A stretch of 64,000 nt of DNA from Ranitomeya imitator (Eukaryota): the NCBI RefSeq assembly GCF_032444005.1, contig NC_091287.1, forward strand, positions 533,634,001-533,698,000. The letters run 5' to 3'. The notes below the pieces were generated by a model. The model was not told the origin of the DNA and searched no databases. It worked only from the letters and a program-made list of their open reading frames with translations. Position numbers and translations under genes: made by a program. Position 1 is the stretch's first letter, and every line of letters begins with the position of its first letter. Below, piece by piece: positions 1-64,000 of this stretch.

Positions 1-289
1 GGCAAGCCCCTGCTTAATAATAGTCACGCCCATGCTTTGTAACCTCTTCCCTAGTTACTTATTTTATGGTACATGTGAAGATGAAGAGATTATGAGTTTA
101 TCCAATACATAGATGTTTAGATATGAAGATGTCCAGCCCACCATTGGGAAACAGAAGGTCCTTTATACTTTTTTCAAGAAGTAATAAGCCGAGAAGTTCT
201 TGCCCTTCTTGAATTTGTTATAAAAATTATTATTATACCTGTTAGATACACATGAGATGTTGGTTCCTCTTCAGAACAAATCTAAATAA

Positions 290-755
290 TACTCTTTGCA
301 GATGAGGTCCCCAAGTGTGGCATTGGGTGACCGATGCTTAAAGGGATTGTCTACCTCTTCAGGCTTCAAAATGTAATTATGGTGTTTCCGATCTTCTCTA
401 GGCAATGACCTCTTGGGTGAATCCAAGACTAGCGGCACATTTCCAGTTGTACTTGCCCAAGAGAGGAAGATAGCGTTTGGCACAAAAATGTGATGTGAAT
501 AAAAATTAATCATTATACAATAAAACTCTATAAAAGTTTCTAATTTATTTGCTGTCAGCGAACGGGGCTTTAATTGTGGACATATATGTGTTAAAAAGAA
601 ATCCTGTTCCTGTGCCGATCTCGTGAGCTCTCTTTTCGAAAAAGCCTTCAAGCTGTGTAAACAGGGCAAAGTTTGTAGGTGTCCATTCACCGAGAGCAAG
701 TAGAGATATTGAAACCAGGGATTGAGGATATGCTGTATTAGTTAAGTAAACCACT
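290..755 (-). pseudogene. Degraded LINE-1/Tx1-type ORF2 C-terminal remnant (tentative)
   Basis: Minus-strand frames give fragments (FNISTCSR..TYKL, EIGTG..F..HICPQLKP, KLETFIEFYC) that resemble the Cys/His C-terminal region of amphibian L1 ORF2, broken by frameshifts. Recognised by eye only. Confidence 0.3.
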
Positions 756-759
756 GCCA

Positions 760-1129
760 TCTATATATATAATTGTCTAAGGGTTTTTCTGCCTGTCTGT
801 CTGTCTGTCCTGGAAATCCCGCGTCTCTGGCGTCCTCGACCAATCAGCGACGGGCACAGCATGGCGACGATGATGTCATAAAGGTTGCCTCGACCAATCA
901 GCGACAGGCACAGTCTGCCGCGAATTCGCCTCGACCAATCAGCGACGGGCACAGTATCGACGTAGATGTCATAATGGTTGCCATGGCGACGATTATGTCA
1001 TAAAGGTTGCCTCGACCAATCAGCGAAGGGCACAGTCTGCCGCGAATTCTGGAATCATCATTGTCCATATACTACGGGGACATGCATATTCTAGAATACC
1101 CGATGCGTTAGAATCGGGCCACAATCTAG
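760..1129 (+). mobile_element. Non-autonomous Helitron, short copy (370 bp)
   Basis: Inserted between A759 and T1130. Starts TCTATATATATAATTGTCTAAGG and ends ACAATCTAG. Subterminal hairpin CCCGAT(1099-1104)..ATCGGG(1113-1118). No target-site duplication (TSD). Interior has four CCTCGACCAATCAGCGA motifs. Confidence 0.85.
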
Positions 1130-2276
1130 TGTATTAATATTGTAGTCCCTCTGACCCGGTACACCGCCATCCAGGTGGTAATAAACCTCCCTATAAATTC
1201 ATGCATAAAAATCGGTTCCAGCTGTGTTTATTCTGCCACGACGGTTCTAATTTGCATGTATCATAACAATGAATAACCCCAGACAAAGCCGAAACCTGTT
1301 CCTAGGTAATCTTTATTAGCTTTTTTTTAAAAAAGAAAAACTCTCCATCTTTCCCGGTCTGGCAGCAAACACAGCAGCTCCCTGATGCTGCCCTACTTTC
1401 ACTTAACAGCCGGTGAGTTGCACAAGACTTTCCAAAGTTTTCACACGCCGGAATCAAACAATTATAAACATGTTCGTCTGTGCACGTCCTGAATATAAGT
1501 TCTAGCTAATTACAATGTCGGGATAATTGGCTTGAAGCACTGTCATGTGGAGCCGTTGTGGCTGCGTTAAATATTCACCGGATTCAAGGATTTGGCTGCT
1601 GTCGGCTGTATAATAACTTGTACAACCAGTACAACCCCACGCTCATTACCATAGACTGGCTGCCAGAAATGGAAAGCGCAGAGCCCACAGTTATGTTTAC
1701 ATGGGTTTTAAAAATATTTAGGGGCCATTTAAGGAGCAAAAGATTACTGGGTAGCCCAACTCTAAAGTGAAAGCCAAGAGCCAAGCCCTGTCTTCAAGGT
1801 CGGCATGGAAGAAATCCATGTTGTAAAAATACACAGCACGGACTGCTGTTGATCACAATAGACTTTCCAACTCTTGCCCAATTAGAACTTCAAGCCACAT
1901 GCTGTCAGTGCATGCTGAGATTTGTAGCTATGAAACCAATGGAGAAGCACACATGATAGATCACTGGTGAAACCATGAACATAACTAATGATGGAAGGAG
2001 AAAAGGATCGGGAGGTTGGAATTTCAACAGCCAATCCTTTTGTTTTCTTATATCTCCACATTGAAAGCTCATGAATGCTTGGCCAAATCAAGTGGTCTTG
2101 TGTATGGAAGAGTTGGGAGAGATAAATGTCTGCCGATCAAATGATTATCGGTGTATGGCCAGTTTTAGAAGAAAAGTGCACTAGGCACACCTATAACGAA
2201 TGGACCACCATAAACCTTCAGCACTTTATAAGAAGGCTAGTCACTTGTGTGCGTGGTGAGGTAACACAGGAACCCT

Positions 2277-2672
2277 TTATTATTATTATTATTTATTATT
2301 ATAGCGCCATTTATTCCATGGCGCTTTACATGTGAAGAGGGGTATACATAATAAAAACAGGTACAATAATCTTAAACAATACAAGTCACAACTGGTACAG
2401 GAGGAGAGAGGACCCTGCCCGCGAGGGCTCACAATCTACAAGGGATGGGTGAGAATACAGTAGGTGATGATAGAGCTGGTCGTGCAGCGGTTTGGTCGAT
2501 CGGTGGTTACTGCAGGTTGTAGGCTTGTCGGAAGAGGTGGGTCTTCAGGTTCTTTTTGAAGCTTTCGATGGTAGGTGAGAGTCTAATATGTTGTGGTAGA
2601 GGTTTCCAGATTAGGGGTGATGCGCGAGAGAAATCTTGTATGCAATTGTGGGAAGTGGAGATGAGAGGGGAG
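2277..2672 (-). mobile_element. L2 LINE 3' end (5'-truncated)
   Basis: Minus-strand translation QDFSRASPLIWKPLPQHIRLSPTIESFKKNLKTHLFRQAY is a typical L2 ORF2 C-terminus. It is followed by a 3' UTR and an (AAT)n tail, seen as TTATTATTA at ~2277-2300. The 3' end matches 25933-26096. Confidence 0.85.
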
Positions 2673-2679
2673 TCGAATA

Positions 2680-3184
2680 TGTCATGATTCACACCGTGAC
2701 TGTTACCCCTGCGTCACGGATTGGGGTGACCTTAGGCCAACAGACAGCTATCACATGTGCAGGGGGGCTTATCTTAGTTATCCCTCCACTGCTACCAATG
2801 TGATGAAAACACACACAAGGCTATTGGCCTATCAGTTTACAGCAGGGGCTTATTCTAGGTATCCCACTGCTCTTCAATATAACTCGAACTGCAGGGATTT
2901 ATGTATATCCCGCTTTACAGTTCCACTTGAAAACTTGCAACTCTCTGGCGCCCCCCTTACCCTCAGGTCAGGATGTAACCCTTTCCATTTAAGTGTCCAT
3001 GCTGGTTTATTGGTACTTCGTAAACCATGCCACAAGCAAAAGAAAATGAACGGACTTTCAGTGTAGGCAAAACAAAGTAAACAGTTCTTAACAAAGTCAC
3101 TTTAGAGACAGTCCAGGACACCCAGGCTGGATAGCATCCAGAAAACCGGCTCAGTCTGAAAATAAGGCACGTAGGCCTTCTTAC

Positions 3185-3232
<48 letters not shown>

Positions 3233-3646
3233 CATGTGTCAAACAAAATTAATCCATTCTACACTGTGAACCATGCCTTGGGAAAGGGTATGTGGGCAGC
3301 CAGACCCACCCATCCATAATCCTTCCTGTAAAACCTGGATCAGACGTACAAAACAAGCCTCTTAGTACTATGTACACTAGAGCAACACTCCAGGTTTACA
3401 TCACAGAGGACAACCACCTCTGTGACACATAACTCCCATCAACTATGTGTCCGGTAGCCACCTTATAGCCTATTTAGTTGACAGCTGTGCCTTCCAGCCG
3501 TTGACTTGGTCAAGCGTACATGTTTTAACAAGAGAGGGGTGCAAGCAATCAACAGACTCCCCCTTATCTATCATGAGTACAAAGGAAAAGTTATGTGAAA
3601 CATAACATGCCTCATCCTTCCACCCCTCCCAACATTATCTGTCACA
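2680..3646. mobile_element. LTR-like fragments (tentative)
   Basis: Segments begin TGTCATG (2680) and TGTAACC (2974), and one ends TGTCACA (3646). No TSD could be confirmed. Confidence 0.25.
3187..3229 (+). repeat. (AC)n microsatellite
   Basis: About 21 perfect AC units. Confidence 0.97.
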
Positions 3647-3749
3647 GAGAGACAGGAGACCTCCGTAAGCATAGTTGGATGATCCTTCGATTCTACTGTG
3701 TATGGGCACCATTAGGCAATGGAGCTCTACCCATGATATGTTCTCAATT

Positions 3750-5260
3750 GGTCCAATAGTTCTTCAGAAGGTATGCAAAAGTCAACATGCACTTTAATAT
3801 ATACCATTGTTGCAATATTTTTATAGAAATAAACATTAATGAGTTTACGAATCCCCATGGGGGGAAGAGGGCAATACTGCACGGAATTTCTTGTACTAGT
3901 TATCTCAATGTCATGAGCTGTAAGACAAATTGTAACTGAAAGGGGTACCATTGACCCTGATGTCCTGGGCAGCTGGAAATTGCATAACCGCTCCACGCTT
4001 GGTGCCCAAACCAATCTGATGGCAGATTTATTGGACCAAAGTACATGAGGGCGCAGTGAAAAACTGCACAACTCCCAGAAAAGTTGGCAAATCTTCAGAG
4101 CACCTTAAAAGCCTCTCGGAAGACACTAAACCTTTCATATCTGTGGCTCTAGGTCCAGACTCAAGTCGAGTGATCAGAAGCACAATCAGGAGACATAGAA
4201 TAGTCTTGTGACTTCTAAAAAGTGTGCATTGTTATTGCAAAATGTTGGTGACCTGCTAAGAAGGTTGCCAGGGTTGACTTCATTTTATTTCAGGCCAAAT
4301 CCCATACAGACGATATTTTTTTACAGACAGGGCAAAAAAAGTGCTCTATTTTTGCGGACTGTCCTGGAATTTCTGGATGGCTCGCAACCCTGCATGTTAA
4401 CATCCCCCCATGAAAGTCGGAAAGTATGTCACGAGGTAGGACATAAGCTGAAGCCCCGTCAACCTAAGGATGACTCTGGTAATATATAAACTTCTTCATA
4501 TAGCAGCGGTCATGGATAACTCGGCTCGGGCACCCAAATTTTTAGAACATTTATAGTTCAGACGATAGAACTCTTTTAAGTCTTGGATTATGGAAAACAA
4601 CGTCTCATGAATCATTTAATCTTAAACAATTACCTGAAAATCCATTTCTCACATATGTTAGCGAAGCCTTTTAATTGAAAGGATCATTGATGGATGTAAC
4701 AATTACTGCAGGATCTTATCGCCTCAGGCAAAACACACCTACAAGTGAATAATGTTAATGAGTTTTACACATTAAAATTCAGGGACAACAATGACCCGCG
4801 AGCAACGTGACACCGGTATTTAGCAGCTTGTTCTAAACCTTGGTTTTTGACCTTTCTGTTCTTTTATCAATGGGCCCATGACAAACTGGTGAAAGTCCAC
4901 AGAATAGAGACTATGAAGAAATAGGAATTGTAGGCTAGATATGAAATGTCCATCTCCCCAAAGACTGATAAAGTTTACTTACATTAAATGTTGTTTCTTT
5001 TGTATGGTTACTTCTATCTACTTATGTTTGTACTTTTTTTATATATATATTAGGGCTCCTGATACTTTTTGAAAGTGTTTGAAGAGGGCCATAGACATCA
5101 GGTTTTCCATGGGATATCCAGAAAATTTTGGCAAAATTTCACAACAAGCAAATTGAAATGCCTAACGGTCCCACTGATAAAGCAAAAAAAAAAAACAAGA
5201 CGTCCAACTTGTCCATGCAGATCAGGGCAATTGCTTACTCTTCCAGAGGTGAAACATGAA
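3750..5260 (-). pseudogene. Degraded LINE-1 ORF2 (RT region) remnant
   Basis: Minus-strand pieces occur in the expected order: PD.YGPL/FKHFQKY (~5080-5110, GPDG motif region), QDLKEFYRLNY (~4555-4590) and KKFIYYQSHP..VLPRDILSDF (~4410-4500). They resemble conserved L1 ORF2 blocks, with many stops and frameshifts. Confidence 0.5.
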
Positions 5261-6365
5261 GCTCCGTTGCCCTAAAATCTGTAGTAGGTACCCCAACCTG
5301 ACATTTGACATCTCTAATGCTAGTGTCTTATATGACAATGTACATTTTGGATCCAATCCCTGCCCTTCTGTAGATTGACTCCTTTAAAATTCATGTGTCC
5401 GAAAGATTGGGAACTGATCATTTTTCTACCAAATATCACAGATTGTGACACACTGTCATGGTGCTATACATCGACCTGTCTTTACTAATGATGAAAGAAA
5501 TGGAGAAGTCACTGCATCATACAAGAACAACACCATCTCCTTCTGCTGCTGAGATCATTCTCAGAATTTGAGACTTTTATTTCCCATTTGACATAATGTG
5601 AGTGTGGTGGTAGCAGAGCACAGATAACCTTTTCTGATGAACATGTCTTAGAAAAATAATAATGACAGAACATTTGTCACATTTAATCCAGTTCTCGGAG
5701 GTATACTTCCATAAATATTAAAGTCACTTCCTTCTGCAAAATCAGAAAACTATCTGCTGCTGAGAAAACTTATTTCTTCCACTATCTGACCCCCTGCCCC
5801 TAACCTCCTGACACACACCATTTGTCAGCAATGACTCCAGCCCTGGCAATGTGATCCTGTCCTCCCTGATAACCACGGAAATGGACCGGGTCACTGCTCA
5901 CCCAAAATCAGCACATTCAACTTCATCATCTGAGGGTGATAAAAAGGAACAGGTAACATTTTCTGAGAACCCCATTGTTGCCTTAATATTTCCATCCCCC
6001 ATTTTTTTACAGAACTTCTGTCACGTGTATTTCTGCTCTTAATGTTATTCCATGAATGATCTGGTCACTGCCTTCCACAAAATCGGAACACTCATAAAGT
6101 ACTCTGCTGCTAGAAAACCTCACCCCTTCTAATATCTCAGTCTGTTTCTTCCTACTATGACGCTATCATTAACTCATGTTGCCTCGTCTTCACTCATAAT
6201 CACAAAAAAATGGACAGTTCACTTCTCCACACAAAGTCAACCCAACCGTCTTCTGCTGCTGTCATTTCCATGACCTGAGAGATTTATTTCCAATTTTTAC
6301 CATTTGGCATACTTTAAGGCTGGTGATAATGGGGTAAAATTAACTTTTGTTTAAGAGATGCCTAA

Positions 6366-7123
6366 AGGTACCGTTACACTAAACGACTTACCAAAAATCA
6401 CGACCAGCGATACGACCTGGCCGTGATCGTTGGTAAGTCGTTGTGTGGTCGCTGGGGAGCTGTCACACAGACAGCTCTCTCCAGCGACCAACGATCAGGG
6501 GAACGACTTCGGTATCGTTGAAACTGTCTTCAACGATACCGAAGTCCCCGGGTAACCAGGGTAAACATTGGTTACTAAGCACAGGGCCGCGCTTAGTAAC
6601 CCGATATTTACCCTGGTTACCATTGTAAAAGTAAAAAAAAAAAAAACTACATACTCACATTCCGATGTCTGTCACGTCCCCCGCCATCAGCTTCCCTGCA
6701 CTGACTGTGTCAGCGCCGGCCGTAAAGCAGAGCTCAGCGGTGATGTCACCGCTGTGCTCTGCTTTACGGCCGACGCTGACACAGTCAGTGCAGGGAAGCT
6801 GATGGCGAGGGACGTGACAGACATCAGAATGTGAGTATGTACTGTTTTTTTTTTTTTTACTTTTACAATGGTAACAAGGGTAAATATCGGGTTACTAAGC
6901 GCGGCCCTGCGCTTTGTTGACGCCGGTCCAGCGATGACAGCGGGTGATCAGCGACCAAAAAAAGGTCCTGATCATTCCCCAGCAACCAACGATCTCCCAG
7001 CAGGGGCCTGATCGTTGGTTGCTGTCACACATAACGAGATCGTTAGCGGGATCGTTGCTACGTCACAAAAAGCGTGACATTGCAACAATATCATTAACAA
7101 AATCGTTATGAGTGAAGGTACCT
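6366..7123. mobile_element. PIF/Harbinger-type palindromic MITE (arms A...B)
   Basis: Termini AGGTACCGTTACAC / GTGAAGGTACCT, flanked by TAA/TAA (6363-6365, 7124-7126). Contains internal GGTAACCAGGGTAAAC...GTTTACCCTGGTTACC-type hairpins and a central palindrome. Confidence 0.85.
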
Positions 7124-10100
7124 TAAGCCAGAGTTAAGCTTGAATGTTGGCATCTGGTCAGGAGATGTTGACTCAGATTCTTTTTACAGGAGCTATGGGA
7201 GCCTGTCATCCTCACCACTGTGAGAGAGAATACAATGGTGTGACCCCAGCCTTGGATTAAGGTTTCTTGCTCCCTTCAGTAGAAGTGATCCTGAAGGCCA
7301 CCAGCATCCAGACAACATATGAATACACGGTACTCTCCATTTTGAATTGCTTCGCAATCTTTGTACACACAGGACATGTTATTGATAAATTAGTTGTGAC
7401 AAAATTGACCCCAATTGCTCCAAATGGGGATGTCTTCTGCTGGAGCTTTGACGCCAGAACCTGAGGTCACCCTACGATCATCTGATACCTATTACAGACC
7501 AGTCTAGTAGTTGATGTGGTGTGGTAGAACCAGTAACTTGAAGCTCATGGGCCCAAATACAAAAACTCAAGGTATTTAATAGGATTTGTCTTCTCATAAG
7601 GGACCTTCTTAGCTTCCAAAAGCTCCAGAGTTGGGTACGACTGCAACATCTACACCTACTCTAGTTTCCCTCCTCGGTAGATTAGATGTCTAGAAGAGGC
7701 CCTGAACAGATTTTTTTTTCTTCCCCCGTCATTAAAACTCAATCATAAAATGATCAGATGTTCATGTAATATCTCAACACTAGTGGTTCTTCGATCAGGT
7801 TCTGCAAAGGTTGAAGATTTTGACCCAAATGTCTTCCCTAGGTCTTTCACTGACAACCAGGGAAAATATAAATGAATGAAATTCATGGAGGGAAGGAATC
7901 CAGCTGGAGAATTGCTGATGACAAGTCTTTGGACTCTAAAGCCTATCCTGAGTTTCCAGCTGGGAGCTTGATAAGCTGAGACATAAAAGAGAATGTTTAC
8001 ATGTCCGAGCCACCACCGGTGATGTAACACTTACCAGAAGGGAGAAGTTATCATTCCAGAAAGATAACGGGGCCGTTACTGCTGGGTATTCCTGGAAGTA
8101 GATCGGAGTCATTGGATACAAATGATATAAATTATTTTACTTTTTCAGGTCTTCATTTTGGCTTTTTGTTTGATCTATAACATTTTTAAAGTGCATTTAC
8201 ACTGCATGTTCCTAGGAGCGCACTTTCTGATAACCGACCTGTGTAAACAGGTTGTCAATCATTTGCCGAAAAACAAAATTTGGATGAAAGATTATTTGGC
8301 CGAATGTTTTAAAATCATTATTCTTGGCAGCACATTGGTCTGTCTAAACAGGCTATAACACTACCACCCATGGTCAAATATGTAGCCAATCGGCGGTCAT
8401 CTACGGCCACAGATCGAATCCTATAGATTAGCATATAAAGGTGCCTGATGCTCATGCACCTTAGATATCCATCCATTTGCTTGAAAGCTTTCTCTCCCAA
8501 CTCCCGCCAACCCCTCCATTTAAATGACTGTTCGAAGTGTTTTCAAGGAGGGACAGTGGGGTAAGCCACTGGTAGACAGCCCTAGCAGCTTCTTATGACC
8601 CCTGAAAATGAAAGGAATGATCATGCTAATCAGTCTGATCCATATCTTCTCGAACGTCATCTGTCAGGGGGCAATCGGGAGGCCATGACACACATCAGAC
8701 TGTTGTCTGATCCCAAAAAAATTGGTGCAATTTTTGGAACCTGAAAAAAATTGGGCAGATTATACTAATCACACTCTGATTAGTTAGTGTGATCTGATTC
8801 TCTTGGATATGGATAAGATGGGGAAAGAAATCTTCATCTTCTCCATTCTGTCAGTCCATGGAAGACGCACGGCACCCAGATATCATCAGAGTGCAGTCCA
8901 ATTTTTTTCCACATACTCATTGATTTGCATGGCCAAGTGTGATCCAAACATCAGATGCAAATCAAGCATGCTGCGATGTTTCCTCTGACAGACTATGTCC
9001 AAGGAAAAATTGCCCCCGGACCGATCACACGGTCGTCTTCACCTGTCGTTAAACTTCATCAAACACAGTTTCCACCCTTGTTCACTTCTTATTAGACCTC
9101 CTTGTAGAGATCAGTGAATCTTCCAAAATTAATTTCGGGCAGATTCGCTCTAATCGGCCAGCAGATTTGATTAGTTCAGAACCAAAAGTGTCTCTATTTC
9201 TACAAAAACACATTTATTACGCTATGGAGTCACTCCTGACCTCAAAACGTAATAAATGAAGGGGAGAGAAGGGGACTAAAAAAATTTTGGATCGATTCAG
9301 GTAACTGATTAATAAAAAAAAAAACTCGCTTTGTTTTCCATAGGAGCCAATCAGCGCGCAGTTTTCATTTATCAATAGCAGTATAAGAAATGAAAGCTGG
9401 GCTGTGATTGGTTGCTGTGAGTTTCATAAATAGATCTCCATCATTATGCCCGCCTGTCCTAGGCCCTCACTTGAGTCCTCATGCCACCTCACCGTGCGTC
9501 TTCGACTCTTCCATGCTTGTGTTTCCCCTCCCATCTGACTGCGTGGCCCTCAAAAACAAAAATGGCATAAGGAGTCACGTGATGGGTCAGGACAGACAAT
9601 TTTTTTGTCAAAACAACCAGCATTTTGATATATTTGTCTGTATCTAGTCCCGAAAATGTCAGATTCTGATTTGTTTTTAACGAATTTGATTAATTATGAA
9701 TCGATTCATCCATCTCTGTCATATCTGACATGTTGGTTGCTAAGGGTGCGCTACCTTAGCAACCAGTCTTTTCAATGGCATTGTCAGGCCCCAAAACCCC
9801 ATTCACATACGGCTGATGTTAGGACATAATTCAGACTTTTCTGACTTTTTCTGCTTTGAATTTAACCCTTCACTCTGCCACTATTCACCACATTTTCATA
9901 ACACAATTAGGTCATTGAAAAAAAAAAAAGACATGACAGTCACATGACACAAGACTGAATCTAGCCTATGCTAGTCTGACATTTGATAATCTGGCCATAC
10001 CAGTACAGAATTGCCTCCAGCTATCAAGATGTGTGCGGGGGATGGGCTCAGCTCATTGAGGACTGTTTCTACTGGATGCAATTGTAGCAAATCCTCAGCT

Positions 10101-10754
10101 GTGAGAAGGATAACTTCTGTGCCCATAGGCAATCAAGAATGATCTCATTCACTAACAGCAAGCAGTGATCTTCTTGACAATAAGGAACAACCCAGGGTCT
10201 GATTTATTTTGTGCCTTTTTTATTTATTTATTTATTTATTTTTATTTTTTATTTTTTTGTTGCCTGTTTTTCATTTGCGCCTTCTTCTTCTTTTTTTTTC
10301 AGCTGATTTATCAAATGGGACTTCTTAAAAATTCACATTTTGCATCATTTTTAGCAGAACATTCAACTTTTTGCGCTCGAAGGATGCTAAAAAAAAAATT
10401 AAAGGGACAAATCAAGAGCATTTTTTGATTGAACCATGTTGGGTGCCATTGTAAAAACCAAAAGACCACATCATCATTTCACCTTTTTTTGGCAACTTGC
10501 TACTAAAAATGTGCAAGACTTGTGCAAAAAAATGTCATTCTTACATAAAATAACCCCAGGAATGGGGCTGGAAAAGAACATTGGAGTAAAAAAATATTTT
10601 TTGATTTTTTTTAAAAATCACAACTGATGAATCAAGCAAAAATATTTGGAAATCCCAAAGCCTCACCCACAATGATAAATATAAAAGAACGCAGACGAAC
10701 ACATATAAAAGAGACTTAAAAATGGCGCAAATTAAAAGAATAAGCGGGACCCGA

Positions 10755-11595
10755 TTTATTATTTGCATTTTCTTTTCAGACCCTATTTATTACTGCACTT
10801 ATTTTTTTTCTATTTTTTTGTGGGGTGTTTTTCACCTATTTTTCAAATGAAAAATAAGGGAAAAACGCCAAAAAAAATAGAAAAAATACAAGGTGCGGGT
10901 CTCAGTTCATTATTTGCATTACCTTTTCAGGTCCTATTTATTACTGCATTTTTTTCTATGTTTTGGGGTGTTTTTCACCTATTTTTCAAGTAAAAAATAG
11001 GTGAAAACCACCAAAAATTTGAAAAAAATGTAGTAATAAATAGGGTATGAAAAGGAGATGCATACAATGAATCGAGGCCCGCTGCTTATTCCTTTCAGGC
11101 CCTTTTTATTACTGCATTTTTTCTATTTTTTGGTGTTTTCACATATTTTTCATTTGAGAAATTGCTGAAAAACACCAAAACAAAAAATAGAAGAAAAATG
11201 CAGTAATAAATAGGACCTGAAAAAGAAATGCAAATAGTGACCAGGACCTGTTCCTTATTCCTTTTTAGGCCCTATGTATTACTGCATTTTTTTTTTTTGT
11301 GTGTGTGTGTTTTTCACCTATTTTTCATTTGTGAAATAGATCAAAAACACAAAAAAATAGAAAAAAATGCAGTAATCAGTAATAAATAGGGCCTGAAAAG
11401 GAAATGCAGATAATGATTTGGGCCCACTCCTTATTCCTTTTCAGGTCCTATTTATGACTGCATTTTTTTTTCTATTTATTAGTGTTTTTCACCCATTTTT
11501 TTCATCTGAGAAATAGGTGAAAAAACACCCAAACAAATAGAAAAAAATGCAGTAATAAATAGGGCCTGGAAAGGAAATGCAAATAATGATTCGGA
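10755..11595. repeat. AT-rich tandem array of ~5 palindromic units (~165-175 bp)
   Basis: Each unit reads TTTTCAGGTCCTATTTATTACTGCATTTTT..CACCTATTTTTCA, then its reverse complement AAAATAGGTG..AAAAATGCAGTAATAAATAGGACCTGAAAAG. Confidence 0.75.
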
Positions 11596-11745
11596 CCCCC
11601 AGTGTTAAGGTTTATTTACACATTTTGACCACAATTTGACCACTTAAATGTAATTTCTGCCTCTACATCTGTCCGATTATCAGTAATGTGTGATAACGGC
11701 CTCTGGTCTTGTTGATAAGGATGAAAGGAATTTTACTACATTTTA

Positions 11746-12149
11746 GGGTACCGTCACACAGTGAAATTTTGATCACTACGACGGCACGATTCGTGACGTT
11801 CGAGCGATATATCTGTGACGTTCGAGCGATATCGCAATGTCTGACACGCTCCTGCGATCAGGGACCCCGCTGAGAATCGTACGTCGTAGCAGATCGTTTG
11901 AAACTTTCTTTCGTCGTCTAGTGTCCCGCTGTGGCGGCATGATCGCATGGTGTAACATATATCGTATACGATGTGCGCATAGTAACCAACGGCTTCTACA
12001 TCGCACATACGTCATGAAATTATCGCTCCAGCGTCGTACATTGCAAAGTGTGACAGCAGTCTACGACGCTGGAGCGATATTGTTACGACGCTGGAGCGTC
12101 ACGAATCGTGCCGTCGTAGCGATGAAAATTGCACTGTGTGACGGTACCC
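11746..12149. mobile_element. PIF/Harbinger-type MITE (arms D...D)
   Basis: Terminal inverted repeats (TIRs) GGGTACCGTCACACAGTG / CACTGTGTGACGGTACCC; flanks TTA/TAA; CpG-rich palindromic interior. Confidence 0.8.
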
Positions 12150-12740
12150 TAAGAAATGCACATATGGATAAGTAGAAACCAAAAATGTCCCATTTTATTG
12201 CCTACCTTGCAAATGATAAGATTTTTATCAATAAAACCACTTTTCCTAATCCATGGGTGGGGAGTCAGACATGTGGGATCCCTGTGGTTTTACGACATGG
12301 TCTTCAGGAAAGAAGCCCAATATGGGGCACAAAAACCAGTATTGAATGATCACTAAAATTGAATCCCCTAATGATCATCTGTTCAGTGGGGTCACGGGAG
12401 AAGATTATGGACCAGACTATCTGCAAGTCTCCTCACCAATGTTCAACAGACTCACAGGCATATATAGGATTTTTTAGTTCAACTCAGAAGACTTGAAGAC
12501 TATGTGTAGCAGAAATGATCATCTCCTATGAACGCCGGCCACGGGCCAGCATTCATAGGAGATATACAATGACAAGCACGGGGGGGTCTTCTGCAGACTC
12601 CTGGTTGTCATGCCAACCCATCAGCGCCCCGCAATCATGTGACAGGAGAGGTTTGTGACGCACTTAAGTCCGAGTTAAATGATGCCGAAGCCCACATCAA
12701 ATGCCGAGACACGACCTATGACGGGACCGACCCTCTTTAA

Positions 12741-12777
12741 CCCCTTCATGACTTAGGGATACTAAGTCATGAAGGGG
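12741..12777. mobile_element. 37-bp TTAA-flanked piggyBac-like micro-element
   Basis: TTAA-CCCCTTCATGACTTAG GGATA CTAAGTCATGAAGGGG-TTAA: perfect 16-bp inverted arms, CCC termini and TTAA on both sides. Confidence 0.55.
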
Positions 12778-12781
12778 TTAA

Positions 12782-13121
12782 AGAGGGTCGACACTTGTGA
12801 TAAACATGAACTTTTTTTTTATCTAGTGTAAATGCCGCTGTTCTTCTGAATCCGGCGATGTTTTTCATTTTTTCCTGTGCCTCTCCGTTCCCAAGATATG
12901 CCCCACAATCACCTCTGGTTAGTTCAGTGGGTGTGATCCTCAAGGACACGCCCACAGTGGAGTGCTAAGAGAGACTAGCTTTACATACAGGGAAGAGGAG
13001 GCCATATCTCAGGAACAGAGAGGCACAGGAATAAAATAAAAACAATGCCGGATTCAGGAGAACAGCGGCTTTTAGACCTAGTTAAAAAAAATATGCATTT
13101 GTGACAAGTGACATGTCCCCT
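12782..13121. mobile_element. TTAA-type (T2/Kolobok-like) MITE
   Basis: Starts after TTAA with AGAGGG. Long imperfect inverted arms (GCCGCTGTTCTTCTGAATCCGGC / GCCGGATTCAGGAGAACAGCGGC). Same family as 59515-59892. Confidence 0.6.
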
Positions 13122-13602
13122 CTAAGGGAGTATTATTTGGATATTGAATATTATTTTGTCACTATATGATGGTATCATGTAGGATAACTTTTGTTTGAAA
13201 AAATAGTGTGTCGTTGAGAGCAACCTTGTTATCCAGGCCCCATTTCCTGTAATGCATAGTGCACTGATACATTGTGATGACTGTTATGTTATGCTTTGTT
13301 TATTGGCCACAGCGGGATAGGATTTATCAAGTGTGGTGCCTATGTAGTAGCTCAGGGTTTCTGCATCCTTACAATTGTGGAAGGATTTTCACCCATGCAG
13401 GGAGACTACTACCAGTCTGGTTGGTCACCTCTTCAATATTTGTGTTCTTAGAAACAATCACACTGATCAATGAGTGGCTCTTGCGTTGTATTCAATAAAT
13501 TAACCACTTCATTACCAAGGGGAATTTATTACTCAGTTTCGCTCTGTAAACAGAGGTCATAGAATGGCAGTAGATGGTCTTGTTTATATCTTGGGTTTTA
13601 AG

Positions 13603-13673
13603 GAAGCGCAGAGACTGTGCGAGATGTCATACCATTTAAGGGACCACTTCAAGGATGAAACAGTGCAGAGACG
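13603..13673 (+). CDS. Candidate host exon (EAQRLCEMSYHLRDHFKDETVQR), unidentified
   Basis: TTTTAAG acceptor and strong ACG|GTAAGC donor; only one frame is open; phase-compatible with 14028-14089. Confidence 0.35.
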
Positions 13674-14027
13674 GTAAGCTCCTCCGATCTCTTCGTCAAG
13701 TGTTCTCGTCAGCGTAATGCACTCCAGCAAATACAGAAAAGGCTGCCAAGAACACTTCAGCTTCCTCTGGTAGCTACTGATTGTACCCTTGTGCCTCCGC
13801 CGGGTCTTTTAAGAGCACTAAAAATAATAATTTGTAAATAAGTGTCGCTTGTAGGATGATGATGATGATGCAATAGGGTCACTTTAAAGTAAAAACACCG
13901 AGCACCTGGTAATGAATGTGAAGCAGCAATAGAGAACATTTGTAGTCAGTGAAGTATTCTGGATGAATAATTTAGCATTTTTATTTTTATTACATTAATT
14001 TGGGCTAAATAAATTTTCCTCTTTCAG

Positions 14028-14089
14028 ATTTTTCTTAAAGGAACAGTCCCCTATTAGGGCATATGAATGTCTCAAATGGAAAGTTCTCC
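14028..14089 (+). CDS. Candidate host exon (FFLKEQSPIRAYECLKWKVL), unidentified
   Basis: Very strong acceptor TTTTCCTCTTTCAG and moderate donor CC|GTAAAG; continues the frame of 13603-13673. Confidence 0.35.
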
Positions 14090-14113
14090 GTAAAGAATAT
14101 AGATGTCCTAGAG

Positions 14114-14298
14114 CAATGTTCCCCAACTCCGATCCTCAAGAGCCACCAACATGTCATGTTTTCAGGATTTCCTTAGTACTGCCAGGTGATGATTGTATCA
14201 CCTGGACAGTCAAGAATGCCATCACCTGGGCAATACTAAGGAAACCCTGAAAACATGACCTGTTGGTGGCTCTTGAGGACTGGAGTTGAGGAACACTG
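14114..14298. mobile_element. hAT-type MITE (185 bp)
   Basis: TIRs CAATGTTCCCCAACTCC / GGAGTTGAGGAACACTG. 8-bp TSD TCCTAGAG / TCCTAGAA (7 of 8 match, CTAG core). Almost fully palindromic. Confidence 0.85.
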
Positions 14299-14826
14299 TC
14301 CTAGAAGAACTTTTCACTATTAGTCATGTAGATGTCACAGAGGCTAAAAAGGTGACTCTTGCTGTAATGTTAAAGGGGTTGCCCACTATTGGGCAAAGCC
14401 TTCGGGTATAGCCCCAAACTGCATCATGAAATAAAAAAAGGCTATTTTTACCACCAGGGCTGGTGCCACTCTTCCTTCCTCAGAGCTGTGGTCATCGACT
14501 GACTTTAAATTTGTCTGCACTACCACTTCCCTCCAGAAATAAGGGCTGATCCAGAAAAACCACATGGGGCTTATGCTTGGCAGACCTTTAAAAAAATTAA
14601 GCAAAGGAGTCCTCAATTTTAAATCACACACATAATGTGGTAATGGGAGGACATTCCCCCCCGCTCAACAAATGGCCGCCTGAGTCCAAGTTCAAAGGGG
14701 GACAGTCTTTTTAGGAGAATTATATGAACCCAGAAAGTCTTTGCATGGCAAATGTGGCATCTATAAATAATCTGGATGAATCTGACCAGTAGGGTGCATG
14801 CACAAAACATCAGCGTCTGTGTGCAG

Positions 14827-14926
14827 GCGGCGAGATGACGTTAACGGACCACTCTGCCTTCGCTGGGATGCTGGCTATGCAGTGCTGTCTAGAATGGAGT
14901 ATTCCCTGTGAGGTCTGGTATGCTGG
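14827..14926 (+). CDS. Candidate host exon (GEMTLTDHSAFAGMLAMQCCLEWSIPCEVWYAG), unidentified
   Basis: Weak acceptor (TGTGTGCAG) and good donor TGG|GTAAGA. The single open frame is phase-compatible with 14028-14089. Confidence 0.28.
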
Positions 14927-16194
14927 GTAAGAGGCAGGAAGCAGCAGCACACATGTATACTAGTAAACCGTGAGGAGTGATTGTGACGACACAGCATTTA
15001 ATCTTAATTATCCAGACGTCTATTTTCAGTTCGTTAAGAACCATAGACTGCTGCCATATGAATCTTAACCCTGCTGTTCTGTTGGTCAAAAATGACCGAC
15101 TTTGAACTTCAATATTCTTTAAAATATTCAAGATGCGGCTCTGAAACCCGTGGCCGACCGACCCATCCTCATTTAAGTCAATCAACCACAAGTTTCAGAA
15201 CCGCATCTTGAACACCCCAAAAAATACCAAAGTTCAAAATAGGTCTCCCCAGACCGAACAGAACAGCAGGGTTAAACAGTGATTTTTTTTTATGTTTGAA
15301 TGGCTGTTGTTTGCCTCTTATATCAGCTCCTATAGCTTAATGTCTGCTATCTTTGCAAGACAGTGACGCAGGGTCATTGAACAATGAATGTTTAATAATA
15401 AGTTGACTGACCATTGTCTGGGACCCCGAGGCTTGTTGACTTGCAAAACAGAGGAGTAAAAACTATGCAAATTGATTAAATACTCAAACAATGCGAGGTA
15501 AACTCATCACATCTTTCTCTTGACCTCCGGATGATGGCTTGAAGGACAATAGTTGGGAACTATATAATGGGGATATGCTTCTGTAACAAGAGATCCAGAA
15601 AACCAGAAACTCTTTTTAAAACACAGCAAGGGACACTCTACAGGATAGCTGCCAGAACATCTCGGCTCCATCACAAAGGACACAGATTTGACATACTATA
15701 GGATACCAGCTTAGGGAACAACGGTCCCAGCTGATAGAATACAGTTCTTCTCCATTGACCTTCACTGATCCCATGGATACAGTTGCGGGAGACAGGATTG
15801 AGACCCACCGGTCACCTGGCTCCATGGAGATGTCCGGAGAAGCCAGGTTGTGACCCTCTAGTCACTTGGCCACATACCTAAATGGACTGTCAGCTTCCTA
15901 AGTATGGGATAATCCCTGGTCCATGCGGTCTCGAGCCAGCGGACTGGAGCACCCGCTGACCCCTGTATCTCCAAAGTGATATACTGAAAGATGGAGCTGT
16001 ATATAGAGGGGGTGAAAAAAGTGATGCACTGCCGAACACGTAACAGGTTGTATATAGAGAGGAATGAATAAAGTAATATACTATACTGCAAGAGGGGGCT
16101 GTACATAGAGGATGCTGTGAGGAGTGATGTACTGCAGAAGGAGGCTGTATATGGAGGAGACTGAGAGAAGTAATATACTGCAGGAAGGGACTGT

Positions 16195-16944
16195 TGTTGT
16201 GAATTCTGTGGCTGAGTTCACTTCTGTGGTCACAAGTGGTATTGCAGTCTCTGGGCTTCCTCCCTCAGGTGTTTTGGTGAGCTCGTTGGCTGCCTTGCTA
16301 TTTAGCTCCACCTGAGTCTGTCTTCCTTGCTCCTTGTCAATGTTCCAGTGTTGGATCTGAGCTACTGCATCTTTCCTTGGGCCTGCTGCTCTGCTAGATA
16401 AGTGCTTCTAGTTTGTTTTCTGTTTTTTCTGTCCAGCTTGCTATTAACTTTTGCTGGAAGCTCTGAGAAGCAAAGGGGTGCACCGCCGTGCTGTTAGTTC
16501 GGCACGGTGGGTCTTTTTTCCCCTTTGCGTGGTTTTCGTTTTAGGGTTTTTTGTAGACTGCATAGTTCTCTTAGCTATCCTCGCTCTGTCTAGAATATCG
16601 GGCCTCACTTTGCTGAATCTATTTCATTCCTACGTTTGTCTTTTCATCTTGCTAACAGTCATTATATGTGGGGGGCTGCCTATTCCTTTGGGGTATTTCT
16701 CTGAGGTAAGTCAGGCTTGTATTTCTATCTTCAGGCTAGTCAGCTCCTCAGGCAGTGCCGAGTTGCATAGGTAGTTGTTAGGCGCAATCCACTGCTGCTT
16801 TATAGTTGTGTGAGGATAGATCAGGTACTGCAGTCTACAGAGATTCCACGTCTCAGAGCTTGTCCTATTGTTTTTGGTTATTGCCAGAGCTCTGTATGTG
16901 CGCTGATTACTGCACGCTGTGTTGCCTGATTGCCAGCCATAACA
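16195..16944 (+). repeat. 5' LTR
   Basis: TGTTGTGAATTC...CCATAACA, repeated at 21137-21885. Confidence 0.95.
16299..16304 (+). promoter_or_regulatory. TATA-like box (TATTTA) in the LTR
   Basis: CTATTTA is also conserved in the diverged LTR at 34615-35429 (TAAATAG on the plus strand near 35273-35279). It lies 30 nt upstream of the putative self-primer. Confidence 0.5.
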
Positions 16945-16946
16945 GT

Positions 16947-16955
16947 ACAAGGAGC
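16947..16955 (+). promoter_or_regulatory. Putative self-priming primer-binding site (ACAAGGAGC)
   Basis: Lies 2 nt after the LTR end. Exact reverse complement of GCTCCTTGT at 16329-16337. Lacks the TGG start of a tRNA primer-binding site. Confidence 0.65.
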
Positions 16956-17075
16956 CCTTCAATGATTTCCAATAGAGGGAAAAAAGAAATCCTGACATCA
17001 TTTTTTTTTCTTAGCTCTGTCTTCAGTCTTTTTTTTCCCCTAGACATTAGAGTGCTTCAGGACACAGCTGTGGAC

Positions 17076-20000
17076 ATGGATATTCAGGCTCTGTGCTCCT
17101 CAATGGATAATCTCGTTGTAAATGTACAAAAGATTCAAGATACTATTGATCAGAAATCGATGCTAGAACCAAGAATTCCGATTCCTGATTTGTTTTTTGG
17201 TGACAGAACTAAGTTCCTGAGCTTCAGAAATAATTGTAAGCTATTTTTGGCCTTGAAACCTCATTCTTCTGGTAATCCTATTCAACAGGTTTTGATTATT
17301 ATTTCTTTTTTGCGCGGCGACCCACAGGACTGGGCGTTTTCTCTTGCACCAGGAGATTCTGCATTGAGTAATGTTGATGCATTTTTCCAGGCGCTGGGAT
17401 TGCTTTACGATGAGCCTAATTCAGTGGATCAAGCTGAGAAAAATCTGCTGGCTTTATGCCAGGGTCAGGATGATGTAGAAGTATATTGTCAGAAATTTAG
17501 GAAATGGTCAGTACTCACTCTGTGGAATGAATCTGCACTAGCGGCTTTGTTCAGAAAGGGTCTCTCTGAAGCTCTTAAGGATGTAATGGTGGGATTTCCT
17601 ATGCCTGCTGGTTTGAATGAGTCTATGTCCTTGGCCATTCAGATCGGTCGTCGCTTGCGCGAGCGTAAATCTGTGCACCATCTGGCGGTATTGTCTGAGA
17701 GTAAGCCTGAGCCTATGCAGTGCGACAGGACTATGACTAAAGTAGAACGGCACGAACACAGACGTCTGAACAGACTGTGTTTCTATTGTGGTGATTCTAC
17801 TCATGCTATTTCTAATTGTCCTAAACGCACTAGGCGGTTTGATAGCTCTGCCGTTATTGGTACTGTACAGTCCAAATTCCTTTTGTCCATTACCTTAATG
17901 TGCTCTTTGTCATCATATTCTGTCATGGCGTTTGTGGATTCAGGCGCTGCCCTGAATCTGATGGATTTGGATTATGCTAAACGTTGTGGATTTTTCTTGG
18001 AGCCTTTGCGGTGTCCTATTCCGTTGAGAGGAATTGATGCTACACCTTTGGCCAAGAATAAGCCTCAGTACTGGGCCCAGCTGACCATGTGCATGGCTCC
18101 TGCACATCAGGAAGTTATTCGCTTTTTGGTACTGCATAATTTGCATGATGTGGTCGTGTTGGGGTTGCCATGGCTACAAACCCATAATCCAGTATTGGAT
18201 TGGAACTCTATGTCGGTAACCAGCTGGGGTTGTCAGGGAGTACATGGTGATGTTCCATTTTTGTCTATTTCGTCATCCATTCCTTCTGACATCCCAGAGT
18301 TCTTGTCGGACTTTCAGGATGTATTTGAAGAGTCCAAGTCTGATGCCCTACCTCCGCATAGGAATTGTGATTGTGCTATCGATTTGATTCCTGGTAGTAA
18401 ATTCCCTAAGGGTCGTTTATTTAATTTGTCCGTACCTGAACACACCGCTATGCGCAGTTATGTGAAGGAGTCCCTGGAGAAGGGACATGTTCGCCCATCG
18501 TCGTCACCATTGGGAGCAGGGTTCTTTTTTGTAGCCAAGAAGGATGGTTCGCTAAGACCGTGTATTGATTACCGCCTTCTTAATAAGATCACTGTTAAGT
18601 TTCAGTATCCCTTGCCATTGATTTCTGACTTGTTTGCTCGGATTAAGGGGGCTAGTTGGTTTACTAAGATTGATCTTCGTGGTGCGTATAATCTGGTGAG
18701 AATCAGGCAGGGAGATGAATGGAAAACGGCATTTAATACGCCCGAGGGTCATTTTGAATATCTGGTGATGCCGTTCGGACTTGCCAATGCTCCATCTGTT
18801 TTTCAGTCTTTTATGCATGACATTTTCCGTGAGTATCTGGATAAATTCTTGATTGTTTACTTGGATGACATTTTGATCTTCTCAGATGATTGGGAGTCTC
18901 ATGTGAAGCAAGTCAGAATGGTTTTCCAGGTACTGCGTGCTAATTTCTTGTTCGTGAAGGGATCAAAGTGTCTCTTCGGTGTGCAGAAAGTTTCATTTTT
19001 GGGGTTCATCTTTTCCCCTTCTACTATCGAGATGGATCCGGTTAAGGTTCAGGCCATCCAGGATTGGACTCAGCCGACATCTCTAAAAAGTTTGCAGAAA
19101 TTCCTGGGCTTTGCTAATTTTTATCGTCGCTTCATCTGTAATTTTTCTAGCATTGCCAGACCATTGACCGATTTGACCAAGAAGGGTGCTGATTTGGTTA
19201 ATTGGTCTTCTGCTGCCGTGGAAGCTTTTCAGGAGTTGAAGCGTCGTTTTTGCTGTGCCCCTGTGTTGTGTCAACCTGATGTTTCTCTTCCGTTCCAGGT
19301 CGAGGTTGATGCTTCTGAGATTGGTGCAGGGGCGGTTTTGTCACAGAGAGGTTCTGGTTGCTCAGTGTTCAAACCATGTGCTTTCTTTTCCAGGAAATTT
19401 TCTGCTGCTGAGCGTAATTATGATGTGGGCAACCGAGAGTTGCTGGCCATGAAGTGGGCATTCGAGGAGTGGCGTCATTGGCTTGAGGGTGCTAAGCATC
19501 GCGTGGTGGTTTTGACTGATCATAAGAACCTTACTTATCTTGAGTCTGCCAAGCGCTTGAATCCTAGACAGGCCCGTTGGTCGTTATTTTTTGCTCGTTT
19601 TGATTTTGTGATTTCATACCTTCCGGGCTCTAAAAATGTGAAGGCGGATGCTCTGTCTAGGAGTTTTGTGCCCGACTCTCCGGGGTTATCTGAGCCGGCG
19701 AGTATCCTCAAGGAAGGAGTCATTGTGTCTGCCATCTCCCCTGATTTGCGGAGAGTGTTGCAGAAATTTCAGGCTAATAAACCTGATCGTTGTCCGGCCG
19801 AGAAACTGTTCGTCCCTGATAGGTGGACTAGTAAAGTTATCTCTGAACTTCATTGTTCGGTGCTGGCCGGTCATCCAGGAATCTTTGGTACCAGGGAGTT
19901 GGTTGCTAGATCCTTCTGGTGGCCATCTCTGTCACGGGATGTGCGTGCTTTTGTGCAGTCCTGTGGAATTTGTGCTAGGGCTAAGCCCTGCTGTTCACGT

Positions 20001-21257
20001 GCCAGTGGGTTGCTTTTGCCCTTGCCGGTCCCGAAGAGGCCTTGGACACATATTTCGATGGATTTCATTTCTGACCTTCCCGTTTCTCAAAAAATGTCGG
20101 TCATTTGGGTGGTCTGTGATCGCTTTTCTAAAATGGTCCATCTGGAGCCCTTGGTTAAATTGCCTTCCTCCTCTGATTTGGTGCCTTTGTTCTTCCAGCA
20201 TGTGGTTCGTTTACATGGCATTCCTGAGAATATTGTTTCTGACAGAGGTTCCCAGTTTGTCTCGAGGTTCTGGCGAGCCTTTTGTGGTAGGATGGGCATT
20301 GACCTATCTTTTTCCTCGGCCTTCCATCCTCAGACTAATGGCCAGACCGAACGAACCAATCAGACCTTGGAAACATATCTGAGATGTTTTGTTTCCGCTG
20401 ACCAGGATGATTGGGTGTCATTTTTGCCGTTGGCTGAGTTCGCCCTTAATAATCGGGCCAGCTCGGCTACCTTGGTCTCTCCATTTTTCTGCAATTCTGG
20501 GTTCCATCCTCGTTTCTCTTCAGGACAGGTTGAGTCTTCGGACTGTCCTGGTGTGGATTATGTGGTGGACAGGTTGCAGCAGATCTGGACTCAGGTAGTG
20601 GACAATTTGACCTTGTCCCAGGAGAAGGCTCAGCTTTTCGCTAATCGCAGACGCCGTGTGGGACCCCGACTTCGTGTTGGGGATCTGGTTTGGTTATCTT
20701 CTCGTCATATACCTATGAAGGTTTCCTCTCCTAAATTTAAACCTCGTTTTATTGGTCCGTATAGGATTTCTGAGATTCTCAATCCGGTGTCTTTTCGTCT
20801 GACCCTCCCAGACTCCTTTTCCATACATAATGTATTCCATAGGTCGTTGTTGAGGAGATACGTGGCACCTATGGTTCCATCTGTGGAGCCTCCTGCCCCT
20901 GTTTTGGTGGAGGGGGAATTGGAGTATATTGTGGAGAAGATTTTGGATTCTCGTGTCTCTAGACGGAAACTCCAGTATCTGGTCAAATGGAAGGGTTATG
21001 CTCAGGAAGATAATTCCTGGGTTTTTGCCTCTGATGTCCATGCCCCAGATCTTGTTCGTGCCTTTCATGTGGCTCATCCTGGTCGGCCTGGGGGTTCTGG
21101 TGAGGGTTCGGTGACCCCTCCTCAAGGGGGGGGTACTGTTGTGAATTCTGTGGCTGAGTTCACTTCTGTGGTCACAAGTGGTATTGCAGTCTCTGGGCTT
21201 CCTCCCTCAGGTGTTTTGGTGAGCTCGTTGGCTGCCTTGCTATTTAGCTCCACCTGA
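17076..21257 (+). CDS. Gag-Pol polyprotein: capsid, CCHC knuckle, protease, RT, RNase H, integrase, chromodomain
   Basis: Motifs in order: IPIPDLFFGD (gag), CFYCGDSTHAISNC, FVDSGA, YLDDILIFS, DASEIGAGAVL, HCSVLAGHPG..CGIC, GPYRI, EYIVEKILDSR..YLVKWKGY..NSW. No stop or frameshift. In-frame ATGs also occur at 16896 and 16962. The stop lies 120 nt inside the 3' LTR. Confidence 0.95.
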   Translation: MDIQALCSSMDNLVVNVQKIQDTIDQKSMLEPRIPIPDLFFGDRTKFLSFRNNCKLFLALKPHSSGNPIQQVLIIISFLRGDPQDWAFSLAPGDSALSNVDAFFQALGLLYDEPNSVDQAEKNLLALCQGQDDVEVYCQKFRKWSVLTLWNESALAALFRKGLSEALKDVMVGFPMPAGLNESMSLAIQIGRRLRERKSVHHLAVLSESKPEPMQCDRTMTKVERHEHRRLNRLCFYCGDSTHAISNCPKRTRRFDSSAVIGTVQSKFLLSITLMCSLSSYSVMAFVDSGAALNLMDLDYAKRCGFFLEPLRCPIPLRGIDATPLAKNKPQYWAQLTMCMAPAHQEVIRFLVLHNLHDVVVLGLPWLQTHNPVLDWNSMSVTSWGCQGVHGDVPFLSISSSIPSDIPEFLSDFQDVFEESKSDALPPHRNCDCAIDLIPGSKFPKGRLFNLSVPEHTAMRSYVKESLEKGHVRPSSSPLGAGFFFVAKKDGSLRPCIDYRLLNKITVKFQYPLPLISDLFARIKGASWFTKIDLRGAYNLVRIRQGDEWKTAFNTPEGHFEYLVMPFGLANAPSVFQSFMHDIFREYLDKFLIVYLDDILIFSDDWESHVKQVRMVFQVLRANFLFVKGSKCLFGVQKVSFLGFIFSPSTIEMDPVKVQAIQDWTQPTSLKSLQKFLGFANFYRRFICNFSSIARPLTDLTKKGADLVNWSSAAVEAFQELKRRFCCAPVLCQPDVSLPFQVEVDASEIGAGAVLSQRGSGCSVFKPCAFFSRKFSAAERNYDVGNRELLAMKWAFEEWRHWLEGAKHRVVVLTDHKNLTYLESAKRLNPRQARWSLFFARFDFVISYLPGSKNVKADALSRSFVPDSPGLSEPASILKEGVIVSAISPDLRRVLQKFQANKPDRCPAEKLFVPDRWTSKVISELHCSVLAGHPGIFGTRELVARSFWWPSLSRDVRAFVQSCGICARAKPCCSRASGLLLPLPVPKRPWTHISMDFISDLPVSQKMSVIWVVCDRFSKMVHLEPLVKLPSSSDLVPLFFQHVVRLHGIPENIVSDRGSQFVSRFWRAFCGRMGIDLSFSSAFHPQTNGQTERTNQTLETYLRCFVSADQDDWVSFLPLAEFALNNRASSATLVSPFFCNSGFHPRFSSGQVESSDCPGVDYVVDRLQQIWTQVVDNLTLSQEKAQLFANRRRRVGPRLRVGDLVWLSSRHIPMKVSSPKFKPRFIGPYRISEILNPVSFRLTLPDSFSIHNVFHRSLLRRYVAPMVPSVEPPAPVLVEGELEYIVEKILDSRVSRRKLQYLVKWKGYAQEDNSWVFASDVHAPDLVRAFHVAHPGRPGGSGEGSVTPPQGGGTVVNSVAEFTSVVTSGIAVSGLPPSGVLVSSLAALLFSST
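21124..21133 (+). promoter_or_regulatory. Polypurine tract
   Basis: AAGGGGGGGG, followed by TAC and then the TG start of the 3' LTR. Confidence 0.85.
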
Positions 21258-21885
21258 GTCTGTCTTCCTTGCTCCTTGTCAATGTTCCAGTGTTGGATCT
21301 GAGCTACTGCATCTTTCCTTGGGCCTGCTGCTCTGCTAGATAAGTGCTTCTAGTTTGTTTTCTGTTTTTTCTGTCCAGCTTGCTATTAACTTTTGCTGGA
21401 AGCTCTGAGAAGCAAAGGGGTGCACCGCCGTGCTGTTAGTTCGGCACGGTGGGTCTTTTTGCCCCTTTGCGTGGTTTTCGTTTTAGGGTTTTTTGTAGAC
21501 TGCATAGTTCTCTTTGCTATCCTCGCTCTGTCTAGAATATCGGGCCTCACTTTGCTGAATCTATTTCATTCCTACGTTTGTCTTTTCATCTTGCTAACAG
21601 TCATTATATGTGGGGGGCTGCCTATTCCTTTGGGGTATTTCTCTGAGGTAAGTCAGGCTTGTATTTCTATCTTCAGGCTAGTCAGCTCCTCAGGCAGTGC
21701 CGAGTTGCATAGGTAGTTGATAGGCGCAATCCACTGCTGCTTACAGTTGTGTGAGGATAGATCAGGTACTGCAGTCTACAGAGATTCCACGTCTCAGAGC
21801 TCGTCCTATTGTTTTTGGTTATTGCCAGATCTCTGTATGTGCGCTGATTACTGCACGCTGTGTTGCCTGATTGCCAGCCATAACA
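21137..21885 (+). repeat. 3' LTR
   Basis: Near-identical to 16195-16944. Confidence 0.95.
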
Positions 21886-22371
21886 GACTGTGTCACGAGT
21901 CGGTCACATCCTCCTGGGAGATCTGGGGTTAGAAATACGTTACGTATTGTGAATTGCAGGTCTTTCATTTAGTCTGTGAGTTTGTGTTTCATATCAAATA
22001 GATTTTGTTTTCTTTGGGGCTGAAAAAGTTAATTACCCTTTCTATACTGGTTAGAAATTTGCAGCTCCATCTGACAGTTGTTCCTGACCTGGTCATTTCC
22101 TCTCTCTATAAAATCTGGCCAGACCTTCTCTTCCTTTCCAGTGAAAGTTCTATTTCCTATTTCCTTGAAGTAGCTGTGCTGCATTGGAGATCATTGTTGC
22201 TGCTGGAGATTGTAGCAGGCTGTTTTTGGGTGTATGCTTTCCTCATTGTCCTGTTCCCATTTGGTTTGTACATTCCAACTCTTCCCTATATACCTCTCTT
22301 TCTTAGGTTGAATGTTCTGTATGTTATTTGCTTGTTGTTATCCCTGTTTGTCTTACATGTTGATACACAAG

Positions 22372-23553
22372 TGGAGCGCCCGCCAGGGCACTGGTGCACT
22401 CGGGCCGAGTCCGATAGTTCCTTAGGGGTATGTGACACAGCAGCAGTGACCCGGTCCATGGCCCTGGGCGTCCAATGAAAAAAGATGATAAAAAGGGAAA
22501 AATAAAGTTTATAAGGGATTTGTACGTGACGCCACGCGTGGTGTTCGGTCAATGTGGCCGACACTACAATTCAGATCCTCTGGGGCAGTTGGTGACGCAG
22601 CTAAGATGTTTCAGCTTGCCATGGACAGAGCTAGTCCCCAGGGCAGATATGGGTGTTAATTGTGATGATGATGGTTATGATAGTTGTTGTGCAGGGCAAG
22701 TTGCGCAGGAATAATTCAGAGGACACAGCTGAGTGCAGTTTTCAATGCTTTACTCACAGTTCTGCAGATTACTGTATCCAGCCATGTGCTGTGTCCTTTG
22801 GGTCTGTGGTCCAGCCAACCCCGAGATAATTTGGGGTACACTTCTACAGGACTCCTCTCTTATGTTCCTTTCCTGGCCGTCTCATTGCACTGGTTCCCAC
22901 CTCTCCTGCCCTGCGCCTTCACACACAGTGTCCCAAGCCAGCAGCCTCGGACCTTGTCGGGTGACGTCCTCTGCATCCCCTTGCTCCTGTATGGCTGCCT
23001 TTTTAGCCTTTTTAGCGAATGTATGGATGTGGCTGTGGCACCTACATCTGCCACAGCCTCCAGCTTGCAAGCTGAGCCTTGTAGTCCTCCACTAGTCTTG
23101 TGGGCCGGTTCCCCACTGTGACCTGGTCCCTCCACCTGGCGATGGTCAACGTGGATGCGGGCCCCATGGGTGGATTGCTCACTACACGTGCCCCTAGGAC
23201 CCCTTCTTTCTTTCTCACTTTCTGCAACTTCTCTCTCTGTCTTCTGGTGCTGGGATGAGCTCCTCTTTGCTCAAGTCCCCTGCTCCAACTGTCTAACCCT
23301 TTAACTCACTCCTCCCTTGTTTCCATAACAACTCTACTCTCTCCACCCACACCCTCTACCTAGTAACCCTCTCCAGACTGGGATGAGGCCAACCTCCCAT
23401 AGGGTATGCCCAGGTGCCCTGACTGGTGTGGAGAGCTGTTGGATGCTGGGGTAAGAGTCCTGGGTAGTGCCCCCTCCTTACCTGAGAGTGGGATACCACA
23501 CCTCTGGATGAGGTACAGTACCTCTGTGGCAACTGGACCTCAGGGGCACCACA
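22372..23553. mobile_element. Solo-LTR-like sequence (tentative)
   Basis: Weak inverted ends TGGAGCGCCC / GGGGCACCACA and LTR-like composition; no TSD found. Confidence 0.3.
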
Positions 23554-25149
23554 ATAGCATTCCTGTACCAGGTTTCCTGGGGGTGGTAAAGAAGACATAT
23601 TAGGGCATAAGAGGAGAACAGTAAGGCTTGTGGCCCAAGCTTCCTCACCTTTAGAGGTACCTTTGGGAGCAGGGAGAGTTAGGGTCCCAGCACTGCAGGG
23701 CCCCTTTGCCTCTACGTTCAGTCAACATGTGACAGACTGTACATAAAGGGGAATTATAGGAGTGATATATTGCAGGGTCAGGCTTTGTAACGTGAGGTGA
23801 AAAGATTGATGTCCTGTAGGAGCAGGCTGTATATAGAGTAAGCTGAGAGGAGCTGTTTATAGAGGAGGCTGAGAGGAGCAAAGTACTACAAAAAGTGGCT
23901 ACAGTATATCTATTTTATATGTTTTAGTAGCACTTTTAATTTTTTATGTATGGGAACTCAAGGATCTATATTACTGTATATAGTGGCAATTTGGTTGAGC
24001 TCTTGGGGTATTATTGTAAAGAGAAGGCTCTGGTGAAATCATTACTTTTTATTGGACATTAATAAGTCTTTATTATTCTTTGTGGTGCATGAAGTGTAAT
24101 TTAATTTATAAGGGAGCATTATTACTTTTTAGGGGCATACAGGGAATAATATGAATTATTATCTTGATGCTTAGATTGCAGTAACACTTATAGGAGCACT
24201 CAGCGTATTATGACTGTCAAAAGGGGACACATTGCTTTCGGGGGGTGGGCAAAAAGGGCACCATTGCTTTGAAAGGGCACTTTTCCTGTCTAGAAAGCAC
24301 AAGGGGGCATTATTACTATATATACGGGGCACATTTGGGGGGCATTATTAAAACGTGGAGCACTAAGAGGAGCACAGATAGCGCACAAGCTAGTGCAGTA
24401 ATGGGGACGTATGGGACAACAATAGGCTCATTATTGGGGTGACAGCAGGATGAGGAGTTTGTTCAGGTTGGAAATAGATAGGGATGCTGGAGGCGTGAGA
24501 AGTCAAATGTGTTCTTCTTGTAATCTCTGCAGAAGAGCCAAAGCTGGAAGAAGTCGTCATTAAGATCTTGGCCAAATGCAAAAGCAGATAAAAATGAAGG
24601 ATCTCACCAGAAAGAGCGTCACCTGTAAATTACTACGCATAACAGCAATCTCTCATACTGTCTGCAGAACTTGTACCTACTCATACACAGATGAGATGTC
24701 TGTCGAACATTCGTTAAGGAGATGACCATGTTTCCCAATTCCTCCATACATGTGACCATTCAGGTCGGTCGAGTGTCAATGTGTTTTTAATGGAGAAAGA
24801 AGACCAATTGCATTTTACCCCCGAAAACAAAAATGAGGCATTACAACTGCCAAATGTTTCCTTCCTTAGGCATCAGCTGAGTTGAGAGGTCCCCATACAA
24901 ACCAGATGGTCATTCAGTCACGCCAATATCATTGGGTAAAGTTGACTTTCTTCTATTATGTGTGGGGGCCTTACTAGAAAAAGGAAAGGTGAGCTCCCGG
25001 ATATTCCTAAGCGGATTCATTGGCATTAAGGTGACCATAACTCTTTACTATCGCATTTCTCACGATTACTGTCTATTTTTTCACGGATTTGTAAAAAAAA
25101 TGATCAATTAAATAGTTTAAATGAAGGCTCTGAACGTCCCAGGAAACAT

Positions 25150-27650
25150 GCTGATGTGATTATACTGACTTGTCAAATAAGAGGATGACCAGGAGACCAT
25201 GCCGAAGCAGAAACAAACAAGTTTGGAGGAAAAAAGACCCTGTAGATATTTTATTTACAGAAAATTCGATTAATCAGACCGACTTGTATCCGAAGAAGAT
25301 GACCAGTAAATGAGGCTTTAGAGATTACCAGATCTGGTGGAAAATTCTTCTAGAGATCTTTTATTTAGGGAACACGCTGATATGATCCTATGGTATTGTA
25401 GACTGAGAAGATGACCAGGAGATCAGATAGTAACGGTAATTAACAGGACCTGAAGAAAATCTTCTGGAGAACTTTTTATTTGTGGGGAATAAGCTGATGT
25501 AATCACACAGTCCTTTAGGTTGAGGAGATGACCAGGAGATCAGCCTGTAGAAGAGAATTACTAAGCTAGAGGCAAAAACCTCAGGAAAACCTTAATTTTG
25601 GGAACAGGATGATCACATAGATCTGTAGGTTGAGCAGATGATCAGGAGACCGTAGGTGAGCAGATAATCTGTAATTTATATGAAAAACTATGGAAAACTT
25701 TTAATTTAGGAACAGGATGATGTGGTCACGATAGACTTGTAGGTTGAGAAGATGACCAGGAGATCAGACTGTAGCAGAAAATGTATCATCTAAAGAAAAA
25801 GCTCTGGAAAACTTTCATGTAGAGAACATGCTGATATAATCACATAGACTTGTAGGTAGAGAAGATGACCAGGAGATCAAACTGTAGCAAAGAAATACAA
25901 TTTTAAAGTATAAACCTCTGAAGAACGTTCATCTTGTAGATTGTGAGCCCTCGCGGGCAGGGTCCTCTCTCCTCCTGTACCAGTTGTGACTTGTATTGTT
26001 CAAGATTATTGTACCTGTTTTTATTATGTATACCCCTCGTCACATGTAAAGCGCCATGGAATAAATATCGCTATAATAATAAATAATAATAATAATGTAA
26101 GGAACAAGCTGATATAATAACATAGACTTGTAGGTTGAGAAGCTGACCAGGAGACCAGAGTGGAGCTGATAATTAGTCATTTAGAGGATAAACTATGGAA
26201 AACTTTTATTTTGGGAAGAGGATGATGTGATCACATAGACTTGTAGGTAGAGAAGATGACCAGGAGATCAGACTGCAGCAAAGTAATGCAATTCTAAAGG
26301 TAAACCTCTGTAGAATGTTCATGTAAGGAACATTCTGATATAATCACATAGACTGGTAGGTTGAGAAGATGACCAGGACATCAGTCTGTATCAAAGAAAT
26401 ACAATTCTAAAGAAAAACTTCTGGAGAACGTTCATGTAAGGAACATGCTGATATAACCACATAGACTGGTAGGTTGAGAAGATGACCAGGACATCAGACT
26501 GTATCAAAGAAATACAATTCTAAAGAAAAACTTCTGGAGAACGTTCATATAAGGAACATGCTGATATAACCACATAGACTGGTAGGTTGAGAAGATGACC
26601 AGGACTTCAGGCTGTATCAAAGAAATACAATTCTAAAGAAAAACTTCTGGAGAACGTACATGTAAGGAACCTGCTGATATAACCATATAGACTGGTAGGT
26701 TGAGAAGATGACCAGGACATCAGACTGTATCAAAGAAATACAATTCTAAAGAAAATCTTCTGGAGAACATTCATGTAAGGAATATGCTGATACAATCACA
26801 TAGACTGGTAGGTTGAGAAGATGACCAGGACATCAGACTGTATCAAAGAAATACAATTCTAAAGAAAATCTTCTGGAGAACGTTCATGTAAGGAACATTC
26901 TGATATAATCACATAGACTGGTAGGTTGAGAAGATGACCAGGAGATCAGACTGTATCAAAGAAATACAATTCTAAAGAAAAACTTCTGGAGAACGTTCAT
27001 GTAGGGAACATGCTGATATAATTACATAGACTGGTAGGTTGAGAAGATGACCAGGACATCAGACTGTATCAAAGAAATATAATTCTAAAGAAAAACTTCT
27101 GGAGAACGTTCATGTAAGGAACATGCTGATATAATCACATAGACTGGTAGGTTGAGAAGATGACCAGGAGATCAGACTGTATCAAAGAAATACAATTCTA
27201 AAGAAAAAACTTCTGGAGAACGTTCATGTAGGGAACATGCTGATATAATCACATAGACTGGTAGGTTGAGAAGATGACCAGGACATCAGACTGTATCAAA
27301 GAAATACAATTCTAAAGAAAAACTTCTGGAGAACATTCATGTAAGGAACATGCTGATATAATCACATAGACTGGTAGGTTGAGAAGATGACCAGAACATC
27401 AGACTGTATCAAAGAAATACAATTCTAAAGAAAAACTTCTGGAGAACGTTCATGTAAGGAACATGCTGATATAATCACATAGACTGGTAGGTTGAGAAGA
27501 TGACCAGGAGATCAGACTGTATCAAAGAAATACAATTCTAAAGAAAAAACTTCTGGAGAACGTTCATGTAGGGAACATGCTGATATAATCACATAGACTG
27601 GTAGGTTGAGAAGATGACCAGGAGATCAAATTATAGCAAAATAAAACAAA
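25150..27650 (+). repeat. 113-bp satellite array
   Basis: CACATAGACTGGTAGGTTGAGAAGATGACCAGG recurs at 26345, 26458, 26571 ... 27590 (12 near-identical units, period 113-114). Progressively more diverged units extend leftward to ~25150. Confidence 0.92.
25933..26096 (+). mobile_element. L2 3' terminal fragment inserted in the 113-bp satellite
   Basis: Reverse complement of ~2277-2440 with an (AAT)n tail. It splits the satellite motif GAACGTTCAT|GTAAGGAAC. Confidence 0.85.
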
Positions 27651-28305
27651 AATTCCAAAGGAAAACCTCTGAAAAACTTGATTGATATTTTTACAAACTC
27701 TTGACGATCACAACCAGACTTTCCTGAATGGAGCCTAAGCCCGGCGCTGACTCTGGAGTATTTCTACCATGCGGCGGGTTCTGTTTTCCGCCCGTTGCTC
27801 GTAAACATTAGTCGCAAGCCGCGTTCTGCAATCCTATAATTCTATAGAACATGTAGTGACATTACACCGAGATGCAGTAGATTTCTATTGTACGGCAATC
27901 AGTCACCGTACATCTCCCTGACATATAATTATACAGCGTGCCGTGGGTGAGAGCAGACACTCCATTTCCTACCAGCTACGAGTTACTTCTGGATGTCAGG
28001 TTCTCCAAGACATGCCGGCAGCTTGGAGAGGCCTCTATATAATTACATTTTAATTGGATGTTTGATGATTTAGTTCTCGTACCTTGTATACAGACCTGCT
28101 ATGGGAGACAAGACACTTTCGTAATTTTTATTGTAGCTGTAATAAATTATTATGCTCCACCTAGAGGGAAAATATTGGTTAAAGCAAAACGCCACCTATG
28201 GAACTAATTTATATCAGTCACATTATTTGGATGCTTGCTGCACTGTATATGTGTGACATTATGTAGAGAAGATTCTTTTCGGCTCTCTCCGATACCCCAC
28301 CTTAA

Positions 28306-29120
28306 AGGGAATTTGTCAGTAAAATGAAAACCCCCACCCAATTTACATATACGGACATGGAGGTCTTTGAAATGTAAATCCATTGACACTTTTACATCTT
28401 CTATCTGTTGCTGCATTCCTGAAAAATTAGCATTTTAATGCATATGCAAATTAGGTGCTAAGTGCTCTGGGTGCGACTGAGATCTTAAGGGTATGTGCAC
28501 ACGTCCGGATTTTTAGCGTTTTTTTTGCGGAATTTCGCTATAAAAACGCTATAATTCCGCATCAAAAACGCTAAAAATATGCATCCTATCATTTAGAATG
28601 CATTCTGGATTTTTTGTTCAGATGGATGCGTTTTTTACCGCAAAAAAAAACGCATTCCGCAAAAAAAATGGACATGCTCATTCTTTTTGTGGATTTTTTG
28701 CGGATTTATAAGCCAAAATGACTTTCAAGAAAAAAAAAAAAAACGCAAAAATTCCGCAAAAAATCAGCGCAAAAACCGCGAAAAATCCGCGCGGAAAAAA
28801 ACGCGATTTTCTGCCAGAATTCTCCGGATTTTGTCAGGAAAAAAACCTGACGTGTGCACATACCTTAAGAAGCTGTTGCCTCCTCAAGGAGGTTCTCGGC
28901 CCAGTGTCAGCTTTTTTTTTGCATAATTGAGTCTGATTTTCTTGCCTGGTGTCTGAGATCACACAGCTAGGAATCAAGCTAAAGAGGCTGCTGCTGGGCG
29001 GGGAAACAAGCTCTGGAGGCAGAAGCTCCTTAAAAGCTCTGTCACACCCAGAGCACTTAATGAGTCAATTGCATATGAATTAAAATGCTAATTAATCAAG
29101 AATGTAGCAACAGAGCATGG
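28306..29120. mobile_element. TTAA-type (T2/Kolobok-like) MITE remnant hosting a nested MITE
   Basis: Starts TTAA-AGGGAATTTGTCAG. Inverted arms AATTAGCATTTTAAT..GCATATGC..AAGTGCTCTGGGTG / CACCCAGAGCACTT..GCATATG..ATTAAAATGCTAATT. The right end is not clear. Confidence 0.45.
28489..28865. mobile_element. PIF/Harbinger-type MITE
   Basis: TIRs GGGTATGTGCACACGTC / GACGTGTGCACATACCT, TAA/TAA flanks, and an interior of AAAAACGC/GCGTTTTT motifs. Confidence 0.8.
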
Positions 29121-31039
29121 GAGCTTAGGAGACAGAGAAAGTAATTTCTCCATCTCCTCCATTGCCGGCGTCCACAGTTATCGCACTGCACTCAAGTGAC
29201 ATCCGAGTGCAGCGCAATGTTTCACACCCACCTCGGTTTCTTGTACCTTTTTTCTGTTTAATGGCCAATGTGAACATGCGTTTATATGTTGCATGTATAC
29301 CAACTCAAAATCCAGCTCAATTTGAGCGTTAGATTCCTTTTAACGGTACGTAATGAGCAAAGCAGATGAGAAAAAAAGTGTATTTCTGAATAAGATGTAT
29401 TACAAGGTTTATTTTTTTTACATGCACTAATGATTTATAAAAGAACCCCCCTCCAAAAAAAAAAAGAAGCAAAAAACAAGAGCTACTTTTTAAGGATACA
29501 TCTATTTAAGGTCTGTCAGGTGTTTGGGGAAGAATACAAAAATTCTGCCTTAGATTTTTCAATGTAGATAATTATGATTGTTTAGATCTTGGGAAAAATT
29601 TTGTAAATTTTTGTAATTTTTTTTTTACATTGAAGCATTATGAAAGTGGAAACAGGTTTATTTGTGTTTGTACTTTCTGTTTTTTTTTTGCTCTTCTTAA
29701 TGCTTGAGATATATATATATATATATATTTTAGAGGCCTTGGCTATGTGTGTATTATATGATTTTTATTCTGACAAGGAGCCTTTTAGGACCCAATAAAT
29801 TATGGCAGACTTGGGGTCCGTCGTATATTAGGCCATGAAAACTTATCGGCACCCGACAGTTAATAATGGTTTTTATTTCGATAGCGCCAACATAGTCCAC
29901 ATCACTTTACAATTCAGAGGAGACTCCTAAAAACCAAGTTAAACATTACAGAATAACACACAGTTCAACAGATACCAAGAGGAGCGAGGATCCTGCCCAC
30001 AGGATTACACTCTATGAATTTACATTTTACATCCTCTATTTAACCGCTTAGATGCTGTGCTAATTATTGACCCCGGCATTTATACGGTTTGAAGCTAGAA
30101 TCAACTAAATTCTGGAAATGAAAGTATAGAGCCGGCATCCAGTACAGATAATGGATATTGGTGGTAACTACATAGAACGCCACGCATTTCCATCCAGAAT
30201 GAAGGCTAAAAAGTAGGTAGCACTTAAAGTGGTAGTAGTAGCACTTAAAGTGATTGTCTCAAATAATCCAACATCCCATTGGGGGATCTATCACTCCAGG
30301 CCCTCGTTAGGTTTGTCAAGTTTGCACCATCCTTGTATATTGTTTTTCAGGCTGGATATTTCCAGGTATTTGATAAAAGATGGGAGGCGGCTCTTAAAGA
30401 GATTTTGGTTTAAAGGAGAAAGCTCCTTTAAGAGTGTTCTCAAAAGTATTTATTTCTGTAGCAAATAGCTACCCCCTACATGTGCAGGAAGAACCTGACA
30501 AGCCTCGAGTCTGTGGTTTGCAGCGCCAAGAGATGATGACACTGCGGACAGTGCAGCAGGCGGCCGGAGGTCAGGAAACACCCGGTTTCCGTCCATGAGC
30601 ACCGGACCCAGAGAGCAGCAGACGGGTCCCATGCTTACATGATGTAAAAGGTTCCTTATCCTAACTGCTCGATTTCACAACCCTCCCGCCTTCCTGGCAG
30701 TGCTGCTGAGACTTTTCATTTACTTCTTATTATGTTTAAGATTACTTTTTTATATTATGCAAGGAATAAGAAACAGATGTTCTGGATCTGCAGCCCTCGG
30801 TTCCCGGGAAACTGCCGGCTATCTTACGTACGGCTTTATCTTGTGTTTTCGCTATTTTTACTTATTTATGTTCTTGTACCTTATGGAGTCTAGTACAAAA
30901 CAAAAAAAAAAGCTCTTGGCAAAAGTTCTCAAAGTAAGTCGTCAACGCACGCAATGCAATCTACACCTGCACTCGCCTTATTCATCGCCATAGATGTTCC
31001 AGTATGTCAGTGCTATTAAAGGGAAACAACGAGGCAAGT

Positions 31040-31353
31040 TATAGCGAGACCTCTGGTTGTCATGCCAACCCAACGGTGACCCACGATCAGGTGACGGGGG
31101 TCACCGGTGGGCGGATTTCCGGCCCGATGGCTGGAAGCATGCGTTAAATGCCGCTGTTAGAGTTTGACAGCGGTATTTAATGAGTTAATAGCCGCGGGTG
31201 GATCGCGATTCCACCCACGGCTGATCCGGGCACATGTCAGCTGTTCAAAACAGCTGACATGTACCTGGAAAAATGTGGGCTCACCGCCGGAGCCCACATC
31301 AAAGGGAGGGAAGAAACCCCTGCAGTACTAGTATGGTGGAGATCGCAAAGGGG
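31040..31353. mobile_element. piggyBac-like non-autonomous element, right-end fragment
   Basis: Ends AAAGGGG-TTAA (31354-31357). Shares CTGGTTGTCATGCCAACCCA with a fragment near 12600-12620. Confidence 0.45.
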
Positions 31354-31559
31354 TTAAACATCAGCATAAGGAAATAATTGCAGATGTGCATTGTCCATAG
31401 AATAACACTGGGTCCGATTTTTCATTGGATTGCCCTCATCCGATTTATTCACTCCTGTGAGCGAGCCCATACTTTGTAGAACATTACTTTTTAATCGTGG
31501 CATCAAATTTGCCATCCTCCCTAAACAGTGTCTTAATCAACTGCCCATATTGCCTTCGT

Positions 31560-32038
31560 ATCATAGAATGATAGAATGTTAGAGTTGGAAGGGACCTCCA
31601 GGGTCATGGTGTCCAACCCTCTGCTCAATGCAGGATTCAATAAACCATCTCAGACATATGTATGTCCAGCCTCTGTGTGAAGACTTCCATTGAAGGAGAA
31701 CTCACCATAGAATGTTAGAGTTGGAAAGGACCTCCAGGATTCTTGTGTCCAGATCCCTGCTCAATGTAGGATTCACTAAACCATATCAGACATGTCTGTC
31801 TAGCCTGTGTTTGAAGACTTCCATTGAAGGATAACTCACCATAGAATCATAGATTGTTAGAGTTGGAAGGGACCTTCCGGATCATTGTGTCCAACACCCT
31901 GCTCAATGCAGGATTCACGAAACCATCTCAGACAGATGTCTGTCCAGCCTCTGTGTTTGAAGACTTCCATTGAAGGAGAACTCACCACCTCTCTTGGCAG
32001 CCTGTTCCACTCATTGATCACCCTCACTTTCAAAAAGC
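31560..32038 (-). mobile_element. Three head-to-tail CR1 3'-end copies
   Basis: Each copy starts CATAGAAT..GTTAGAGTTGGAAGGGACC (31562, 31706, 31840). The minus strand of the longest copy encodes ..VRVINEWNRLPREVVSSPSMEVFK, a CR1 ORF2 C-terminus. Confidence 0.8.
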
Positions 32039-32890
32039 CTTCATCTGCCTATACCAATAATCTCCACTATTGGAGGAATGTTGGTTTAACACATTTTCAT
32101 TCATCTATTTTCTTAAGCTGCCGATACACCCTAGGATTTCTGTGGGGACAGCATAATAAGCCGCTGTCACACTACAGTGCCTGTTTAGAGTGGAGCGGAA
32201 ATATTAAATCGGAATCAAATTCACCTTGAATTTCGAGAACAAAAAATTGAGATTCACTAGAATCCAGTTTTTTTTGCAATTCAACTTATGCAAACCCAGC
32301 GAAATAGCAGCCTCAAGCCATTTTGCTAAATTCTGAAGGCTAGGAAGGCAAAAAACAAAATATATTCATGTGATACTCACTTCTCTTTCATCCATCAATC
32401 CCTCTCTTCCTGTCCAATTCAGCGCCTCCAGCAAGGACTAGGACACGCGAGGTCACGACGTCATGCGAGGTCAAGTTTAGGCCTCACACAACGTCATGAC
32501 GTTCTTCGCACCGCAGCATCAGGACTTTCCGAAGCCCAGCCAACAAAAGGGGCACTAAAGACGCCAGACAGCAATGTTGGACTGTAGGGAGTGACAAGTG
32601 AGGGCCGGAGAGAGAAGTGAGTATTATTTTTAAAAAATGTTTTAGCCTACCATTAATATGTTCTGTGAATTTGGTGCAATTGGAATTTCCTTGTCGAATT
32701 TGATTGAATTTGCCAAATTAGAATTTTGGCAAATTTGCTTTTAACTTTTTTTCGCTACACCTCCTGTCAGGGAAGAAATGGGAAGCCACCAGACAAATCA
32801 AATGGTTAGCCAATTCTGTTGAAATTGGCGGGTTCGCCAACTTTAATCTAAGGGTCCGTCTTTAGACTGGAAGTAATGGTCTGACATTTA

Positions 32891-33617
32891 AGGCCCCTTC
32901 ACATTTAGCGACGCTGCAGCGATACCGACAACGATCCGGATCGCTGCAGCGTCGCTGTTTGGTCGCTGGAGAGCTGTCACACAGACCGCTCTCCAGCGAC
33001 CAACGATGCCGGTAACCAGGGTAAACATCGGGTTACTAAGCGCAGGACCGCGCTTAGTAACCCGATGTTTACCCTGGTTACCATGCTAAAAGTAAAAAAA
33101 AAACAAACAGTACATACTTACCTACAGCCGTCTGTCCTCCAGCGCTGCGCTCTGCTTCTCTGCTCTCCTCCTGTACTGTCTGGGAGCCGGAAAGCAGAGC
33201 GGTGACGTCACCGCTCTGCTTTCCGGCTCACAGCCAGTACAGGAGGAGAGCAGAGCGCAGCGCTGGAGGACAGACAGCTGTAGGTAAGTATGTACTGTTT
33301 GTTTTTTTTTACTTTTAGGATGGTAACCAGGGTAAACATCGGGTTACTAAGCGCGGCCCTGCGCTTAGTTACCCGATGTTTACCCTGGTTACCAGTGAAG
33401 ACATCGCTGGATCGGTGTCACACACGCCGATCCAGCGATGTCTCCAGGGAGTCCAGCGACGAAATAAAGTTCTGGACTTTATTCAGCGACCAACGATCTC
33501 CCAGCAGGGGCCTGATCGTTGGTCGCTGTCACACAGAACGATTTCATTAACGATATCGTTGCTACGTCACAAATAGCAACGATATCGTTAACAATATCGT
33601 TATGTGTGAAGGTACCT
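32891..33617. mobile_element. PIF/Harbinger-type palindromic MITE (arms C...B)
   Basis: AGGCCCCTTCACAT...GTGTGAAGGTACCT with TTA/TAA flanks; near-identical to 41995-42720. Confidence 0.85.
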
Positions 33618-34329
33618 TAAGCCTTGTCGGCCATACTTGCACTGACGGGGATACATTTATTTGTCACTCAGAGGGTGGCCGATAAGTCACAGACAGATGA
33701 CCCTTCCATAAATTAATTCTCCTTTTGATGATGGTTTTCATCCTAATTTAACCTATAAAGTTACAGATCATATATTTTTTCTTAGGCTAGTTAGGAAACA
33801 AGAAATGTTGGTTAGGGCTGTGATGGAGGAAGTAGCTAACTTCTCCTCCTACATCTACTATATAATTGTCTAAGGATCACTTCCGTCTTTCTGTCTGTGC
33901 TTCTGTCTGTCACGGATATTCATTGGTCGCGGTCTCTGTCTGTCATGGAATCCAAGTCGCTGATTGGTCTCGCCAGCTGCCTGTCATGGCTGCCGCGACC
34001 AATCAGCGACGGCTACAGTCCGATTAGTCCCTCCCCTGCAATCAGCGCCCAGCGCCCGCTCCATTCTCCCCGCAGTCACCGCTCACACAGGGTTAATGCC
34101 AGCTGTAACAGACCGCGTTATGCCGCGGGTAACTCACTCCGTTACTGCCGCTATTAACCCTGTGTGACCAAGTTTTTCTATTGATGCTGCCTATGCAGCG
34201 TCAATAGTAAAAACATCTAATGTTAAAAATGATTAAAAAAATAAAAAAATCATTATATACTTGCGACACTCCGGTGACCGCTCCATGCAAGCGGCATGTT
34301 CCGGTGCCAAGGATGGTATGATGTCTTCC

Positions 34330-34494
34330 AGAGGCCTGGATGTCTTCCTGGAGCAGAACAATATTGTATCATACAATTATTAGGTTCTGTAGAAGGACGT
34401 AGATCTGGGGATTTATTATGATGGAATATAGGCTGAACTGGATGGACAAATGTCTTTTTTCGGCCTTACTAACTATGTTACTATGTTACTATGT
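34330..34494 (+). mobile_element. CR1 3'-terminal fragment
   Basis: Reverse complement of ~48557-48725, with one mismatch seen; ends in an (ACTATGTT)n tail. Confidence 0.9.
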
Positions 34495-34614
34495 ATGGGA
34501 GAAGGACCTGCCATGACGTCATGGTCATGTGACCGCAACGTCATCACAGACCCTGCACGCCTGCACGACAAGGACCTGCCATGACGTCACGGTCATGTGA
34601 CCGAACTACAAGGG

Positions 34615-37600
34615 TGTTATGATCTGGTAATTCAGTACCACAATGGACATAGAAGTCAGAGCACATACAGTGACCTGACAATAACCCAAAAGCATAGAAC
34701 GAGCTCTGAGACGTGGGAACTCTGCTGACCGCAATCCCTAATCCTCTCCAACCACACTAGAGGCAGCCGTGGATTGCGCCTAACGCTCCCTATGCAACTC
34801 GGCACAGCCTGAGAAACTAGCTAGCCTGAAGAAAGAAAATAAGCCTACCTTGCCTCAGAGAAATACCCCAAAGGAAAAGGCAGCCCCCACATATAATGAC
34901 TGTGAGTAAAGATGAAAAGACAAACATAGAGATGAAATAGATTTAGCAAAGTGAGGCCCGACTTTCTGAACAGAGCGAGGATAGGAAAGGTAACTTTGCG
35001 GTCAACACAAAACCCTACAAACAACCACGCAAAGGGGGCAAAAAGACCCTCCGTACCGAACTAACGGCACGGAGGTACACCCTCTGCGTCCCAGAGCTTC
35101 CAGCAAGCACGAGAAAACAAATAAGCAAGCTGGACAGAAAAAAACAGCAAACAAAATAGCAAAAGCGGAACTTAGCTATGCAGAGCAGCAGGCCACAGGA
35201 ACGATCCAGGAGGAAACAGGTCCAATACTAGAACATTGACTGGAGGCCAGGATCAAAGCACTAGGTGGAGTTAAATAGAGCAGCACCTAACGACTTCACC
35301 ACATCACCTGAGGAAGGAAACTCAGAAGCCGCAGTACCACTCTCCTCCACCAACGGAAGCTCACAGAGAGAATCAGCCGAAGTACCACTTGTGACCACAG
35401 GAGGGAGCTCTGCCACAGAATTCACAACAGTACCCCCCCCCCCCTTGAGGAGGGGTCACCGAACCCTCACCAGAGCCCCCAGGACGACCAGGATGGGCCA
35501 CATGAAAGGCACAAACAAGATCGGGAGCATGGACATCAGAGGCAAAGACCCAGGAATTATCTTCCTGAGCATAACCCTTCCACTTAACCAGATACTGGAG
35601 TTTCCGTCTTGAAACACGAGAATCCAAAATCTTCTCCACAATATATTCCAACTTCCCCTCCACCAAAACCGGGGAGGAGGATCAACAGATGGAACCATAG
35701 GTGCCACGTATCTCCGCAACAATGACCTATGGAATACGTTATGAATGGAAAAAGAATCTGGAAGGGTCAAACGAAAAGACACAGGATTAAGAACCTCAGA
35801 AATCCTATACGGACCAATGAAACGAGGTTTAAACTTAGGAGAGGAAACCTTCATAGGAATATGACGAGAAGATAACCAAACCAAATCCCCAACACGAAGT
35901 CGGGGACCCACACAGCGTCTGCAATTAGCGAAACGTTGAGCCTTCTCCTGGGACAAGGTCAAATTGTCCACTACATGAGTCCAAATCTGCTGCAACCTGT
36001 CCACCACAGTATCCACACCAGGACAGTCAGAAGACTCAACCTGCCCTGAAGAGAAATGAGGATGGAACCCAGAGTTGCAGAAAAACGGCGAAACCAAGGT
36101 AGCCGAGCTGGCCCGATTATTAAGGGCGAACTCAGCCAAAGGCAAAAAGGACACCCAGTCATCCTGATCAGCAGAAACAAAGCATCTCAGATATGTTTTC
36201 AAGGTCTGATTGGTTCGTTCGGTCTGGCCATTAGTCTGAGGATGAAAAGCCGAGGAAAAAGACAAGTCAATGCCCATCCTAGCACAAAAGGCTCGCCAAA
36301 ACCTCAAAACAAACTGGGAACCTCTGTCAGAAACGATATTCTCTGGAATGCCATGTAAACGAACCACATGCTGGAAGAACAATGGCACCAAATCAGAGGA
36401 GGAAGGTAATTTAGACAAGGGTACCAAATGGACCATCTTAGAGAAGCGATCACAAACCACCCAAATGACTGACATTTTTTGAGAGACGGGAAGATCTGAA
36501 ATAAAATCCATAGAGATATGTGTCCAAGGCCTCTTCGGGACCGGCAAGGGCAAAAGCAACCCACTGGCACGAGAACAGCAGGGCTTAGCCCGAGCACAAA
36601 TCCCGCAGGACTGCACAAAAGAACGCACATCCCGCGACAGAGATGGCCACCAAAAGGATCTAGCCACTAACTCTCTGGTACCAAAGATTCCAGGATGACC
36701 AGCCAACACCGAACAATGAACCTCAGAGATAACTTTATTCGTCCACCTATCAGGGACAAACAGTTTCTCCGCTGGGCAACGATCAGGTTTATTAGCCTGA
36801 AATTTTTGCAGCACCCGCCACAAATCAGGGGAGATGGCAGACACAATTACTCCCTCTTTGAGAATACCCGCCGGCTCAGATAAACCTGGAGAGTCGGGCA
36901 CAAAACTCCTAGACAGAGCATCCGCCTTCACATTTTTAGAGCCCGGAAGGTACGAAATCACAAAGTCAAAATGGGCAAAAAACAACGACCAACGAGCCTG
37001 TCTAGGATTCAACCGCTTGGCAGACTCGAGATAAGTCAAGTTCTTATGATCAGTCAAGACCACCACGCGATGCTTAGCTCCTTCAAGCCAATGACGCCAC
37101 TCCTCGAATGCCCACTTCATGGCCAGCAACTCTCGATTGCCAACATCATAATTTCGCTCAGCAGGTGAAAACTTCCTGGAAAAGAAGGCGCATGGTTTCA
37201 TCACAGAGCAATCAGAACTTCTCTGCGACAAAACAGCCCCTGCTCCAATCTCAGAAGCATCAACCTCGACCTGGAATGGAAGCGAAACATCTGGTTGACA
37301 CATCACAGGGGCAGAAGAAGAACGACGCTTCAACTCTTGAAAAGCTTCCACAGCAGCAGAAGACCAATTGACCACATCAGCACCCTTCTTGGTCAAATCG
37401 GTCAATGGTTTAGCAATACTAGAAAAATTGCAGATGAAGCGACGATAAAAATTAGCAAAGCCCAGGAACTTTTGCAGACTTTTCAGAGATGTCGGCTGAG
37501 TCCAATCATGGATGGCTTGGACCTTAACAGGGTCCATCTCGATAGTAGAAGGGGAAAAGATGAACCCCAAAAATGAAACCTTCTGAACACCAAAGAGACA

Positions 37601-38765
37601 CTTTGATCCCTTCACAAACAAAGAATTAGCACGCAGGACCTGAAACACTGTTCTGACCTGCTTCACATGAGACTCCAAATCATCCGAGAAGATCAAAATG
37701 TCATCCAAGTACACAATCAGGAATTTATCCAGGTACTCTCGGAAGATGTCATGCATAAAGGACTGAAACACTGATGGAGCATTGGCAAGTCCGAAAGGCA
37801 TTACTAGATACTCAAAATGGCCCTCGGGCGTATTAAATGCAGTTTTCCATTCATCGCCTCGCTTAATACGCACAAGATTATACGCACCACGAAGATCTAT
37901 CTTGGTGAACCAACTAGCCCCCTTAATCCGAGCAAACAAATCAGATAACAACGGCAAGGGGTACTGAAATTTAACCGTGATCTTATTTAGAATGCGGTAA
38001 TCTATACAAGGTCTCAGCGAACCATCCTTCTTGGCCACAAAAAAGAACCCTGCTCCTAATGGCGACGATGACGGGCGGATATGCCCCTTCTCCAAGGACT
38101 CCTTCACGTAACTCCGCATAGCGGCGTGCTCAGGCACAGATAAATTAAACAGTCGACCATTTGGGAATTTACTACCAGGAATCAAATCGATAGCACAATC
38201 ACAATCCCTATGCGGAGGTAGGGTATCGGACTTAGGCTCATCAAATACATCCCGGTAATCAGACAAGAACTCTGGAACCTCAGAAGGGGTGGATGACGAA
38301 ATAGACAGAAATGGGACATCACCATGTACCCCCTGACAACCCCATCTGGACACCGACATGGATTTCCAATCTAATACTGGATTATGGACTTGTAGCCATG
38401 GCAACCCCAACACGACCACATCATGCAAATTATGCAACACCAGAAAGCGAATAACCTCCTGATGTGCAGGAGCCATGCACATGGTCAGCTGGGTCCAGTA
38501 CTGAGACTTATTCTTGGCCAAAGGCGTAGCATCAATTCCTCTCAATGGAATAGGACACTGCAAGGGCTCCAAGAAAAACCCACAACGCCTAGCATACTCC
38601 AAGTCCATCAAATTCAGGGCAGCGCCTGAATCCACAAATGCCATGACAGAATAAGATGACAAAGAGCAGATCAAGGTAACGGACAAAAGAAATTTTGACT
38701 GTACCGTACCAATGGTGGCAGACCTAGCGAACCGCTTAGTGCGCTTAGGACAATCAGAGATAGCA
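34615..38765 (-). mobile_element. 5'-deleted Ty3/Gypsy chromovirus (relative of 16195-21885)
   Basis: 3' LTR at 34615-35429 (TGTTATG...CACAACA on the plus strand) and PPT as a C-run at 35433-35446. The pol region is homologous to copy 1. The 5' LTR and most of gag are missing; the sequence breaks inside the zinc knuckle. Confidence 0.93.
35373..38765 (-). pseudogene. Truncated gag-pol (protease, RT, RNase H, integrase, chromodomain) with one frameshift
   Basis: Retains FVDSGA, YLDDILIFS and the integrase motifs. A frameshift near 35670 (VDPPPRFW instead of VEPPAPVLVEG) moves the chromodomain into the 35373-35666 frame. Confidence 0.88.
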
Positions 38766-39835
38766 ATATGGCTGGGCAATATACTACGTAGCTGGGCGAT
38801 ATACTACGTGACTGGGCAATATACTACGTGACTGGACAATATACTACGTGACTGGGCAATATACTACGTGACTGGCCAATATACTACGTGACTGGGCAAT
38901 ATACTATGTGACTGGCCAATATACTACGTGACTGGGCAATATACTACGTGACTGGGCAATATACTACGTGGCTGGGCAATATACTACGTGGCTGGGCAAT
39001 ATACTATGTGGGCTGTGCAATATACTACGTGGCTGGGCACTATATTACGTGGCTGGCAATATACTACGTGACTGTGCTATATACTACGTGGCTGGGCAAT
39101 ATACTATGTGACTGGCCAATATACTATGTGACTGTGCAATATACTACGTGACTGGGCAATATACTATGTGGCTGGGCAATATACTACGTCACTGGGCAAT
39201 ATACTATGTGGTTGGGCAATATACTACATGGCTGGTCAATATACTACGTGGGCTGTGCAATATACTACGTGGCTGGGCACTATACTACGTGGCTGGCCAA
39301 TATACTACGTGACTGTGCAATATACTATGTGGCTGGGCAATATACTACGTGGCTGGGCAATATACTACGTGGCTGGGGAATATACTACGTGACTGGGCAA
39401 TATACTACGTGACTGGGCAATATACTACGTGGCTGGGCAATATACTACGTGACTGTGCAATATACTACGTGGCTGGGCAATATACTATGTGACTGGCCAA
39501 TATACTACGTGACTGTGCAATATACTACGTGACTGGGCAATATACTACGTGACTGGGCAATATACTACGTAACTGGGCAATATACTGCGTGGCTGGGCAA
39601 TATACTACGTGGCTGGGCAATATACTACGTCACTGGACAATATACTACGTGACTGGGCAATATACTACGTGGCTGGGCAATATACTACGTGGCTGGGCAA
39701 TATACTACGTGGGCTGTGCAATATACTACGTCACTGGGCAATATACTATGTGGCTGGGCAATATACTACGTGGCTGGGAAATATACTACGTGACTGGGCA
39801 ATATACTACGTGGCTGGGCAATATACTATGTGGAC
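38764..39835 (+). repeat. 20-bp minisatellite (GGGCAATATACTACGTG[A/G]CT)n, ~50 units
   Basis: Directly visible. Includes 19- and 21-bp variants and CpG-decay variants (TACGT to TATGT or TACAT). Confidence 0.95.
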
Positions 39836-40907
39836 ATGCATATTCTAGAATACCCGATGCGTTAGAATCGGTACACCATCTAGTTGGTTGTATAATTAAA
39901 TTGGAACTTAACTTCAAGAAAACAAAGGTCCAGTAATACATGGAAGATTTTAACAAATACAGCAAATGTATTGTTCACATTAAGACCCTGAACTTAAGTG
40001 AGCAGTTAAGAAGGTAATTTTAATCAGTTTGTGTGCACAGAGATAGCTTTCAGTCGCTGATCATGACCGCCCATTGGACTCCTAAGCCCCGAATTGAAAC
40101 GTCAGCTCATACAATTACATATGGAGACAATGTAGTTTAATTGTCCAGTTAAGAGTGCTTTGCAGATCTGTTGACTTTACAATAAAATAAAATAAAAAAA
40201 ACCTAATTTGATTCAATTTTCGACCTTGGTTTACTATAATTAATCTTCTAGTGCAAGCACAGTCTTAGTCTTACCTCGTTGCATGAGTGCAGCGCCCAAG
40301 ACCGAGGGGCCCAAATGATAAGGGGTATCTGTTGGCTTGGGCGGAGCCAAATGTTTCCCTGGAAATTCCCAGATTTCACTGGTGCCCATTTGATAATTTC
40401 CAGCCCAGATAAAAAAAAAAAAAATTACAAAAAATTGTTGGATGACTTCTGTTTTCTAGTTTAATTAGAACGCAGCTGGCAGCTATTAGATTTTGGACGA
40501 TAATTTTAACATAAGGTACTGCCAGATCTCAGCGTGCCACTGGAAAACTGGTTTGATTGGATTATAGTGCCAACACTTGCTCATTTCACAATGCTAATAA
40601 AGTAATGAAAACTGTCTTTGAAGGCTTGATATGTCCATGCAGGCTCCGTAAGGCGGTATTTTTGTTCTTAGGGGGCAGTATTGTATTGTCGGGAAGGATA
40701 TTCTTATTAGTTTTCTAGGAGCCTCAGGAATATTGGTCACATTAAAAAAAAAGGGATCCATTAGGATTATGTTCACTTTCACCAAGTTAGGACTTTCTAG
40801 ATGCCCTCTAAAAAGCTTAAACAATGGACAACTACTAGGCGTTCTAAAGAAAAGGAAAACAGCTCGTGGCATGAGATATTGACTGTGGGGGTCTGTCTGA
40901 CACATAA

Positions 40908-41352
40908 AGGTACCTTCACACATAACGATTTCGTTAAGGATATCGTTGCAATGTCACGCTTTTTGTGACGTAGCAATGATCCCGCTAACAATCTCGTTAT
41001 GTGTGTCAGCGACCAACGATCAGGCCCCTGCTGGGAGATCGTTGGTCGATGGGGAATGATCAGGACCTTTTTTTGGTCGCTGATCACCCGCTGTCATCGC
41101 TGGATCGGCGTCACACACGCACGCGTCAGACACTGCACTTAGTAACCCGATGTTTACCCTGGTTACCCGGGGACTTCGGCATCGTTGAAGACAGTTTCAA
41201 CGATGCCGAAGTCTTTCCCCTGATCGTTGGTCGCTGGAGAGAGCTGTCTGTGTGACAGCTCCCCAGCGACCACACAACGACTTACCAACGATCACGGCCA
41301 GGTCGTATCGCTGGTCGTGATCGTTGGTAAGTCGTTTAGTGTAACGGTACCT
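40908..41352. mobile_element. PIF/Harbinger-type MITE, internal-deletion derivative (arms B...A)
   Basis: AGGTACCTTCACAC...GTGTAACGGTACCT with TAA/TAA TSD. Reverse-complement homolog of 6366-7123 lacking about 300 bp of the centre. Confidence 0.85.
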
Positions 41353-41994
41353 TAAGACCTCAGTATGGCACATGGCAAGTGGTGGTCTGTTACAGATTTT
41401 GCTTTGGGGCCTAGAAGCTTTAAGCTTTCTATAGGTCCACTCAACATGGTTGAGAGTTCTGACAAGTCAAGTTAGGACTTATTAGATTCTCGATCTTTGA
41501 AGACTCTCTCCGAAGGGGTCCTTTTTATAACCTTTTGTGAGGGTTCATTCATACATCAGCCACATCAAAGAAGTCCCTCACACCATGTATCTAAGGTTCT
41601 TCACAATTATTGACATGTAAAAACATCATGTGGGCTCTTAGATTTTACTAACTGGCTCCTGGCCTCTATCCGGACATGAGTGCTATTCCATGCTTCTCCG
41701 TTTCCATGAATTGGGTCATTAATGATTGCAGGCTTTTTTGAGAAACTCACACTTTGGACTTTGGAATTTAACACCGTGTCAGAATGACTCTGCCGGCTAA
41801 TGAGTCACCCTGTGATGAGGGACTATTTTAGGTCACAGTGTTAATGGTCTTAAAGGTGTAACTTAATTTAGGCTTGGTCTACACTTCGCTAATAATGTGA
41901 TAATTGTAAACCTCAGAAAAAGGGATTATACAGTACAATACTGCTGAACCATTTACAATGATTTTGTTGAATTTGTCTGTGTGTTGTTGGCTTA

Positions 41995-42720
41995 AGGCCC
42001 CTTCACATTTAGCGACGCTGCAGCGATACCGACAACGATCCGGATCGCTGCAGCGTCGCTGTTTGGTCGCTGGAGAGCTGTCACACAGACCGCTCTCCAG
42101 CGACCAACGATGCCGGTAACCAGGGTAAACATCGGGTAACTAAGCGCAGGGCCGCGCTTAGTAACCCGATGTTTACCCTGGTTACCATGCTAAAAGTAAA
42201 AAAAAACAAACAGTACATACTTACCTACAGCCGTCTGTCCTCCAGCGCTGCGCTCTGCTTCTCTGCTCTCCTCCTGTACTGTCTGGGAGCCGGAAAGCAG
42301 AGCGGTGACGTCACCGCTCTGCTTTCCGGCTCACAGCCAGTACAGGAGGAGTGCAGAGCGCAGCGCTGGAGGACAGACAGCTGTAGGTAAGTATGTAGTG
42401 TTTGTTTTTTTTTACTTTTAGCATGGTAACTAGGGTAAACATCGGGTTACTAAGCGCGGCCCTGCGCTTAGTTACCCGATGTTTACCCTGGTTACCAGTG
42501 AAGACATCGCTGGATCGGTGTCACACACGCCGATCCAGCGATGTCTCCAGGGAGTCCAGCGACGAAATAAAGGTCTGGACTTTATTCAGCGACCAACGAT
42601 CTCCCAGCAGGGGCCTGATCGTTGGTCGCTGTCACACATAACGATTTCATTAACGATATCGTTGCTACGTCACAAATAGCAACGATATCGTTAACAATAT
42701 CGTTATGTGTGAAGGTACCT
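41995..42720. mobile_element. PIF/Harbinger-type palindromic MITE (arms C...B)
   Basis: TTA/TTA TSD; about 10 differences from 32891-33617. Confidence 0.87.
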
Positions 42721-43184
42721 TTACTTTACACTGAAATGAGCAGTATTTCTCATGGATATTTCAACGGTCAACCTTAAAGGGGTTGTCAAGTCCTGAAAGA
42801 CCATTTCTAAATGTTTTAAAGTAATTTTAAAAACAAAGAATTATTTCATCATGTTTTGCTTTCATGTGCTCCCATTGGTGCTGGTGGGGTGGGTCCTGGA
42901 CAAAGTCAGCCTCCTTCTTTGTCTGACAGTTGACAGTCTAATATGGTACCGTATGTTATTTCTCACTCGGAGAGGTAGATCCTAAGAGCCATCAGTCTGG
43001 ATGAACAGCTATTATGGAGCATGGACAGGTGATGTTGGTATAAGGAGGTGGCGGGGACCCTCAGTTGCTCCCTCTCTCCTGTATGCCGGGCATGTGTACC
43101 CCATGCAGTGCCCTGACAGTTTGGCTATAAACTACTTTGTTAATATGTATTACTGTTATTCATATGCTGTGTTTATATGTTATA

Positions 43185-43862
43185 TTCCCTCAGCGTATCC
43201 AGTTCAAATTGCTAATACTGACCTACAAAGCCATCCACAACCTGTCTCCTCCATATATCTCTGAACTAATCTCTCAATATCTTCCCTCACGTGATCTCCG
43301 GTCCTCCCAAGACCTCCTTCTCTCCTCCACACTTATTCGCTCCTCATCCAATCGCCTCCAAGACTTCTCCCGAATATCCCCCATCCTCTGGAACTCTCTG
43401 CCCCAACACATCCGACTATCAACCACAGTCGGATCCTTCAGACGGAACCTGAAAACTCATCTCTTCAGGAAAGCCTACAGCCTGCACTGACACCGCTGCT
43501 GCCTCATCACCAACGAAGCTACCGCCTCACCAACACCGGAGCTACCGCCTCACCAACACCGGAGCTACCGCCTCACCAACACCGGAGCTACCGCCTCACC
43601 AACACTGGAGCTACTGCCTCACCAACACCAGAGCTACCGCCTCACCAACACCGGAGCTCCTGCAACCCTCAACCTACTGTCTCCTTCCCCATAATCCTGT
43701 AGAATGTAAGCCCACAAGGGCAGGGTCCTCGCCCCTCTGTATCAGTCCGTCATTGTTAGTTTGTTAACTGTATGTGATATTTGTAACTTGTATGTAACCC
43801 CTTCTCATGTACAGCACCATGGAATCAATGGTGCTATATTAATAAATAATAATAATAATAAT
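43185..43862 (+). mobile_element. L2 LINE 3' portion with a 23-bp minisatellite in the 3' UTR
   Basis: Encodes QRIQFKLLILTYKAIHNLSPPYISEL...QDFSRISPILWNSLPQHIRLS...LKTHLFRKAY (stop at 43490). Six GCTACCGCCTCACCAACACCGGA units start at 43518. Ends in an (AAT)n tail. Confidence 0.88.
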
Positions 43863-44422
43863 ATGTCTGACATTGTCTTAATGTTTTACTATTGTGCATT
43901 GTAATATACAACATGCATATGTTAGATTAGGGATAGTAAGAGGTTAACTAAGGGCGCTGGATCAGCAGCCTCAAAGGGACAGGAAGTTCCTGTCTCCAGA
44001 CAGAGCCCGGGCAGGCTTGCACATGGCATATACCCCTGGAGGGAAAAGGTGCTACCACAGGACTGTCAGGCAGCAGGAATGGGCACTAGGACTGAGCAAG
44101 TGCCCATTAAAGGACTGTTTGCTCCTTGGAACCGGAGAGGAGCTGTTGAGGCAGAGTATCTGGATAGGGACAGCGCAGGAACCGTTATCTTCTTTCTTTT
44201 CATCGTTGTTAAAGTTCTACTATTGGGAAAGAACTGTGGCTCAGTGCTGCTTTATTGGACTAGAATTCCAGCATACACAGTGAGTACCCATCTCTTCATG
44301 TGCAAGGGGACGGAGTGTTCACTGACTGTTGCTTAATAGACTTGCCCACGACTACCACCCCGTGCCACCTTGTTACATTAGTACAGTGGGGAGATCCAGT
44401 TGGCATAACAGAGACTGTTGTG

Positions 44423-45253
44423 TATCATGCCGCTGCTGCCGCCTCCTCAGCCCTGTCATACTTACCTGTCTTCATCATCCCGGCGCGCTTCCCCTTCTGC
44501 AGCTTATTTCCCTCTGCGCTCGCTTCTGGCCTCTACTTCTCGTTCACGCGCGCATACCAGGTTCAGAGCTGCGCACGCGCACTTCTGATCCTCTGTCGGT
44601 GCTTCCTTTCGTCCTCTCTATGGTTCTGGAGGACTGGTACCCGGAAGTGCTGCGCTACCTTAAGGTATTTAAACTGCTTCCTGCCATCTCTCCGTGCCTG
44701 GTGATCATTTGTCCCTTCAAGTGCTCCTGGCCGCCCTTGATCTCTGAGAGTTCGTACCCTCTGACCTTGGGTTAATCCTGTCTTTCCAGTATCCTATCAG
44801 TCCCTGTGGCACTGCATTACCTTCATCAGTCCCTGTGTCACCGCAATACCTCCGTCAGTCCCCATACCGCTGCAGTATCTCCGTCAGTCCCTGTGTCACT
44901 GCAATACCTTTGTCAGTCCCCGTACCGCTGCAGTACCTCCGTCAGTCCCTGTGCCTCCGCAGTGCTTCGGCAGTGTTTGTGTTGTTGATGTGTACCCGCT
45001 ATCCTTTTGTCCCTGTCATAACCGCCAGTTCTGTGTCCCTGCAGTACTCTCCTATCCTGTGGTCCTACCGTCTCCGCCTCTTCTTGGTCTTCTCCCATCC
45101 CGGTCCTCCAGCTTCCGTGGCGATAGTCCCTCACGGGCCTGCCCCTAACTCTCCCTGTTTAGGGGGCTGTCTATCTGGTCAGCTCGTCCTTCGGTGGTTC
45201 GTCGTCGCGGTCTAGAGGGTCCACTTTCCGTTTTCCCTCTTAGAACCGTCACA
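44423..45253. mobile_element. Solo LTR (831 bp)
   Basis: TATCATG (probably mutated from TGTCATG)...CCGTCACA, flanked by a 5-bp TTGTG on both sides (44418-44422, 45254-45258). Contains internal ~30-bp CAGTCCC repeats. Confidence 0.7.
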
Positions 45254-46514
45254 TTGTGGTTGAGCATCAACTGGCATAGCAGAGTTGTAATCCACAAGGG
45301 AGCCAGGTAAACTCAGAGATGAGTAAGCAAGGTAGACTCAGTGTAGGAGAGCAGAATTCTACGGAGGGTTTTCAGTAGAGCAGGTCCAGCGAGGTAGCAC
45401 AGTATTGAGTTACAGAATTTATCTGAATCAAGGCTTTTTTTTTAGCAGGGCTGGTCCAGCAAAGTAGCAGAGGTACCTCAGTTTCAGTAACCAGAATAGT
45501 AGAACTGAGTTGTACAGGAAGTTCTGGGGCAGAGCTTGTCCAGTGAAGTAACAGAGCTGAGTTTGAGGCATAGAGCAATAATGCAGAGCTGGCACATCAA
45601 TAGGGCAACGTAGACTCAGCGATGTAGCACAGATGAGTTTCTAGCAGAGTCCAGAGCTGGTTATGGCAAAAGGTTCAAGACTAAGTAGAAGTCCACAGTA
45701 GCACCGTGAACTACCTGAATACTCAGGCGGCACCTGCCACCTGAAGCGGCCTGTAGCATCTGGAAGAGTAGATTACAGGTTCTCATTTGGAGGAAAAGAG
45801 ATAGGTGTATTAAGAAGAAAGACAGCGATCACTGGTAGAGCTACGACAGGTGAGTAACACTTTTTTACTTCCCCATAGAAGGACTAGACTTCCATGCTTC
45901 TTTCGAGGCTCTGCTCCATTCCTGACTAACAGGACAGGACACTATTTCTTCTTGGCTTTCAATTTTCATGTTGAACCCCAAGAAACTGGTGCACACTACA
46001 CATACAGTATATAACCTTAGATAGTATTGTCTACATGTTCTATTTTTTTTCTTTCCTAAATTCACAGCCATCAGTGCTGGTCACATAAAACGTGTGTCCT
46101 TTTAAGTCCTGAGTTAATATTTGGCAAAATCACCTTTTTTTTGTAATGGTAACCAACCAGATCCTAGAGTAATTACAGAGCACAGCGGAACATTTCCAGC
46201 TTTTGCTCTTATCTGAGTGTCTTCAGCGTGTGCGTAACAGCCAAGGTTGTCTAAATATGGAAAATAAAGAGGCAGCGGGCGCTGCGGCACTTCAAGGTAA
46301 TTCTTATATATAAATAAATACAGATGAGAGATTGGGTCATGTTCACAGAAGAGGGCAAAATGACCCGCATTTTCCTGGCATCTTATGTTCACCGTGCAGT
46401 TTAAGGCTAACTAATTACTTAAACAGGATTACCGTTCCCGAAGCTCCTATTAAATCTGTGGGTGATATTCTTTGGTGGTCAAGAACAAAAACATTCCCCC
46501 TTCACCTGTTCTGA

Positions 46515-48560
46515 TTGGTGGATCCTGTGTTATCTACTGTATATAGAGGTGCACTCAGTCATTGTACAGGAGGAGGAGGTGAGCTGTGATATCATCTATT
46601 GTGGATGGTGGATCCTGTGTTATCTACTGTATATAGAGGTGTTGTCAGTCATTGTACAGGAGGAGGAGGTGAGCTGTGACATCACCTATTGTGAATGGTG
46701 GATCCTGTGTTATCTACTGTATATAGAGGTGTTATCAGTCATTGTACAGGAGGAGGAGGTGAGCTGTGATATCACCTATTGTGAATGGTGGATCCTGTGT
46801 TATCTCCTGAATATAGAGGTGTTATCAGTCATTGTACAGGAGGAGGAGGTGAGCTGTGACATCACCTATTGTGAATGGTGGATCCTGTGTTATCTCCTGA
46901 ATATAGAGGTGTTATCAGTCATTGTACAGGAGGAGGAGGTGAGCTGTGACATCACCTATTGTGAATGGTGGATCCTGTGTTATCTCCTGAATATAGAGGT
47001 GTTATCAGTCATTGTACAGGAGGAGGAGGTGAGCTGTGACATCACCTATTGTGAATGGTGGATCCTGTGTTATCTACTGTATATAGCGGAGTTATCAGTC
47101 ATTGTACAGGAGGAGGAGGTGAGCTGTGACATCACCTATTGTGAATGCTGGATCCTGTGTTATCTCCTGAATATAGAGGTGTTATCAGTCATTGTACAGG
47201 AGGAGGAGGTGAGCTGTGACATCACCTATTGTGAATGGTGGATCCTGTGTTATCTACTGTATATAGCGGAGTTATCAGTCATTGTACAGGAGGAGGTGAG
47301 CTGTGACATCACCTATTGTGAATGATGGATCCTGTGTTATCTACTGTATATAGAGGTGTTATCAGTCACTGTACAGGAGTAGGTGAGCTGTGATATCACC
47401 TATTGTGGATGGTGGATCCTGTGTTATCTACTGTATATAGAGGTGTTATCAGTCATTGTACAGGAGGAGGAGGTGAGCTGTGACATCACCTATTATGAAT
47501 GGTGCATCCTGTGCTATCTTCTGTATATACAGGTGTTATCAGTCATTGTACAGGAGGAGGAGGTGAGCTGTGACATCACCTATTGTGGATGGTGGGTCCT
47601 GTGATATCTACCGTATATAGAGGTGTTATCAGTTATTGTACAGGAGGAGGAGGTGAGCTGTGACATCACCTATTGTGAATGGTGGATTTTGTGTTATCTA
47701 CTATATATAGAGGTGTTATCAGTCATTGCACAGGAGGAGGAGGTGAGCTGTGACATCACCTATTGTGAATGGTGGATCCTGTGTTATCTACTGTATATAG
47801 AGGTGTTATCAGTCATTGTACAGCAGGAGGAGGTGAGCTGTGATGTCACCTATTGTGAATGGTGGATCCTGTGTTATCTACTCTACATAGAGGTGTTATC
47901 AGTTATTGTACAGGAGGAGGAGGTGAGCTGTGACATCACCTATTATGAATGGTGGATTTTGTGTTATCTACTGTATATAGAGGTGTTATCAGTCATTGTA
48001 CAGGAGGGGGAGGTGAGCTGTGACATCACCTATTGTGAATGGTGGATCCTGTGTTATCTACTGTATATAGAGATGTTATCAGTCAATGTACAGGAGGAGG
48101 AGGTGAGCTGTGACATCACCTATTGTGAATGGTGGATCCTGTGTTATCTACTGTATATAGCGGAGTTATCAGTCATTGTACAGGAGGAGGAGGTGAGCTG
48201 TGACATCACCTATTGTGAATGGTGGATCCTGTGTTATCTCCTGAATATAGAGGTGTTATCAGTCATTGTACAGGAGGAGGAGGTGAGCTGTGACATCACC
48301 TATTGTGAATGCTGGATCCTGTGTTATCTACTGTATATAGCGGAGTTATCAGTCATTGTACAGGAGGAGGTGAGCTGTGACATCACCTATTGTGAATGGT
48401 GGATCCTGTGTTATCTACTGTATATAGAGGTGTTATCAGTCACTGTACAGGAGTAGGTGAGCTGTGATATCACCTATTGTGGATGGTGGATCCTGTGTTA
48501 TCTACTGTATATAGAGGTGTTATCAGTCATTGTACAGGAGGAGGAGGTGAGCTGTGACAT
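46515..48560 (+). repeat. 90-bp satellite, left block (~23 units)
   Basis: Unit ATTGTACAGGAGGAGGAGGTGAGCTGTGACATCACCTATTGTGAATGGTGGATCCTGTGTTATCTACTGTATATAGAGGTGTTATCAGTC. Confidence 0.97.
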
Positions 48561-48675
48561 AGTAACATAGTAACATAGTAACATAGTTAGTAAGGCCGAA
48601 AAAAGACATTTGTCCATCCAGTTCAGCCTATATTCCATCATAATAAATACCCAGATCTACGTCCTTCTACAGAAC

Positions 48676-51452
48676 CTAATAATTGTATGATACAATATTG
48701 TTCTGCTCCAGGAAGACATCCAGGCCTCTCTTGAACCCCTCGACTGAGTTCGCCATCACCACCTCCTCAGGCAAGCAATTCCAGATTCTCACTGCCCTAA
48801 CAGTAAAGAATCCTCTTCTATGTTGGTGGAAAAACCTTCTCTCCTCCAGACGCAAAGAATGCCCCCTTGTGCCCGTCACCTTCCTTGGTATAAACAGATC
48901 CTCAGCGAGATATTTGTATTGTCCCCTTATATACTTATACATGGTTATTAGATCGCCCCTCAGTCGTCTTTTTTCTAGACTAAATAATCCTAATTTCGCT
49001 AATCTATCTATTGTAGTTCTCCCATCCCCTTTATTAATTTTGTTGCCCTCCTTTGTACTCTCTCTAGTTCCATTATATCCTTCCTGAGCACCGGTGCCCA
49101 AAACTGGACACAGTACTCCATGTGCGGTCTAACTAGGGATTTGTACAGAGGCAGTATAATGCTCTCATCATGTGTATCCAGACCTCTTTTAATGCACCCC
49201 ATGATCCTGTTTGCCTTGGCAGCTGCTGCCTGGCACTGGCTGCTCCAGGTAAGTTTATCATTAACTAGGATCCCCAAGTCCTTCTCCCTGTCAGATTTAC
49301 CCAGTGGTTTCCCGTTCAGTGTGTAATGGTGATATTGATTCCCTCTTCCCATGTGTATAACCTTACATTTATCATTGTTAAACCTCATCTGCCACCTTTC
49401 AGCCCAAGTTTCCAACTTATCCAGATCCATCTGTAGCAGAATACTATCTTCTCTTGTATTAACTGCTTTACATAGTTTTGTATCATCTGCAAATATCGAT
49501 ATTTTACTGTGTAAACCTTCTACCAGATCATTAATGAATATGTTGAAGAGAACAGGTCCCAATACTGACCCCTGCGGTACCCCACTGGTCACAGCGACCC
49601 AGTTAGAGACTATACCATTTATAACCACCCTCTGCTTTCTATCACTAAGCCAGTTACTAACCCATTTACACACATTTTCCCCCAGACCAAGCATTCTCAT
49701 TTTGTGTACCAACCTCTTGTGCGGCACGGTATCAAACGCTTTGGAAAAATCGAGATATACCACGTCCAATGACTCACCGTGGTCCAGTCTATAGCTTACC
49801 TCTTCATAAAAACTGATTAGATTGGTTTGACAGGAGCGATTTCTCATAAACCCATGCTGATATGGAGTTAAACAGTTATTCTCATTGAGATAATCCAGAA
49901 TAACATCCCTCAGAAACCCTTCAAATATTTTACCAACAATAGAGGTTAGACTTACTGGCCTATAATTTCCAGGTTCACTTTTAGAGCCCTTTTTGAATAT
50001 TGGCACCACATTTGCTATGCGCCAATCCTGCGGAACAGACCCTGTCGCTATAGAGTCCCTAAAAATAAGAAATAATGGTTTATCTATTATATTACTTAGT
50101 TCTCTTAGTACTCGTGGGTGTATGCCATCCGGACCCGGAGATTTATCTATTTTAATCTTATTTAGCCGGTTTCGCACCTCTTCTTGGGTTAGATTGGTGA
50201 CCCTTAATATAGGGTTTTCATTGTTTCTTGGGATTTCACCTAGCATTTCATTTTCCACCGTGAATACCGTGGAGAAGAAGGTGTTTAATATGTTAGCTTT
50301 TTCCTCGTCATCTACAACCATTCTTTCCTCACTATTTTTTAAGGGGCCTACATTTTCAGTTTTTATTCTTTTACTATTGATATAGTTGAAGAACAGTTTG
50401 GGATTAGTTTTACTCTCCTTAGCAATGTGCTTCTCTGTTTCCTTTTTGGCAGCTTTAATTAGTTTTTTAGATAAAGTATTTTTCTCCCTATAGTTTTTTA
50501 GAGCTTCAATGGTGCCATCCTGCTTTAGTAGTGCAAATGCTTTCTTTTTACTGTTAATTGCCTGTCTTACTTCTTTGTTTAGCCACATTGGGTTTTTCCT
50601 ATTTCTAGTCCTTTTATTCCCACAAGGTATAAACCGCTTACACTGCCTATTTAGGATGTTCTTAAACATTTCCCATTTATTATCTGTATTCTTATTTCTG
50701 AGGATATTGTCCCAGTCTACCAGATTAAGGGCATCTCTAAGCTGGTCAAACTTTGCCTTCCTAAAGTTCAATGTTTTTGTGACTCCCTGACAAGTCCCCC
50801 TAGTGAAAGACAGGTGAAACTGCACAATATTGTGGTCGCTATTTCCTAAATGCCCAACCACCTGCAGATTTGTTATTCTGTCAGGTCTATTAGATAGTAT
50901 TAGGTCTAAAAGTGCTGCTCCTCTGGTTGGATTCTGCACCAATTGTGAAAGATAATTTTTCTTGGTTATTAGCAGAAACCTGTTGCCTTTATGGGTTTCA
51001 CAGGTTTCTGTTTCCCAGTTAATATCCGGGTAGTTAAAGTCCCCCATAACCAGGACCTCATTATGGGTTGCAGCTTCATCTATCTGCTTTAGAAGTAGAC
51101 TTTCCATGCTTTCTGTTATATTTGGGGGTTTGTAACAGACCCCAATGAGAATTTTGTTACCATTTTTCCCTCCATGAATTTCAACCCATATGGACTCGAC
51201 ATCCTCATTTCCTTCGCTAATATCCTCCCTTAAAGTGGACTTTAGACAAGACTTTACATAGAGACAAACCCCTCCTCCTCTCCGATTTTTACGATCCTTT
51301 CTAAACAGACTGTAACCCTGTAAGTTAACTGCCCAGTCATAGCTTTCATCTAACCATGTCTCGGTTATTCCCACTATGTCAAAGTTACCTGTAGATATTT
51401 CTGCTTCTAGTTCTTCCATCTTGTTTGTCAGGCTTCTGGCGTTTGCGAGCAT
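48676..51452 (-). CDS. CR1 ORF2 (APE endonuclease + reverse transcriptase), frameshifted near the C-terminus
   Basis: Motifs NARSL, ITETWL, GDFNYPDI, SDHN, SPGPDGI, YRPVSLTS, LDFSKAFD, GVPQGSVLGP and FADDTKL. The frame breaks near 49010 (GELQ then stop) and RLAKLGLFSLEKRRLRGD continues in another frame, consistent with a small deletion. Confidence 0.92.
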
Positions 51453-51589
51453 GCAGTTTAGAGGATTTTGTTTTGTTCCAATCTCCTCACTGTGGATTGT
51501 TTTAGAAATGTTCTTACCTCCCTTCTGAGTATGTTTTCCTGGGTCGTCTTTGTTCGAGTCTAATGTTTTTCTTCCCGTCCCCTCTTCTT

Positions 51590-52036
51590 CTAGTTTAACG
51601 CCCTCCTGATGAGTGTAGCGAGTCTTCTGGCGAATGTGTGTTTCCCAGGTTTGTTGAGGTGTAGTCCGTCTCTGGCGAGGAGTCCATCATACCAGTAATT
51701 CACACCGTGGTCCAGGAATCCAAATCCTTGTGGTCTGCACCATCGTCTTAGCCAGTTGTTTGCATCAAGGATCCTGTTCCATCTCCTGGTGCCATGCCCG
51801 TCTACTGGAAGGATAGTAGAAAAAACTACCTGTGCATCCAGTTCCTTTACTTTCTTCCCCAACTCTTCAAAGTCCTTGCAGATTGTCGGTAGGTCCTTCC
51901 TTGCCGTGTCATTGGTGCCAACATGTATCAGAAGAAATGGGTGGACGTCCTTGGAGCTGAAGAGCTTTGGTATCCTATCGGTCACATCCTTGATCATCGC
52001 ACCTGGAAGGCAGCATACTTCTCTTGCAGTTATGTC
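51590..52036 (-). CDS. CR1 ORF1 C-terminal SGNH esterase-like domain (partial)
   Basis: VCCLPGAMIKDV..LLIHVGTND..GFGFLDH..DGLHLN motifs, typical of esterase-bearing CR1/L2 ORF1. Confidence 0.85.
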   Translation of the reverse strand, partial: DITAREVCCLPGAMIKDVTDRIPKLFSSKDVHPFLLIHVGTNDTARKDLPTICKDFEELGKKVKELDAQVVFSTILPVDGHGTRRWNRILDANNWLRRWCRPQGFGFLDHGVNYWYDGLLARDGLHLNKPGKHTFARRLATLIRRALN

Positions 52037-55000
52037 ACCTATTATGAATGGTGCATCCTGTGCTATCTACTGTATATACAGGTGTTATCAGTCATTGTAC
52101 AGGAGGAGGAGGTGAGCTGTGACATCACCTATTGTGGATGGTGGGTCCTGTGTTATCTACCGTATATAGAGGTGTTATCAGTTATTGTACAGGAGGAGGA
52201 GGTGAGCTGTGACATCACCTATTGTGAATGGTGGATTTTGTGTTATCTACTATATATAGAGGTGTTATCAGTCATTGCACAGGAGGAGGAGGTGAGCTGT
52301 GACATCACCTATTGTGAATGGTGGATCCTGTGTTATCTACTGTATATAGAGATGTTATCAGTCAATGTACAGGAGGAGGAGGTGAGCTGTGATGTCACCT
52401 ATTGTGAATGGTGGATCCTGTGTTATCTACTGTATATAGAGGTGTTATCAGTCATTGTACAGCAGGAGGAGGTGAGCTGTGATGTCACCTATTGTGAATG
52501 GTGGATCCTGTGTTATCTACTCTACATAGAGGTGTTATCAGTTATTGTACAGGAGGAGGAGGTGAGCTGTGACATCACCTATTATGAATGGTGGATTTTG
52601 TGTTATCTACTGTATATAGAGGTGTTATCAGTCATTGTACAGGAGGGGGAGGTGAGCTGTGACATCACCTATTGTGAATGGTGGATCCTGTGTTATCTAC
52701 TGTATATAGAGATGTTATCAGTCAATGTACAGGAGGAGGAGGTGAGCTGTGACATCACCTATTGTGAATGGTGGATCCTGTGTTATCTACTGTATATAGA
52801 GGTGTTGTCAGCCATTGTACAGGAGGAGGATGAGGTGAGCTGTGACATCACCTATTGTGAATGGTGGATCCTGTGTTATCTACTGTATATAGAGGTGTTG
52901 TCAGCCATTGTACAGGAGGAGGATGAGGTGAGCTGTGACATCATCTATTGTGAATGGTGGATCCTGTGTTATCTACTGTATATAGAGGTGTTATCAATCA
53001 TTGTACAGGAGGAGGAGGTGAGCTGTGACATCACCTATTGTGAATGGTGGATCCTGTGTTATCTACTGTATATAGAGGTGTTATCAGTCATTGTACAGGA
53101 GGAGGAGGTGAGCTGTGATATCACCTATTGTGAATGGTGGATCCTGTGTTATCTCCTGAATATAGAGGTGTTATCAGTCATTGTACAGGAGGAGGAGGTG
53201 AGCTGTGACATCACCTATTGTGAATGGTGGATCCTGTGTTATCTCCTGAATATAGAGGTGTTATCAGTCATTGTACAGGAGGAGGAGGTGAGCTGTGACA
53301 TCACCTATTGTGAATGGTGGATCCTGTGTTATCTCCTGAATATAGAGGTGTTATCAGTCATTGTACAGGAGGAGGAGGTGAGCTGTGACATCACCTATTG
53401 TGAATGGTGGATCCTGTGTTATCTACTGTATATAGCGGAGTTATCAGTCATTGTACAGGAGGAGGAGGTGAGCTGTGACATCACCTATTGTGAATGGTGG
53501 ATCCTGTGTTATCTCCTGAATATAGAGGTGTTATCAGTCATTGTACAGGAGGAGGAGGTGAGCTGTGACATCACCTATTGTGAATGGTGGATCCTGTGTT
53601 ATCTACTGTATATAGCGGAGTTATCAGTCATTGTACAGGAGGAGGTGAGCTGTGACATCACCTATTGTGAATGATGGATCCTGTGTTATCTACTGTATAT
53701 AGAGGTGTTATCAGTCACTGTACAGGAGTAGGTGAGCTGTGATATCACCTATTGTGGATGGTGGATCCTGTGTTATCTACTGTATATAGAGGTGTTATCA
53801 GTCATTGTACAGGAGGAGGAGGTGAGCTGTGACATCACCTATTATGAATGGTGCATCCTGTGCTATCTTCTGTATATACAGGTGTTATCAGTCATTGTAC
53901 AGGAGGAGGAGGTGAGCTGTGACATCACCTATTGTGGATGGTGGGTCCTGTGATATCTACCGTATATAGAGGTGTTATCAGTTATTGTACAGGAGGAGGA
54001 GGTGAGCTGTGACATCACCTATTGTGAATGGTGGATCCTGTGTTATCTACTGTATATAGAGGTGTTATCAGTCATTGTACAGGAGGAGGAGGTGAGCTGT
54101 GACATCACCTATTATGAATGGTGCATCCTGTGCTATCTACTGTATATACAGGTGTTATCAGTCATTGTACAGGAGGAGGAGGTGAGCTGTGACATCACCT
54201 ATTGTGGATGGTGGGTCCTGTGTTATCTACTGTATATAGAGGTGTTGTCAGCCATTGTACAGGAGGAGGATGAGGTGAGCTGTGACATCACCTATTGTGA
54301 ATGGTGGATCCTGTGTTATCTACTGTATATAGAGGTGTTGTCAGCCATTGTACAGGAGGAGGATGAGGTGAGCTGTGACATCACCTATTGTGAATGGTGG
54401 ATCCTGTGTTATCTACTGTATATAGAGGTGTTATCAGCCATTGTACAGGAGGAGGAGGTGAGCTGTGACATCACCTATTGTCATTAGTGGATCCTGTGTT
54501 ATCTACTGTATATAGAGGTGTTATCAGTCATTATACAGGAGGATGAGGTGAGGTGTGACATCACTTATTGTGAATGGTGGATCATGTGTTATCTACTGTA
54601 TATAGAGGTATTATCAGTCATTGTACAGGAGGAGGAGGTGAGCTGTGACATCCTCTATTGTGAATGGTGGATCCTGTGTTATCTACTGTATATAGAGGTG
54701 TTATCAGTCATTGTACAGGAGGAGGAGGTGAGCTGTGACATCACCTATTGTGAATGGTGGATCCTGTGTTATCTACTGTATATAGAGGTCTTATCAGTCA
54801 TTGTACAGGAGGAGGAGGTGAGCTGTGACATCACCTATTGTGATTAGTGGATCCTGTGTTATCTACTGTGTATAGAGTTATTATCAGTCATTTTACAGGA
54901 GGAGGAGGTGAGCTGTGACATCACCTATTGTGGATGTTGAATCCTGTGCATTCTACTGTATATAGAGGTCTTATCAGTCATTGTACAGGAGGGGGAGGTA

Positions 55001-55353
55001 AGCTGTGATATCACCTATTGTGAATGGTGGATCCTGTGTTATCTACTGTATATAGAGGTGTTATCAGTCATTGTACAGGAGGAGGAGGTGAGCTGTGACT
55101 TCACCTATTGTGAATGGTGGATCCTGTGTTATCTACTGTATATAGAGGTGTTATCAGTCATTGTACAGGAGGAGGAGGTGAGCTGTGACATCACCTATTG
55201 TGAATGGTGGATCCTGTGCTATCTACTGTATATAGAGGTGTTATCAGTCATTGTACAGGAGGAGGAGGTGAGCTGTGACATCACCTATTGTGGATGTTGA
55301 ATCCTGTGCATTCTACTGTATATAGAGGTCTTATCAGTCATTGTACAGGAGGA
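52037..55353 (+). repeat. 90-bp satellite, right block (~37 units)
   Basis: Same unit as the left block; 87-bp and 93-bp variants arise from GGA/GAT slippage. Confidence 0.97.
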
Positions 55354-55626
55354 AAAGTGATCTCTACAGAATAGGAAGTATCTTAAGCTTAGAGAGAAAT
55401 ATATATAGAAAGTGATAAGAAAATGATAAAAACAAATCACCAAACTTTAAGATAAAAAAAAACTTTAAATACGAACTTGATTTAAACAATTGGACATTTT
55501 CTAATGAAATATTCCCTCATTGGCCCTCATGGAGGAATACTCACTGCTCTAACCTGACGTTCTAACCACAGATAGAAAATACAGATCTCAGGTGGTCCCC
55601 CATTTGCCCCTCGCCAGGGTCGGCAT

Positions 55627-56211
55627 TAGTGTTGAGCATTCCGATACCGCAAGTATCGGGTATCGGCCGATACTTGCGGTATCGGAATTCCGATACCGAG
55701 ATCCGATACTTTTGTGGTATCGGGTATCGGTATCGGATACATAGAGATGTGTAAAATAAAGAATTAAAATAAAAAATATTGATATATTTACCTCTCCGGC
55801 GGCCCCTGGACTCAGCGCGGGTAACCGGCAGGCTTCGTTGTTCAAAATCAGCGCTTTTAGGACCTGAGAATCACGTCCCGGCTTCTGATTGGTCGCGGGC
55901 CGCCCATGTGACCGCCACGCGACCAATCACAAGCCGCGACGTCACCGCAAGCTATTAACGCGCTCATTTTTAAAAATGAGCGCGTTAATGGCTTTCAAAG
56001 ACGTAGCGGCTTGTGATTGGTCGCGGCCACGCAAGGAGTTTCCTCTCCTTCAGACCCTGGGAACCATGAGAATACCTTCCGATACTTGATGTCCCATTGA
56101 CTTGTATTGGTATCGGATATCGGTATCGGCGATATCCGATATTTTTCGGGTATCGGCCGATACTATCCGATACCGATACTTTCAAGTATCGGACGGTATC
56201 GCTCAACACTA
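55627..56211. mobile_element. hAT-type MITE (585 bp)
   Basis: TIRs TAGTGTTGAGC / GCTCAACACTA, a perfect 8-bp TSD GTCGGCAT (55619-55626, 56212-56219), and many CCGATAC/GTATCGG subterminal motifs. Confidence 0.92.
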
Positions 56212-56831
56212 GTCGGCATATAATACATAGAGAACTTGGCAAAACCTCCTCCATTAGAAGTGTAATTGTTCTGTGCCCTGAATCTTGGACCATACCAGTC
56301 CACTATAGAACTATCGGGTTTGATCATCTTAACAGGCCTACACGTCCCTGTTTTCTGACGTCCCCAATATCCAAGAATTCTGATTGGAGAGTTATCCTGG
56401 TCTTTTGTGGCAATCTAGGGCACACATGGCACCTCGCTGTGGACGAGTCCATAGAACCAGCCCATACGTGCCACTTGCTGATCACACATGGCGTTATTAC
56501 ATAGGGTTTCATTTATTTACCGCGGTGCAGACAGCTGGGACTGTTCACACCAGCCGCACACGTGAGCTATGAACACGCGGCAAAGGTTGCGCTAAATGTG
56601 AGCTTCGATGTAATCATTACACTGCAAAATAGTCACGGAGGGTGAATTTATTCTTTTGACCCCCCAAAGGTCTGAAAAATGCCCTGCAATGTAAAATCCA
56701 TATCAAGGCACCCAACTATCTAACTAGCTTAGAGTGCACCCCAATGGGGCAGACGGCTCGGAAACTACCTACATTTACCCCCTTATCCATCCTCTTTTAT
56801 GGTGCACCATTAGGGTTGCATTTCTCTCTTA

Positions 56832-57262
56832 AGGTACCTTCACACTGAGCGACTTTAGAACGATAACGATAGCGATCCGTGACGTTGCAGCGTCCTGGAT
56901 AGCGATATCGTTGTGTTTGACACGCAGCAGCGATCTGGATCCTGCTGTGACATCGTTGGTCGGAGCTAGAAGGCCAGAACTTTATTTCGTCGCTGGATCA
57001 CCCGCTGACATCGCTGAATCGGCGTGTGTGACGCCGATTCAGCGATGTCTTCACTTGTAACCAGGGTAAACATCGGGTTACTAAGCGCAGGGCCGCGCTT
57101 AGTAACCCGATATTTACCCTGGTTACCTAAAAAAAAAAAACACTACATACTTACATTCCGTTGTCTGTCGCGTCCCTCGCAGTCAGCATCCCGCACTGAC
57201 TGTGAGCGCCGGCCGTAAAGCACAGCGGTGACATCACCGCTGTGCTCTGCTTTACGGCCGGC
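56832..57262. mobile_element. Truncated PIF/Harbinger-type MITE (arm E), joined to a TTAA-type MITE fragment ending ~57539
   Basis: TTA-AGGTACCTTCACAC start and the shared GGTAAACATCGGGTTACTAAGCGC hairpin. The right TIR is absent; the sequence continues to GTGACAGGTTCCCT-TTAA. Confidence 0.65.
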
Positions 57263-57875
57263 CAGTGCACTTTGTCCCGGAAGTCTTTCGCTGTGTTCCA
57301 GGACATAGTGCGCCTGCGCATGCACACTAATGCTTTTCGGCTTTGCCCGCAGTTGGGCAAAGCATACTGCGCGTGCGCAAGGCGAGATTGCATTGCGCAC
57401 GCGTGTATTACGGAGGAAACCTAATCAAATTCAAGACAATGTTGCGGCCAGCGGGAAAGGAAGGGGTGCATGAAAGAACAGAAAACACCTCCCATCGGAC
57501 CGCTAACAGAGCCCGCCAAATTCAGGTGACAGGTTCCCTTTAATAGATATGAGTTCTATCCGTGAATAATACGGATAGAACTCGAAGGAGAAAACTGACG
57601 CGTGAATGAGCTCTAAGCCAGACAAAATTACTTTACTTTCTCTCATCTCCATGGTCTCCTATTTAGTAGCCATATTAATCTCATTTTTTTCCACCTGCCA
57701 TACATCCTTCTGGTCCAAAGATTGTCCTTGTTCCCCCAGTCTTCAGGATGCTTATTCTTGACTGATTCTGTCCTGCTCCCCATCTCTTAACTTTAATGGA
57801 TCCATAAATATCTGGTTTTCATACATCTCTAAAGACTTCTTAGAGTTTTTTACTCAATCTATGGAGCAGAACTTA

Positions 57876-58553
57876 GGGTACCGTCACACTATACGATTTA
57901 CCTACGATCACGACCAGCGATACGACCTGGCCGTGATCGTAGGTAAGTCGTAGTGTGGTCGCTGGAGAGCTGTCACACAGACAGCTCTCCAGCGACCAAC
58001 GATGTCGAGGTAACGATGCCAGCGTAAAAAAAAACAAACAGCACATACTTACATTCCGGTGTCTGTCCCTTGCCGTCTGCTTCCCGCACTCACTGACTGC
58101 CGGCCGTAAAGTGAAAGCAGAGCACAGTGGTGACGTCACCGCTCTGCTCTGCTTTCACTTTACGGCCGGCAGTCAGTGAGTGCGGGAAGCAGACGGCAAG
58201 GGACCTGACGGACACCGGAATGTAAGTATGTGCTGTTTGTTTTTTTTTCGTTTACGCTGGTAACCAGGGTAAACATCGGGTTACTAAGCGCGGTCCTGCG
58301 CTTAGTAACCCGATGTTTACCCTGGTTACAAGCGAACGCATCGCTAGATCGGTGTCACACACACCGATCTAGCGATGACAGCGGGAGATCCAGCGACGAA
58401 AGAAAGTTCCAAACGATCTGCTACGACGTACGATTCTCAGCAGGATCCCTGATCGCTGCTGCGTGTCAGACACAGCGATATCGTATGGATATCGCTGGAA
58501 CGTCACGAATCGTACCGTCGTAGCGATCGAAATGGCACTGTGTGATGGTACCC
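57876..58553. mobile_element. PIF/Harbinger-type palindromic MITE (arms A...D)
   Basis: GGGTACCGTCACAC...GTGTGATGGTACCC with TTA/TTA TSD. Confidence 0.87.
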
Positions 58554-59514
58554 TTAGGGTCTCTATGCAGGACAGGCTTCCATTCTGGCAGACTCAAGGC
58601 CCTCCTATCCGAAAGGGATTGTGTCTACTCACAATATCAAATCCAGTGGATGAGTCAGCATAGCTTAAATGCAATACTTTCCTTCAGATTTAGACTTGGC
58701 AATTGAGAGATCGTTGGAAACCTAGACATTTTTGGAAGATCCTTAATATTCCACCAAAATGTATCTAGATTTCCAAAGACCTTTGACTGCCAGGTCTGAT
58801 TGTAAAAAAAAGAGTGTTTCCTTTATTCCATAATTACTCATCTACTGGATTTGATATCCTAAATAGAGCCAACTCCTTTCAGATAGGAGCACCTCGTGTC
58901 TGACAAAATGGAAGCCTATCACACCTAGTGACCTTCAATTCTGACCCATAGATTGAGGTCTTGAGCGAAATCGTAAGTAGTCACCTACCTCCAAACAATC
59001 ATTGGATTTAATGGTCATGGTTTCTCTTGGCTTCCACCAAATATTTTGATCTTCTGTAAGTCCTTTTCTGGTTCTACTTCAGCCCTACCTGCTTTATCTG
59101 TCAGGGTTCAGCTCTAGACCATCTTCTATTTCTTATTGCCATGATATACTGACGTAAGTCATCTGTATACAGGACAGTTGTATCTCGAAGAGAAAATGTG
59201 ATGTCTGATGTCCAAGATGTGATGTCTTGGAAATACCGATGTCTCCACTCAAAACACAAAATTAGAGCTAATCATGTAGTATAATTGTATTGCAGGTATA
59301 ATAACATCTTGAGAGCCATATAGATACTGACCCAGACATCTTCACTGGAATTTGCTACTCCCTTCATGTAACACGTACTTTATACCTCTCCGCAATCCAG
59401 TCTATTTTTCAACCTGACAACTTAACGTTTGTCTACAGATGATCACACACATTGTAGGATTACTATTAGGGCGCTGCATGGCTTTTTTTATGGGCTCTAG
59501 GGCAGTAGTAATTA

Positions 59515-59892
59515 CAAAGTACCTGTCACCTGTTCTAAATATGTAAGAAAAAATGTTACCAGGTGTGAATGCCTCTGTTCTCCTGAATCCGGAGATGTTT
59601 TTCTTTAGCTCCTGCGCCTCTCGGTTCCTGAGATATGACGCTCTCTTACCTGTATATATAAATGTGTTCTTTTGTAACCAACTGGGCGTGGTCATCAGGA
59701 AGTCATCAACGGAAAAGAGTTCTGAATGACGCCCTTTTGGCTAACATCACTACGATTACATAAAATGAAAAAGGGGCCACATCTCATTAACGGAAAGGTG
59801 CAGGAGCAAAAGAAAAACCACCGGAACCAGAACAGCGGCATTTACACTAGGTAAAAAAATATTATATATTTATGGAAAATGACAGGTCCTCT
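59515..59892. mobile_element. TTAA-type (T2/Kolobok-like) MITE, degenerate ends
   Basis: GTACCTGTCAC...TGACAGGTCCTCT, with internal arms shared with 12782-13121. Confidence 0.55.
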
Positions 59893-60552
59893 TTCAGCAG
59901 TGTCATTACTTGCTGTTTCATTCCATCCAAAAAAGTGTTGGAGGCCATCAAACATTTTTTTGGGGTCTGAAGCCAACTCTGTCTTTGATCTGGTCCAGAA
60001 GCTTGTTTGGATGTTGTGTCCTTCTACCCACAAAACTGGAAGGGCCTAACTCCCGCATTGCCTCCCCTCTGACTATATCAAGTATTCGCTCTTCTGTCCA
60101 GCTAGATGGTTCCCTGGTGTAATAAGTACATTGGGTCCCAAGACTTTGCTTCTCGTTGATTTATCTTAAACCAAGTTTCTGTATGTTAATATGCAAGAAG
60201 TGTAATTTTTTTTAAGGAAGTCTATGTGACATGAAATAGGAAGCATTTGATTAAGTTCACCGAAACTTTACTATTTTTGAGTGGAATTCCAGTAAGATTT
60301 GTCAAAATTGTGACATTTAGTGACTCCTCTAGTAGTAAGAGGTCTACCGACTCAGGCAAGATCAAACCCTGAACTCTATATTAACCTACATTAGAAGAAA
60401 AAAAATCAACCCCAGATTACTTTTTTGGCGAAATTTCGGTCTTATAAAAAGAACAAAAGCAAGTGATAAAATTCATCATTAGGTCTGTAGAGATAATACA
60501 GTCCAGAGTTTTGTGTTTTGATGTAGTAGGGCTTTGTGATTATGTAGTAGAG

Positions 60553-60555
<3 letters not shown>

Positions 60556-60624
<69 letters not shown>
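60556..60624 (+). repeat. (TA)n microsatellite
   Basis: About 34 units with one interruption. Confidence 0.97.
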
Positions 60625-60629
<5 letters not shown>

Positions 60630-61426
60630 CTGTGTGATGAAGCAAAGACGTGTGTATATTTAGCAGAGTTGTGTGTGTAGCAGAGCTGTGTATTTCTGTG
60701 TATATAGTAGAAATGTGTGTATGTGGTATGCTCTAGTGCTGCAAGGGTTAAACTGCTTAGTTGGAGTAGTTATCTGTCTTGGGCTTTATCAGCTGTTCTG
60801 AGTTTGTTACTCCCAACAGGTATAAGAACCATCATCCTTGCTTCTGACCTTGCCAGTGATAGCTATCACTACCTGGTTTGGAGTTGTAGGATAGAGTTCA
60901 GTGTGTGGAGTAGGCAGTTGGAGACTTTTTCAGGAGATTGCTACATGGAGTTGATTTGCATGTTTATTCTTATCCTCTTCCATTTGGTTTCTTCCTTCCT
61001 ATAACTCTCCTGTTTCCCACTCTGTTGTTTTGGGAGTGTTTTTGGATGATTGTAGTTTTCTTTTATCCCTGTCTGTTTACCCCTGTCTGTCTGGTTAGTG
61101 TTTGCCTATACACTTCGGCCTCACACCTCCTTGTGAGAGGGAGAAAACAGATAAGGGCAAGACAGGAGCATAGCAAGATATGAGACCCCAGCATCTCCAC
61201 CATCCGGAGTAATCTGGGGGACAGGAATAGCATAGGGCACCCCTAGTTCAAGGGATCAGGTAGGTGCCCACAATCCCTTGTCACTACATGACGGAAACAT
61301 TAACAATAGATCTTTCACCTCCTATTCTACCCTTGTGCACAAATATTAGTAATATTGACCCTTCCATTTCTTTCCACAATCATAAACGTTTTAATTATGC
61401 TTCTCAGCATTCAACTGTGCACTACA

Positions 61427-61444
61427 TCTACTATATAAAGCTGA

Positions 61445-61481
<37 letters not shown>

Positions 61482-63591
61482 TATGTCCGGAATTGGCATC
61501 TGCACCGTCGCAGCTACAGCCACAAAATTTTGCACAGTCACACGTCTGGACCCCGAGAGCGTCATAGGCTATGTTGTGAGGCGAAATTTTAACCCCACGC
61601 GTTCCAATTCACCAAACAATTTTGCCCCTATCTACATAATGGGGAAAAAAGTGAAAGGAAAAGTGTTGGAGGCGTCGCAGCAACAGCCACAAAATTTTGC
61701 ACAGTCACATGTCTGGACCCTGAGAGCATCATAGGCTATGTTGTGAGGTGAAATTTTAACCCCGCGCTTTCCAATTCACCAAACAATTTTGCCCCTATCT
61801 ACATAATGAGGAAAAAGTGAAAGGAAAAGTGTTGGAGGCGTCGCAGCTACAGCCACAAAATTTTGCACAGTCACACGTCTGGACCCCGAGAGCGTCATAG
61901 GCTATGTTGTGAGGTGAAATTTTAACCCCGCGCTTTCCAATTCACCAAACAATTTTGCTCCTATCTACATAATGCGAAAAAATGAAAGGAAAAGTGTAGG
62001 AGGCAAATTGACAGCTGCCAGATGTGAACAAGGGGGACTTAAAGAATGAGAGCGATGGCGCCAAAGAGTATATACCGTACAGTTGCTAAGGTGGGGCCCC
62101 GACATGGGATACTCACCACACACGGGGATATGAACACACACACAAAATGCGCCACACACTACCACGTGCTTGAACACATATTACCCTTAGCACACATTTC
62201 ACCACAAATACACCAACCTCGCCACATAAAAGTCGAAACACAAAAGTCGCCACTCAAAACTCGCCACATGCAAAAAATTGGCTCTTGCAAAACTCGCCAC
62301 AAGTGCAAAACTCACCTCATGGAAAACTCGCCACACGCAAAACTTGCACACGCGGAAAAATTGTCACATGCACAAAAGTTGCAACACATGCAAAAGTTGC
62401 CTCACACAAAACTTTCACATACTCAAAAGGCACCACACATAAAACTCGCCACGCGCAAAACTCGCCATGCGCAAAACTTGCTGCACACAACTTGCTACAC
62501 TAACCTGTCACATGCAACTCGACACACAAAAAGTTGCTACACGCATGTTGCCACACAAAACTCATCTCACAAAAGTCGCTACATGCATGTCGCCACACGC
62601 AACTCAACACACACAACTTGACAAACGACACTCGCCCTAAAACACACACAAGTCTGGTATTATCCTTCAAAAATAAAAATCTAATTAATAAGCAGACAAA
62701 CTACAACAAATGTACCATATAGGAAATACGGCAGCTGTCAGTCACATGACCTGTCTATTATGTGTATATGTGAGCTAATATATACTGCCAGGGGGAGGGC
62801 TTCCTGTTGGCTGGGGATTTATCAGGCTGCCAATTTAGCTTACAAATACTGAGGTAAAAATACTGAGCAAATAACGTGTGAACGAGGTCTAATACAGGAG
62901 GAGATGACACACAGGTATATACTATATACAGGGGAGATGACACACAGATATATACTATATACAGGAGAGATGACACACAGGTATATACTATATAGAGGAG
63001 GAGATGACATACAGGTACATATATATACAGGAGGAGATGACATACAGGTATATACTATATACAGGAGCAGATGACCTACAGGTATATACTATATACAGGA
63101 GGAGATGACATACAGGTATATGCTATATATAGAAGATGACATGCAGGTATATACTATATATAGGAGGAGATGACACACAGATATATACTATATACAGGGG
63201 AGATGACACACAGGTATATACTATATACAGGAAGAGATGACATACAGGTATATACTATATACAGGAGATGACATACAGATGTATACTATATATAAGGGAG
63301 ATGAAAAACATGTATATACTGAGGTGATGAGGTGAAAATGAGAGGTGTGAGGTGAAAATGAAAAGGTGTGAGTGCAAAATGAGAGGAGTGAGGAAAAATA
63401 GTGGAGTGATCAGAAAATGACAGATGTGAGGTTGAAATGACAAGTGTTAGGGGGGAATGAGAGGTGTGAGGGGGGAAATGAAAGATGTGATTGGGAAAAT
63501 GAGAGGCGTGATGGGAAAATAAGACAAGTGAGGTGCTATAACTAACCACAGATATTTACTATGCCCAGGCAACGCCGGGCTCTTCAGCTAG
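61427..63591 (+). mobile_element. Non-autonomous Helitron of a second family (2.2 kb) built of tandem repeats
   Basis: A|TCTACTATATAAAGC start; hairpin GCCCAGGCAACGCCGGGC at 63563-63580, then CAGCTAG|T. Interior contains (TG)n, three ~166-bp units (61510, 61677, 61843), AAAACTCGCCAC repeats, ~33-bp GGAGATGACA repeats and ~20-bp GAGGTGTGAG repeats. Confidence 0.85.
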
Positions 63592-64000
63592 TTATATATA
63601 TATATAGATATATCTTACCCCACACTGCAAGTTATGCACAGTACTGTTACTATGTTATTGTTATAATGCCATTTATTCCTTGACACTTTACATGTTGTGG
63701 TAGAGCGACTCACTCGGCTGGCCTCAGAGGTATGACTGGAACACTGTCTCTTTAAGAAGGGGCTTGGTTTATTGTAGACAGCATAAACCAAACTTCTTAA
63801 CGTAAGCATGGCCCTCTGGGCAAAACAGCAAAACAGAGAAAAAAGAAACACAGTCCTTTTCCTAGTGGGGGTCAGCTCTCTCACAGGTAGCAATGTCCGC
63901 GGTTCAGGTTTAGCGCACACCTTCCTGGAGTGCTCTCTCTCCAGGCACACACTGAACACTGAAAGCTTTTGCAGTCAGCCATTTAAGCCCAGACTATGTG

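Follow-up and report, generated by a model that had tools for sequence, protein, structure and literature searches.

The long terminal repeat (LTR) retrotransposon at positions 16195-21885 of the window (the entire 64,000-nt stretch of Ranitomeya imitator DNA analysed here) is a young, very abundant Ty3/Gypsy chromovirus, probably of the Tf1/sushi type. This element very probably uses the 5' end of its own RNA to prime reverse transcription, its primer-binding site (PBS) being complementary to a 9-nt stretch of the LTR located 30 nt past a TATA-like box. Such self-priming had been proposed in the initial annotation of the window; it is supported by a test in a second LTR subfamily, by ten variants within the element's own family (family A) and by six other families of the same genome. 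The parts of the element, and those of a second copy in the window, are listed in Table 1.

Table 1. Coordinates of the window element and of copy 2 (positions are those of the window).
Feature	Position	Strand	Remarks
Left target-site duplication GACTGT, 6 bp	16189-16194	+	6 bp also in 20/20 sister copies
5' LTR, 750 bp, TGTTGTG...CATAACA	16195-16944	+	Window self-comparison
TATA-like box TATTTA, putative promoter element	16299-16304	+	
Predicted self-primer GCTCCTTGT, putative RNA 5' end	16329-16337	+	Complementarity and covariation
U5 stretch, bounds approximate	16862-16888	+	Candidate flanking helix with leader 16961-16975
Predicted U5-end hairpin, adjoining and stacking on primer duplex	16916-16946	+	Pair probability 0.94, window copy
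GT spacer between LTR and PBS	16945-16946	+	
Primer-binding site ACAAGGAGC, not tRNA-type	16947-16955	+	
gag-pol, one open frame, 1393 aa, ATG 17076, stop 21257	17076-21257	+	Gag, protease, RT, RNase H, integrase, SH3, chromodomain
Polypurine tract AAGGGGGGGG + TAC ahead of 3' LTR	21124-21136	+	G-rich tract
3' LTR, 749 bp	21137-21885	+	Its copy of the primer motif at 21271-21279
Right target-site duplication GACTGT	21886-21891	+	
Copy 2 (subfamily 2), no 5' LTR	34615-38765	-	5'-truncated at 20-bp tandem array
Copy 2 3' LTR	34615-35429	-	Motif GGCCTCCAGT at 35248-35239, 29 nt past TATTTAA

Profile searches of gag-pol returned matches to Gag, reverse transcriptase (RT), RNase H, integrase, SH3_Tf2-1 and a chromodomain, the latter (PF00385, E 3.6e-13) lying at the integrase C-terminus. 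The order Gag-PR-RT-RNase H-IN between the LTRs is that of Ty3/Gypsy elements (the protease match is weak, under the curated cut-off), and the best match in the PDB is Ty3 Gag-Pol. The two LTRs are identical at 743 of 749 aligned bases. Copy 2 matches the window element at 88% identity internally and at about 80% in the LTR. The gag-pol frame extends about 120 nt into the 3' LTR (21137-21257), so that U3 is also coding, and its stop codon sits downstream of the TATA-like box and upstream of the primer motif of that LTR. Neither AATAAA nor ATTAAA occurs anywhere in the LTR, and an Rfam search across 16100-17200 matched nothing. Directly adjoining the element on its 3' side is a second, unrelated LTR-like stretch (21892-22400) that opens with TGTCACGA. 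Elsewhere in the window, a 90-bp tandem array (46400-55350) is interrupted by a LINE-type endonuclease-RT element with an 892-aa open frame (49008-51686, minus strand).

In the window element, ACAAGGAGC lies 2 nt past the 5' LTR and is reverse-complementary to GCTCCTTGT, which lies 30 nt past TATTTA. The initial annotation had placed all three motifs correctly, and its statement that no TGG-type PBS is present was borne out, TGG being absent from the 6 nt that follow the 5' LTR. Its estimate of the chance probability (about 0.3%) errs somewhat on the low side, since the LTR is rich in T: given the LTR composition and five allowed offsets, a 9-mer match has a probability of 0.05 anywhere in the LTR and of 3e-4 at the TATA+30 position. 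Moreover, 9-mer matches into the LTR arise at 5 of 1000 offsets downstream of it, the PBS site being one of the five, and a longer (11-nt), low-complexity inverted match links 16977-16987 with 16512-16522. For these reasons, the complementarity seen in the window copy alone would be suggestive, not conclusive.

Copy 2 carries a diverged LTR motif, for which a correspondingly different PBS had been predicted. A genome search with the copy-2 LTR end yielded 30 loci, 11 of which are 5' LTRs. Ten of these are followed by GT-ACTGGAGGCC and one by GT-AATGGAGGCC, the LTR motif being GGCCTCCAGT or a one-letter variant of it. The prediction thus proved right, and motif and PBS do co-vary between the LTR subfamilies.

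For family A as a whole, a pattern search of the 5.96-Gb genome found 28,471 LTR-PBS junctions with a purine at PBS position 4 (reversed control, 1). Rarer junctions have G or C at position 3 (55) or a pyrimidine at position 4 (48), and the family total is about 28,500. Many copies are near-identical, and some lie in tandem with common LTRs (L021, L081/L082). In an unselected sample made up of the first 30 loci of the junction pattern, 26 copies, representing five PBS types, show perfect 9-bp pairing at the fixed position; the other four comprise one with the motif displaced by 2 nt, one with a single mismatch and two without a TATA match. Altogether, family A uses ten different PBS sequences, each complementary to its own LTR motif. 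Among 30 position-3 variants, pairing is perfect in 17, includes a G-U wobble in three and a mismatch in seven, the remaining three having no TATA match. The position-4 pyrimidine variants behave differently: 27 of 30 mismatch their own LTR motif, two covary and one lacks a TATA match. These mismatches go against a perfect coupling of motif and PBS. The variants concerned, which make up 0.17% of junctions, are plausibly point mutants.

Alignment A1 comprises 39 family A copies picked for PBS diversity. Here 97.2% of the cells are paired, versus 85.6% in row shuffles (0 of 2000 reach the observed value) and 31-56% with slid partners. Two-sided changes are present at four of the nine base pairs, covariation counts being inflated by relatedness in that related copies are not independent events. 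One copy (L084) differs from the window subfamily at both motif and PBS, although outside these two sites the identity is 98-99%. In a tree built without the two sites, one primer/PBS pair is scattered over several LTR backgrounds, a distribution that could have arisen by recombination or by copying of the primer into the PBS. In two further copies (L071 and L072), the PBS belongs to one variant and the LTR motif to a different one.

Sister families were searched for with a polypurine-tract pattern, which gave 158 matches; 40 regions were examined and 17 left out, 12 without a 5' LTR and five without a CA end. L168, a mis-paired family-A LTR, was left out before counting, and L177 and L180 have common flanks and are not independent. 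Among the 22 elements delineated outside family A, 18 have an exact 9-11-nt complement of the PBS in the TATA+30 region, two have 7 exact nucleotides there and two show no match. The 22 elements fall into six LTR families that cannot be aligned to family A and almost wholly cannot be aligned to one another. Where the full RT segment was measurable, it is 58-66% identical to that of the window element (family B gave no RT match and family E only a degraded one). The primer motif starts with G in all 11 representatives, and a TATA-like motif lies 29-31 nt upstream of it in each (ten identified by pattern, the eleventh by eye); in none of the 11 does TGG occur within the first 6 nt after the LTR. 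Counting ten in family A and six in the other families, at least 16 different PBS sequences each track their own LTR motif. Judged by sequence comparison, these data put the complementarity far beyond chance.

Some of the sister families have features of their own. The family B copies (L153 and L154), with LTRs of 1.36-1.38 kb and a 1.87-kb internal part without RT, are a non-autonomous derivative in which the self-priming pair has been kept. Families B, D and F (L154, L156 and L180) have an ATG almost immediately after the PBS. In B and F, the stretch on the ATG side is predicted to pair with U5 (shuffles as good: 16 of 100 for B, 0 of 100 for F). In family D (L156), a strong hairpin 32 nt upstream of the primer motif brings the TATA region into pairing with that motif, with 0 of 200 shuffles as good. 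Such a U3 hairpin, masking the primer, was also looked for in family A and is absent there, 80 of 200 shuffles being as good.

RNA folding was performed on a 698-nt segment starting at 16329. The primer duplex has pair probabilities of 0.84-1.0 in the window copy and of 0.58-0.86 in a subfamily-2 copy, both values coming from the fold alone, without a shuffle control. The U5-end hairpin has a different partner in subfamily 2. As to the candidate helix between U5 and the leader, 94% of its cells are paired; it shows zero two-sided changes and is better than shuffles in just one of 11 representatives. Long R-U5 helices are also predicted within 16330-16900 (e.g., 16548-16562 with 16829-16843, and 16483-16510) and seem to persist in subfamily 2. 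Assembled contigs from eight runs, compared with the element, gave no position at which many molecules begin. In run X11 the contig breaks near 16322, with a step in depth; this was considered as a possible RNA start and discarded, because an indel variant lies at the same place and runs X1, X7, X13 and X15 lack the feature. Transcription probably starts at or near 16329, the 29-31-nt distance from the TATA-like motif being an indirect sign.

The proposed mechanism is as follows. Transcription would begin at or near G16329, and the first nine nucleotides of the RNA would pair with the PBS, a pairing to which covariation and the predicted fold both point. By analogy with Tf1, RNase H would then cut past the duplex and free a 3'-OH; an RNase H domain is present in gag-pol and may perform this cleavage. 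From there RT would copy GT, and then U5-R; the resulting terminus would be CA-GT, with AC-TG as its mirror image at the opposite end. A target duplication of 6 bp marks the integrated copies. Plus-strand synthesis would copy the primer into the PBS, which may partly explain the tight coupling of both sites. Counted against the scheme are the mismatching position-4 variants, the lack of covariation in the flanking helices, the variable offset (1-4 nt) and the length of the duplex, 9-10 bp versus 11 nt in Tf1.

GT after the 5' LTR and AC before the 3' LTR are found in 20 of 20 full-length family A copies, making a symmetric 2-nt extension; retroviral cDNA ends carry a comparable one. In the other families, where AC before the 3' LTR was imposed by the search pattern, the LTR-PBS offset is 1, 2 or 4 nt. 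The initial annotation had seen in the 2-nt offset the geometry of integrase 3'-processing. Within family A the offset is indeed fixed and mirrored by AC, but the argument is no more than suggestive, because the offset varies in the other families.

The family A target duplication measures 6 bp in all 20 full-length copies (L191-L210) and in all four solo LTRs (L034, L036, L044 and L049). The six sister families have a 5-bp duplication in 16 of 22 elements, none found in six, and never one of 6 bp. An alternative terminus, CAG with a 5-bp duplication, was rejected, as the flanking sequence is variable past CA and the two sides agree over 6 bp. In the literature searched, repeat databases lying outside its scope, no report of a 6-bp duplication in chromoviruses was found; a plant survey described in a section of PMC6317226 has 6-bp duplications in 0.4% of elements.

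The duplex could be real and yet structural, with a role in packaging, dimerisation or translation control, while a host RNA, for example a tRNA fragment, serves as primer. Half-tRNA priming is known in Ty1/copia lineages, according to a passage of PMC6317226. We consider a host primer very unlikely. It is hard to reconcile with at least 16 PBS sequences that each track their own LTR, since every one of them would need a primer; in addition, TGG is missing after the LTRs, and the longest PBS match to 60 distinct tRNA genes called Cys, Lys or Ile is 5-6 nt, a sample that came almost wholly from Lys and Cys clusters and leaves fragments of other tRNAs possible. Assignment to the half-tRNA-primed class (Osser, Bryco and Bianca, Ty1/copia elements with a fixed PBS) was rejected on account of the Gypsy domain order and of a PBS that varies with the LTR. 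A further alternative, to which we attach little probability, is that the RNA's own 5' end does prime, but often in trans, from the second RNA packaged alongside, whether or not a cut is made. The mixed copies L071 and L072 and the spread of one primer/PBS pair over several LTR backgrounds are what trans priming would produce; however, point mutation and template switching account for the mixed copies equally well, and most copies match in cis. Priming in cis and in trans cannot be told apart by sequence. Chance complementarity inherited from a single ancestor, for which the probability of up to 0.05 with five offsets in a T-rich LTR might speak, is effectively refuted by the subfamily-2 test, by the A1 alignment with its two-sided changes at four of nine pairs, and by six families whose LTRs cannot be aligned and in which the pairing recurs at an equal distance from TATA, and can be given practically no weight.

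The proteins closest to gag-pol are labelled poison frog (up to 100% identity), followed by those of other amphibians and fish (about 55-73%) and, more distantly, of fungi and algae (42-47%). In a FastTree phylogeny of RT-RNase H, built without named Tf1 or sushi-ichi sequences, the element nests among chromodomain-bearing relatives from fish and amphibians, with the fungal ones outside. Passages of PMC10085805 describe self-priming as a common feature of the Tf1/sushi group in fungi, vertebrates and non-seed plants, PMC6317226 mentions self-primers in yeast and vertebrates, and according to PMC4600332 it was demonstrated in Tf1 and is implicated in hosts ranging from fungi to vertebrates. Its steps are outlined for Tf2 in a section of PMC5341516. 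Vertebrate self-priming is credited to Butler et al. 2001, as cited in parts of PMC6317226 and PMC10085805; priming is not treated in the passages of PMC3601003 consulted. Taken together, the relevant sections of PMC10085805, PMC6317226 and PMC4600332 name yeast Tf1 as the element in which self-priming was demonstrated, and for others speak of it as implicated or predicted. Self-priming is already known as a hallmark of the Tf1/sushi group, and the frog family adds no new mechanism.

Like Tf1 and Tf2 of S. pombe, Tj1 of S. japonicus and Tosmo1-3 of S. osmophilus, as portrayed in passages of PMC10085805, PMC4600332 and PMC5341516, the frog element is of the Ty3/Gypsy type with a chromodomain, and its PBS, located just past the 5' LTR, is complementary to an LTR-internal stretch; a single ORF is common to it and Tf1/Tf2. 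Unlike the fission-yeast elements, it resides in a frog, and its 9-10-bp duplex lies 2 nt off the LTR. The target duplication is also different, 6 bp in family A versus 5 bp in the fission-yeast elements (a passage of PMC10085805). Tf1 requires two further duplexes flanking the primer duplex, as stated in the same paper. The corresponding three-duplex "pretzel" is not demonstrated in the frog, and the folds and alignments obtained would leave it not established in family A.

Self-priming, very probable in family A, is likewise reported for members of the vertebrate Tf1/sushi group (sushi-ichi, Amn-ichi/ni/san; GyDB V-clade), a comparison made without the named sushi-ichi or Amn sequences. In the literature searched we found, for vertebrate Tf1/sushi elements, neither genome-wide covariation over thousands of copies nor a 6-bp duplication, and nothing relevant on self-priming in amphibians. 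The main texts of poison-frog repeat papers do not mention primer binding or self-priming. For the Tcn1-clade chromoviruses of mosses and the TAR copia elements, self-priming is predicted by the same sequence criterion, given in a section of PMC6317226 as at least 10 bp of complementarity starting 0-5 bp past the LTR. Those elements have plant hosts, unlike family A, whose 9-bp variant falls just under that cut-off.

A broader reading joins these features in a distinct self-priming chromovirus variant of 28,000 copies, with a 9-bp duplex and no pretzel, retrovirus-like 2-nt ends, a 6-bp stagger, and a primer copied into the PBS at each cycle so that new pairs recur on different LTR backgrounds. 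We put this forward tentatively, as a possibility rather than as the expected outcome. If it is true, the genome would be a natural record of vertebrate self-priming. In conclusion, at least 16 primer/PBS pairs in seven families provide unusually deep comparative support for self-priming in a vertebrate. The proposal makes an exact prediction that is cheap to test, namely an RNA 5' end at 16329 and a cDNA opening with nine element-derived nucleotides. PBS annotation based on tRNAs would overlook a repeat family that ranks among the major ones in the genome.
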